A stretch of 64,000 nucleotides of DNA from Narcine bancroftii (GCF_036971445.1 NC_091478.1:91512001-91576000), one strand, 5' to 3'. Shown: positions 1 to 64,000, counted from the first letter of the stretch. Numbers and translations are program-made. The notes: a model not told the origin generated them from the letters alone.

Positions 1-570
1 GTTTGGTTTTTCTCGTGAGCCAGATAATCCTATATCGGCATCTCAGGAAAAAGTTTTGGCTTTTTAATCACATTGATAGCAAGACGAGAAATTTTAGTGA
101 ACTGGAAAGATGATTTATCCTCTAATCATACATTAATGCCCTATTTAAGTTTAGAGAAAATTAGATAGAATATAAAAGAAAGTTCCAATTTATGAAATTG
201 TGGGGCCCATTCTTAAAAATTTTTACAATTGGCAGAATTAACAATTACTGCACGTTTCTATGACTCATTGCCTGTTCTTCGGGGTCATCAATGGTTCCAC
301 ATTTTTTTGTGGAACAACAATGGTTTTTAAAAAAATTAATTATATAAGGTAACCTTGATTAGATGTAGTTTCAGTTTTTAGTTTTTTTAAATTTTATTTT
401 ATTTGTTATTTCAATAAATGGGTTTAACATGGTTGCATAGATCATTTCAATTAAATATTTTTGAGATAAAGGCAATTATTGATGTAGTTATATCTACTTT
501 GTTGTGTGTGCTTATTTGTATGTATGTATGCTTATCTGTTAAACTCAATAAAAAATATTTAAAAAAAAAC
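1..570 (+). mobile_element. 3' end of an L1-like LINE (decayed)
   Basis: ORF2 C-terminus-like decayed coding (LIARRE..NWK; LSLEKIR..), T-rich 3'UTR, aataaa and an A-rich tail at about 550-570. Confidence 0.55.
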
Positions 571-1239
571 ACTGGAACATGTTTAACAAAGACAATTATA
601 AAAGATTCATGGAATTCTATTTCACCAGAATGCCACAGCAAGGAAGTACATCAAATTTTATTTTATCATTATTAGTCTTCCATGTTACTATTTTAGCAAC
701 CCATCAAATTACAATAATTTCAATAGCATGCATCTAGATTAACACAAGATGCATAAAGCTAATGTGAATTTTTAGATCAGATTGACACTTTCAAAATTGA
801 AAATTATGTACTTGATTAAATAAAGAAGACAATAACATTAGCATGGTTGTTATATTATTAGAAACAATATTTAACCAACTATAAGAAACTACTTTGAAAT
901 AGCCAGAATTTGAAACAAAAAGATTAAAAAAAACAAAATCTGAACTTCATGCTAAGAAGTGTGAAATGAATGGGTAGAAAGTCAGGCAGAGATTGTCCAT
1001 ATCTTGTTTGAGTTTAAATTTCCTCTCCAACTCCTACTGCACCTCTCCATCAGTTCTCTTCCTCCAAATGAGCTTCAAATTACTTGGTTTTGTTGAGTAA
1101 ATTTTGTCAAAGTTCTGCTTCTTCATGGCTTCTTTGTGCCTTCAAGACTCCTTAAAGTTATATTGCTTATATTCCATTGTTATTGTATAAACAGGTAAAA
1201 TCTAACTGCAAGAAATCTTCTCTACATCCTCCATCAACA

Positions 1240-2175
1240 CCAGAGTACCACAGAGGGGCATTCATACCCCCTCTCTACTCGCTATACACCTATGACTGTG
1301 TGGCTCAGTACGACAACAGCATCATCTACAAATTCACTGACAATACCTCAGTAGTGGGTTGTATAAAAAGATGCAATGAGTCAGCAAACATGAGGGAGAA
1401 TGAATGGTGCACTAACAACAACCTCACACTCAATGTCACCAAAACTCCGGAGCTGATTGTTAACTTCAGGATGTGAAAAGCAGAGGTGTGCAATCCAGTG
1501 ATCATTGCATGAGAAAATTTAAATTCTTGGGAGTCACCATCTCAGAAGACCTATCCTGAACCCAGCACACCAATGGCATCACGAGGAGAACACATCAGCG
1601 CCTCTACTTTCTCAGGAGTTTGCGGAGGTTTGAAATGACATTGGAAACCCTAGAAAATGTTCAGATTGTTGGAAAGTTTGTTGACCAGCTGTATCATGGT
1701 CTGGTATGGGGAACAGCAGTATTCCAGAGTGCAGAGCCCTGCAAAAGGTAGTGGACACAGTCCAGGACATCACAGGCAAAACCCTCCCCACCATTGAGAA
1801 CACCTACAGGGAATGCTGCCATCAGAGAGCAGCATCCATCATCAAGGATCCTCATCGCCCAGCACACACATTGTTCACACTGCTACCATTAGGAAAGCCA
1901 CAAGAAGCACACCACCAAGTTCAGAAAAAGCTACTACCCATCCATCATCAGACGCCTCCACAACAAACTCAATCTGGGACTCATTTAAGAAATCTTACTT
2001 TTATGCTTTATTGATTTTTTCATCTTTGTATTGCATACAGTTTATTTAAATTTCTTATTTGTTTACATGTGTATGTTGAGTAGATTTTTTTGCACTATCA
2101 ATAGTGGTAACTGAAAATTGAAAATGAATCTCAAGGTTGTATGTGATGTCAATGATGTACTTTGATAATAATTTG
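1240..2175 (+). mobile_element. Rex1/Babar LINE fragment
   Basis: RT motifs PLYSLYTYDCVA..IYKFTDNTSVVG..EWCTNNNLTLNVTKT and C-terminal RALQKVVDTVQDITG..IIKDPHRPAHTLF; frameshifted. Confidence 0.8.
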
Positions 2176-2469
2176 GAAATCAGAAATCAATGGCTAATTT
2201 CCTCCTAATGATGGCTGTCCCATCAGGAATCTACTTATCATAGAAATTTAATTAACATTCATAAAAAATGTACAAGTTTGGAATTGGATAAAGTTATTAC
2301 TACCTTTTGAGAACTTTTTTTGGCTAACAACTAGATCTCTGGTTAGTCCAAGGTGGGACACATGGAGAGAGATCTGGAGGCTATTGCTGTATTATCTGAT
2401 CTTTTTGATAGGTGCTGCTCAAGACTAAACTAAAAAGTAGCTCTCCCCTGCTCCTTCATTTCTTGCACT

Positions 2470-3060
2470 TCCATTCTCACCCCATCTCTCCCAGATAGAA
2501 CAAGGACAGGATCTCTTAGTCCTCATTTCCATCCGAACAGCTGCCACATCACCCTCCAACACTTCTGCCAACTTCTATCAGTTGCCATCACCATCTAAAT
2601 TTTCCCCTACCCCACCCCATCAATTTTTCACAATGATCAGTCTCTCCAGGACACCCTGATCTGCTCTTCCCTCCCAACTCATTCTTCCACGACCCACTGT
2701 AATTGCAGGAAGTATAATATATCTACATCTTCCCCTTCAAAAGCATCCAAGGCCATTAACAGACACTCCAGATGAGGCAGAATTCTGCATGCACCTCCTC
2801 CAACCTAATCTATTGTATTCAGTGCAGTCAGTGTAGCTCATATATATCAATTAAATCGAATGTAGATTGGGCGATTGGTTTGCTGAACACTTGTGCTGTA
2901 TATGGAGATCTGAGCTAGAACTCCAGTTTGCTAGCCATTTTCCTTCACAGCACCATTCCTACATAGCTTCATACATTGTCATGGTGAGGCTAAAAGTTTT
3001 GTCTCGTCTAGTCTCACTTTACAACATGACACCTGTGTTGCCCCCAATCATTTCAAATTC
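2470..3060 (+). mobile_element. Penelope-like element fragment (GIY-YIG region)
   Basis: Similar to the Penelope copies at 18.3-19.2 kb and 32.4-33.2 kb (cacctcctccaacctaatctattg..., gattgggcgattggtttgctgaacac). Confidence 0.55.
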
Positions 3061-3741
3061 TCAGGTCCAAAGAAGGGATAGGACATTGGACAAATAAAGG
3101 TAGGAGAGATTGAGAGACAGGTAGGAGAAGAAACACTGTGGGGGTTGGGGAAGCAGGTGGAATTTAAGTGAAGTAGAATGGGAGGAGATAGAGGACAGAT
3201 GGAAACAAATGTCCTGGATTGGGACTTCCCTAATCTTAGAAAACCAAACATTCATGGCATTCAGTTCAAGGCTACCCAGGAGAAATATAATACAGTAATA
3301 CCCCTGATATCCGGAATTAAACAACCAGCAGCGAAAAGCAACTGGCAAAAGAGGAAAATAAAATGAATAAGAATAAAATAGGTAAAAAAATATACAGTAA
3401 AATCCTCAGCACCTGGCACCTGCAGAGATTGAAGATGCTGGATATGCAAATTTTCTGGTTGCCTGAAACACATTCTTACAATGCCTAACTAGTACACCAC
3501 CATTTAGAATAAACAATTTAAAAGACAAACTACAGTGCAAAATCTAAAGTTATTTGAAGGAAATCTGTATTGTAGTCCACAATTATGGAAAGTTCACTTT
3601 AATCAGGCAATTCCGGTAACGTACAAAATTTAAATTCGAACCCCGGTTGCTGGCACTGTAACAGCATTGCGCGAACTGTGTCATCATCATAATTAACACC
3701 CTCACCCTTCCCCAAGTTTACAGATACAGCCTTACTGATAT

Positions 3742-3971
3742 TGTTAAGTGCCCAGAGGACCCAAAACCCAGCAACAATAGATATTCACCAAGACAAATGG
3801 TTACTTAAACAAAAGTTCCTTTTAATTATCTTTAAGCAAGAAAATAGAATCAAACTTTAATTTATCACTATTGACTTAATGAACCTAACTTAACCCCTTC
3901 TAATTCTAAGCGCACATGTATGTAATGTGTGTGCAAGTTCAGAAAAGTTCTTTGATTCACACTCCAATTTA

Positions 3972-3977
<6 letters not shown>
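3742..3977 (-). mobile_element. Truncated LTR, same family as 33329-34339 and 62403-63398
   Basis: Shares cccagaggaccc-aaaacccagcaacaatagatattcaccaagacaaatggttacttaaacaaaagtt with both copies; homology stops at the (TG)n tract. Confidence 0.75.

Positions 3978-4028
<51 letters not shown>
3975..4028. repeat. (GT)n microsatellite, about 27 units
   Basis: Read directly from the sequence. Confidence 0.98.
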
Positions 4029-4029
<1 letters not shown>

Positions 4030-4249
4030 CTGAGGTTGCAGCAGGAAGTGCTGCAGGAACACAAGAGAAGACCAAGGAGTCACAAATAGGACAATCCCTC
4101 CAAAAGGTAGATAGGGGAGGGGAAGAGTGGGATCTCATTGAAATTGGCAGAAGGTACATGTGGAAGTTTGGGGGGGGGGGGGGGTGAAAAATAGTATGGA
4201 CTAAAGGGATTATCCTTTTTCTGTGGTGGGGGGGAAGGGCGTAAGCAGG

Positions 4250-5030
4250 CAGGGTTAGTGTGTAAGTGTGTGAAATGGAGGAGCTGAGGGTACTCAGATA
4301 AATGACAACAGGTGGAAAGCCACGTTTCTCAAAGAAGACATTCTGGAGTGGGAAGCCTCATCCTGGGTAGATGGGTAGAGAAACTAAGAGAAAGAAAAAG
4401 CATCCTTACAGGGATGTAGTCCAGGTAGTTATGGGAGTCCATGGTTTTGTAATAAATGTCTGTGAATAATTTATCTCCTGAGATGTAGTCATGGAAGTCC
4501 ACAAAGAGGAGAGATGTTGGAAATGGTTCAAGTAAATTTGAGGGTGGGGGGTGGGGTAGAAGTTGATGATACTGTTAAGTTCTATGCAGGCACAAGAGGC
4601 AGCAGAAATCCAATTGTTGATGTCATGAAGGAAGAGTTGGGGAGAGATATCCAGGGTAAAGTTGAAATGAGGACTGTTCTGCATAACTGCTAAAAAAAAG
4701 TAGGTATAACTAAACCCTATGATCATGGCTACCCAATGGATTTGGAGCAAATTAAAGAGTCATGAGATGATATTGTGGGAAAATAAACACAAAAATGCTG
4801 GAGGAACTCAGCAGGTCATGCAGCATCCATAGGAGATAGAGATATATAACCAACGTTTTGGGCTTGAGCCCTTCAAGGTTCCTGCTGAGTTCCTCCAGCA
4901 CTTTTGTGTTTTTAATCACAACCTTAGCCTCTGAAGACTTTCGTGTTTCACTCTGTTGAGGGAAAGAACAAGTTTCGTCAGGTGGAGAAAGGTGTTGGTA
5001 GAATGGAACTGAACAGATCTTCATCATGAA
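4250..5030 (-). mobile_element. Penelope-like fragment with an inserted inverted terminal module (4785-4911)
   Basis: Minus-strand RT-like peptide (VAMIIGFSYTYFFL..LFLHDINNWISAASC..); 31-bp inverted repeat of the Penelope-family tail. Confidence 0.6.
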
Positions 5031-5046
5031 AGAAAGAAATTTTTAC

Positions 5047-5120
5047 CTCAAAGGAATATTCAGTAGTTTTCTCATTCTTTTTATGCTGTAATCCTTTCAG
5101 ATCTATCCTCTCAATGTTCA
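5047..5120 (-). CDS. ZCCHC14: ZCCHC14 coding exon 3
   Basis: tctttttcag|TGAACATT...TTTGAG|gtaaaa encodes (L)NIERIDLKGLQHKKNEKTTEYSFE (cf. human VSVEKIDLKGLSHTKNDRNVECSFE). 74 nt; phase 1 to 0. Confidence 0.92.
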
Positions 5121-5199
5121 CTGAAAAAGAAAAATATACTTCAGAAATATTTTTTGTTGCATATAACAGTATTATTACATTATTGTGCAATGTAAGTTT

Positions 5200-6780
5200 G
5201 GAAGGTAGGTCATAACCATAAATGGTAGGGCTCTTGGGAATATTGAGGACTTGGTGTACAAGTCCACAGATCACTCAAAGTAACAGCACAAATAAATAAG
5301 GTGGTGAAAAAGGTATATAATATATGAGTGTTCATTAACTATGGCTTAGAATACAAGGACAGAGAGGTCATAGCATGATTTTATAAAATTTTGGTTGGAC
5401 CATCGCTGAACTATTGTGTACCATTCTGCTCAGCGTGCCATAGAAGTGCAAGACTGCATTGGAGGAGGTGGATAGAAAAATTGCCCGGATGTTTCCAGGG
5501 CTGGATCACCTCAATTATAAGGAGAAATTGGATAGGTTGGGTTTATTTTCCTTAGAAAGGGAGAAGCCAATAGAAAGGCACAAAATAGTGATTGGGCAGA
5601 CAATGTGAAACTTTTGTCCCCCCGTTACAGAGATGGTTAAAACCGCAAGGCATGGAAGGAGAAGCAAGAAATTAGAGGTTAAATAACAAAATATATCCCA
5701 CAAAAACAAAAGTACTCAGTTTCCAAAGATAATTTTATTGAGAACCAGGATTTGTTTTTACTATACGTGTAATGAATTCAACCAATATCATGTTAAACAA
5801 TCCCTGCAGAAATTCTAAGCATTTCTATGTGAGAACTGGATATACAAATATCCATTTGCCTCAGGATCCACATTCCTTCTAAAAACCCATCCCTAACCTT
5901 CCATTTCCAGTGAAAACCAGTGGGAGCATCAGGTATATAATCTGCGCAAAGAGTTTCTGTCCGAAAATAACAGTGGCCTCATTAATGATGAGGAACATGC
6001 TGCAGAATAACTTTGATTTAACCACAGTTGGAATATTGTGTGCAATTTTGTTTGCCCCATTACAGGAAGAACTTGGAAGCTTTGGAAAGGGTACAGAAGA
6101 GATTTGTCAGGTTGTGGCCTGGTTTAAAGGAAATGAGTGATAAGAGAGGTTGGACAAACATGGGTTGTTTTCTCTGGATCATCAGATGCGAAAGGAAAAC
6201 CTAATAGACAGAGATAGGGTAGACAAAAGCTTTTTTCCTCCAAAGTGAAAATGCATTTAAGATGAAAGAGAGAAACTACAAGGGAGATAGGTTTTTTTTG
6301 TTTTTTGTGGTGGGTGCATGGTAGAGGCTCGCAAGAGTCGTGATGGAAGCAATTAAAGAGGTTTCTAGATGGACATGAAAGTGCAGGGAATAGAGGGATC
6401 TTTATCATTTGCAAGCTGCACAGAACTAATTTAATTTGGCACAAACATCATGGCTAAAGGGCCTGTTCCTATATGCACTATGTCCCAATAACCTAATTGC
6501 CTCTGGTGTACTTTGCAGCAGTCTGCAAACAACAGTGAAAAAACATGGCTTGCTAGTGAGTAACAATTGTTGGCCAAGTTTGGAAAATGTCACTCCAGCT
6601 TGACAATATCTTTCCTGTAGTGCGGTGAACAAAACTGAACACAATGCTCCAAATGGGGTCTTACGCAACAGTAAAATGACCTCCCAACTTCTGTGCTCAG
6701 TATTCTGACTGATGAGGCCAATGGGGGAGTGCCACAAGCCCTTTTGACCATCCTATCTATCTGTGTATCACTTTCTGTAC
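5200..6780. mobile_element. CR1 LINE 3' fragments in both orientations
   Basis: Typical CR1 3' motifs (ttggttggaccatcgctgaactattgtgtaccattctg; ttggaatattgtgtgcaatttt; minus-strand copy at about 6600-6770). Confidence 0.6.
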
Positions 6781-8397
6781 AAAACTACAGTGCAGTAAAA
6801 AAACTGCATTGACTACCATGCATCAAACATGAGAAAAGAATTCCATTTGACGAAAGCAAAGAACAAAGGCTCAGAAATCAATGAAATCCCAGAACTTAAA
6901 TGCCACACCATCAGTGTTACATATTTTCTTTCAAGTTGCATAGTGCGTTATGAAGGAAAGTACAGAGCAAGGTGGGGGAAGGGACATGGAAGTTGAGATC
7001 GTGATATGTAATCAATGCAGTGGTGGGATATGGGAATGTGTTCAAATGATAGAAAATGTGTATTGGGTCTGGGACTTGGTGGCAATCCAGTCGAAAGCAA
7101 GGAAAATAAAAATAAGTTGTTCTGGGTGTACCAATTATCACATGCTCTCAGGATACAGTGGACTAATTTCCCTGGTAATACTCCAGAAGGAAAATTGCAC
7201 AGGGCATTAAATCTTGTCTGCCCTTGATTGGCTCAGGCACAATAAGCATAACACACATGAAAGTGACCAGGCAAATTTCCAGAGTGATGCGAAACGACAA
7301 TAAATTATCAATGATTCCATAAAAAACTTCTTTCAATTGTATAATTCTAAAATAAATAGTATCATGATATTTGAATTTCTTAGAGAGAATCATTTTAGAA
7401 ATCCTGAAGCTAACCTTTTCAAACTATAATTAGTTACTAATGTTTGATTTCATCCAATTAACTACATTCTACCTTCAGAAGACAGAAGAGAATTGAACAT
7501 GAATCGATTTTTTTTATTGAGTACCATATATGGGCTATATGTAGACTGTACTGAACTGCAGGCTTAGAAATTCAAAAACTTCTATTAATCACTTTGGTCA
7601 GAACTATCTTGAATAAATTTAATGATTTGGTACCTTCATCACAGCACTAAGTAGATTACCCTACATACAAATAGCAGAGAAATAGGTTCTTTGGCCGACC
7701 ATATCCATGCTGACCATCATGAAAACATTGACAGTTCTTTTTCGCACACTGATAGAGCTCTAACCTCAGAGTTCCCCCAGCAGATTTCTTTTTATCCTGT
7801 TCAGGCCACTTGCCCATTATTTCCCATTACACTAAATTCTACATATTTTGTAACTCTTCCTTTAGAAAGCCTGCCCGTGGTAAGGCACTTGGAAAGCTCA
7901 AGGCAAATTCAGAGATTATAAAAAGAGATAGTTACTTGTTTTACCTTTGGCTTTTTTGATACTTTTTTCAAAACTAATAAAAGGAAAGTTCTCATACTTT
8001 TACATATTAAAATGGCAACTTATACGCAAAGAAATCAATTATTTCCAATTCTCAAAGAGTATTTATAATATGAAGCAGAGTTTACTTTCGAAGGACCCTC
8101 ACAACCACTCCCACACGTAACAATAAACAGCCAGTATAAACAAGTCACGAAAAGCAGCAAGACTAAAGCTGCTCAATTTCAGTACCACAGCAGCTTTGCA
8201 CTATTTCAAGAAAGGGTTAAGGAGAAACAAAGTCAACTGAGCCCATGTATAAAGGCTTCTTTGTTTAGTTTTCCAGTAAACAAAAGATCAATGTGCTTTG
8301 GAAAGGAGTAACTGTCTGATCCTATCGTTTTCAGACTTTCTCACAATTACATAATCATCTGGCGTTTCGCTGGATAGGGCTTTATTCTAATATATTT

Positions 8398-8518
8398 ACT
8401 TTCACTTTGTTTTAGTTTTTAAGTTTGTGCCTTTGCTTTTTCTCTATCTTTTTTTTAAACTTTTCTGGAGCGGGCTGGGGTTCCCCTACCGGCCACTACT
8501 CCATCACGTGACTCCTCC
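8398..8518 (-). mobile_element. 121-bp insertion made only of an L1 5' end, with a 15-bp TSD
   Basis: ccactactccatcacgtgac is shared with the 5' terminus of the L1 at about 22375-22403. Flanked by TATTCTAATATATTT at 8383-8397 and 8519-8533. Confidence 0.75.
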
Positions 8519-9271
8519 TATTCTAATATATTTCATAAAAATTCAAATGACGAAAGAGCTTCACAAGTAACTCCAACTTTTCAGTTATTATTTTTACTAA
8601 ACTCAGAATTTCTGCAAAGAGACCAATAAACTTTGGTTAAAACCAATTCTTATAATTGCATTGGCATAGGATTCATGTACAGGCTGATGAGAAAGGCAAA
8701 TATTTTGAAAGATTGGATTTCATTGAACAAAGACATTTTCTCCCAAAAATAATTTAGAAAGATAATTTAAAAATGCAAACGTGCCTTCAACATACCATTA
8801 AAAATATGTTCCTGAAACTTCTGACAATGAGAGGAATAAAAATGTTCCTGAAACTCTTGGCAATGATGGGACAATAAGAACATCCTAGATTCATGAATAT
8901 GCCACCCGATTGCGAATCATGATTTTTGTGGCACCAAACTAATGAAGCAATTTGATTCTCATATTTCCTTTTCCTTCACATCATATATTGCTAATTGTAT
9001 GGATAATAAATTTACTATTTGGATGTTGAAGATGAGTAAATGAATTCCTCTCAACTCGTAACATCCACTTCGAACAATTCAAAATTCAACAGTTACATCA
9101 CAATCCACTGAGGAGATTAAGAGAATGCATTTTATTATTTTCTTTCTTTGATTTCTTAATTCTGATAACCTGTCAAATATGTTTAATTCACATAATTGCA
9201 ATATATTATCAAACAAGATTAATCTGGGACTCCAATAGACACAGGTAAGATTTAAGCATGTTGAAACTTAC

Positions 9272-9383
9272 ATTTTGAATGTTTGCCTGAAGACCGTTTT
9301 TGGGACGAATCGTCACAGGAATGTGCTGATGTCTGTAATGCATTTTGCAAACAATGCACACCACTTTCAGCTCTGTGTACTAT
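9272..9383 (-). CDS. ZCCHC14: ZCCHC14 coding exon 2
   Basis: Not in the ORF track. ttctttttaaag|ATAGTA...TCAAAAT|gtaagt encodes IVHRAESGVHCLQNALQTSAHSCDDSSQKRSSGKHSK (cf. human ..LENALHTSAHSTEESLPKRPLGKHSK). 112 nt; phase 0 to 1 fits the flanking exons. Confidence 0.9.
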
Positions 9384-9769
9384 CTTTAAAAAGAAAGAAA
9401 ATTATGTTTCCTTCAATGTGGAAGAAACATTTTATGATCACCCATCCAATCACAATTACAGTTCATAAAGCAAATTCAATCTTCGCCACAAAAATCAACA
9501 TCACGTCATGATGCTTAACATAAATAGGTCAATAAAACTACATAATTAAGATTTTATAAGAACACAAGAAAATAGGAATAGGCCATCAGATCTTCAAGCC
9601 CGTACCACCATATGATCACAGCTGATCTATGCTGGCATCAACTGCTCATCTATTATTTCTCCATACCCCTCCAAAACTGGATGTAGTATTCTAGGTGAGG
9701 CCTCACTCACATTCTATACAATTGCAAAAAAAAACCATTTATCTATTTTTAAAGTTTGACTCTCTTGGC

Positions 9770-11390
9770 AATGAAGTTCAGAATGTACATTCAGGTTTAC
9801 TATCATCTGACTGTACATATGCAACCAGATGCAGCAATGTTTCTCTGGACCACAGTGCACACACAGTGCAGCACATAATAATCACATACTGCATGTACAT
9901 AAAATATAAAGCATACACATTTCAGAATAATTTACTAATTTAATTTAGAAGAGACCCAAGGACACCATTCAACAATCTGTGGGAAAAGCTATTTCCCAGT
10001 CTGGCAGTCCTGATTTTGATGCTCCTGTACTTCCCTTCAGATGGTAGGAAGTCAAAGATCTTGTTTGATGAATGGTAGAGATCCTCGCTAATTCTTTGAG
10101 CCCTATTTAAGTAGTCAATAGAGGAAAGGGAGAACACAGTGATCTTCTCGGCCATTTTAATGATCCTCTGTATTGACTTATGATGTTGTGCTTTGGAGCA
10201 ACCATACCACTCAATGATGCAGCCAGGCAGAACGCTCTTAGTTGTGCTTCTGTCAAATGTTGTCAAAATGGGGACCACTAGACTTGCCCCTCTCAACCTC
10301 CTTAGGAAGTGTGGGCACTGCTGTATTTGTTTAAAATTTATTGTGGGTTGCAGGTCCAGGATAGATCATACATTATATGCACACTAAGGAGCTTTGTGCT
10401 CTCTACTCTCTTCTTCTTCAATACGAGTTGAACCTGCTTGCTAGCTTTTTATGATTCATGGGAATATGGACCTCTCTGTAATTCACTCACTTGAAGTCGC
10501 TCACCATTTAGTTTGCAATCTACCTTTAAATTCCTCTAACCAAAGTACATGACCACATACTTCCCCACATTGAACTCCGTTTGCCAGTCTTTTGCCGACT
10601 CACTTAATCTATCTCTATCCCTTTGTAAAATTAGTGTCTTTATCAAAAAATGTCCTTCCACCTATTCTCGCATCACCAGAAAAATGGAAAAACTTGCACA
10701 CTGCCCCTTCCTCCAAGTCATTAATATAAAGAGTGAACATTTGCTAGCCAAGAGCTGATCCCTGCAGTACTCAACTTCATTCAGTCCGAAAAGCACCCAT
10801 TTATTCCAACTGTCTCCTATGAGGGACTCAATTTTTAATCCATTCCAACTCACTTCCATCAGCAACTTGTCAAATGACATTTTGAAATCTAAATACACTA
10901 TAACTACAGGTTTCCCACCTTCTGTATCAAGTCAAGTCAATTTTATTTATTGTTCATACCATGCTTGCACAGAAGGACAAGATAGCGTTTTTCCAGGTCC
11001 ACAGAGCATACTTACATATATGCAAGTTAGGAAAGCAGTTAACACATTAAAATATTAAGGTACTAAGATGTATACATTGAAAGTCCACAGTACACTATCC
11101 ACATCTGTACTAGGAGTTCAGGAGCCTGATGGCTTGAGGGAAAAAGCTGTTTCCCACTCTGGATGCAAGGGCCTGAGTGCCAGATGGCAAAAGGGAGTAC
11201 AGTTCAAATGCAGGATGTTTGGAGTCTTTCATAATGTCATTGCTTTCCACCTGCATCTAGTACAGTAGATGTCTTTCATACTAGGAAGAGGTTCCTCAAT
11301 GGTCTTTTCCGCTGATTTCACTATCCTCACTTGCAATCCGAGGTGGTACAGCTTCCAAACTAGATGGTGATATGGTTGCACAAGATCAAC
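9770..11390 (-). mobile_element. Two Rex1/Babar 3' fragments (about 9770-10410 and 10930-11390) interleaved with CR1
   Basis: WYGCSKAQ..RIIKMAEKIT..LPSEGKYRSIKIRTARLGNSF on the minus strand. Confidence 0.65.
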
Positions 11391-13260
11391 TCACTTGCTT
11401 ACATCTTCAAAGGATTTGAGTAAGTTTGTCAAACATGATTTACCTTCAATAAAATCATGTCGAAGAGTTTTAATTACATGCATGTTTCCTAAAAGTTATT
11501 TCCTCTTTGATTGTAGAATCTTGCCAATAATGTTAGCCTGTAGTTCCTTTGTTCCTTTTTTGAACAAAGGAATCACTTTCTTCAACCTTCTCATAACTAC
11601 CTGAAATTCAGTGAGTTAGGACAAATTTTAAACAATGCATCCACTATCTCTACAGTCACTTCCATTAAGACCCTAGTGTCCAATCTAACAGGTCCTAATG
11701 GCTTGTCTACCATTCTGCCTCCACCACCCCCAAGTTTCTTCATTAATTTATCCCTTCCATTTGGAATTTTCTTACATTCAACCAGGTTACCTTAGAGATA
11801 TTATCAATCTCTTCCACAGTGAAGATTGGTGCAAATGTGTTCAATATATCTGCCATTTCTTTATTTGCAGTTATTTATTAATTTGCTTCTTTCTTTAGAG
11901 GACCCATATTTAATTTGACTGCCAGTTTCCTATTTGTATATTCGTGGAAACAATTAGTTTGTTTTTATACACTACATGCAAGTTTTCTCCCAAAAATCAT
12001 TTTCTCTTTTCTTATGAGATTTTTTCTTCTGTTGTTGAATCCTTAAAAAAAAATTCCCAGACCACTGATTTACTACCAGCCCTTGCCACTTTGTATATCC
12101 AAATTTTCAATTTAACATTATCCTTAACATTAGCCATAGATTCTGACTTTTTCCCTCTTTTTAATTAGGAGTAACACTTCCTGAGCATTATAATGATTGA
12201 ATATATATGCTACTGTCTCTTAACTTATTTACCCAGTCCACCTTAGTCAACTCCTCCTTCATACTATTATAATTGCCCTTAAGTTGAAGACATGGTTATG
12301 GATCCATGTTTTTCATCCTCAAACTGTATTTTTGTTCAATCATACAGTGGTTACTATTTTATCTTTTATCTTTAACCTCAAGCTTTCTTATTAATCCTTC
12401 CTTATTGCAGAAAACCAAATCTAAAGCACCTCATTCCCGAGTATGCTCAGCAATGTCTTGCTCTGAAAATCAACCACTGATGCATTCCACAAATTCATCT
12501 TCTATGATGCCCTTGCTGGTTTAGTTCATCCAATTAACATTTATATTAATATTTCCTGTACTAATTGTAGTTCCCTTCAAACATGCTCTTTATATCTCCT
12601 CATTTATGGTCCAATTTATTGACAGGTCACATATTTTTCTTCCCCTGCTATTCACGATTTTAACTCAAGCCAAGCCCATATCATTATCTATCACTATTCT
12701 TGTACCTTCCTTGATTCACAATGTCACCCCATCGCCTTTCCTCTTTGGGCTTTTTTTTGAACAGTGTATAACCTGGAATATTAAATACTCAGTCCTGGTC
12801 ACTCTACAACCAGATTTTTGTACTGGCTATTCTATCAGATTCACAAGTTGCTACCTTTGTTATTGACCATCTTGTGGCAAATGCTATATGCTTCTAAACT
12901 TTAAAAACATTGCTTTTTTTTGCAGTTATTTACAACTTTGGATGTTTTGCATATTTTCATGAATGTCAGCTTACTATCCTGTGGCACTGTTCTTTCATTT
13001 TCTCCCAATTTATTAAAACCTACATTCTTGGAGCCCTTCCCCATCTAATTTGTTTAAAGCCCAATCTACAAATCTAGATATACAATTCGTCATGATACTG
13101 GTGTCAGTATAGTTCAGGAAAACCCATCCCAATAGATCAGATCTCTCCTCCAGTGCTGTTGCCAGCATACCATGAATCAGAAACTATTTCTCTCACACTA
13201 AGCTTTGAGACATGCATTTACTTATCTAATATTATTTAGATGTTGCCATCTTCCACAGTT
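10420..13260 (-). mobile_element. Long decayed CR1 LINE
   Basis: YLDFKMSFDK (cf. CR1 YLDFxKAFDK) at about 10870-10898; CR1-like sequence continues to about 13.2 kb. Confidence 0.55.
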
Positions 13261-14419
13261 AAAATTCCCTCATTGATTTATTGCAAAAATAATGTCGCCG
13301 TTGCTCTGTACCAACTGATCTCTCTCTGTAACTGCACTTTGAAATTGTGTCTTACTTGTACTGTCAGTGAGATGTCAACCTGAATTGCTCACAAAACAAA
13401 CTGTCACTGTGTCAATGAACGTGAAATATGTTGTCATGTTTAAAAAAGGTATTTACAGGTTTAATGCAGAGTTTGTTGATCTTAGCAGCTCAATACCCTT
13501 TGTAAGGTGTATGCATTCTTGCATGCAGACACCTTCATGGCCAGAGAGTAATCCAACATTATCAGAGATTAATAATGAACCCCAGAACTGCATTCTTTTG
13601 TAAAATATATATAAATATTTTTTTTTTAAACTCAATTTTTCTATACTCGTTTCTAAAGAATCTTTCTACTTTAGTTATAATCATTTTTCAGTAGTGATTC
13701 TGGCAATGTTTCATGAATTTCGTTCCCTCCCTGCACCTCTCCTCCCCCCCCCCCCCCCACCTAAATATGTAAACCAATGTAATAGATTGTGTTAGTAAAA
13801 ACAATGCCTAGAATCAGGAACATCACAGCTATAGCTATTAAAAAACAGTGCTAAACATAGATAATTATACCTTAATTTATACATTTAGCAAACTGCACTG
13901 GGTCAAATATAGTAGAGGGTAATTCTAACCAAAATCCTTTATAAATTATATTTAAATAGTTATAGCGACTGATACAGAAAACCATACTACACAAGTGTAA
14001 AAGAAAACAACTGAGGTAGCATTTATACCCATTCTGCAAACTGAAATACCAAAATGATATGCCAGAATAAATCAGTATAACTTTGCCTGCAAGTAGTAAA
14101 TCAAGAATAAAATTGGCACTGATTTCAAGAAACACTAGAAATGGTCTCCTCTTGTACTGCTTTAAATTCTAGACAGAGAAAAGGGGAGGGTTATGAATGG
14201 ACGGGGTAGCAAGGTGGGATAACAATTTAACCTCTAAAAACAGGTAGGTTAGGAATGAGAGAAAAAAGTTACATATGATAAACTGCCTCACTTAGTTTTG
14301 ATTTAAGAGACAAGATTGAGAGAGAAATGTGATCCACAACATTCCAAGATGGTAGATCCCCTATTCAAATATTGTAACAAAATTCTGCCTCAGTTTTACT
14401 TTTGCTATTTCATCTTCAA

Positions 14420-14980
14420 AGCTATCCAACCTCATTTGGAGTACTGTGTGCAGTTTTTGGCCCCTGAGAAGGGATGTAATAATTTTGGAGAGAGCACAGA
14501 GAAGATTTACCAGGATGATTCCTGGAATGCAAGGGCTAACATATGAGGTACATTACCAGCTCTTGGACTGAATTCATTGGTGTATAGAAGAATGAGAGGG
14601 GATCTCATCGAAAATTTTCAAATGCTGAAAGGATTGGACAGCGTAGATGCGAATAAGATGTTTCCATTGGTGGGTGAATCCAGGACAAGAGGGCACAGTC
14701 TTAGAATTAGAAGGCACCCATTTAAAACCAAGATGAGGAGAAATTTCTTTAGCCAGAGGGTCGTAGATTTGTGGAATTTGTTGCCACACACAGCTGTGGA
14801 GGCCCACTCACTGGGGGATTTTAAGGAGGAAATTAATACGTATCTAATTAGTCAAAGTATCAAGGGATATGGGGGAAAAGGCTGGAATTTGGAACCAGAT
14901 GTGAGAACATTTTAGCTCATGGTGGAGTTGCGGAGCAGGCACAAAGGGTCAAAAGGTCTACTTCTGTTCCTTTATCTTGT
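14420..14980 (+). mobile_element. CR1 LINE 3' end
   Basis: PHLEYCVQF..; RRMRGDLIENFQMLKGLD..RTRGHSLRI..RRNFFSQRVVDLWNLLP. Confidence 0.85.
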
Positions 14981-16369
14981 GAACCAGTCCATCATCCCAA
15001 GGAGACATGAACCACAGCTCTATTTCTTTCCGACACAGTATTGCCATAGGCTGAGAAACTAACAACCCTATTTATTTCCTGTATTCCCAAAGGCCAGGAG
15101 AACTAAATTTGTTGGGAAAGGTTATAGTTGAGTGAATCCGCAATGACACTTCAAATAGGCTGGGAAATGAGCAGCTAAGTTTGAATTAATAGCAGTTTAT
15201 TGAAAATACTGTAGTAGATTTATAAGGATGTAAAAAAATGATATTCTCACAACATAGAAAGAGACATACAGACCATTGAATCTAAGCCAATTTCCTGAGC
15301 AATCCCATTAATTCCAGGCTCCCAAGTCACTCAAGTCCTGAATGCCTAAGGCCGTGTTGCCTGGCCAGTGGCAGGATGAAAGGTGTTTCTTCTGGCCTAA
15401 TAAAGAACTTGGATCAGGAGGGCGAGGATTCATTTATTGCGATCTCAGTAAGCAATGATGACATACAGTAGGCATGACTGCAATTCAAAGGTTGTGCAGA
15501 AGAAAGGGGTTCTGATGCATGGGGCAATGGCACCAATACAGGGGAAAGAGAGTAAGTTTCACTGGGATGAGTTTTATTTGAATCATACTGGGAACAGTGT
15601 CCTGTAAATGGCATAAATAGAATTATAAACAGGAAGGGGCAGAGGTGGGGAAATTCAAGGGATGAGAAGTTTACTAAATCAAAAGGAGACAGCAGTGGTA
15701 CAAGATTGTGAGCAGCAGTATGACAAAGAGGAAGAAAATATTAGCAAAAATGTGCAGCAGAAATTGAATTTGGAGCAAGTAAGCCAAATCTTATAACTCT
15801 TTATATGAAAGCACGCAGTATTTGTAACAAAATAAACGAGTTGACTGCATTAATAGAGACAAACAAGTTTGATTTAATACAGAGAAATTATTGCCGATAA
15901 ACTATGACTGTGAACTCATATTCCAGGTTATTCATTGTTCCAAAAGATCAGGCAAAAATAAGAAAAGAAGCAGAGTTATGTTGTTGATAAAGCAAGGTAT
16001 CAATGCAGTACTCAGATATGGACAGAGTGGGTAGTGATATGGAATTTGTTCAAATGATAGCAGGGGATAGAAGCCATGGGTGGGAATAGTCTATCTCTTC
16101 CAAAGTATTGTCTCCCGGAAGGGCAAAGCATAAAGTGAAATATCAAAGGCATAAATAATTAAGATCATTACAGTTCCCTTCTTTAATAGCATATAATTAA
16201 TAGTGATGATAATAATTAACTTGATCATCTACATATTGATTGGACAAATCAAACTGGCAAGGATACTTTGGAAAAAGGAATTTGAGGAATGCACGAGTGA
16301 TTATTTCATCATGTAATATCGCACTGTTGCAGCAAGCACTTCAAACATTAATGAGGGAATATTGAAAGG

Positions 16370-16920
16370 AGTTAACAAATCTAGTGCTTAGTATTATCCT
16401 CTTCCTCAATGTCAGTAAGACAAAGGAGCTAGTCATAGACTTCAACTAGAGGAGTACAGCTCACTTCCCAGTCCACATCAATGACGCTCAGGTGGAGATC
16501 ATGGACAGCCTTAAGTTCCTTGGAGTAAATATCTCCAGTGACCTGCCTTAGACCAACCACGCTGATGAGATGGCCAAGAGGGTGGAGCAAAGCTTCTCCT
16601 TCCTCAGGAACCTGAGGAAATATGGCACAGTCCCAGTGTCCCTCAACAACTTCTGAAGATGCACCACCAAGAGTATTCTGGCAGGATCATTACTCCATGA
16701 TGTGAGAACACCTCCACACACAGAAACTGCGAAGAACTGTGAATGCAGGACCATCATTTCATCCATTGAGTCCATGTACACCTCCTTATGCCTCAGAAAA
16801 ACAGCCAACATTCTGAAGGACTTATCCCAACCTGACCACTCTCTTCCTCCTTCTCCAAGTAGAAGGCACATTCAAGAGTGTGAAATCATGCACCACCAGA
16901 TTCAAGGACAATTTCTCCTG
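16370..16920 (+). mobile_element. Rex1/Babar fragment
   Basis: ctcaatgtcagtaagacaaaggagctagtcatagacttc (LNVSKTKELVIDF); TANILKDLSQPDHSL. Confidence 0.7.
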
Positions 16921-17539
16921 TTACTCTCAGAAAACTGAATAAACTCACATAAAATAATGCTGCCCTTACTCTTCTCTGTACAGTTTTATTGTGCAGTATA
17001 TCGGGATAGATTTGCTGTACCTCTGTCAATTCCTGTAAATGCAAAGTTGAAACTTCAGACAAGTGGTGTCATCCAGGCAGCACAGGACTTGCAATGCTTT
17101 ACCAGAATTATTTCTCCTGCCAAGAGTAAGTTTTGGTTACATTCGGAGGGAGTTATTTGTTGGCTAATATAAAATTAAATAATTAGGGCATTATCCAAAA
17201 CATTTGAAATAACAGATTTATTTAATGTCAATTGAATTTGCAAGCACTTTCTAAAATCTCAGCTATCTTAGGATACATTTCTTCAGACAGAGGAATTCAT
17301 TGCCACAGATGCCTTTGGAGGTCGAGTCATTAGGTATATATAAAGCAAAGGTTGATAGGCTCTTGATTGGCAAGGGCATTTTTGGTTTTGGGAAGAAGAC
17401 TGGGATTGAGAGGAAAAATACATCAACTATGATTTAAATGATAGAGCAGATTGGACTGGGCAGAATGGCTTAATTCTACTCCAATGTTGAGAGTTTAAAA
17501 CAAGATTTTAAACTGTAGCAATTTTAGTCTCTTATTGGC

Positions 17540-18205
17540 GGATAAGGATAACTGACTGAAGTGTCAGAGGAAGAACACTTTGGGACAAGTGACCACAATT
17601 CTATTATATTGGTCATCCTTTGGTTCAAAGAAAACAATAATTCTATTAGTTTTAAAATAGTTACAGGTAAAGAGACTGGCCTTCAAGTTAACATCCTAAA
17701 TTGGGGCAAGATTAATTTTGATAGAATCAGACATGAACACTCAAAATTTGATTGGGAGAGGAAATTTGTAGATAAAGAGAAATCTAGCAAGTGGGGGGGG
17801 GGGGTCTATAAAACACAAAATAGAAAGAGCTCAGGCTCAGCATGTTCCTGTTAGAATGAACAGCAAGCTTGGCATGATTGGGGAATCCTGGTGGATGAGA
17901 GGATCTAATTAGGAAAAAGAATATGCCAGCATACAATAGGCAGCTGGGCTCAAAGAGAATCCCTCAAGGAGGAAAGAGATGCAGGAATTTTCCTCACTGG
18001 AAAATCAGTAGGGCAAAAATAGGACACGAGATGGCTTTGGCAGATAAAAGTACAGAGGAATCCCAAGTGATTCTGCAAAGATATTAAAAACAAAAGCCAA
18101 CTAGGGAGAGAACAAGTCTTTATAAGGATTATTTTGCTCATAAACATATGTAGACACAGGAGATGGCAGAGGGCTTCAATGAATATTTTACATTTGTGTT
18201 CAAGA
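17540..18205 (+). mobile_element. CR1 fragment (endonuclease-RT linker), host of the nested cluster
   Basis: EEHFGTSDHNSI..LNWGKINF. CR1-like sequence resumes at about 23470-23540 (gagaaacagtgtctcacaaatttgat). Confidence 0.55.
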
Positions 18206-19257
18206 GAAATGAATACTTACATCTTGTTTAGGCTTGCAGCATGGATTGCTCCACAAAGTCCACAAACTGCCAGGCATAACTGGGACCCATGGCCACTCCT
18301 TTGATTTGGAATTTGATTTGTTTCACTTCCTCCAAATCAAAGGAGTAGCCATGGGACCCAGCTAGACCTGCGTGTTTGTGGGCTTTCTGAAGCAATCCAC
18401 AAAGGTAAGACCCTGAACTCTTCCTCCAGTATATCGATGACAACATCGGAGCTGCCTCATGCACCAGTGATGAGCTTGCCAACTTCATCCACTTTGCAGC
18501 CAACTTCTATCCTGATGTCAAACTCACCTGGTCCATCCCCGACAACACTTTACACTTCCGAGATCTCTGTCTCCATCTCAGGAGACAAGCTTTCCACTGA
18601 CATACATTACAAACCTATCAACTCCCACAACTACCTTAACTACACTTCTTCACACCCTGCCCCTGCAAGAATTCTATCCCCTTCTCTCAATTTCTCTATC
18701 TCCACCACATCTGTACCCAAGATGAGGTCTTCCAGTCCAAATCTTCCGAAATGTCTGGCTTCTTCCACCACCACCAACTCAGCCCTTGCCCACATCTCCT
18801 CCATTTCCCACCATCTGCCCTGCCCCCATCCCCAGATGCCACAAACATAAATTCTCCCTTATCCTCATCTACCACCCCACCAGCCTTTGCATTCAACACA
18901 TTACCCTCTGGAATTTGTGACGCAACAGGATCCCTCTACCAGACACATCTTCCACTCTCCGCCTTCCTTAGGGACTGCTCCCTCCGTGACTCCCTTGTGC
19001 ACTCATCCCTCCCCCACCAATCCCCAGCATCTTCCCGTGGCTGCAGGAAGTGCAAAATTTGCACCCACACCTCCCTCATCATCACAGTCCGGGGCCCCAA
19101 AAAGGTCTTTCAAATGAAGCAATACTTCAATTGTGTATCCACAGAACTTGTTTACTACATCTGATGCTCCCTTTGTGGCCTTCTCTACATCGGAGAGACT
19201 TAGGCACAGATTGGGAGATCACTTAGACTGAGCACCTTCGCTCCATCCACTAGAGTT

Positions 19258-22200
19258 TTTGTTTATTTATAATTTTTTATTTAATACTTCACCGTGAACC
19301 ATGTTAATAATATATACAGATATTCATCATTAAAATATGCAGTGACATTTTCATTTTCCCCCCTTCCTTCCAGCCTCCCCACCCCTATAATGTATAGCAA
19401 GAAATAAAAAGAAAGAAAAATGAATAAACAATAAAAGAATACAAAAGAAAGAAAAGAAATTGTGTCATCCAAAATTCGATATTTAAGTATTGTCATACTT
19501 GTATCTTTAAGAGATAGAGGTCTGAAATCGGCAGTTTGTAATACTCTATGGATGGTTCCCAAATTTGTTGAAATAAAGTATGTTTGTCTGTTAGATTGTT
19601 GGTATTTTTCCGAATGGAATACACTTGTTCATTTCTATGGACCATTATTGCCTCTGTTTTCCACGTTATCATGATGCACTTTTTTTTGCTGCTGCAAGCA
19701 CAATCAGAGTAAATCTTTCTTGAGCCTAATTTTAGGCCTAATTCTTTGACTTTTAGGTTGTTTAACAGGAAGATTTCTGGATCTTTTGGATTCTTATTTT
19801 TTGTAATTCTATTTAATATTAAGTTTAAATCCTCCCAAAAAGTCTTCACTTTTGTACTTGTCCAAATTGCGTGTAATGTTGTTCCAATTTCTTGTTTACA
19901 ACAGAAGCATCTGTCCAATATTGTTGGGTTCCACTCTTATAACTTTTGAGGTGTAACATATAGTCTATGTAGCTAATTGTATTGTATCATATGAAACAGA
20001 GTATTTATTGTATTACTCATGGTCCCTGTGAATAGTTCCTCCCATGTTTCGTTCTTTATTCGTATATTTAAATCTTTTTCCCAACTTTCTTGGGTTTGTA
20101 CATTGCTTCATCATTTTTCTTGTATTGCAATTTGCTGTACATGTTTGTGATAAATTTATTTTACTATCGCAGTATCTGTGATTAAGTATTCATAGCAGAT
20201 ACCCTCAGGTAATCTTAGGCTAGTTCCCAATTTTTCTTTTAAATAAGTTTTCAACTAATAGTATGAATATATTGCACCATGTGATAATCCGTATTTAACT
20301 GTTCAAATGTTAATAAATTCCCAAAAAGCAATCTTTAATTCTTTTAATTCCTTTTCTAGCTCATTCCTTAAAAAATAAATTGTCCATTGTAAAAGGTATT
20401 AATGGGTTTTCCCTTAGTAGCATTTTTGGAATTTGATAATTTATCATCTTTCACTCCAGGTGTATTCTCTTCCATTTTTTTAGTAATATGATGTAGAATT
20501 GGTAAATTGTTGTGTTGCACCAGTTTCTCATTGCATTTATAGAGTAAATGTTCATGGACTTTTTCTCCTAATTTATATAATTCTATCTTGAGCCAATCCA
20601 GTTTTTCTCATGTCTGATAAAATTCTGACAGATATCTTAACTGTGCTGCCCTGTAATAGTTTTTGAAATTTGGTAACTGCAATCCTCTATGTTAATTTTT
20701 CAAAAGCCACTCTTGATTTTCTATCCTTCCATAAAAATTTAATTTATTTTGTTTCATAAAAAATTCCCGTCAAGGGAATCGGTAGTGTTTGGAATGAATA
20801 TTGTATCTGTGGAAATATATTCATCTTGTTGCCGTTTACTCTCCCTATTAAAGTTAATGGTAAATCTTTCCATTTCTCCAAATCTTCCTGTATTTTTTAA
20901 CAGTTGGTAGTTTAATTTATACAAATGATTTAAATTATTATCTATCCTGATACCAACGTAACTTATAGCCTGTGATAGCCATTTAAAAGGGGATTCCTTT
21001 TAACATTTTGTATAATTGACTTTGTTCATTGGCATCACTTCATTTTTATCAATATTAACCTTGTACCTTGATATCTCCCCATATTCTTTCAATTTTATAT
21101 ATAACCTTTTTTTATTGATTTATCTGGATCTGTTAAATATATTATAATATTGTCCGCAAATAAAATAATTTTATATTCTTCCTCTTTTACTTTTATTCCC
21201 TTTATCATGGGTTCCATTCTTATCAGCTCTGCAAATGGTTCTATAGCCAAAGCAAACAGGGAAGGTGATAATGGACATCTCTGCCTAGTTGACCTACTCA
21301 ATTTAAAGTGGTCTGAAACATACCCATTTGTTACTACTTTTGCCAAAGGACCATTAAACAGTGCTCTAATCCAATTAATAATTTTTCCAGTAATTTATTA
21401 GTTTTATTAGTATGGAGCGCAATTTCTGATGTGGCTGCAGCTTTGGCACCAGTGCTTTGTGGGCTCTTTCAATTTCTATTTCTTCTTGGAGTTGTTCCAC
21501 TCCCAAGATCCGTGGGATCATCTTTGTATAAATCCCTTTTTATCTGCTCCTTCTTCACCTTCTTTCATGCCCATTATTTTTATATTATTATGTATGCTGA
21601 AATTCTCTCAAATGTCAATTTTTTGGGCTAATAAATCTTGTGTCTTCTTAATCTTCTTATCTCTATCTTCCAGTTTTTTTCTTAACTCATTCACCTCCAT
21701 TCCCACAACTATCCCTCTGTCTTCCACTTCATCAGTTCATTTTCTCATGTCTGTCATAGCCTTCTCCATTCTTTGCATTTTTAAATCTGTCTCTTACATA
21801 GTATTTTTTATATTACTGAGCTCAGTCATTATGTCCATTAGTATCTTTATTTGACTGTCAAAATATCCCTTCATCAATCATCTGCTTCTGTTTTTTGCCT
21901 TGTATTTTTTCTTGTATGCCTTTATCTTCCCCTTCATCTTTCTCTTGCTCCATTTCTTGGCTCCATGTTGCTCCTTCTTCTACCAATGTCTCCTCTATGG
22001 CCTCTCCAATTGCTGATTCAGTATCCCACTGTCAGGGTCCCATCAGGGTCTTTGCTATAATGCGTGCTGGCATTTCCTTTTTGGGCTCTGTAAGCCGAAG
22101 TTCGAGACCGTTCTGGAGGATGTCACCACCCAGCTGCCCGCTCACCGGCTTCATTGATCGGGCCATCCTCTGGGGGGGGGGGGCTCCCTGCTCCCGGACA

Positions 22201-22403
22201 CCAGTAAGGTCTTCCTCCTTTTTTCTCCTGCGATTTATCTCTTCTTTGCTTGACATTGTCGACTTTTCCTTCTTTGGAGCCATCTTCAAGTTCTTCTTGT
22301 ACTTTTTAAAATCTTGAAAATTTTTTACACTTTTCCTCTCTGCCTTTCTCTGTGAAGGGCCGGTTTCCCCGACCAGCCACTACTCCATCACGTGACCTCC
22401 TCC
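19258..22403 (-). mobile_element. L1-like LINE with both termini but a large internal deletion
   Basis: 5'UTR, ORF1 start MAPKKEK.., RT (RSTRQRCPLSPSLFALAIEPFAELIR..ILFADNII), C-terminal CCHC (RCFCCKQEIGTTLHAIW) and T-rich tail. 17-bp TSD ctccatccactagagtt (19241) / ctccgtccactacagtt (22405). Confidence 0.88.
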
Positions 22404-22827
22404 ACTCCGTCCACTACAGTTACAGAGACCTCCCAGTAGCCAGCCATTTCAGTTCTGCATCACACTCCCATACTCACATGTCCATCCATGGCCTTATGTA
22501 CTATCCCACCAAGACCACCTGCAAATTGGAGGAACATTTGATTTTCTGTCAAGGCATTCTCCAATCAGATGGCATTAACATTTTGACTTTTATGGTTTCT
22601 CCTCTTCCCTTTCTCTCCTTCCCCCTTCAAGTTCTCCTCTCTCCCTTCCCTTAGCCATCCCTCCTCCCCTTGATCGCAGTTGTCCCCTCCCTCTCTTCTC
22701 CACCCATCATCTCCTGCCTTTGCAACCACACCTACTCCCCCCCCTTATTCTTTTGCTCACACACCTGCTTACATTTTTCTATTCGCTGATGAAGGGCCGT
22801 TGGTTATGTATTTTTACCTTTGCTATA

Positions 22828-23384
22828 TTTCCACCAGCATTGTCTCCGCTCCATCCTCAACATCCATTGGAGCGCTTTCATCCCTAACGTCGAAGTACTC
22901 GAGATGGCAGAGGTCGACAGCATCGAGTCCACGCTTCTGAAGATCCAGCTGCGCTGGGTGGGTCACGTCTCCAGAATGGAGGACCATCGCCTTCCCAAGA
23001 TCGTGTTATATGGCGAGCTCTCCACTGGCCACCGTGACAGAGGTGCACCAAAGAAAAGGTACAAGGACTGCCTAAAGAAATCTCTTGGTGCCTGCCACAT
23101 TGACCACCGCCAGTGGGCTGATATCGCCTCAAACCGTGCATCTTGGCACCTCACAGTTCGGCGTGCAGCAACCTCCTTTGAAGAAGACCGCAGAGCCCAC
23201 CTCACTGACAAAAGGCAAAGGAGGAAAAATCCAACACCCAAACCCAACCCACCAATTTTCCCCATCAGCCGCTGCAACCGTGTCTGCCTGTCCCGCATCG
23301 GACTTGTCAGCCACAAACGAGCCTGCAGCTGACGTGGACTTTTACCCCCTCCATAAATCTTCGTCCGCGAAGCCAAGCCAAAGA
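22828..23384 (+). mobile_element. RTE-clade LINE, 5'-truncated, young
   Basis: Open 170-aa frame: FHQHCLRSILNIHW..QLRWVGHVSRMEDHRLPKIVLYGEL..RGAPKKRYKD..CNRVCLSRIGLVSHKRAC. CpG-rich. Confidence 0.9.
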
Positions 23385-26129
23385 TAAAGGACACTGTTTC
23401 ACCTGCTGAATTTCTTCAGCATTGTGTGTTTTTACTTCAACCACAGATTTACGTTTTACTTTACTTCTGATTAGGATTAGGCATTATGACCTTGTCCATG
23501 AGAAACAGTGTCTCACAAATTTGATAGGTATTTTTGGAAATAACACAGAAATGTGTTCTTCAGTTCAATTTGTCCATGGTTCTCTCCTCAACTAGTGGAG
23601 TTTTCTTGTGCTTGGCCAATATCCTTCTCAGCATTTCCTATGAATATACCTGCCCAATTGTCTTTTAGAGAGAGCAAGAGATGTTGATAGTAGTATCTTG
23701 GAACATCAACTGCAGGTGGTTTAAGTAGGCTTTTTTTGTACTTTAGAACACCTCATACTATTTTCCCAGAGCAATGCAGGGCTTCAGCTCCAGATTTATC
23801 CTGTACATTGAGTAAAATTGTAAAGAAGCAACCTATTTTTTTTTAATTATAAGACAACTGTAATGAGTTATCATTGCAAACTTCAATTGGAATGGAAACA
23901 AAATTATTGGTTATAACAAAATACAACAGTAATTTATTGCAAATAGCCCACATACTTTCATAATCCTCCATATTTGGTTGCAGATTGTTTTAAATATCTT
24001 ATGGTGCTCCAATTTTCCAGATTTTAGGAACTGCTAAATGTAATCCACCTAGCACTCTTCAAAAATTAGGATTTAGGATGTGATTAAAACAAATCCTCTT
24101 GTTTTAAAAAAAAAGTAATGATGGAAAAATACTCCATTTTCTTAATATCTCAATAATTGCTACATATTGACATCTTAAATGTTAATATAAATTTGCAAAT
24201 CCAGGTACCTAATTTTCCATTAAAAAATAGCTTCATGTTATCATAGCTCTTAGTGAAAATCATTTAGCATTTGTATTAATGTTTAATTTTTTTTTAATCC
24301 AAAATATCCAAGCCAATTTTTAAGGCTGTTGATTCAGATAGATAAAATTTTGACAAAGGAGTGAGTTTCCACTTTTCCACTTAATTTAGTGACAACCTTA
24401 CCTCACACCTTTGAGCATAATGCCTGGACTGCTGGTTGCAAATAAATTCACAATAGTTTTGAAATATATTTTATTACCCTGATCCTAAGTTTCTGCCCAA
24501 ACTCTTCTGCCTAACACCAAACATAAAATTTGCTATCAAGTAACACAAATTTGCCAAGTATTCCAACATTATTAATTGTTTAAATTCTGCCATATTGTAA
24601 TTTAAATTATAAATCGATTTGTTCTTGACAAAATGCAAGATCATCTCATGCAATATCTGTGAATCATCTAATTTTAAATAATTAAACATATCATTTTAAA
24701 ATTAATATGTGATAGTATTTATTCATCGCATTGTGCAGAGTAACGGATTTCTTAGCATTTTTATTTTTTTAAATTTCTTTCAAAGCTTTTCAAATGAACC
24801 TTTTGATATCCTTCCTCCACATTTTAGTCTCCTGAAAGACATAAACAGTACAAAGTGGAGAGGTGGAAACTGATGGCATGCAAGACAGAACGAGTTGCAG
24901 GGCAACAGGAAAAATCTGGAGAGGTCCAAATGGCCTTTCTGTGCCAACTTATGTAAATAATTAACAAAAACTCACTATGGTGATTACTTTGAGTGGCTGA
25001 TTATATTGTGAATCTGTTTAAATTGCTACAAAAGGTAAGAATTCCAACTTCCACAGATTGCAATTTGCATTTGAAATTCAGTATTCATGTCGCCAATTTA
25101 AAGGTAAAAGCAATGAAAAAAATAGGGACATCATTCAGATTCAACATGTAAGCACGTGTCAAGCTATAGCAGTTCATTTAACCTGTTATCTTGAAAATTC
25201 CCTTTTTTCTAATTTTTTCCAGATCTGTTAGTAAGAAACAGAACATTAATTTTAAGTGACAGCCTGTTGGAAATAATTACCCAACAGATCAAGGAAATAA
25301 TTTTTTTTCCAATCCGCCAATGCCAAATCCACAATCACAAATTAATTACAAAATCTAAGTTAAAACAATTAATACTATATTTGTATGATATTTGAATACA
25401 TTCATTTACAAAATTAGACATTTTCTTTCTTAAAATGAAGATTTTAAAATAAATATAAAAGTATTTTAAGTCAGCTAAAATTTAAATTAGGCTACAAAAA
25501 TTCTACAAACAATGCAATTTTGCCCATTATTCTACTTACCAAACAATATTCAAAACCTTTTCTGAAAGTGCAATGCTAATATTTTAGTATTACAATACCC
25601 AAACACGTAGCCCATACAAAAACATTTTTAAGCATGCTAAACATATGCCAGTTATGGATTTACATTAGTCTTTATGTTAACTTAAATTTTACATGAATGC
25701 ACATTAAAGATCTCTCTCTCATCATGAAATGGTATAACCATGAAGAGCATAGGAAAAAAAAAAATCAAGATTCTTTTATATCCACCAGATGACAAAAACT
25801 CACACCTGAAATAAAATTATCTACAGGATTCTGAAAGAAAGTAAACAATAATTTAACAGTACTTTTAACACAGCAAAACATCGCAAGGCTTGTTGTAGTA
25901 ATATAATTAGTCATAAACTGATAGCAAAGGAAAGAGGGACATGTTATATTAGGTATTAAGATTAAAGAGTGAAAGGAAAATGAATGTTCAAAAATTTTAA
26001 AAAAAGAAATTTGGGAAGAAAAATTCAGTACATTGGGCTAAGACCATGAAGGGGCATAATCATTAATTATGGGGAGAAGGAAGAGAACCCCAAGTTGGAA
26101 GAATGAGTTGTCACAAAATTGAGTGGAAT

Positions 26130-27065
26130 AGCAAATGTGTCAAAGGACACAGAAATTCTGCAGAGAGATGGGCTAAGCAAGTAATACAATGTTGGTAAAT
26201 GTGAGGTCAAATACATTGGAAAAAATAAATTAGATTATTGTTTAAATTTGAAAGGGTGCAATCTGCTGTGCAAAGGGTCATCAAAAAAGCAAATGGGATG
26301 TTGAGCCTTCATTGCTAGAGGAATTGAATTTAAAAGTAAGGAGGTTCTGCTGCAACTGTACAGTTCTATCTGCAGTTCTGGTCTCACTTGAGAAAGGATA
26401 TAACTGGCCTTTTGAGGTGGTGCAGAGGAAGTTCACAATGTTAATTCTAGAGATGAAGGAGTTTCAGTCTACAGTTTAGAAGAATGAGAGGGGATCTTTC
26501 AGAAACATACAAAATCATGAAAAAAAGCAGATAACATAGTGGGAGGAAAGTGGATTCCATGGGCTGGCTGAGTCGAGAAGATACAGCCTTGAATTAATTT
26601 TTTTTTAAATACAGCACAGTATCAGGTCCTTTACACCCAATTAACCTACACCCCCAATATGCTTTGACAGTGGGAGGAAACCACAGCACCTGGAAGAAAC
26701 CCATGCAGACATGGGGAGAACGAACAAACTCCTTTCAGACACCGGGGGATTTGAACTCCAGCCCCAAATGCTGGCGCTTGACCACTAAGAATGACCACCA
26801 GGCTGTGCCACCAGTTTTGGGAGAGAATGGAGGAGGAATTGCTTCCTCAAAATGTTGTGAATCTGTGCAATTCTCTATCTAAGGAAGCAGAAGAGTCTTC
26901 TCTTGTTAAACATATTAAGACAGATTGATCTCTGCATAGTAGGGGAATTAAAGGATACAAGGTAAAGGGAGGAAAGTGAAGCCGAGTCCCCAGCTCATTC
27001 AACCATATTGAATGGCAGAACAGGCTTGATGGTGTGGATGACCGACTCATGTTCCTATTTTTTGC
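26130..27065 (+). mobile_element. CR1 3' end interrupted by a minus-strand SINE (about 26605-26800)
   Basis: CR1 motifs (tttagaagaatgagaggggatct, gttgtgaatctgtg); SINE segment gaaacccatgcagacatggggagaacgaacaaactc. Confidence 0.65.
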
Positions 27066-27939
27066 GTTCTTCTGGAGAAAGTCACAGAATTGCAAAAGGG
27101 TGACGTCAGTTATCTAAATATGAAAATGAGAATCTTAAAAATGAAGCATCAGGAGTCAAATATAAGGTGAACAAGATTCGGCTTGAATTCAGCTGCAGGC
27201 ACCAATGTTTTGGATGATTGAAATTCATGTAGGCCAGAAGAGAGCTTTGGAATAGTCAAGTTAGAACATAACACTGTTGTGAATGAGCATTGACCACATT
27301 GAAGAGCAAAGGTAGGAGGTAGAAAGAGATGATACTATGGAGGCAGTTATTGTCAGGATCTCAGATCACAGTCAAATTAGAAGCACAAATTGCAGACACA
27401 GTGATCAGGGAATCAAAGACAATGACCTGGCTTAACTTGGGGAAATTTTGATTTAGAGAAGTACAGGTTTCTCCAAGCAGTCAAACAAGATCAGAAACAC
27501 TAAGGTGATGAGGCAGAAATGGATACACGAGGTCCTTGAAGCGGAGTACATGAAAAGAAACGAAGGCACCAACTAGATCTTGGTGCATCACCTGCGTATC
27601 ATAGTTTTAAGAATCAGTCACCTCAACCGGCGTGGACTTGAAAGGCCGAAATGGCCTGTTTCCATGCCATAAACTGTTATTGGGAAGTCACACTTCAAAT
27701 GACTGAGCAAAAAAACAATAGCCTGAAAAACAAATATCCAATTTTCAGATGCAAGCTTGAAAAGAAAAATAGCAGTAAAGAATCAGAAGCTAGCCTCTCA
27801 ATTCTTCACATTGTAGGAACAGTCAATATTACCCCAACTGTGCAATTTGCAGAACAAATTAGTCAATTGAAAGAAGGGTTTTATGGAGAGAAATAATAAT
27901 TTGGCCCATAAATGATGGAGGGCGTGTGTCTGTGTGAGT

Positions 27940-29460
27940 GAGTTAGCATCCCACCTTGCAGACTGCTGAACTCCTGTCCCAGTTGGCTGCCATCGTCGTC
28001 GAGGCGGCCGCGACCGAGCCGGTGGCTGCGTTCGAACTCCTGTCCATGATTCTCTGGATCTCGAGCAATTCCTGCCTCAGGACCTGCTTCTGGTGGAAGG
28101 TGAAGGAAGGGTGGTTGGAAGCCATGGTGAACAAGAGCAGGAATTCGTCCCCAGTGCTGTCGTGGAGCTGAAGGCCGTAGTTGTTGATGAGGGAATCGAT
28201 GTGGGTCAGGGTGCGGTACAAGACCCCAGATGCCTCCCTGTTGTCGGAGCAGAGCAAGGCCAGGGAGACGATGAGTTTGCTGCGGACGACTTCGTCCGTC
28301 ATGTTGGTCAAACTGGCGAGGTCAGCCACGTTGTTGGCCTTGATCTCGGAGTCCCTGAGAGAATGGTAGTCCTTCTTGGCCAAGTCCTCCAGGCAGGAGC
28401 CCAGAAAGCGGAGCTCCAGGGGGATACAGAGGTCGAGCAGTCCGCAGATGAAGTCCACTCTCTGCGAGGAATTCAGCTCGCCGAACCAACGGTAGACCTC
28501 ATCCCGCTGGAGCTGCTTCTGCATCATCTTCACTCACCGGGCCGGGCAGGGCCGGGCCGGGTCTCTCCCCCACACCCCCCCCCCTCCTCTCCCTCAGGAA
28601 TATTAAAGGACGAGGCCAACTTTCAGCTCCGCCGCATTTTGTTTCTTTGTCGATCTTGTTCGGGGGGGGGGTTTCCGCTTGGATTTGGGAGAGGAGGAAG
28701 ATGTACTTTTCCTTCAGCTGAGGAGCCGTTTATTGGCTCGGTTCACGGCCACCCGGTTCCGCTGAAGACCATTCGTGCTCTCCTTTCCTTCCCCCCCTCC
28801 CTCCCCTTTCCTCTGCCTCCCTTCGCTGAGATGAATCGCTGGCGACCTCCAGCCGTGACGCGCACGGTTTCTGACAGCGGGCTTCTTGTCTCCTGGCCGG
28901 GAGCGGCTCGCGCCACCCGCGCGCTCCGGCGGCCCGCCTGGCGGTCACGCGCGCTGGCTGGCTGGCTGTTGGCTCGGCTCCGGCCGTTAAAAAAAAATTC
29001 ATCCCCCCCCCCCTCCTCCTCTGACGTCGTCTCCGCCTCGCCCCGCCCCTCCCTCCTCCTCTGACGTCGTCCCCGCCCTCCCTCCAAACGCGCCCACCCA
29101 TTGGCCCGGCTCGAACTGTCCATCATCCGCGGCTCAGCGACGTCATCCAGCCCTCGCTTCCCAGCGGCGACTTTTGTGTTTTCTTTTAAATCTTTTTTTT
29201 CGCTCCTTCCCGATTTAAAAAGTCAACGCCAAGTCCGTGCGGCTTTTCGCCCTCGAGTTCTTCCACCAAGCCCGGCCGACAGAAGTCCTGCCTTCAGCCT
29301 CTCCGGTCGCTTTATTGCTGAACAGCGCTGTCAATGACACCCCCTCCCCCCCCCCCCAAAAAAAAACTTTGCAAAGACTTTGGGCTGGGATCGGCCGCCG
29401 GAGAACGCATTGACCAGGCCGAAGTTCCTTGAAGTTTGTGCGGCTCCATTTACATTCGGG
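27940..29460 (-). promoter_or_regulatory. CpG island / promoter and 5'UTR of ZCCHC14
   Basis: Sharp GC/CpG enrichment against an AT-rich background. GC boxes (ccccgccc) at 29041 and 29071, CCAAT on the minus strand at 29100-29104, and TGACGTCG CRE-like sites at 29022, 29062 and 29138 (minus). Confidence 0.85.
27955..28527 (-). CDS. ZCCHC14: ZCCHC14 coding exon 1
   Basis: MMQKQLQRDEVYRWF..QRVDFICGLLDLCIPLELRFLGSCLEDLAKKDYHSLRDSEIKANN..FTMASNHPSFTFHQKQVLRQEL matches the ZCCHC14 N-terminus as I recall it. ATG at 28527; ends TGC AAG|GTGGGA (phase 0, 573 nt). The JPH3 neighbour supports ZCCHC14 over its paralog ZCCHC2. Confidence 0.95.
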
Positions 29461-29797
29461 GAAGCTCTTTACGTAATGCTTCGCAAATAGAGGCTAACTC
29501 ATGAAGAATGTCGGCAGGCTGGCCAAGTCTATCACAAACTGAAATATGATCTTGATATTTAAAAAGTAGGGAAAAGTGAAATAACCCGATTCTTCTCGTC
29601 TTTGAAATAATACTCCTGTTTTGGCGAAGGGCGTTGGGACTTTACCAACCCGATTCCAGGACCCTGTGCCATATTCACTGTGTGTGTGTGGGGGGGGGGG
29701 GGGGGGGGGGAATAAACAACACCAGCATTGAAATTACATGGGAAATCATTTATTGTCAATATTGGTGGTCGCTGAACAAAAAAAAACCAGACGATTC

Positions 29798-29959
29798 CAG
29801 AACTTCCTCAAAGTTTATTCCAGCAAATATGCTCTTTCAGAACTTCCTCAAAGTTTATTCCAACAGATACGTTCTTTCAGAACTTGCTCAAAGTTTATTC
29901 CAACAGATACGCTCTTTCAGAACTTCCTCAAAGTTTATTCCAACAGATGTGCTCTTTCA
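29798..29959. repeat. 40-bp minisatellite, 4 copies
   Basis: CAGAACTTCCTCAAAGTTTATTCCAACAGATACGCTCTTT at 29798, 29838, 29878 and 29918. Confidence 0.97.
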
Positions 29960-30669
29960 CTTGGAAATCGACAGGACGTTGGTGGTTTCTTATGTCACAT
30001 CCCTCTTCGCTGGGTGCGGGTTCAAAAAGTGCCTCTTTATTCTCTCGGGAGTGGACAGAAAATACGCCATATGCAGTTTTGTAGGGGTTTCTCTCAACGA
30101 TCGGAAGAAAAATAGAATACTGCAACACGGCTCGTTTATCTTCGGCTACATTACATCGACTTGCATCAGCTTTGGCTGATGGTGGCGTTTTGAATTCTGC
30201 CCACCCATGCCCTGAGGCTTGGAATAATGAGAAAGGGCTTGTTTTTTCTTTTGGACATGCTGCTCTTTGAATGAAACATTCTCCACTGGATTCTCAATTG
30301 AGAATAAAATATTGCATTGCAGTTTGAAGAAACCCATCAGTATAGTAGCCAATTTTTATTTTCAAGCCAGCACCAGGCCATTTATTTCATTGCTGTGTGC
30401 ATGAAACCCCACGATACGCCAATTATTTGCTTTGTTTCCTGCAATACAATAATGAAAGTACTTCAAAAGTATTTTGACTCCAGCGCATTTTGAATTATCT
30501 AAGTTTCTCAAAAACACTAATAGCTTAGACTCTAACATTTGTGCAATCTTCATGAAAATGAATCATAAATGCAGGTTGTTTCACGAGTTCCGAACAGGTT
30601 GTGAGGTGCTGAAAGATGTTACATGACGGCAATTTTTCTTCAAGTTATAGCAGGAGTTGTACTCAACCT

Positions 30670-32350
30670 TATTTCAAGGATTGAGGATGGGCAAGTGGTG
30701 GAAGTATTTACAGAGGAACCTTTTGCAAACAGTGACCATATTTTGGAAAGTTTCAAGGAACTCGTGGAAAATGGTAAGGTTCGATCTCGAGTTAAGATCT
30801 TAAATTGAGGGAGGGCTGACTTTATTAGCATGAGACAGGACCTATTGAAAGTAGATTGAGAGCTGTTGCCTGAAGGGAAAATACCTTCCATCTGTGAGAG
30901 ATGATACTTGTCAGTGACAACCCCAACCAACCAATTTTCCCCTGCAACCGTGTCTGCCTGTCCCGCATCGGACTTGTCAGCCACAAACGAGCCTGCCGCT
31001 GACGTGGACATTTACCCCTCCATAAATCTTCGTCTGCGAAGCCAAGCCAAAGAGAAGAGTAAGAGTTCAGAGTCAACATTTCCATGTAAGAAGCAAAGAT
31101 AATAGGATTAGGGAACCTTGGTTAACAAAAGAAATTGAAAGTTGATCAGAAAAAAAGGAAATATATGCCAGTTGTGGGAAGTTATCAAGTGGGTCGGTCA
31201 AGGTTTATAGATGGTATAAGAGAGATCTTAAGAAAGCAATTAGAAAGCCAGAAAGGGAATAGGAAATGACACTGGCCGCAGAATTTTTTTTTAATGACAA
31301 AATCTTCTATGAGAAGCAATAGGTGAGAGAAAGACCAAAAGTCTTTGGTTAAAGCCAGAGTGGTGACCTGAGTAAATATTTTGTATTAGTCCTCATGGGG
31401 GAGAAGGATGAATTAGGGGAGGTGTATGCTGATAATTTGGAACATGTGTATCAGGAAAAAGAAAGTATCAGAGATATTCTTTGGCTTGGCTTCGCGGACA
31501 AAGATTTATGGAGGGGTAAATGTCCACGTCAGCTGCAGGCTCGTTTGTGGCTGACAAGTCCGATGCGGGACAGGCAGACATGACAAATCCCCAAGGCCTA
31601 ATAAAAATCTATTCCAGAGGTTATGGTAAGCAAAGGAGATGAATGGGCTCAACATTACCCATGGGCGAGGTACCAAAGACTGGAGAGTCACTAATGTTGT
31701 TCCTAGACTAAAGAATTGTGGTAGGGTTAAGCCAGGAAACTGCATACTGGTGAGCCTTTCAACAGTTATAGTGAAACTATAAAATGAGGTTGGGATTTGG
31801 GATCACTTGGATATGCAGGGACTTATAAAGAGGAGTGAATATGGTTCTGTGCATGGAAAATTCTGCTTCACAAATTTGATTTGAGCTTTTCGAGTGGGTT
31901 ACTGATCCATTTGATGAAGGCAAAGCAGTAGGCATGAATTTTAGCAAGGTGTTTGATAAGGTCCTGCGTGGCAGGCTGTCCAAATCGTTGAGGTTCAAAG
32001 TATTTTGCAAACTACAATTACCCTTGTGATAGGATGGAGCTTTCGTTAAAAGGCAACATTGGAAAGTCTGGGATTGCTGTCACTGGCAGTGAGGAAACTA
32101 AGGGGTTAGGGTCATAAAATTACAAAACACAGAATGGATATTCAGTTTCTATCAAAAGGTAGTGTGTCCAAAACCAGAGGGCACAGGTTTAAGGGGAAAT
32201 ATTTAAAGGAGATCTTTGGGGCAAGGATTTTCAGAGGCTCATGAAAATATTGAACAAGATAGAGGCAGCTTAACCAAAAAAAGCATTTTGATAGGTATAT
32301 GGATGGAAAATGAATACAGGGATATGGGAAAAATGTAGCGAAATGGGATC
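30670..32350 (+). mobile_element. Decayed CR1 carrying two RTE 3'-end insertions (about 30917-31058 plus, 31477-31580 minus)
   Basis: CR1 motifs (EEPFANSDHI; ttttagcaaggtgtttgataaggtc). The RTE tails are near-identical to 23280-23384. Confidence 0.75.
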
Positions 32351-32399
32351 AACAGATAGGCAACAAAGACACGATTCCCCTTGACCCAACTAGCCTCTG

Positions 32400-33250
32400 C
32401 ATCCAACATATTATCCTTCACAATTTCCATCACTTAACAAGATGATTCCACCATCAGGCACATCTTCCCTTTTCCTCCACTCTCCACCTTCCTTACGAAT
32501 GGCTCCCTCTGTGACTCCCTCGTCCATTCATCCCTTCCCACATATCGCCCCCTTGGTACTTACCCCTGTGACCACAGGAAGGGCAGCATTTGCCCACACC
32601 TTCCGCGCCACCATTTGAGGTTCAAAATTTTCCTTTTAAGCAACACTTCATTTGTGAATCTGCAGGGGTCATTTGCTGCATCTGGTGCTCCCTTGTGGCC
32701 TTCACTGCATCGGAGACTGGACACAGTCTGGGAGATCATTTCGCTAAATATCTTGCTCTGTCCACAACAATGACAGGGATATCCAAGTGGTCAACCATTT
32801 CAATTCTGCTCCACACTCCCACATGGATATGTCTGTCCATGGCCTCATGCACTGCCAAACCAAGGCCACCCGTAATTTGGAGTTGCAACACCTCATCTGG
32901 GCATTCTCAAATGGATGGCAGTGACATTGAGTTCTCCAGTATCCATTGGGGCACTCCCTGTCTCCATTTTTTTCCCATCTCTCAGTCTATTCCTCCTACT
33001 CTCCATCTTCTTCCCATTCCATTCAAAGACCAATCCCCTCCTCTATCACTTCTCAGCTTTTTTTCACGTGCCCTTCCACCCATATCCACCTATGTCCTAT
33101 TGCCAGTGACCCTATACTTCTCACCTGCCCCTCCCCCAAGAGTTTGCTCACACCTTGATGAAGGGTTGACCCGAAACATTGGTTGTCTTTGCTACACGAT
33201 GCTGGGTGACTTTGATTTCTCCAGCATTTCTGTGTAAATATAATCACAAT
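32400..33250 (+). mobile_element. Penelope-like element 3' part
   Basis: KQHFICESAGVICCIWCS..ETGHSLGDHFAKYL (GIY-YIG region), then the terminal module ttgatgaagggttgacccgaaac...tttctccagcatttctgtgt. Confidence 0.75.
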
Positions 33251-33328
33251 GTCTTAAGATTTTCTTGTTTCACCCCATCTTGGTATGAATGAATTGAATT
33301 GAAGGACCTGTTTCCAGGCAATTTAACT

Positions 33329-33910
33329 TGATACGAGCCCAAAGGACCCCAAAACCCAGCAGCAATAGATATTCACCACGACAAATGGTTACTTAAACAA
33401 AAGTTGTTTTTAATTATCTTTAAACATGAAATAGAATCAAACTTTAACTTATCTCTATTACTTAACTAATCCAAATTAACCCCCTTCTAATTCTAAGCGC
33501 ACATGTATGATGTGTGTGTTAATTTAAGAAAAGTTCTTTTGTTCACATTTCAATCTCACTTCTCATTCTTACAAGTTCACTGGTTGCAAGCAATTCTTAT
33601 ACTGTGCACAGAATTTAACATGTTTAAAGTTCACCAGGCTAGCGTGCTTGAAAGGTAAATGTTTACTGCTCAGGAAGGTTCTTTGGAGGTTTGCAGAGAG
33701 AGAGATTTGTTGTTCCAGGATTTCCCAACTGAGGTACCACCATTAGTCATCTCAATGTCTTGCTGATGAAACTTGTCCCATCAGGGTTCTCCAGATGATA
33801 ACTTCTTTCTTTCAGGCTTTAACAGAGTTCCTTTCTATTCCTCGTATTCCAAGAGAAAGCTCTGGAGCTTTCTGTTTCAATTCCAACAAGCTTCCTGCTT
33901 GCTTCAGCTG

Positions 33911-33947
<37 letters not shown>

Positions 33948-34339
33948 ATCTTCCAACTGCTAGAAAGTCCATGTGACTCTCTCACTTGCAAAACCCTTCC
34001 ACCTTATCCAGCAAACAATAGAAGTTAGTCTTTTGCTCCCATCTGTTGTCTTAGGTAAACAAAACTCCTCAGTATTGACCTTTCTGTGCACTTTGCAAAA
34101 AGGTCAGAAGCCTTGTAAAAATGTTCAACACAGACAACCTGTCTTCAGTCGATTCATTTGATGACATCATTTCATTTAGCAGCTACTTGTGAAATGTGCA
34201 TAGCATTCTCCATAGTTTCTATAAAGTCCATTGAATATGAATTCTTCAGTATTTCAAATAAGATCTATTTTAAAATGTGTGTATGTATGTAACCTACTCT
34301 AATTTTACCAGTTATCTCCCAAATATATATTCCATTACA
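33329..34339 (-). mobile_element. Solo LTR (1011 bp) with a perfect 4-bp TSD
   Basis: TG...CA termini; AACT on both sides (33325-33328 and 34340-34343); internal (CT)n; homologous to the copies at 3742 and 62403. Strand inferred from an ATTAAA on the minus strand. Confidence 0.85.
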
Positions 34340-34530
34340 AACTCTATAAAATCAACTGTAGTTCCCTGCTCATATATATAAATGCTGATACAATAATTGT
34401 TTCAGGCAGAAAATTCCACATTCTAATTATCTCCCTTAAAAAAGATAATTTTACAAAAGAGTAATAGCCTATATACTTTCAACATTAAAAGAAGGAGCAA
34501 TGATCAAAACATGGAAAAGAAGAAGATACA

Positions 34531-35948
34531 TAGAGCCACACAATTAAGGTATTTATCATATTTTTACCAGACAAAGGAAAAACCAGACTGGACTAAGATA
34601 AAACTAGATAAAATAGGGGAGAAGGTACCGGAACATATACTTTATAAATGGGATGAAAAGCTGGTGCAATATAAAAGCTCACCAGTATTGCATCATTTAC
34701 TTAATATATGGAAGAAGATCCACTTAGAAAGGAAAAAAACGAATTATCAAACACCAAAATTTTTATTGACACAAAACCCACTAATCCCTTTTACAATAGA
34801 TAACCTTTCCTTTAGAGAATGGGAGAGAAAAGGAATTAAAAAAATAGAAAATTGTTTTTTGGGAAATAATTTATTAACATTTGAACAGTTGAAGCACAAA
34901 TATGGAATAACTCATGGTACAATGTTTGCATATCATCAACTGAAAGGTTATTTAAAGGATAAATTGGGAAACAGACTGAGATTACCAGAAGGAAGCAGCT
35001 TTGAATATGTGATTACAGACACAATGCTAATTAAAAGATTTATAACGAACATGTACATTCAGCTGCAAGATAAGGAAAAGGATGAAATAAGCTATAAACC
35101 TAAACAAAAGTGGGAAAAGGATTTAAACATAAAGATAAAAAATGAAGCATGAAAAAAGTTATGTTCTGGAACTATGAAGAATATAATAAATACAAGGTTA
35201 CACATGATACAGTATAATTGGTTACACAGGTTATATATCATGCCTCAAAAGTTAAAAGAATGGGATCCAACATTATCAGAGAGATGTTTTCGGTGTAAGG
35301 AAATGGGAACAACAATACATGCAATTAGGGCATGTCAGAAAGTGAAATGTTTTGGGAAGATCTAAATCAGATATTAAATAAAATCACAAAAAATAACATA
35401 CCAAAAGATCCAGAGATCTTTCTTCTAAGTAATATAAGAAGTAAGGAATTAGGCCTCAAATTGGATAAAGCGCAAAAAAAAATTATTATGATAGCCTTAG
35501 CAGTTGCAAAAAAATGTCAACTTTGAAAATGGAGGAGAGCCTGAGAATATAGCAATGGTACATGCAAATGAATAAATGTATTCCATTGGAAAAAATAACA
35601 TTTAATTAAAAAAATAAAGTCACATTATTTGAACAAATTTGGGAACCATACATGGAACCTAACAGAGAGGGCTTGCCTCGGACCTCCACCCCCTAAAATG
35701 ATAAGAAGACATAACGATGTGATCCAGTGTGTAAAAGTAGATGACACATTTTTCTTGTTTATTTTTCATTGTGTGAAGACATTGTTTAATGGTTTTATTG
35801 TATTGTATATGTTGAATATTTATTAGTTTTGGAGGGTGGGGGGGGAGGGAGAAAATGCCACTGTGTATATTTAATGAGAAACGTTTGTATATATTTTGGT
35901 TGATATGGTTTACAGTGTGAAAAGTTAAAAAAAATTTAAAAAAAAGAA
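34531..35948 (+). mobile_element. 5'-truncated L1-like LINE, same family as 19258-22403
   Basis: ORF2 C-terminus (QYNWLHRLYIMPQKLKEWDPTLSERCFRCKEMGTTIHAI; KDPEIFLLSNIRSKELGLKL), polyA, and TSD AAGAAGATACA at 34520-34530 and 35949-35959. Confidence 0.88.
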
Positions 35949-36089
35949 AAGAAGATACAATAACAAATAAATTACTAGAAATTTAAAAAATAATTGTAGG
36001 AGTTTCCAAAGCTATGTAAAAAGAGAAAAGAGTGGCAAAAATAATAATGAGTTCCTTGGAAACAAAAGCAGGCAGACATGAGAGAAATG

Positions 36090-37690
36090 TCAAGTTTACA
36101 ATGTACAAATACAACCCGACGAAACACCATTCTCTGGTCCTCGGTGCAAAACATGCAGACACGCAACCAGACATAACACACATACAGACAAGTAATGCAG
36201 ATGCAGGACAACTATTTTATCTATAAAAATAAATAAATGTAGTTTTATACAAATGAGAGACATGGACGGTTAGTGTGAGTAGTTCTTTGGTTTGGTATTC
36301 TCACTGCTTGTGGGAAAAAGCTGTTCCTCAGCCAGGTGGTGTTGGCTCTGATACTCCTGTATCTCTTCACTGACAGAAACGGCTGAAAAATGTTGCATGT
36401 AGGGTGGAAGGGGTCCTCAATGATTTTACACTGCTTCTTCAGACAATGATCCTGGTAGATCATGTTGAATGGGGGTGGGGGGAGGGAGAAGGGAGACTCC
36501 AGTAATCCTCTCTGCCACTCTTATGGTCCTGTGGATTGACCTCCAAACCATTTTTCTCCAGCAACCATACCACACTGTGATACAGGCGGCCAGGATGCTC
36601 GATAGAGCACCTATGGAAGGTTGACATAATGGTGGCCAGTAGCCGCACCAGTGACTGCACTTCAGTCTTCTCAGGAAGTACAGTCACTGTTGCCCCTTCC
36701 TGATAAGTGAGATGTTGAGTGTCCACAATAGGTCACTAGTTGAGTGAACTCCGAGGAACTTGGTGGTCTCCACTCTCTCTACTACAGAATTGTTGATGTG
36801 TAGTGGAGGGTGGTCATTCTTGGTCCTCCTGAAGTCCTCGATCATCTCCTTCGTCTTGTCCACATTGAAGCTCAGGTTATTCTCACACCATTTCCTGATA
36901 TTTTATACCTCTTCTCTGTGGTGCGACTCATCATTGTTGCTGATGGGGCCAACTACCGTTGTGTCATCTGCAAACTTGATGACACTGTTGGAGCTAGATC
37001 TGCTGATGCAGTCATAGGTCAGTGTGAACAGGAGTGGGCTGAGCACACAGCCCTGAGGTGTGCTAGAGCTCAGCATGACAGTGCTCGGTATTCTACTACC
37101 AACCCAGACAGACTGTGGTCTTTCCATTACCAAGTCCAGGATCCAATTACAGAGCAAGGTGTTGAGTCTCAGCAAAGACAGCTTCTCCACCAGCCTCTGG
37201 GGTATGATCATATTAAACGTCGAGCTGAAATCAATGAACTGGCACCATTCTCCTGGTGGACTAGGATGGAATGAAGCGACAAGGCTATAGCATCATCTGT
37301 GGAATGGTTTTTCTATAGGCTAATTGAGACAAGCTTTGTGCATTCCATCACCAGATGCTTGAAGCATTTCATAATGGTGGAGGTCAGTGCCACAGTCATT
37401 GAGGCCTGTTGTTGTCACCCTCTTGGTTACTGGGATGATGGTGCCTGACTTGAATCCTGCAAGAACGATGAACTGCTGCAGTGAGGTGTTAAAGATGTCC
37501 ATGTAGACTCCCCTTCAATTGGTCCACGCAGTCCTTCAGTTCCCAACCAAGTACGTTGTCTGGCTCCGCCGCCTTGTGTGGGTTCACCTTAAATAGGTTT
37601 CTCCTCACCTTGGCCATGGCGATGCAGGGGCACACGGAACTTTGGCATCATCCTGTTCTTCTTATCAAACTGTGCATAGATGTTCAGTCT
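36090..37690 (-). mobile_element. Rex1/Babar LINE
   Basis: [54 protein letters not shown]; KRYRSIRANTTWLRNSFFPQAVR. Confidence 0.88.
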
Positions 37691-37982
37691 GTGAATATGA
37701 ATAGAAAGTTAGAATTGTATAATGAAGATAAAATATTGACTGACAAATGTAATGGCAGTTTTGAACATGTACTTAGCAAAGAAAGTAGTGAGAAACCAGC
37801 AGACAAAAGGGTGTCGTAACAGAATGGTTAAATCATTGGACCAGCTGCCAGAAGCCTGAACTGTTAAATCCAAAGACACAAGATTCAATCCCAAATAACA
37901 CTTTAGCATTTAAGTTCAAGAAAAGTAATTAAATAAAATCTGGATTAAAAAAAAATTAAAGCTATGAAATTGTGTAAGGCCA

Positions 37983-38732
37983 CACTGGCGTCACTAAGGG
38001 GGTTTGGGTGGGGATACAGACAGCACTGGGGTGACACCAAAATGACTTGTCTATAAAATTTTTTTGTTCAGTGTTTCAGCAGAAATTTATTATTGTTTTA
38101 AAAAAATAGCCCTGTCGTTAGATATAACAAAAGCATTTGTGTAAGGCCAGTTTACATGTATCAATATACCTACAAGGCTAAAATTCGATGCTAATTTACT
38201 TTTTGAACCTTCTAATGCGCTCCAGTCAGAGCTGCCATTATTTCCCAATGACAATGGTGCTTTGAATCACGTGGTTTTGTCTGCACGCGCTACAAGCATA
38301 CGCTGTTGTTTTTGTTGCTGCTGGTGTTTTTATAATCGCTGCTTTTGTCCAATTTTCTAGTGTCTTAGCTACAATATTGCGGTAATAAGTATATGTGAAC
38401 CTATATCGATAACTTTTTTGAGAATGAAGTAGTAATTAAAGGAAAAAGAGAAAAATAAAAAAAAAGGCTTCCACTCAGTTCCTAAAAATGTTGCAACTAA
38501 TAATGTTGTAATTCAATGTAGAAAGATTTTACGAAACTATTTTGTTTAGAATTCATATAATCCAATCAATATTACATTTAAGCAATTTACAAATAGAGTG
38601 ATATACAGGAATCATGATTTACACGTAACAGGAGTATAAAAAAAATGACTAAGGATTCTGTGTGGTCTCTTACAGGAGGAGGTTCATGGAGAGGGGTGGG
38701 GAGTGACTGACCCAACCCTAGTGACGCCACTG
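37983..38732. mobile_element. Non-autonomous hAT-like DNA transposon (about 750 bp)
   Basis: TIRs CACTGGCGTCACTAAGGG and CCCTAGTGACGCCACTG; 8-bp flanks taaggcca/gagggcct are only partly matching. Confidence 0.7.
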
Positions 38733-39099
38733 GAGGGCCTTGCTGAACTATTTGGCCTTGGGTAAAATGCCAAAGGTCCGGCTGATGGCCTGCATGCTAC
38801 TGACCACACTTTTGGTTTATTAAAGGATATGGAGTCACCAACAAGATGGCAGCGTGGAGTGTTGCAGAGCCAAAAGACAGTTAAAGCAGATGTATGTTCA
38901 GCATTCTCCAGCTTTAATGAAACTATACAGGGAGACCTCTTTTTAATAATGACTGAATAATCGTGCCATATATTGCATGTATTATCTTCCCAGACTAAGC
39001 TTCATCTCCACTCAATAGGTAATGAGTTAATTATAGAGCCTCAACTAACTCGGAAGGAACCATTATTTCTACCCTTGTTGCCAACCTGCGATCCTGGTT

Positions 39100-39760
39100 A
39101 AAAGGGCCACATCTCGCGATTGAAATCATACCCAGTCGAGTCAGTGATCTGCCGACGAGACTATCGTGTCAAGTTACGATTGCAAACAGGAACCAACCCA
39201 TTAAAGAGCGCCTAGAACTTCAAAACGAACTCCAGAAAACGCTCAAATCAAATAAATAGAATTCGTCAAGGACGAAGAGAATGTTTGTCGTTTCCGGCTG
39301 AATTCCGACCATTGTCGATAATGATTGACGGGGAAAAGGTTACAATTAAGTAGCAGCCGATTGGCGCGACGATCAAGAGAGAGAGAGTGTTCTCAGTCTG
39401 TGACATTATTTCTGCAGCGTGAGCCCTAATACTGAGTGGAGGCGGAAGAGCGTTCCGTCCCAGGGAATTGAAGAGCAGGCAGCGTCTCCGGACAAACACG
39501 TCCACGCGATGAGGAAAGAACGGCCGAGACTCGTTCGTTTTGTGTAAAATGACGAGCCATTTGTTGCAAGTCGGTATAATCGGCGCAGGGGCGGGCGGAC
39601 TCTGCGCTGCTCGTCACCTTCTGGCGAAGCCGCACGTCTTCGCCCCGCCAGTGGTGTATGAGCAGTCTGATCGCGTTGGAGGCACTTGGGTTTATACGGA
39701 GAGAACGGGAAACGATGACCATGGTCTGCCGATACATTCCAGTATGTACAGAGACCTCAG
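39100..39760 (+). promoter_or_regulatory. CpG-rich promoter region of the FMO gene
   Basis: Local CpG enrichment; ATTGG (CCAAT) at about 39360; TCTCGCGA (partial BANP-type motif) at 39112-39119. Confidence 0.6.
39549..39760 (+). CDS. Flavin-containing monooxygenase (FMO GS-OX-like, soluble type), exon 1
   Basis: MTSHLLQVGIIGAGAGGLCAARHL..YEQSDRVGGTWVY..HSSMYRDLR: FAD-binding GxGxxG, GGTW and SSMY motifs. Donor CTCAG|gtactc, phase 2. Confidence 0.93.
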
Positions 39761-39889
39761 GTACTCATGCTTTCTAGATGCACATAATACGCAGTACTAT
39801 TCTGGAATCTCTAACTCCAATTCAATAAGTCATCATTTGTTTTCTATTGCCTAACACTTGCCTGGATAGAGCGTCCTGCAGTTTGAAAC

Positions 39890-41330
39890 AGTTCCTTCGG
39901 CCCAACACGTCCAAGTTGGCTTTCTGGGCTGGACTGGTCCCATTTTACTGGATTTGGTCCATATCCCTCTTAACCTGTTCAAATGTGTTTTAAATGTCAT
40001 ATTTGTTCCCTCCTCTAAAGCTTCATCTTGCAGCTCTTTCCAGATACAGACTGGGTGAAAAAATGGTTTCTCGGGTACCTTTTTAAACCTCTTGCCTTAA
40101 ACCTCACCCCTCGAAATGTTGACCCTGGCATAAAAGACTTTATTGGTGCACCTCATGAATTTAATTAGCTCTACAAGGTCACCCTCATCATACTATACCA
40201 ATGGTTCTTAATCTATATTTTTTTTCCAATCCTATACCATCTTAAGTAATCTCTGACTAACCACAGAACTCCTATGGCGTAGCATAGAGTATTTAAGGTG
40301 GTATGTGAGTGGGAAAAAAAAAGTTGAGAACCAATGAATTCAGCATCTCCCTAGAACTAATGTCCTCTAGTTTCAGCAATATGGTGAATCTCCTCTCCAA
40401 TCTCCCCTTCCAACTCCTAGATATCCTTAGTATTGCTGGGCAATGAGAACTACGCATAATTCACTAAGGGTAGTCTGACCAATGTTTTGCAGATCTGTAT
40501 CATGAGGTCCCAACTTTTATGCTCTGAACTCTGTCCAATGAAAGGCAAGCATGTCCTATGTGGGTTTCACCATCCTGTTCACATGATGTCACCTTGTTTA
40601 GAGAACTGTATTCTTGGGTCTCTCTTCTACAACACTCTCCAAGGCTCTACCATTTACTGTGAAAGTTCTACCGTGGTCTGAGGATACGCTTGGTCAGGGC
40701 CTGGGAATTTGAACACTTAAACGTGCTACAAATCCATCAATAACTCCTGCGTGGTACCATTTACTGTGAAAGTTCTACCGTGGTCCCTCAGAATCCCCTC
40801 CAGCAACTTTCACACTGACCAAATGAGACTCACTGGCTTGTGATCCCCTGGCATATCCTTGCTGCACTTTTTAAATTACCTTAAGATAGCCACCCTCCAG
40901 TTTTCTGGTCCTTCACCCAAAGCCAATTATGTAAATGTCTCTGCGAGGGCTTCCCTCAAGGTCTGAGGATACGCTTGGTCAGGGCCTGAGAATTTGAACA
41001 CTTAAACGTGCTACAAATCCATCAATAACTCCTGTGTGGTACTTTTTATAAGGTTCAGAATATCACAGCTCGTTTGGTTCAATTCAGCTTCTCCGTGATA
41101 AAGACTGATGAGAAATATTCATTTAAAACTCACCCATTTCCTATGGTTCCACACAAAGAGAGCCATGCTGATCTTTAACTGGACCAATTTCCTCTCTAGC
41201 CACCCTTTTATTCTAAATGTAAAATACCTGTCAAATCTCTTGGGATTTTTTATACTCTGCCTGCCAGATCCATCTCACATCTTCTTTTTGACCTTCTGAT
41301 TTCACTCTTAAATATAGTCTTTCTTATTTT
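39890..41330 (-). mobile_element. Decayed CR1 in FMO intron 1
   Basis: Minus-strand CR1 3' motifs (ccatatccctctaaacc-like, agaactacgcataattc, actcactggcttgtgatcccctgg). Confidence 0.55.
40199..40336. mobile_element. Palindromic hAT/Charlie-type MITE
   Basis: caatggttcttaatct..ttttttttcc..taccatcttaa / ttaaggtggta..ggaaaaaaaaagttgagaaccaatg. Confidence 0.65.
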
Positions 41331-41398
41331 TCTTTACCAGAGTCTCACTATCTCTTCATCAGCCAATCATCCCTAAACTAATCAAAGACACTACTTTT

Positions 41399-44300
41399 TG
41401 TGCACTTGACGCGGCCTGCCGCAGTGGTGATCGAGCCGGTACTCTGGGCGGTGAGTGCAACCAAAGACCAGCAGCCCGCACAGCAGCAATGGCTCCAAAA
41501 GCAAACCGGCAAGTGAACGGCAAGGGCAGCTTAAAGGCCAGCAACCCCAAAATGGCGCTGACCTTGCTGTGCAGCCAATAGACAGGGACAGCACGCAGGA
41601 ACCCCTCTTTTGTTATCTTATTGTGACGCCAGCCAAGGGGGGACCACGGTGGGAACAGTGCAAGTATAAAAGTCAGGCCTGAGCCCTAACAAAACTCTGA
41701 GCTTAACCTGACTACGCTACGTATGTGTGTCTTTCGAATAGTGCGCTGGTACATTTGGTGACCCAGATGGTTTAGATGGCATCTAAACCCAGTGATGAGC
41801 GAACAGGAAGAAGTCAATGCAGTCATTCTCAAGCTGCTAACTTTCTGGACGAATCAACCACACATGTGGTTTGACCATGCTGAGCCACAGTTCCAGATCT
41901 GGCAGATTACAGCAGAATCCACCTGGTATTACCACGTGGTGAGCACTCTAGACCAGAACACAGCAGGCCGGGTGGCCAACTTCATCCAGGAGCCCCCATC
42001 AGAAGGCGCGTACACCACCTTCAAGGACTTGCTGATTGAGACCTTCGGGCTCTCACGGCATGAGAGAAGGGCATGTGTGCTCCATCTGGACGGGCAAGGG
42101 AACAGGCCCCTGTCAGCCCTCATAAACAAGATGCTGGCCCTCCTGGGCAAACATGAGCCCTGGATCATATTTGAGCAGGCATTCCTGGAAAAACTGCCCG
42201 AGGACATCCAACTTCTCCTGGCTGACGTGGATTTCAGCGATCCCGGAAAGTCGCAACATGAGCGGACGTTCTGTGGAAACAGAAGAGAGAGTGCTCAGCA
42301 TCTGTGAGGCTCGTCACTGAACCCCACAGCCAGACCTGTTGAGAGAACAGCAGCACCCCATATCCAGACGACCAGTAGTGTTTCTACTACCAGAGATGGG
42401 GCACTGGAGCCCACCAGTACGGACCGCTGTGCACATTTCAGGGAAATGCCAGGGCCAACCCTTGCTAATGGCCGCAATGGCAGCTTCCTGTACATTTGGG
42501 ACTGCCAGTCTGGACAACACTTTCTCATGGACTCAGGAGGAGAGGTCAGCATCCTGCCCCCATCGGGACAGGACACCAGGAACAGGCAATTCCTGAGGGC
42601 TGTTAACAACAGCACGATTCGGACCTATGACACCCGCAAGCCCAACTGCAGTTGGGAGGCAGCATCTTCTCATGGGTGTTCACGCTGGCTGCAGTGGAAC
42701 AGCTGCTTCTTGGGGCAGACTTCTGTGCACCCCCCAGCCTGCTAGTGGATCTCAAGGGAAGGACTTTTCAAACCTTCCCCCTCAAAGACACCAGGCTCCC
42801 AGCGCTCCTCCTGGACTCCAAACAGAGATTGGACAATGAGTATGCCAGGGTCCCGACATGGAGTACAGCACCACATCCTGATCCAGGGCCTGCCACTGCA
42901 CGCAAGGGCAAGACGCCTTCCTCCCGAGAATCTCCAGCTGATGAAGGAGGAATTCAGGAAGCTGGAGGAGCTCGGCATCATACGGCGGTTGGATAACCCA
43001 TGGGCTTCTCCCCAGCACATTGGTACCCGAAGCAACTGGGGGCTGGAGACCATGCGGTGACTACCGCCGGCTCAACTAAGCTACCACACTGGATCGCACA
43101 TCCAGGGCTTCGCAGGGCAAGGATCTTCTCCAAGGTGGACCTATGCAGCGATATCATTATAATATCCCCAAGACTGCCATCATCACCCTGTTCAGCCTCT
43201 TTTAATTCCTTTGAATGCCACACAGACCTTCCAGCGACTAATGGACACTGTGGGCCGAGACCTGGACGGCACCTTCATGTACCTGGACGACATCCTGGTG
43301 GTGAGCAGGAACCAACAGGAGCATATGGCGCACATCCACAACCTCTTCACCTGACTGAGCGAATTCAGCCTGAAGATCAACCCAGCCAAATGCCATTTCA
43401 GAGTGGAGGGCATCGTTTCCTGGGCCACAGGATAACCAGCCACACTGCTACCCAGTAAAGTGGAGAACATCTGGAAGTTCCCCAGATCCAACACAACCAA
43501 GGGACTACAGGAATTCGTGAGGATGATTAATTTCTATCACCGGTTCATCCCCTCAGCTGCCTGGATCATACGGCCCTTGTTCACCCGGACGGCAGGCAAG
43601 GCGAAGGTCATCACCTGGGATGAGGAGTCGGCGGAAGCCGTCGTGAAGGCCAAGGAAACCCTGGTGGTCATCACTCTCCTGGCTCATCCCAGTCAGATGC
43701 TCCAATGGCCCTGATGGTGGATGCCTCAGGAATGGCGATCGGCAGAGATCTGGAGCAGGAGATCAAAGTAAGTTGGTGATCATTGGCTTTCTTCAGCAAA
43801 CATCTGCGAAACTGAAGTACAGTGCTTTCGACTGAGAGCTACTGGTGTTGTACTTAGCCATCCGCCACTTCAGGTACTTCCTAGATGGCAGGTCCTTCAC
43901 GGCTTTCACAGATCACAAGCCCCTGACTTTCACCTTGCCTAAGATCTCCAATCTCTGGTCGGCCCACCAGCAATGACAACTGTCTTGCATCTTGGAGTAT
44001 ACCACAGATGTGAGGCATATCTCTGGCAAGGACAACGTGGTGCCCGCTGCAATGTCCTGGCAAAATATCCACGCGCTATCAAGAAGAGTGGACTTCGTGG
44101 CACTGGCAGAGGCGCAGCAGAAAGATGAGGAGATGCCCCAATACAGGATGCCATATCGGGACTGCAGCTCCTGGACATCCAGTCAGCACAGGAAACACCA
44201 CCCTCCTTTGCAACGTGGCCACTGGTCAAGTCAGACCCATCATCCTGGTGGCTTGGAGACTCTATCCATGGACTGGCTCACTCAACTATCAGGACCACAG

Positions 44301-44780
44301 TCCGGCTGGTAGCCAGCAAATAAGTGTGGCATGAATTGTGGAAACAGGTCAGCGGGAGGGTGAAGGCATGCACGCAGTGCCAAACAACCAAGGTACAGCA
44401 GCATATCAAACACCACCTCAGCGCTTCAAGCCTGCAGAATGAAGGTTTGACCATATCCACGTGGACATAGCAGGACCCTTGCCGATATCCCAGGGTTTCC
44501 ACTATCTGTTCATGATATTCGACCGCTTCACCAGGTGGCCAGAAGCAGTCCCACTGGCAGACACGTCCACAACCTCGTGCGCCAGGGCCCTCATCTTGGG
44601 TGGCATGGTTCAGGTTACCATCCCACATCACATCTGTCAGAGTGGCCCAGTTCACCTCCATTCTGTGGTCCAACCTTGCCAGCCTGTGGGGTGCCTAGCT
44701 GCATCACACAACAGCTTACCACCCATAATCCAATGGGTTGGTGGAGTGCTTCCACAGGCACCTCAAAACTACACTCATGA
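41399..44780 (+). mobile_element. Decayed Ty3/Gypsy LTR retrotransposon (5' LTR, PBS, gag-pol) in FMO intron 1
   Basis: LTR about 41399-41753 ending TACA with TATAAAA; PBS TGGTGACCC at 41756. gag (KLLTFWTNQPHMWF..QFQI), protease (FLMDSGGEVSILP), RT (FSKVDL, YLDDILV), RNase H, integrase (HVDIAGPLP..DRFTRWPEAVPL). Many frameshifts; no 3' LTR seen. Confidence 0.9.
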
Positions 44781-46045
44781 CTTAGTGATAGCAATTATAT
44801 CTAGGTCCTTATCTCACATTGTCCCCTTAACATCACACTTCAACATCTAAAATATGGGGACAAATTCAGAATTTGTAAAATTATATTAAAAATGTAAGCA
44901 GCATTGTAGATCCTGAAATCAAGAGCTAAATCAAAGCAAAGTAATTGATAGGATAACAATACCTAGTTATAAATAGGAAGTCGAGTTTAAATTAAAAACC
45001 ATCACCTGCAAGAAGAGCTGGAAACCTGGTTTTCTTAGTGAATCCCTCCTTTCTAAAGATATGGATTATTAAGGGAATGAGCATTCAACAACTTCAAGGT
45101 TCCTTTTATTTTCACTTAATAATACATAAAAATGTAATATATTTGATTGACTTCATTTTTTCTCTGCTGTAAAGCAAACATAGAGTCACCATGAGCATTG
45201 CCTGGTGCCCCCAACAATAAGAGGAGAATCAAAAGAGAGTATGTTCAGAGACAAAAGTCCATGGATTTGCCTCAAGCGCACCTGCAGCCTTACAGACCAA
45301 ACCATTGGCAGCCCAAGCTCCATGTCCAAACCGCCAATACGATCAGGAAGCCTTCAGCGCCATTCTTATCCTCAGCACCCTCTTGAATTTCAGTTCCTGG
45401 TTCACATGAACCAGTCTCCAGAAGCCCAAAGCCTGTGTGTAACCTTCAACCACCAGTCGCCCGCAGTCTGCGTGAGTTCTTCAACCGCAATCCACAACCT
45501 GTTGGATCGTTCAGCCACTGAGGTCTTTGCTGGTCCACTGCTGTGGTGACCTTTCCTGTACGGTCTTCTCTCATGCTTATTCTCAATGGGAGATGTTATC
45601 CCCGTTTCTGGAGCCCTGCTTACCTGTAACCTGCTTTCAGTTCTGATCTTTTATAGAAGACGAGAGTCAAACATAAGAGAAGTGAGAATCTTTTACAGGT
45701 AGTCTTCATTATTACTTCCCCCACCACTTATTTATGTTTCTTTACCAACCAATAGGTTCAATTGTCTACTACTGGAATCAGTTTATTATTGTAGTATTTT
45801 ATAATCAGAGATTCGTCAAGATTTAATTATGATTTTTTAATTTACTGGCAATTAAAAAATTGGAAAATCATATGCAGTATGTAGCCAAATTATTGACAAA
45901 TTTAATCTGTATTGTTTACACCAGATGCATAAAGTTTGAAATCAACCCCCATGATACCAGCTTGTTTCATTGCCAAATTTCATTAGTTGACTCAATATGT
46001 TTGATTTCCAAATTAGTTTTTTTTCTCTCTTTCTCTCTCCTTTAG

Positions 46046-46184
46046 GACAAATATTCCAAAAGAGGTCATGGGCTTCCCAGATTTTCCATTTGAAGCTCAC
46101 CTCCCCTCTTTCATTCATCACACTGATGTCAGATCATATTTGGAAAAATACACTGATCACTTTGAAATTCAGCCACACATAAAG
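46046..46184 (+). CDS. FMO exon 2
   Basis: Polypyrimidine tract, then tttag|GACAAAT...ATAAAG|gtaaat. Encodes TNIPKEVMGFPDFPFEAHLPSFIHHTDVRSYLEKYTDHFEIQPHIK (typical FMO 'TNxPKEVMxFPDFPF'). Confidence 0.93.
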
Positions 46185-46264
46185 GTAAATGTGAGGTGTA
46201 AAAAAAATTGCACTGTTATTAATTTTCTATTTTGAATTGGAAGTTCACTTTCAACAGAGATAAT

Positions 46265-47430
46265 AGTTCAAATTTATCACATGATTGTACAAGTACAACC
46301 TGACTAAACAATGTTCTCTGGTCATTGGTACAAAAATGAACAAACACACATTCAGACATAAATAACATACAGACAAATGATATAAATGCAGTACATATAC
46401 AAAAAAATTATTGAATAAATAAGAGTCTTGGAGGGCTTGTATGAGCAGTTCATTTAATTCATTCAGCAGTTTCACTGCCTGTGGGAAAAAGTTGTTTCTC
46501 AGCCTGGTGGTTCTGGCACTGATACTCCTGTATCCCTTTCCCAACAGGAGTAACTGAAGATGTTCATATCTGGGGTGGTAGTGGTCCTCATTGATTTTGA
46601 CAGCCCTCTTCAAACACTGATCCTGGTAGATCACATCAAAGGTGGGGGGGGGGGGGTGGTGCGGGGCACAGAGGGAGACCCCATTGATCCCCTCTGTTGC
46701 TCTTCTGGTCCTGTGGATTGGTCTCCAATCCATTTCTCTGCAGTTGGCCGGGACACTCTCGATAAAGCTCATTTAGAAAAATGACAAGATGGTGGCTTTG
46801 CCCACCTCAGTCTTCTCAGGAAGTGCAGTTGCTGTTACACCTCCATGACCAGTGAAGAGATGTTGTGTGACCAGGATAGGTCACTTCTTGGGTGAATTCT
46901 TAGGAACTTGATTTATTCCACTTTCTCCTCTACCGAGCTATTAATGTGTAAAATGGAGGGTTGGTTGTTCTTGATTCCTTCTGAAATCCACAATCATTTC
47001 TTTTGTTTTGTCTACATTGAGATACAGTTTGTTATTCTTGCACCATATCAAGAGTTTGTGTCATCTGCAAACGTGATGACTGTTGGTGCTGGATCTGACG
47101 TTACAGTCGTGGGTCAGTAGCTTGAGCAGGAGCAGACTGAGTACATAGCCCTAAGGTGCAACGCCGGTCAGCTTGATAATGCTCAACATTCTGCTGCCGA
47201 CCCGGATAGGCTGTGGTCTTTTCATTAGTAAGTCCAGAATCCAGTTGCAGAGAGGGGTGTTTAGTCCCAATAAGGATAGCTTTTCCACAAGCCTCTGGGA
47301 AATGATTTTATTAAATACCAAGCTGGTCAATGAACAACCACCTGGCATATGAAGCATCATTTTCTAGGTGGGTCAGGGTGCAGTGGAGGGACAAGCTATA
47401 GCATCATCAATGGAACGGTTCCATATGTAG
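46265..47430 (-). mobile_element. Rex1/Babar LINE, same subfamily as 36090-37690
   Basis: [22 protein letters not shown]; GKGYRSISARTTRLRNNFFPQAVKLLN. Confidence 0.85.
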
Positions 47431-47524
47431 CATTGTTCATGAAGCCAAGGAGAGCCTATAATTGAGTAGATTAAATTAACTGGATTTTGCAGAATACTGC
47501 AATGATTGTAAAATTGTTCAAATT

Positions 47525-48875
47525 GCTGAAGACCCTATGACATCTGTCTCTGAGGGTGTGATAGTACAGATCTATCACCAATGTACATAGTGTATATAGT
47601 TATTGTATCTAGACTGTGCTTACAGCGATTGGCTAAGAGCTAAGCTACGCCTACTGTCTGGGCCTTAAAGGGTTATGTCCCTAGCCAGGTCGGATCATTC
47701 CGGACTGGTCGGCCACCTGTGAAGAGCTCCTGTCTTTTGCTAATAAAAGCCTTGGTTTGGATCAACAAGTCTTTGGTTCTTTCGACAAGCTCTACAGAGG
47801 GTGACGTCAGAACATCAACCAAGAGGGTGAACCCTCGCCAGGAGTCAGGCCCTGACGGTGTTCCTGGCAGGGTACTAAAAATCTGTGCCAACCAACTAGC
47901 CGGAGTGTTCAGACATTTTCAACCTCTCATTGCTGCAGTCAGAGGTTCCCACCTGCTTCAAAAGGGTATCAATCATCCTGGTACCCAAGAAGAGTACTGT
48001 GAACTGCAACAACTACCGTCCAGTAGCACTAACTTCTACTGTGATGAAATGCTTTGAGAGGATAGTCATGGCCAGAATTAACCCGTACCTTAGCAAAGAT
48101 CTGGAACCACTGCAATTCGTCTATTATAACAATCGCTCCACAGCAGATGCAATATCGCTGGCTTTTCACTCCGCTCTCGATCACCTTGAAAAAAGCAATT
48201 CATACATACAGCTGCTCTTCAATGACTATAGTTTGGCCTTCAATACCACTATTCCCTCAGTGCTGGTCAATAAGCTACAAACTCTTGGCCTCTGAACCCC
48301 CCATGCAACTGGATCCTTGACTTTTTCATCAGAAGACCACAGTCAGTATGAATTGGAAACAGCGTCTCCTCCTCACTGATTATCAACACAAGCACACCCA
48401 AAGGATACATGCTTAGCCCCACTGCTCTACTCAGTATATACCCATGACTGCATGGCCAGGCACAATTCCAATACTATCTACAAGTTTGCCGATGACACCA
48501 TAGTTGTTGGCAGAATCACAAACAGCACTGAGGAAGCGTCCAGGAGGGAGGTAGATCAGCTCGTTGAATGGTGTAATGACAACAACCTCATGCTCAACGT
48601 TAGCAAAACCAAGGAGATGTTTTGTGGACTTCAGAATAAAGTCAGGGGAACGTGACCCAGTCCTCATAGAGGGCTCATTTATGGAGAAGATTAAGAACTT
48701 CAAATTCCTAGGTGTCAACATCTCCAAGTATCTGTTCTGGAGCCTCCATGTTGATGCAATCACAAAGAAGGCTCGTCAGCAATTATACTTTGTGACGTGC
48801 TTGAGGAGATTCTGTAGGTCACCAAAGACTCTTGAAAATTTCTACAGGTGTATCGTGGAGATTCTGATTCATTGT
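47525..48875 (+). mobile_element. Rex1/Babar LINE RT region
   Basis: GPDGVPGRVLKICANQLAGVF; NYRPVALTSTVMKCFER; RSTADAISLA; IYKFADDTIVVG; LNVSKTKEM. Confidence 0.9.
47557..47796 (+). mobile_element. 240-bp solo LTR with a 5-bp TSD, nested in a Rex element
   Basis: TGTG...TACA termini; GAGGG on both sides (47552-47556 and 47797-47801); ATTGG box and AATAAA at about 47742. Confidence 0.88.
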
Positions 48876-49249
48876 TCTGCAAATTTACAGCAACTTCTGG
48901 ATTTTTATGCTTCCATGCACTAACATGGAAATTTGGTCAACAATTTGTTGAAAGCTAGCTAGCAATTTGAGCTCTTGCACTACAGCCCAATACATCATTT
49001 GTTAGGGGGGCAGAAAGATGACTTAAATGCCCAAGCAGAAAATAAAGTCTGAGGACGTTGAGAGGGCATGCACCTGCTGATTTTTTAAAATTCAGCTTTG
49101 GTTTGAGAATTCAATACAGGTACTCACAAAAACCTTCTCACTGGCTATTATCTTAAAAATATTCTTACATTTTCCAAACATTTAGCATTTATAATGACTT
49201 TCTAATTCAGAGTTTTAGATTTTATGTTTTGAATATTTACAAAAATAGA

Positions 49250-49480
49250 AATATGGTTAGCATTAGCAGTTAGCACAAAGCTGTTACAACACCAGTTGGA
49301 ATCCAGCGCTGTCTGTAAGGAGTTTGTACCTTCTCCCTGTGTCTGTGTAGGTTTTCCCCGGGTATTTTAGTTTCCTCCCATCTTGTAACAATGTACAGGG
49401 TTGGTAGGTTAATTGGCTGAATTTGGACGGCATGGGATCATGGCCAAAAGGGCCTGTTTCTGTGTTGTATCTCAAAAAAA
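49250..49480 (+). mobile_element. HE1-like V-SINE
   Basis: ggttagc..ctgtctgtaaggagtttgtaccttctccctgtg..gtttcctccca..gggcctgtttctgtgttgtatct. Related copies at about 60720-60920 (plus), 60400-60620 (minus) and 26605-26800 (minus). Confidence 0.7.
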
Positions 49481-50754
49481 TTAAATTGTTTTTAAAAAAT
49501 TTAAACAGTTAAGTTTCTGGTTTCCATATTTTTTTTACACTTCAAAAAGTTTAATGTTTTGAATTTCAGACACAGTATGTTTTTAATAAAATTTAATTGT
49601 CTGACTTGGTTTTTGTCAAGTATAAGGGTATGGCATACCTGACCTTTATTTTATTCTTGTTTTCTTGGATAGGAATAATTTTGGCAGCCCACATTATCCT
49701 TGTATGCTGACAGGTCCTTATGATTCTAAAGGGTTGACTAGGAAGAATTATCCTAGCATTTGTATCAAGTTCCCACAGGAAGGAAGACAAAAGATTGGAT
49801 TATTTTAACTCCAGAGTTCAGTGGTAACTGTCATCTTAACAATGATGGCCCAATTAGTTTTGAAGTCAATATAACCATAGCTAAATTTTGTTTGACAGGG
49901 ATATTCCGGATTCTGAAGCCCAGAGAGTAGCGTTGACTTACAAATCAGCCTTGAGTCATGGGACTGGATAGCCTGTTCTTATCCCTTGTGCTTTTCCTTA
50001 TCTTTTTTTTTTCCATTGTTTTCATAGCAAGGAACCTATTCCATGTATTTGTTTCCAATGATCTCGAACCACTTAAGAAAAGGTTACTTTGATTTCTTCT
50101 ACCACCTGGGATTAAGTATTCAACTGGCCCAGGCAGAAAGTAATTTCTGATTGTAATTTATCTTTGGTTTTCACTTTGGAACCTTTCTGCTTTGGAGCTA
50201 AAATGCTTATACTGTACCCATTTCATATGCAAGATTTTTCTAGCTACGGAACTAGTCACTGGACAACATAAACAGCGCTTGCTTCATTAAATAATGCTGT
50301 ATTATTCGATGTCTCTATATTGTTACAAAATACTGCAAATTGCTGAGGAGTGACCCAAAAAATTCCTGAAAATGACCAACAGAACTTTTCTTTAGCAAAG
50401 ACAACACACACAACTAGAAAATGATGCCATCTCTTTCATTTTTGGCAGTCATTACCAATTCTGCTATAATTTTTTCCATATTCCTTGTGCAAAGTTTATT
50501 ACACAGGAAGCCTGTCTGAGTAACAATCCATGTGTTGGTCTCGCACCAGGAGTAAAGAGAACTTGTTGCTCTAGTGATGCCTGATCAAATTCAACAGATT
50601 TGTGGCATGCAATGCCAAATGGCCAACTCTCACTTTTGTTCTAATTAAAAGGTTTGAAGAGATAAAATCTACTGGGCAGTTATTTTAAAAAAAATAAAAA
50701 CACAGTATTAGTATTTACAAAAGATACGTGAATTAATATGGTAAATCTTTTCAG

Positions 50755-50894
50755 TTTCTCACACATGTTGAACTACTGAGACCTGTATCTGGACCTACTG
50801 GAGATGCTCCAGTTTCATGGGAAGTAACATCTTTGAATCTGAAGAGTCATAGCCGTAACCTGGATAGGTTTGATTCTATTATTGTTTGCAATGG
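50755..50894 (+). CDS. FMO exon 3
   Basis: cttttcag|TTTCTC...AATGG|gtgagt encodes FLTHVELLRPVSGPTGDAPVSWEVTSLNLKSHSRNLDRFDSIIVCNG (FD-x-x-x-VCNG motif). Phase 0 to 2. Confidence 0.9.
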
Positions 50895-50959
50895 GTGAGT
50901 CCATGGTAACTTTTAGCAGTTTTAAGTTATTTTTAAAATTTAATAATTTCTCTCTTCTT

Positions 50960-52650
50960 TCAATATTTTTATTGTTTTATAGAACAAGCACACATTGTAT
51001 GGAGAATATAAGTTTACCAATTTGAAGAATATAAGTACATTTCCAAAATAAACAATAGTATACCCCTTCCCCATAAAATACAATGTTATCAGAATGACAA
51101 AAAAGAAAAAAAAAACAAAGAACTTTTACCCACTACCGAAAAAACCTGGGATGTTTTGACATAAAATTAAAGGTCGTGTAGTTCTGCTGAATCTATAAAA
51201 CATATAACTGAAGGAAAAATCATTTACATAAATAAATACATTAAATGATCAAGACAAACAGATTTAATGCACACGAAAATAGTCCATAAAAGGACTCCAA
51301 ATTTGATAAAAATGAGTGTTAGCTTTCAACGCAGAACACCTGATCTTTTTCTAAATTAAAGCAAGACGTGACATAACATAACCACTGAGTATTAGTGGGT
51401 GGAACAGGATCTTTCCATCTAAGTAGGATAGCTTAGTGCCATGAGTTGCAAGTAGTATGACTTGATGATGAGATGAAGAAGATAGCTCGTTAATATTGTC
51501 TAACACTCCAAACAAAGCCAATAAAGTATTACATTCAAAATTAACACGCAATATTATTGGCAAAACACGAAAAACTTCCCTTCAATGAGGTTCAAGAGCA
51601 GAATATATGTATCAAGGATGCTTCCCTGTCGTTACATCTGTCACATCAGGGATTTAGATCAAGAAATATAAGGGATAATTTGTCTTTAGGCATGCGAGTC
51701 CAACGTACAACCTCTTATTAATTCTAGTAAAATGATTATTTTACCCAAAATTTTATAACTTTTTATGCAATTCCAGTCTTCATCCCAAGTCATTTTTTGA
51801 TTCCCTCATCTTTATTATATCTTCCAACATTTTGCAAAACAAGTGACCTCGGTTGAATAAGTTTCATTTGCAGAGATCTAAAAGGAACTGAGGCTTGGCA
51901 TTGCCAAATTTTAGATTCTATTACTGGGCAATTAATATATATTTTATCTTGTTTTGGATTCAATACTTTAATAGATTGGACGGCCCAGTTTGGATCTCTT
52001 TGGATTGAGGTCAGCTGAAAAGTTTTCCATTTTATCTTTTTTTTTGGAGTAGCACTTCCTTTTTCTTTAGCTAAAGTTAACAGAATGATAAACTGCCCTG
52101 TAGTAAAACATTCCTTTCGTATCTAGTTTCAATTCAGAAATTTTTTTGATTAAAAAGGTTTTTCCTTATCAAGTTTTATATCATCTAATTATGTATTTCC
52201 TCCTTTTCATGATCAATGTTTGCCATTTGGTATGATAAAGATATTCAGTGTTTTCGAGACTTGTTTGTTGTCTCATGACTTTGGAACAGCTATCAGCGAA
52301 GTTTAATTTAACAAATTCACATTTTTTTTAGCTACAGATCAGAAATATTTTACAGGTTCAATTTCCAAATTTTCCCATGGCTTGTGAATCTAACATGCTG
52401 GATGTAATTTTTAAATTACAACCTTCCAAGAAAGGATTTAATAACCTTTATATATGATATGCTTTCACACTTGAGTCAGGTTTCCCTCCATAAGATTAAA
52501 AGAACATGGGAGCATGATTTACAGTTTTCAAACTCAGACAAAAATTGGGATTTGATTCTTAAATTAGTTAACATTTCTTCACTTTGTGCTTGACATACTC
52601 TTAACCAGTTCAAGGTTGTACATTGGACTTGCATGCCTAAAGACAAATTT
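50960..52650. mobile_element. L1-like LINE remnant with an inverted 5' part
   Basis: Minus-strand 3' end at 50960-51715; plus-strand ORF2 segment at 51870-52650 (GLALPNFRFYYWAIN). A 37-bp stretch is shared in inverted orientation. Confidence 0.65.
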
Positions 52651-53692
52651 ACTGATTTCTCAGTTAACTTTTAACATTTCCCTCACCCATTTTTGTTTGC
52701 AAAATTTTGAAGGCCCACATCTTCATAGCCACTGTTCGAAAGGGATGAACTGAAAAGCTTTGATATGCTGCATTGTGGCTGCGGCCTATTAATAATATTG
52801 AATAATTTACCGTAGTTGAAAGAAGCATAGCTGAAAATCATTGATTGCTATCACTGAGTAAATGTGAAGCTTGAGTATTAGTAAAACAGCTATTTGGTAA
52901 TATCATCCATAATGACCTTGATTTTCCTGTTCCATAACTTTTGATATGTATTTTTCACACCATTCTCAAATGCAATAGAACATAATGCCTGCACGTTGCT
53001 ATCCATAAGTTTTGTTGGAGATTTAGCATTAAAATCTCCATCTGGGGCGCTGGACAAAGTGGCGACCCTCTGTCTGCTTTATGGTAGACAAAAGTCAAAG
53101 AATTTCACGTATGTTACATTCTAAATGTGCTATTACATGACAATAGTGGAACCTTGATCTTTAAAATCTATAAATGGACCAAATGTATGGTCTGAACCAA
53201 TAATCAACACCAAATATGGCAGATAATGATGGACTCACCAGTAAGTGATTTAAAAAAAAATGTCATCAGGACTTGATTAATGTCAAACAATATCTCTGAC
53301 ATGTAATATTTAATTTTACAACTGTAGAGTTTTATTCTTCCAGAATTTAATTATTAGAGGTTGAAAAATATAAAAAAATACATGAAGTTGCTGATCTGGG
53401 CTATGCATGCTATTTGTCCTCTTTAGAGGGTGTTTTGCTGGGAAGATTTACCAATTTAAAATGTCATTCATATCTGTACAAAATTTCATTTGTAAGTATG
53501 TACCTTTATTTATCACTGGTAACTGAAAATTCCAATCCATTTGCGACAACATTTGCTAATGGAAAGCAACCCAAATATCTAAAGACAAATATCAAAGTTC
53601 TAGTTAACAAGATTTTGTAAATGAACTTTAAAATCTATTTGTTTGAAATTAATAGCTTGTAAACTTGGTGTGTTTTCATTTTGTATTTTTAG

Positions 53693-54497
53693 CCACTACT
53701 CTGATCCTTTTATCCCGCACATTCCTGAAATTGAAAATTTCAAAGGACAGACAATGCACAGTCACGAGTACAGGGTTGCTGAGCCTTTCCGAGGGAAGAA
53801 CATGGTGCTGCTTGGTGCTGGTCCATCTGGGATTGACATTGCACTGGAATTATGCTTGGTTGCAAATCAAGTTGTCTTGATATATAAAAATTCATTTATC
53901 TCCTCAGCCTTGCCTCCAAATTGCCAGTTTGTCAAAGGTATAAACAGATTTTCACAGACCGGTGTGATTTGTAACGATGGAACGGAGCACCCTGCTGATG
54001 TATTCATCTTTTGCACTGGTTATAACTACTCTTTTCCTTTTCTTGCAAATGAGGTGGGCTTAAATGTCCAAGATCATAGAGTTACCCCACTTTACAAGCA
54101 CATTGTACACACCACCTTTCCAACTCTCTTTTTTATTGGTCTATGCAAAACGGTCTGCCCTTTTCCTTTGTTCCATTGTCAGGTTTTGTTTGCTTTAGCA
54201 ACTCTAGATGGTACATATAAACTGCCATCGAAAGTTAACATGGATGCAGCCACAGAACATGATTATCAGTTCTGTTTGGAAAATGGAATTTCTCACCGAC
54301 ATTTTCATAAATTGGATAGTCTTCAGTGGAATTATAATGATGAGTTAACCTATTTAGCCAAAACTGATCCTTTACCACCTGTAGTGAAAGATCTTTATGA
54401 GGCAAACAAAGAAATAAGAAAGCAAGACCTGTGCAATTATAAAAGATTTAACTTCAAGATAGTAAGCCATGATACATGGAAAAAGGTAAATCCATGA
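53693..54497 (+). CDS. FMO exon 4 (terminal coding exon)
   Basis: ttttag|CCACTAC. Contains the FMO fingerprint FKGQTMHSHEY (FxGxxxHxxxY), NADPH-binding GAGPSG, FCTGY and PLYKH; stop TGA ends at 54497. Spliced CDS is 212+139+140+805=1296 nt, 431 aa, with no internal stops. Confidence 0.95.
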
Positions 54498-54668
54498 CTC
54501 TTTAAAATTGATTACTACTCACTTAATTTGTGCTACACAGTTACCAGAAGTCTTGCTATAAATTTAAGGTCTGCAGCAAAGACAGAAAAATTGGGAAGAA
54601 AACATTATTAATTTTAATGGATAGAAAATTAGGCAGGTCTTCCTGTCCAGTTATTCTCTTCCCATTGT

Positions 54669-54674
54669 AATAAA
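54669..54674 (+). terminator. Candidate polyadenylation signal of the FMO gene
   Basis: First AATAAA noticed after the stop codon, about 170 nt downstream. Confidence 0.45.
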
Positions 54675-55499
54675 AAAATGATTTAATCACTTGGTATCTG
54701 GAAAACATGCAAATTATTGTCAAAACCGTGTAGATAAGATCTTGAATGTCTACACAAAAATCACTAGTTACTACATTGCATTGATTTGTTTTTCCTTTAC
54801 TAAAAATTGTTTAAAATTCTTTTGCAAGTTTGGACATATTTTGCGGACTTGACCAATAGTACAGAAGTAAGTTTTGTTAAGCAAAGCCCCAGATAATAAC
54901 ATTCGTGTGAATGTTATTCAATCTGATTCTATTTCAAAAGAAATGAGCTATTTTCTTTAGATAATATGATGACAGCACTAATCAATCATTGATTATGTCT
55001 ATAAATACAAAGTAAATGAAACTTAAAAGATAATCCTGTGGATTTTATGTTCAATGAAATAGAGTAGGTCTCTGTTGTACATGTATATTCAGTGACTTTA
55101 GCACTGATCCATACACTAATAAGTACCTTCGTAAGTCAGCATCAACATCCTTTGAGTCATCTATTTGATTTTGAAAATTTGTACCTTAGCTAAAATGTTT
55201 TACCAAATTTGGAACCTCAAAATATTAATATACATGTTTCCTACATTATTGGAACACCATTTTAAAAAAAAACTGTATTCCACTCCCGATACAAAATCAA
55301 AATATTGCACAAGTACTAATCTGGCTAGAAAGTATATACAATTAAATGTATGTTACATCGGTAGAATGTGATAATTATTACAAGTTTGAAAATGATTTGG
55401 GTAAAGAATTACCTATTGAGTAAACATAAAATGGAAATCTGTTTAAAAAAAACCCACATTGACAAAAATATCATTATTAAACGAGTATTGAGATTAGTT

Positions 55500-56150
55500 T
55501 TTTAAAAATTATTTAATTGTTTGTATCATTACAGGAAAAAATTAACAAAACATTAAAAGCAAAATGTATAGAAATCCTCACAGAGAGCTCAGAAAAAGGG
55601 AAAAAAATCTGCAAAAATTAGCAGCAGGGTGGAAACTCGGCCCAAGCGGGAGAATGGCGTGTGGAAAGGAGTAGCAATAAAAGGTGGCGCCAAAGGAAGG
55701 GGTTGTTTCATCAAGATTCTGCAGGCTTTGGGGCTCTACATATATGTCACCATCAGGGCAGGGACATTGTGTGTTTTTCTTAAAGGGGAAGGACTGCTAT
55801 TATTTAAAGAGTCAGATTTTACTGTTAAAAATATTGTTTTAAAGAAGAATATGGATAGAACATTAACATTTATTAGCAATAATGTTGTTGAAATTAACAG
55901 GACGCTGAAGAGAAAATGGGTCTTGGCATACCTTAAAAAAAATTAAAGGCAGATAAAGTCTTTTTACAAGAAACACATCTTACCAAATTGGAACATGCAA
56001 AATTAAAAGGAGGATGGGTGGGGAAAGTCCTATCATCTTAATTTGGATCAAAAGCATGAGGTATAGAGATTTTAATTAATAAAAATATACCAATAACAAT
56101 AGAAGAGACTTTAACTGATCAAGCTGGAAGATTTGTAATAGTACTCATGT
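55500..56150 (+). mobile_element. L1-like fragment (ORF1 end and ORF2 endonuclease start)
   Basis: TLKRKWVLAYLKK..VFLQETHL..GGWVGKV..SKA*GIEILINK, a typical L1 APE N-terminus. Confidence 0.7.
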
Positions 56151-56490
56151 AAACAAATAAATGTACACAAACTGCAATACAGAGAGGGGAAAAAAATCAA
56201 TAAAGTGCAAAAGTAAGAGCCTTTCAATGAGCCCCTGTTTGAATTTATTGTTGAGGAGTCTGACGCTGGAGGGAGAGCAGCTGTTCGAGTCTTGTGGCAC
56301 CTAGGCCTCTTTCCCGATGACAGCAGCGAGAACAGAGCATGTGCTGGGTGATGTGGATGCTCGCTGCTCACTGACGGCAGCGTTCCTGGTAGATGGTGGG
56401 GAGAGTTTTGCCTGTGACATTTTGGGTTTGTCCACAACCTTTTTCAGAGCTTTATGCTCAGGGGATTTGGTGTCCCCAAACCAGACTATG
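56130..56490 (-). mobile_element. Rex1/Babar 3' end
   Basis: PHHPAHALFSLLSSGKRPRCHKTRT; same family as 1240-2175. Confidence 0.75.
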
Positions 56491-56849
56491 ATAAAGATAC
56501 AGAACCAACGTTTCGGGCTTGAACATTTCTTGTGTATCTTCATCTTTGCAATATAAAGTTTGACCTGCTGAGTTTCTCCACTATTGTGTTTTTACTTCAA
56601 TCATGGAGTCTGCAGATTGTCCGGTTTTATTTCTTTTTGTGTCTGGTCTTTTGCAGATGTTCTCGTTGTCCTTTACTCATTGATCAGATAACCCTTTTCC
56701 AGCTTATTCACATGGTCACCCATCCTTCCTGCAGCTCTTCATTTCAGTTCTGGCTAATGATACGTGGCTTTGGTTTGTTTCTCTTTCCACAGCTGCTGCC
56801 CGACCTGTGGAGTATTTACAACATTCTGTTTTGTTTTAAACCTTTTGCG

Positions 56850-60300
<3,451 letters not shown>

Positions 60301-60399
60301 CCACCATCTCTGGAACTCTTCATCGACTTGCCACGTTATTGTGAATTGTAGAAGCGGAGTATAAGTGAGGTTTATATTTTTATTGTGTGATCTGAGTGA

Positions 60400-60920
60400 C
60401 TTAAAAAGCCATTCGGCCCATCGATTCAATGCTGCTCCCAGCAGGGCAACTCCATCCGACCCATCTTCAGTCTTATTTCCCTGTAACCTGTTCTCTTTTA
60501 TATTGCTCTCAACTCCTCTGAATTTCCTGGCATTCAACCTACACTGGTGGAAATTTACAGTAGTCATTTAGCCTACTGACATGTCTTCAGGATGTGGGAG
60601 AAAACCCCTCACATGGGAAATCTGAATTCACAGAGAGAGGATTCAGACCATACATCCACTGCAAACTCTGAATTCAGAGAGTTTGCAGCGGCAATCATGC
60701 TACCCTTGTTCATCACTGGCGACCCGGTACAAGGCTGTTAGAGTTTCCGCAACCACAGTTCGAATCTGGCGTTGTCTGTAAGGAGTTTGTATGTTCTTCC
60801 TGTGTTCCAGTTTCCTCCCACCCTTCAAAACATACAGGGGCTGGAAGTCAATTAGGGATTTGGGTGGCGCCAGCTGTGGGCCTAAAGGCCTGTTACTGTG
60901 CTGTATGTCTAAACTTAAAA
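60400..60920. mobile_element. Two HE1-like SINE copies in opposite orientations
   Basis: ttgtctgtaaggagtttgtatgttcttcc..gggcctaaaggcctgttactgtgctgtatgtct (plus); tagcctactgacatgtcttcaggatgtgggagaaaacc (minus). Confidence 0.6.
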
Positions 60921-62402
60921 AAATCCTTAAAGGGAGATGAAGATTAGGAAAATATTATATATTACAAAAATGTCTTATATTCTTCACTGATTATCAAAAG
61001 TTGTTAATAAGAGCATGCAATCATACGATGTCCGTTTCCGCTGAATGGGAATTTCATTTAGAAGCATTTACAAAGATAGAAATCTCTCATAACCACAAAA
61101 GTGAACTTGCAAGTGATCTCAAGGTTTGTGCTACTCCACTTAAGATTTTAAACCTCAATGATCAAAAGTTTACATAACTGGGAATAGAAAAAAAAAATGT
61201 ATTTCACAGGATGGAACAACCCTTTCAATGTGAATCAGAGCACTAACTGCCCCCTTATATGGAGCAGTGAAGGAAATATGCTGATCACGACAGTAAACCA
61301 TGAGAAGAATTAAACCATGCTGAAAAAAATGGCAGGAATATTAAAATTGTTTTGCTATTGATTATAAAAATTTAGCACTTTCTTCATTTCATCAAGAAAC
61401 TGCTATTATGTTTTAAGCATTCCGTACAATGAAGTGGAACAAATGCCTTATGTAAAACTGAAATACCTTGGCTTGAAGCAACTAAACAATCATAATACTG
61501 GATTTTTTTTTCAAATCTGCTACTTAGCAATTACTTGAAACATTTTTTTCTTTGTTGTTTCACTGGAGGATAACAATTATGTAGCAACTGGACTGAGATA
61601 AAACTATAAATAAGAAATATAAAACAAAGAGTCTAGAAGTTTAAAATTATAAACATTTAGCAGTAACCTCCAAAGTCTTCAATAATATGAACATGAAACA
61701 TGTAATTAGAGTGATAATTAATAGCCATTTATTCATTAAGTAGTAATTCAGGTAAAACACAAGCATTTTCAAAAATCACAATATCTGGGCAAATCTCATT
61801 GCAATCAAGATATTATTTTTATATAACCTACCTTCATATAATTTAAGGATAGGGTTATGGCACCAACTTTTTCAAAATCATAATATCTGAGCAGATCTCA
61901 TTACAAACAAGATATTGTTTTTATGTAACATAGTTTATAAAATTTAGGGGTACAGCACATTAACCGGCCCATGAGTCCCCAACACCCAATTACACCCATA
62001 TGATCAATTAACTTACAAAAACTACCCTTTGGTTTATTCAATATCATTTCAATCCCCATCAGCCTTCATTTTAAAACTCCTTCAGTATGAAAATCTTCTT
62101 AAATTTAATATTGTTTCATTAAAGTATTTTTGAAAGTCTGTAGTTAAACAATGATTTTCAGAGGATATTTGAAGTAAAGGGTTTTGGAGAGCAGCTCAAA
62201 GTTATTCTCATCCAAAAAGCCAAATTGCAGGAAAAGCAATCTGCAACTCTGGTTGACTTTTCCAAAACTAAAGATGTTGAAGCACATTGTAACACTCTAA
62301 CTGTCCAAGAGATGAGCACGATCTTTGTACTTACTGTCTGACCACTCAGCATTGTCCAAAGAACACAGGCAGAACTAAATTGGAAGATTTTCTAAAGGCT
62401 TT

Positions 62403-63398
62403 TGTTACGAACCCAGAGGACCCCAAAACCCAGCAGCAATAGAAATTCATCAAGACAAATGGTTACTTAAACAAAAGTTGCTTTTAATTTTCTTTTAACA
62501 TAAAAACAGGATCAAACTTTAATTTATTACTATTACCTTAACCTAATTTAACCCCCTTCTAATTCTAAGCTCACGTGTATGAAATGTGTATATGTTCAGT
62601 AAAGTCCTTTGCTTTAATGATCCAGTCATTCACTTCACACTTCTCCAAGTTCACCGGTATCAGGCAATTCTTATACAGTGCACAGAATTTAACATTTATG
62701 GAATTTTGCCCAGGCTGCGATGCTTACAGGTAAATGGTTACCACTCAGGAAGGTTCTTGTTGGTTTCAGAGAGATATTTGTTGCTCATTGAACACAAACA
62801 ATATCTTGCTGAAGAAACTTGCCCCATCGTGGGTTTTCCAAATGATAACCTCTTCTTCCAGGGCACCACAGAGTTCCTCTTGTTTCCCTTATTTCAGGAG
62901 AAACACTCTAGCCACCCATTTCCTCTTGCAAGGACTACAAGGTTTTTCACCAGGCTGAATTCAGAACTTGTGACCCATCTTCAAAATGGGGTTTTCAACA
63001 AGCCTGCCAACTTGCCATGTTGCAGTCTCAAAAGCCACTTTAGAACTCAGTTCTCTCTCCCTCTAAGAGAAATCCTGTTTTCTTTCCCCTCTCTCTCTAC
63101 TTGTAAAAACCACAACCCTTCCCAAGGCTCCAAATCCAATCCTTGAAGATCTTCATCAGCACTTGAGCCCGAATTTCTCGATTTGCTCCTGTTTTTGAAG
63201 TTCCTTCCAAAGCAGTTCCATTGTCTCTTACAATGCCGCTGGTGCCTGAATGTCTTGCTTCAGCCAAAGCTCTTTCATTTAAAATGAGATGTGAAGTGTA
63301 AGTATCTGTTTGTGAAATGACCTACACTAAACCCCCACAATCTATCCCTTTTAAAAACATATTTATGTATAATATAATATATAATGTAACTGGTAACA
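62403..63398 (-). mobile_element. Solo LTR (about 1 kb) in JPH3 intron 1
   Basis: TGTTAC...GTAACA inverted termini; first ~450 bp homologous to the 33329 copy; flanks cttt/catt (TSD with one mismatch). Confidence 0.8.
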
Positions 63399-64000
63399 CA
63401 TTTCTAAGAACTGACTAATATTCTTTCAATTAGAACAACCAGTACAACAATTACCTTGGTTCCATTGAAGCATATAATATTTTAAGCCAAAGTTTCTTCT
63501 CTGTACTCAATTGGACAATTGAAATGATGTTTACTGTTTGGCAGTAAAGGCAGAAACCTACTGCTAGAAATCAAATCTAAGGCCTATTTACATTTTTTTT
63601 GTTATGCATGGTTGATGATATTCTTCAGAGACCCATTGAGGAGTAATTTAATAAAGATTATCTGAAGTTGTCCGATTTTTGAATACTCCTGAATTGCCTC
63701 AAAACATGTTGCTTTAACATTATAATTTAAGACCATCATATGGCAGGCTGTAATCTAAATATGTAGCCATCTCTCTGTATTGAATTTTTAAAGTACATGA
63801 ATATTGTATTGACCATATTTTGTGAAACCCATAATTTGTTTGAAAAATTATATGCAACATAAACATGTAAAATAATTCCAAAACAATTTCAACGTAAGTC
63901 AAAAAGAACATTTATAATCAATTTTCCTTTCCCAAACGCTGCATTGCAATTCCCTAATCTTACTGCAACGTATAAGCCAATTTTTCCCTGTGACACAATG

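What the first reader, a model, noticed from the sequence alone, without database searches (positions are those of the whole stretch)
39549..54497. Intact soluble, non-FMO1-5 flavin monooxygenase inside the ZCCHC14-JPH3 syntenic pair: candidate TMAO-related or xenobiotic enzyme
Seen: four exons splice in frame to 431 aa with all class-B FMO motifs (GAGAGG, FKGQTMHSHEY, GAGPSG, CTGY). The protein ends ..SHDTWKKVNP with no hydrophobic tail, and the frame is intact despite transposon-laden introns. Known: mammalian FMO1-5 are about 530 aa, ER-anchored by a C-terminal helix and encoded elsewhere; shorter soluble FMOs occur in insects, plants (GS-OX), yeast and bacteria (trimethylamine monooxygenase); elasmobranchs use TMAO as an osmolyte. 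Inference: this is a separate FMO lineage apparently absent at this locus in human, and a candidate soluble TMA-to-TMAO or other N/S-oxygenase. The substrate cannot be read from sequence.
Basis: partly seen in the sequence, partly recalled or inferred. Interest (0 to 1): 0.7.

Follow-up and report, generated by a model that had tools for sequence, protein, structure and literature searches.

The report
Insect-type soluble monooxygenase kept in rays
An electric ray carries an intact, spliced gene for a short, tail-less flavin monooxygenase of the insect/plant type, shared with non-mammalian vertebrates and many invertebrates; it likely adds oxygen to nitrogen or sulfur compounds in the cytosol, and a special role in making the osmolyte TMAO is untested and probably not its main job.

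Summary
Observation confirmed. Four exons with GT-AG introns give 431 aa, identical to an existing RefSeq model of Narcine bancroftii. All three junctions appear in 4 of 4 probable RNA runs (one study). The protein is a clade II FMO: closest solved relative is the grasshopper alkaloid N-oxygenase (TM 0.90), then garlic FMO and bacterial Tmm; mammalian ancestral FMO1-5 fit worse. It is not ray-specific. Relatives, named zgc:77439 or 'FMO GS-OX-like', occur in sharks, freshwater and marine bony fish, amphibians, reptiles, ostrich, hagfish, lamprey and many invertebrates; no mammal was named in three top-120 lists. The genome also has an intact, spliced, membrane-tailed FMO1-5-type gene. Best reading: a cytosolic NADPH-dependent N/S-oxygenase for dietary or endogenous soft nucleophiles. 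Oxidising TMA in vitro is plausible, since plant GS-OX5 does it; being the ray's TMAO source is unlikely (about 12%). The gene is annotated but uncharacterised. The point of some interest is a vertebrate clade II lineage that the main text of a 2023 FMO phylogeny does not list.

The parts
39549..39760 (+). Coding exon 1: FAD-binding GxGxxG, GGTW, Tyr67
   Evidence: junction in 4 of 4 runs
46046..46184 (+). Coding exon 2: Thr72-Asn73 active-site dyad; Met79 starts the 353-aa RefSeq isoform
50755..50894 (+). Coding exon 3, ending in CNG of the CNGH motif
53693..54497 (+). Coding exon 4: FMO fingerprint, NADPH-binding GAGPSG, CTGY, polar C-terminus, stop
54498..55800 (+). Probable 3' UTR; contigs of 2 of 4 runs reach 55800, the end of the stretch laid; AATAAA at 54669 and 55676
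39001..40000 (.). CpG-rich probable promoter/5' region (CpG observed/expected 0.97-1.31, GC 0.46-0.52); spliced contigs extend upstream of the ATG
39509..39547 (+). 12-codon upstream ORF ending 1 nt before the main ATG; function untested
41762..44850 (+). Broken Ty3/Gypsy-like retroelement remains in intron 1 (DUF7041 by Pfam; RT- and integrase-like pieces judged by eye; stops and frame changes); no LTR pair found
27943..28527 (-). Neighbour: first coding exon region with a Vts1-like domain (ZCCHC14 by recall)
58386..58769 (+). Neighbour: junctophilin first coding exon (JPH3 by recall)

Best explanation
This is an intact, spliced clade II flavin-containing monooxygenase gene of the zgc:77439 family, whose product is likely a cytosolic NADPH-dependent enzyme that oxygenates nitrogen and sulfur atoms of dietary or endogenous small molecules. 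Shown: gene structure, splicing, no hydrophobic tail, family placement and conserved catalytic residues. Inferred from FMO chemistry (PMC10682829, PMC9950137): NADPH reduces FAD; O2 forms the C4a-hydroperoxyflavin, held by bound NADP+ and Asn73; a soft nucleophile enters the open clade II funnel and takes one oxygen atom; water and NADP+ leave. Thr72 beside Asn73 points to N/S oxygenation rather than Baeyer-Villiger chemistry. It likely works as a soluble partner to the single membrane-bound FMO. The lineage appears to be older than vertebrates and lost in mammals.
For: Sequence: PDB best hit 5nmw 261 bits, garlic FMO 219, Tmm-type 149-185, ancestral mammalian FMO1-5 146-160. Fold: model pLDDT 93; TM (query) 0.90-0.91 to 5nmx/5nmw, 0.86 garlic, 0.82-0.86 bacterial, 0.76-0.78 ancestral FMO1-5. 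The roughly 70-residue clade I insertion after the NADPH motif is missing: the alignment to the genome's canonical FMO breaks between 237/225 and 247/300. Tree of 55 rows: all 29 vertebrate short FMOs form one branch (99/100) without the canonical FMO or Tmm-type rows; cartilaginous-fish rows plus canonical FMO rejected, AU p 0.0009. In 133 hand-picked animal relatives: Asn73 132, Thr72 131, Tyr67 132, Ser209 133, Asp212 133; hydrophobic tail 0 of 133. ZvPNO is soluble and oxidises alkaloids and cysteamine (PMC3282741 passages). Clades I and II are described as mainly detoxifying (PMC10682829).
Against: No activity, localisation or tissue data for this protein. Only 33-34% identity to ZvPNO, so its substrates do not transfer; ZvPNO itself is a specialist that did not take dimethylaniline. 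Low copy number and conserved length across animals fit a specific endogenous substrate as well as detoxification. The tree holds one clade I sequence, no plant, fungal or ZvPNO row, used LG+G4 without the mixture model, and carried a long-branch warning. The site aligned with the Tmm-type Arg (229) is variable in the family, so NADPH preference is assumed.
Confidence: 0.62

Rival explanations
1. It is the main TMA-to-TMAO enzyme that supplies the osmolyte in rays and sharks.
For: Clade II enzymes can do this: Arabidopsis FMO GS-OX5 oxidised TMA in vitro (PMC8133759 passages), and Tmm structures are close in fold. The only complete clade I FMO found in this genome has Ile and two His at the sites matching the AncFMO5 Baeyer-Villiger triad (triad from PMC9950137). 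Elasmobranchs share a changed residue beside the NADP site: 227 is I/V/M in 13 of 13 against S/C in 120 of 120 others. A soluble TMA monooxygenase in a copepod is recalled, not retrieved.
Against: Kept in freshwater fish and land vertebrates. One copy found in this genome, no expansion (lower bounds). Tmm-type Tyr/Asp/Arg are Pro208/Lys316/Lys229 here. The canonical FMO is intact and spliced in the same 4 runs, and the tetrapod ancestor that carries that triad also did S/N oxidation. Recalled, not retrieved: TMA oxidase of nurse shark and cod liver is microsomal, and many elasmobranchs show little of it.
Confidence: 0.12
2. It is a housekeeping enzyme for one endogenous substrate, most plausibly a sulfur compound such as cysteamine, hypotaurine or another thiol/thioether, which clade I paralogs took over in mammals.
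For: Retention from lamprey to ostrich with near-constant length. A C-x-x-x-C-P-F segment at 315-321 is conserved in vertebrates, often with Lys/Arg at 316, which might suit neutral or anionic substrates (inference). ZvPNO and two related insect FMOs take cysteamine; garlic FMO and GS-OX are S-oxygenases; mammalian FMOs contribute to taurine synthesis.
Against: No direct data. The review states that S against N preference cannot be predicted from sequence. Position 316 is variable in tetrapods and invertebrates.
Confidence: 0.22
3. It is a decaying or catalytically dead relic.
For: Five Narcine-only changes and one (228) shared with 2 other elasmobranch rows at otherwise conserved sites; a RefSeq isoform lacks the FAD motif.
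Against: Open frame, correct splicing in 4 of 4 runs, all catalytic motifs kept, 77-84% identity to other elasmobranchs, end branch 0.11, the same as Mobula.
Confidence: 0.04

Closest known systems
zgc:77439 / 'FMO GS-OX-like' vertebrate proteins (automatic database names)
   Same: Same lineage: 84% to Pristis zgc:77439, 77% to sharks, 66% to Callorhinchus, about 50% to bony fish and tetrapods.
   Different: No functional study found in 10 literature searches. Elasmobranch-specific residues at 16, 176 and 227.
Zonocerus variegatus pyrrolizidine alkaloid N-oxygenase (5NMW/5NMX), insect clade II FMO
   Same: Best sequence and fold match over the whole length; shares GAGPSG, short NADP insertion and polar C-terminus.
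   Different: 33-34% identity; ZvPNO is an alkaloid specialist; the segment at 315-321 differs.
Plant GS-OX / garlic AsFMO1 (6WPU)
   Same: Clade II fold, TM 0.86, RTN dyad; GS-OX5 can oxidise TMA.
   Different: 31% identity. The database name 'GS-OX-like' is only a similarity label; a glucosinolate role makes no sense in a ray (inference).
Bacterial trimethylamine monooxygenase (Tmm/mFMO)
   Same: Clade II, soluble, TM 0.82-0.86.
   Different: 26-30% identity; S-N dyad, Tyr, Asp and Arg replaced by T-N, Pro, Lys and Lys; long separate branch.
Vertebrate FMO1-5 (clade I)
   Same: Same motifs and inferred chemistry.
   Different: Lacks the NADP-domain insertion and membrane helix; 4 coding exons against 8 in the genome's own clade I gene; 23-24% identity in structure alignments.

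Membership tests
Group B FMO | Two GxGxxG Rossmann motifs and the FxGxxxHxxxY/F fingerprint | tested here: met
   Pfam FMO-like 94 bits on exon 4 alone, cut-off 22
Group B FMO | Conserved Tyr, Asn, Ser and Asp around the flavin and nicotinamide | tested here: met
   Tyr67, Asn73, Ser209, Asp212; sites described in PMC10682829
Group B FMO | NADPH-dependent oxygenation through a C4a-hydroperoxyflavin | not testable with these tools
   needs an assay
Clade II FMO | Short NADP-domain insertion; length near 450 aa or less | tested here: met
   431 aa; insertion absent against the canonical FMO; definition
Clade II FMO | No membrane helix | tested here: met
   hydropathy; solubility itself was not measured
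Clade II FMO | Groups with characterised clade II members | tested here: inconclusive
   Best sequence and fold hits are clade II. The tree had no ZvPNO, plant or yeast row and its deep branches are open.
FMO1-5 (clade I) | NADP insertion and C-terminal membrane helix | tested here: not met
FMO1-5 (clade I) | Groups with clade I | tested here: not met
   AU p 0.0009 with one clade I row
Tmm (bacterial TMA monooxygenase) | WSNGPKE dyad region, Tyr in the second GxG motif, Asp at 316, Arg at 229 | tested here: not met
   against 6 Tmm-type rows, labelled by motif match to PDB Tmm alignments
Tmm (bacterial TMA monooxygenase) | Oxidises TMA | not testable with these tools
   needs an assay
Baeyer-Villiger-type FMO (FMO5-like) | Ile or Leu before the catalytic Asn | tested here: not met
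   Thr72; rule

The most novel reading that the evidence does not exclude
Non-mammalian vertebrates run a second, overlooked, soluble FMO system that mammals lost. In sharks and rays, whose only membrane FMO carries the FMO5-like triad, this soluble enzyme was retuned (the shared change at 227) into the main source of TMAO.
Probability: 0.12. Interest if true: 0.7.

Novelty: new member of a known kind. Interest (0 to 1): 0.33.

Why it matters
The two FMO evolution papers read describe vertebrate FMOs as the membrane-bound clade I family: one copy in early jawed vertebrates (PMC9950137), and no vertebrate listed under clade II in the main text of PMC10682829 (its supplement could not be read). 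A conserved soluble clade II enzyme in fish, amphibians and reptiles would matter for fish toxicology and for reading old cytosol/microsome assays. It is easy to test, because it should express as a soluble protein and has a zebrafish-named relative. It would be of high interest only if it proved to be the elasmobranch TMA oxidase.

Tried and rejected
Ray-specific or horizontally acquired gene: rejected. The vertebrate rows form one branch that broadly follows the species, and the closest bacterial relatives are only 29-39% identical (30 loci). Canonical FMO broken, leaving this as the only FMO: rejected. The two stops flagged do not interrupt the 8-exon, 529-aa frame, and the two junctions around the 73-nt exon appear in 4 of 4 runs. 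Second clade I gene on contig C8: only a last-exon match; no other exon in 70 kb examined or in a genome search with the large exon. Contig depths were not used to rank expression, and tissues are not given. No run is on record as RNA. dN/dS was not computed: no orthologous coding DNA was available. Absence from frogs: dropped after a Bombina protein turned up. Literature: 10 searches listed no paper on zgc:77439 or a vertebrate clade II FMO; most hits were seen as listings only, and subscription journals are not held. The classical shark, cod and copepod TMA oxidase papers were not retrieved. The ZvPNO structure paper is not held. The supplement of PMC10682829 was unreadable and may show vertebrate clade II rows. 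The Atlas gave only FMO clusters and could not read the ZCCHC14-like exon. Plasmid search: 654 records, all under 60% identity, not used. No earlier finding of this scan matched.

Full report
Observation. Splice sites give exons 39549-39760, 46046-46184, 50755-50894 and 53693-54497, three GT..AG introns and a 431-aa frame. The product is letter for letter RefSeq XP_069757924.1 of Narcine bancroftii, 'uncharacterized protein'. All three junctions are present in contigs of 4 of 4 runs, and in 3 of the 4 a single contig spans all four exons. These runs are one study, their RNA status is the tool's guess and tissues are unknown. The start lies in a CpG-rich stretch. The neighbours are a Vts1-like-domain exon and a junctophilin exon; the names ZCCHC14 and JPH3 are recalled. 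A human paper calls the JPH3-ZCCHC14 interval intergenic (PMC5366092, passages).

What it is. By sequence the closest solved structure is the grasshopper alkaloid N-oxygenase (261 bits), then garlic FMO (219), bacterial Tmm-type enzymes (149-185) and ancestral mammalian FMO1-5 (146-160). A confident model (pLDDT 93) ranks the same way by fold: TM 0.90-0.91, 0.86, 0.82-0.86 and 0.76-0.78. PMC10682829 (parts 1-3 of 6 and the Discussion read) defines clade II as soluble, near 450 aa, with a shortened NADP-domain insertion, and places ZvPNO, GS-OX, yeast FMO and Tmm there. This protein lacks the insertion and the tail, so it is filed as clade II. Tyr67, Asn73, Ser209 and Asp212 are kept, and Thr72 points to N/S rather than Baeyer-Villiger chemistry.

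Distribution. Three searches listed the best 120 of 246, 2248 and 1202 hits. Named relatives include rays, sharks, chimaera, coelacanth, lungfish, bichir, gar, many marine and freshwater teleosts, salamanders, caecilians, turtles, lizards, snakes, alligator, ostrich, hagfish, lamprey, amphioxus, echinoderms, molluscs, crustaceans and insects; a frog came. Several are named zgc:77439. No mammal is named in the three lists. In the turtle-query list 106 of 120 rows are named and the 14 unnamed rows best match teleosts. This suggests loss in mammals but does not prove it: only top rows were shown and one search scored a capped candidate set. In a 55-row tree all 29 vertebrate short FMOs form one branch (99/100), the 7 cartilaginous fish form another inside it (100/100), and ray-finned fish have two sub-lineages. 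Joining the cartilaginous-fish rows to the canonical FMO is rejected (p 0.0009); joining them to Tmm-type rows is marginally rejected (p 0.037). The tree had one clade I row, no mixture model and a long-branch warning. Rows were hand-picked named proteins, not all hits.

The other FMO in this genome. A family search found 11 matches: 3 in this gene, 7 on contig C11 and 1 on C8. The C11 exons join to an open 529-aa clade I FMO with a hydrophobic tail (hydropathy 2.75), and its last two junctions appear in the same 4 of 4 runs. It has Ile and two His at the sites matching AncFMO5. PMC9950137 (parts 1-2 of 7 and passages read) shows that this triad confers Baeyer-Villiger activity and that the tetrapod ancestor did both chemistries. 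So the ray has a second candidate for TMA oxidation, although not an FMO3-like one.

How it most likely works. Inferred from established FMO chemistry: NADPH reduces FAD, oxygen forms a C4a-hydroperoxyflavin held by NADP+ and Asn73, and an amine or sulfide reaching the open funnel is oxygenated. With no signal-like N-terminus (the first strand starts at residue 8) and no tail in 0 of 133 relatives, the enzyme is likely cytosolic. I put 0.62 on a general N/S-oxygenase, 0.22 on a dedicated endogenous (probably sulfur) substrate, 0.12 on being the main TMAO source and 0.04 on a relic. For the TMAO reading: plant GS-OX5 oxidises TMA in vitro (PMC8133759, passages), the canonical FMO is FMO5-like, and elasmobranchs share a change at 227 (13 of 13 against 0 of 120). 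Against it: retention in freshwater and land vertebrates, one copy found, Tmm-type residues absent, ZvPNO not taking dimethylaniline (PMC3282741, passages), and recalled reports of microsomal TMA oxidase in fish, which I could not retrieve.

Novelty. The gene is annotated and the enzyme class is well studied, so this is a new member of a known kind. Ten literature searches listed no study of this vertebrate lineage. The main text of PMC10682829 lists no vertebrate in clade II, but its supplement was unreadable. PMC8131381 counts one fmo gene in zebrafish and does not mention zgc or GS-OX names (passages). The lineage looks overlooked rather than surprising. Interest 0.33.

Noticed in passing
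G000:C11:69403441-69459003 (L004-L006, L008-L011, L047): The only complete clade I FMO found: 8 coding exons, 529 aa, membrane tail, with Ile/His/His at the sites of the Baeyer-Villiger triad; spliced in the same 4 runs.
   Followed up: yes
G000:C8:233734391-233734735 (L007): A lone FMO last exon with an open frame and hydrophobic tail, 51% identical to the C11 gene; no other exon in the 70 kb examined.
   Followed up: partly
window 46046-54497: RefSeq lists a 353-aa isoform starting at Met79 that lacks the FAD-binding motif; isoforms of 355-356 aa are listed for carpet sharks. Likely inactive or an annotation product.
   Followed up: partly
window 39509-39547: A 12-codon upstream ORF stops one base before the main start codon.
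   Followed up: no
window 53880-53891 (residues 227-230): Elasmobranchs replace the family's Ser-His motif with Ile/Val/Met-His beside the NADP site; this ray also has Tyr for His.
   Followed up: partly
P0444: An alligator model in this family's cluster is named after SNAPC2, a hint that the gene lies beside SNAPC2 there and has changed neighbourhood.
   Followed up: no
L017-L034, L039, L042-L045: Mostly marine Gammaproteobacteria and Verrucomicrobia, plus Francisella, carry short FMOs 30-39% identical to the animal family and distinct from Tmm in motif.
   Followed up: partly
window 41762-44850: Broken Ty3/Gypsy-like element in intron 1 with no LTR pair found; an 89-nt direct repeat at 40675 and 40960; LINE-like fragments in intron 2.
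   Followed up: partly
window 29732-30115: Short tandem-like repeats inside a CpG-poorer stretch upstream of the ZCCHC14-like gene, seen as repeated peptides in the ORF list.
   Followed up: no
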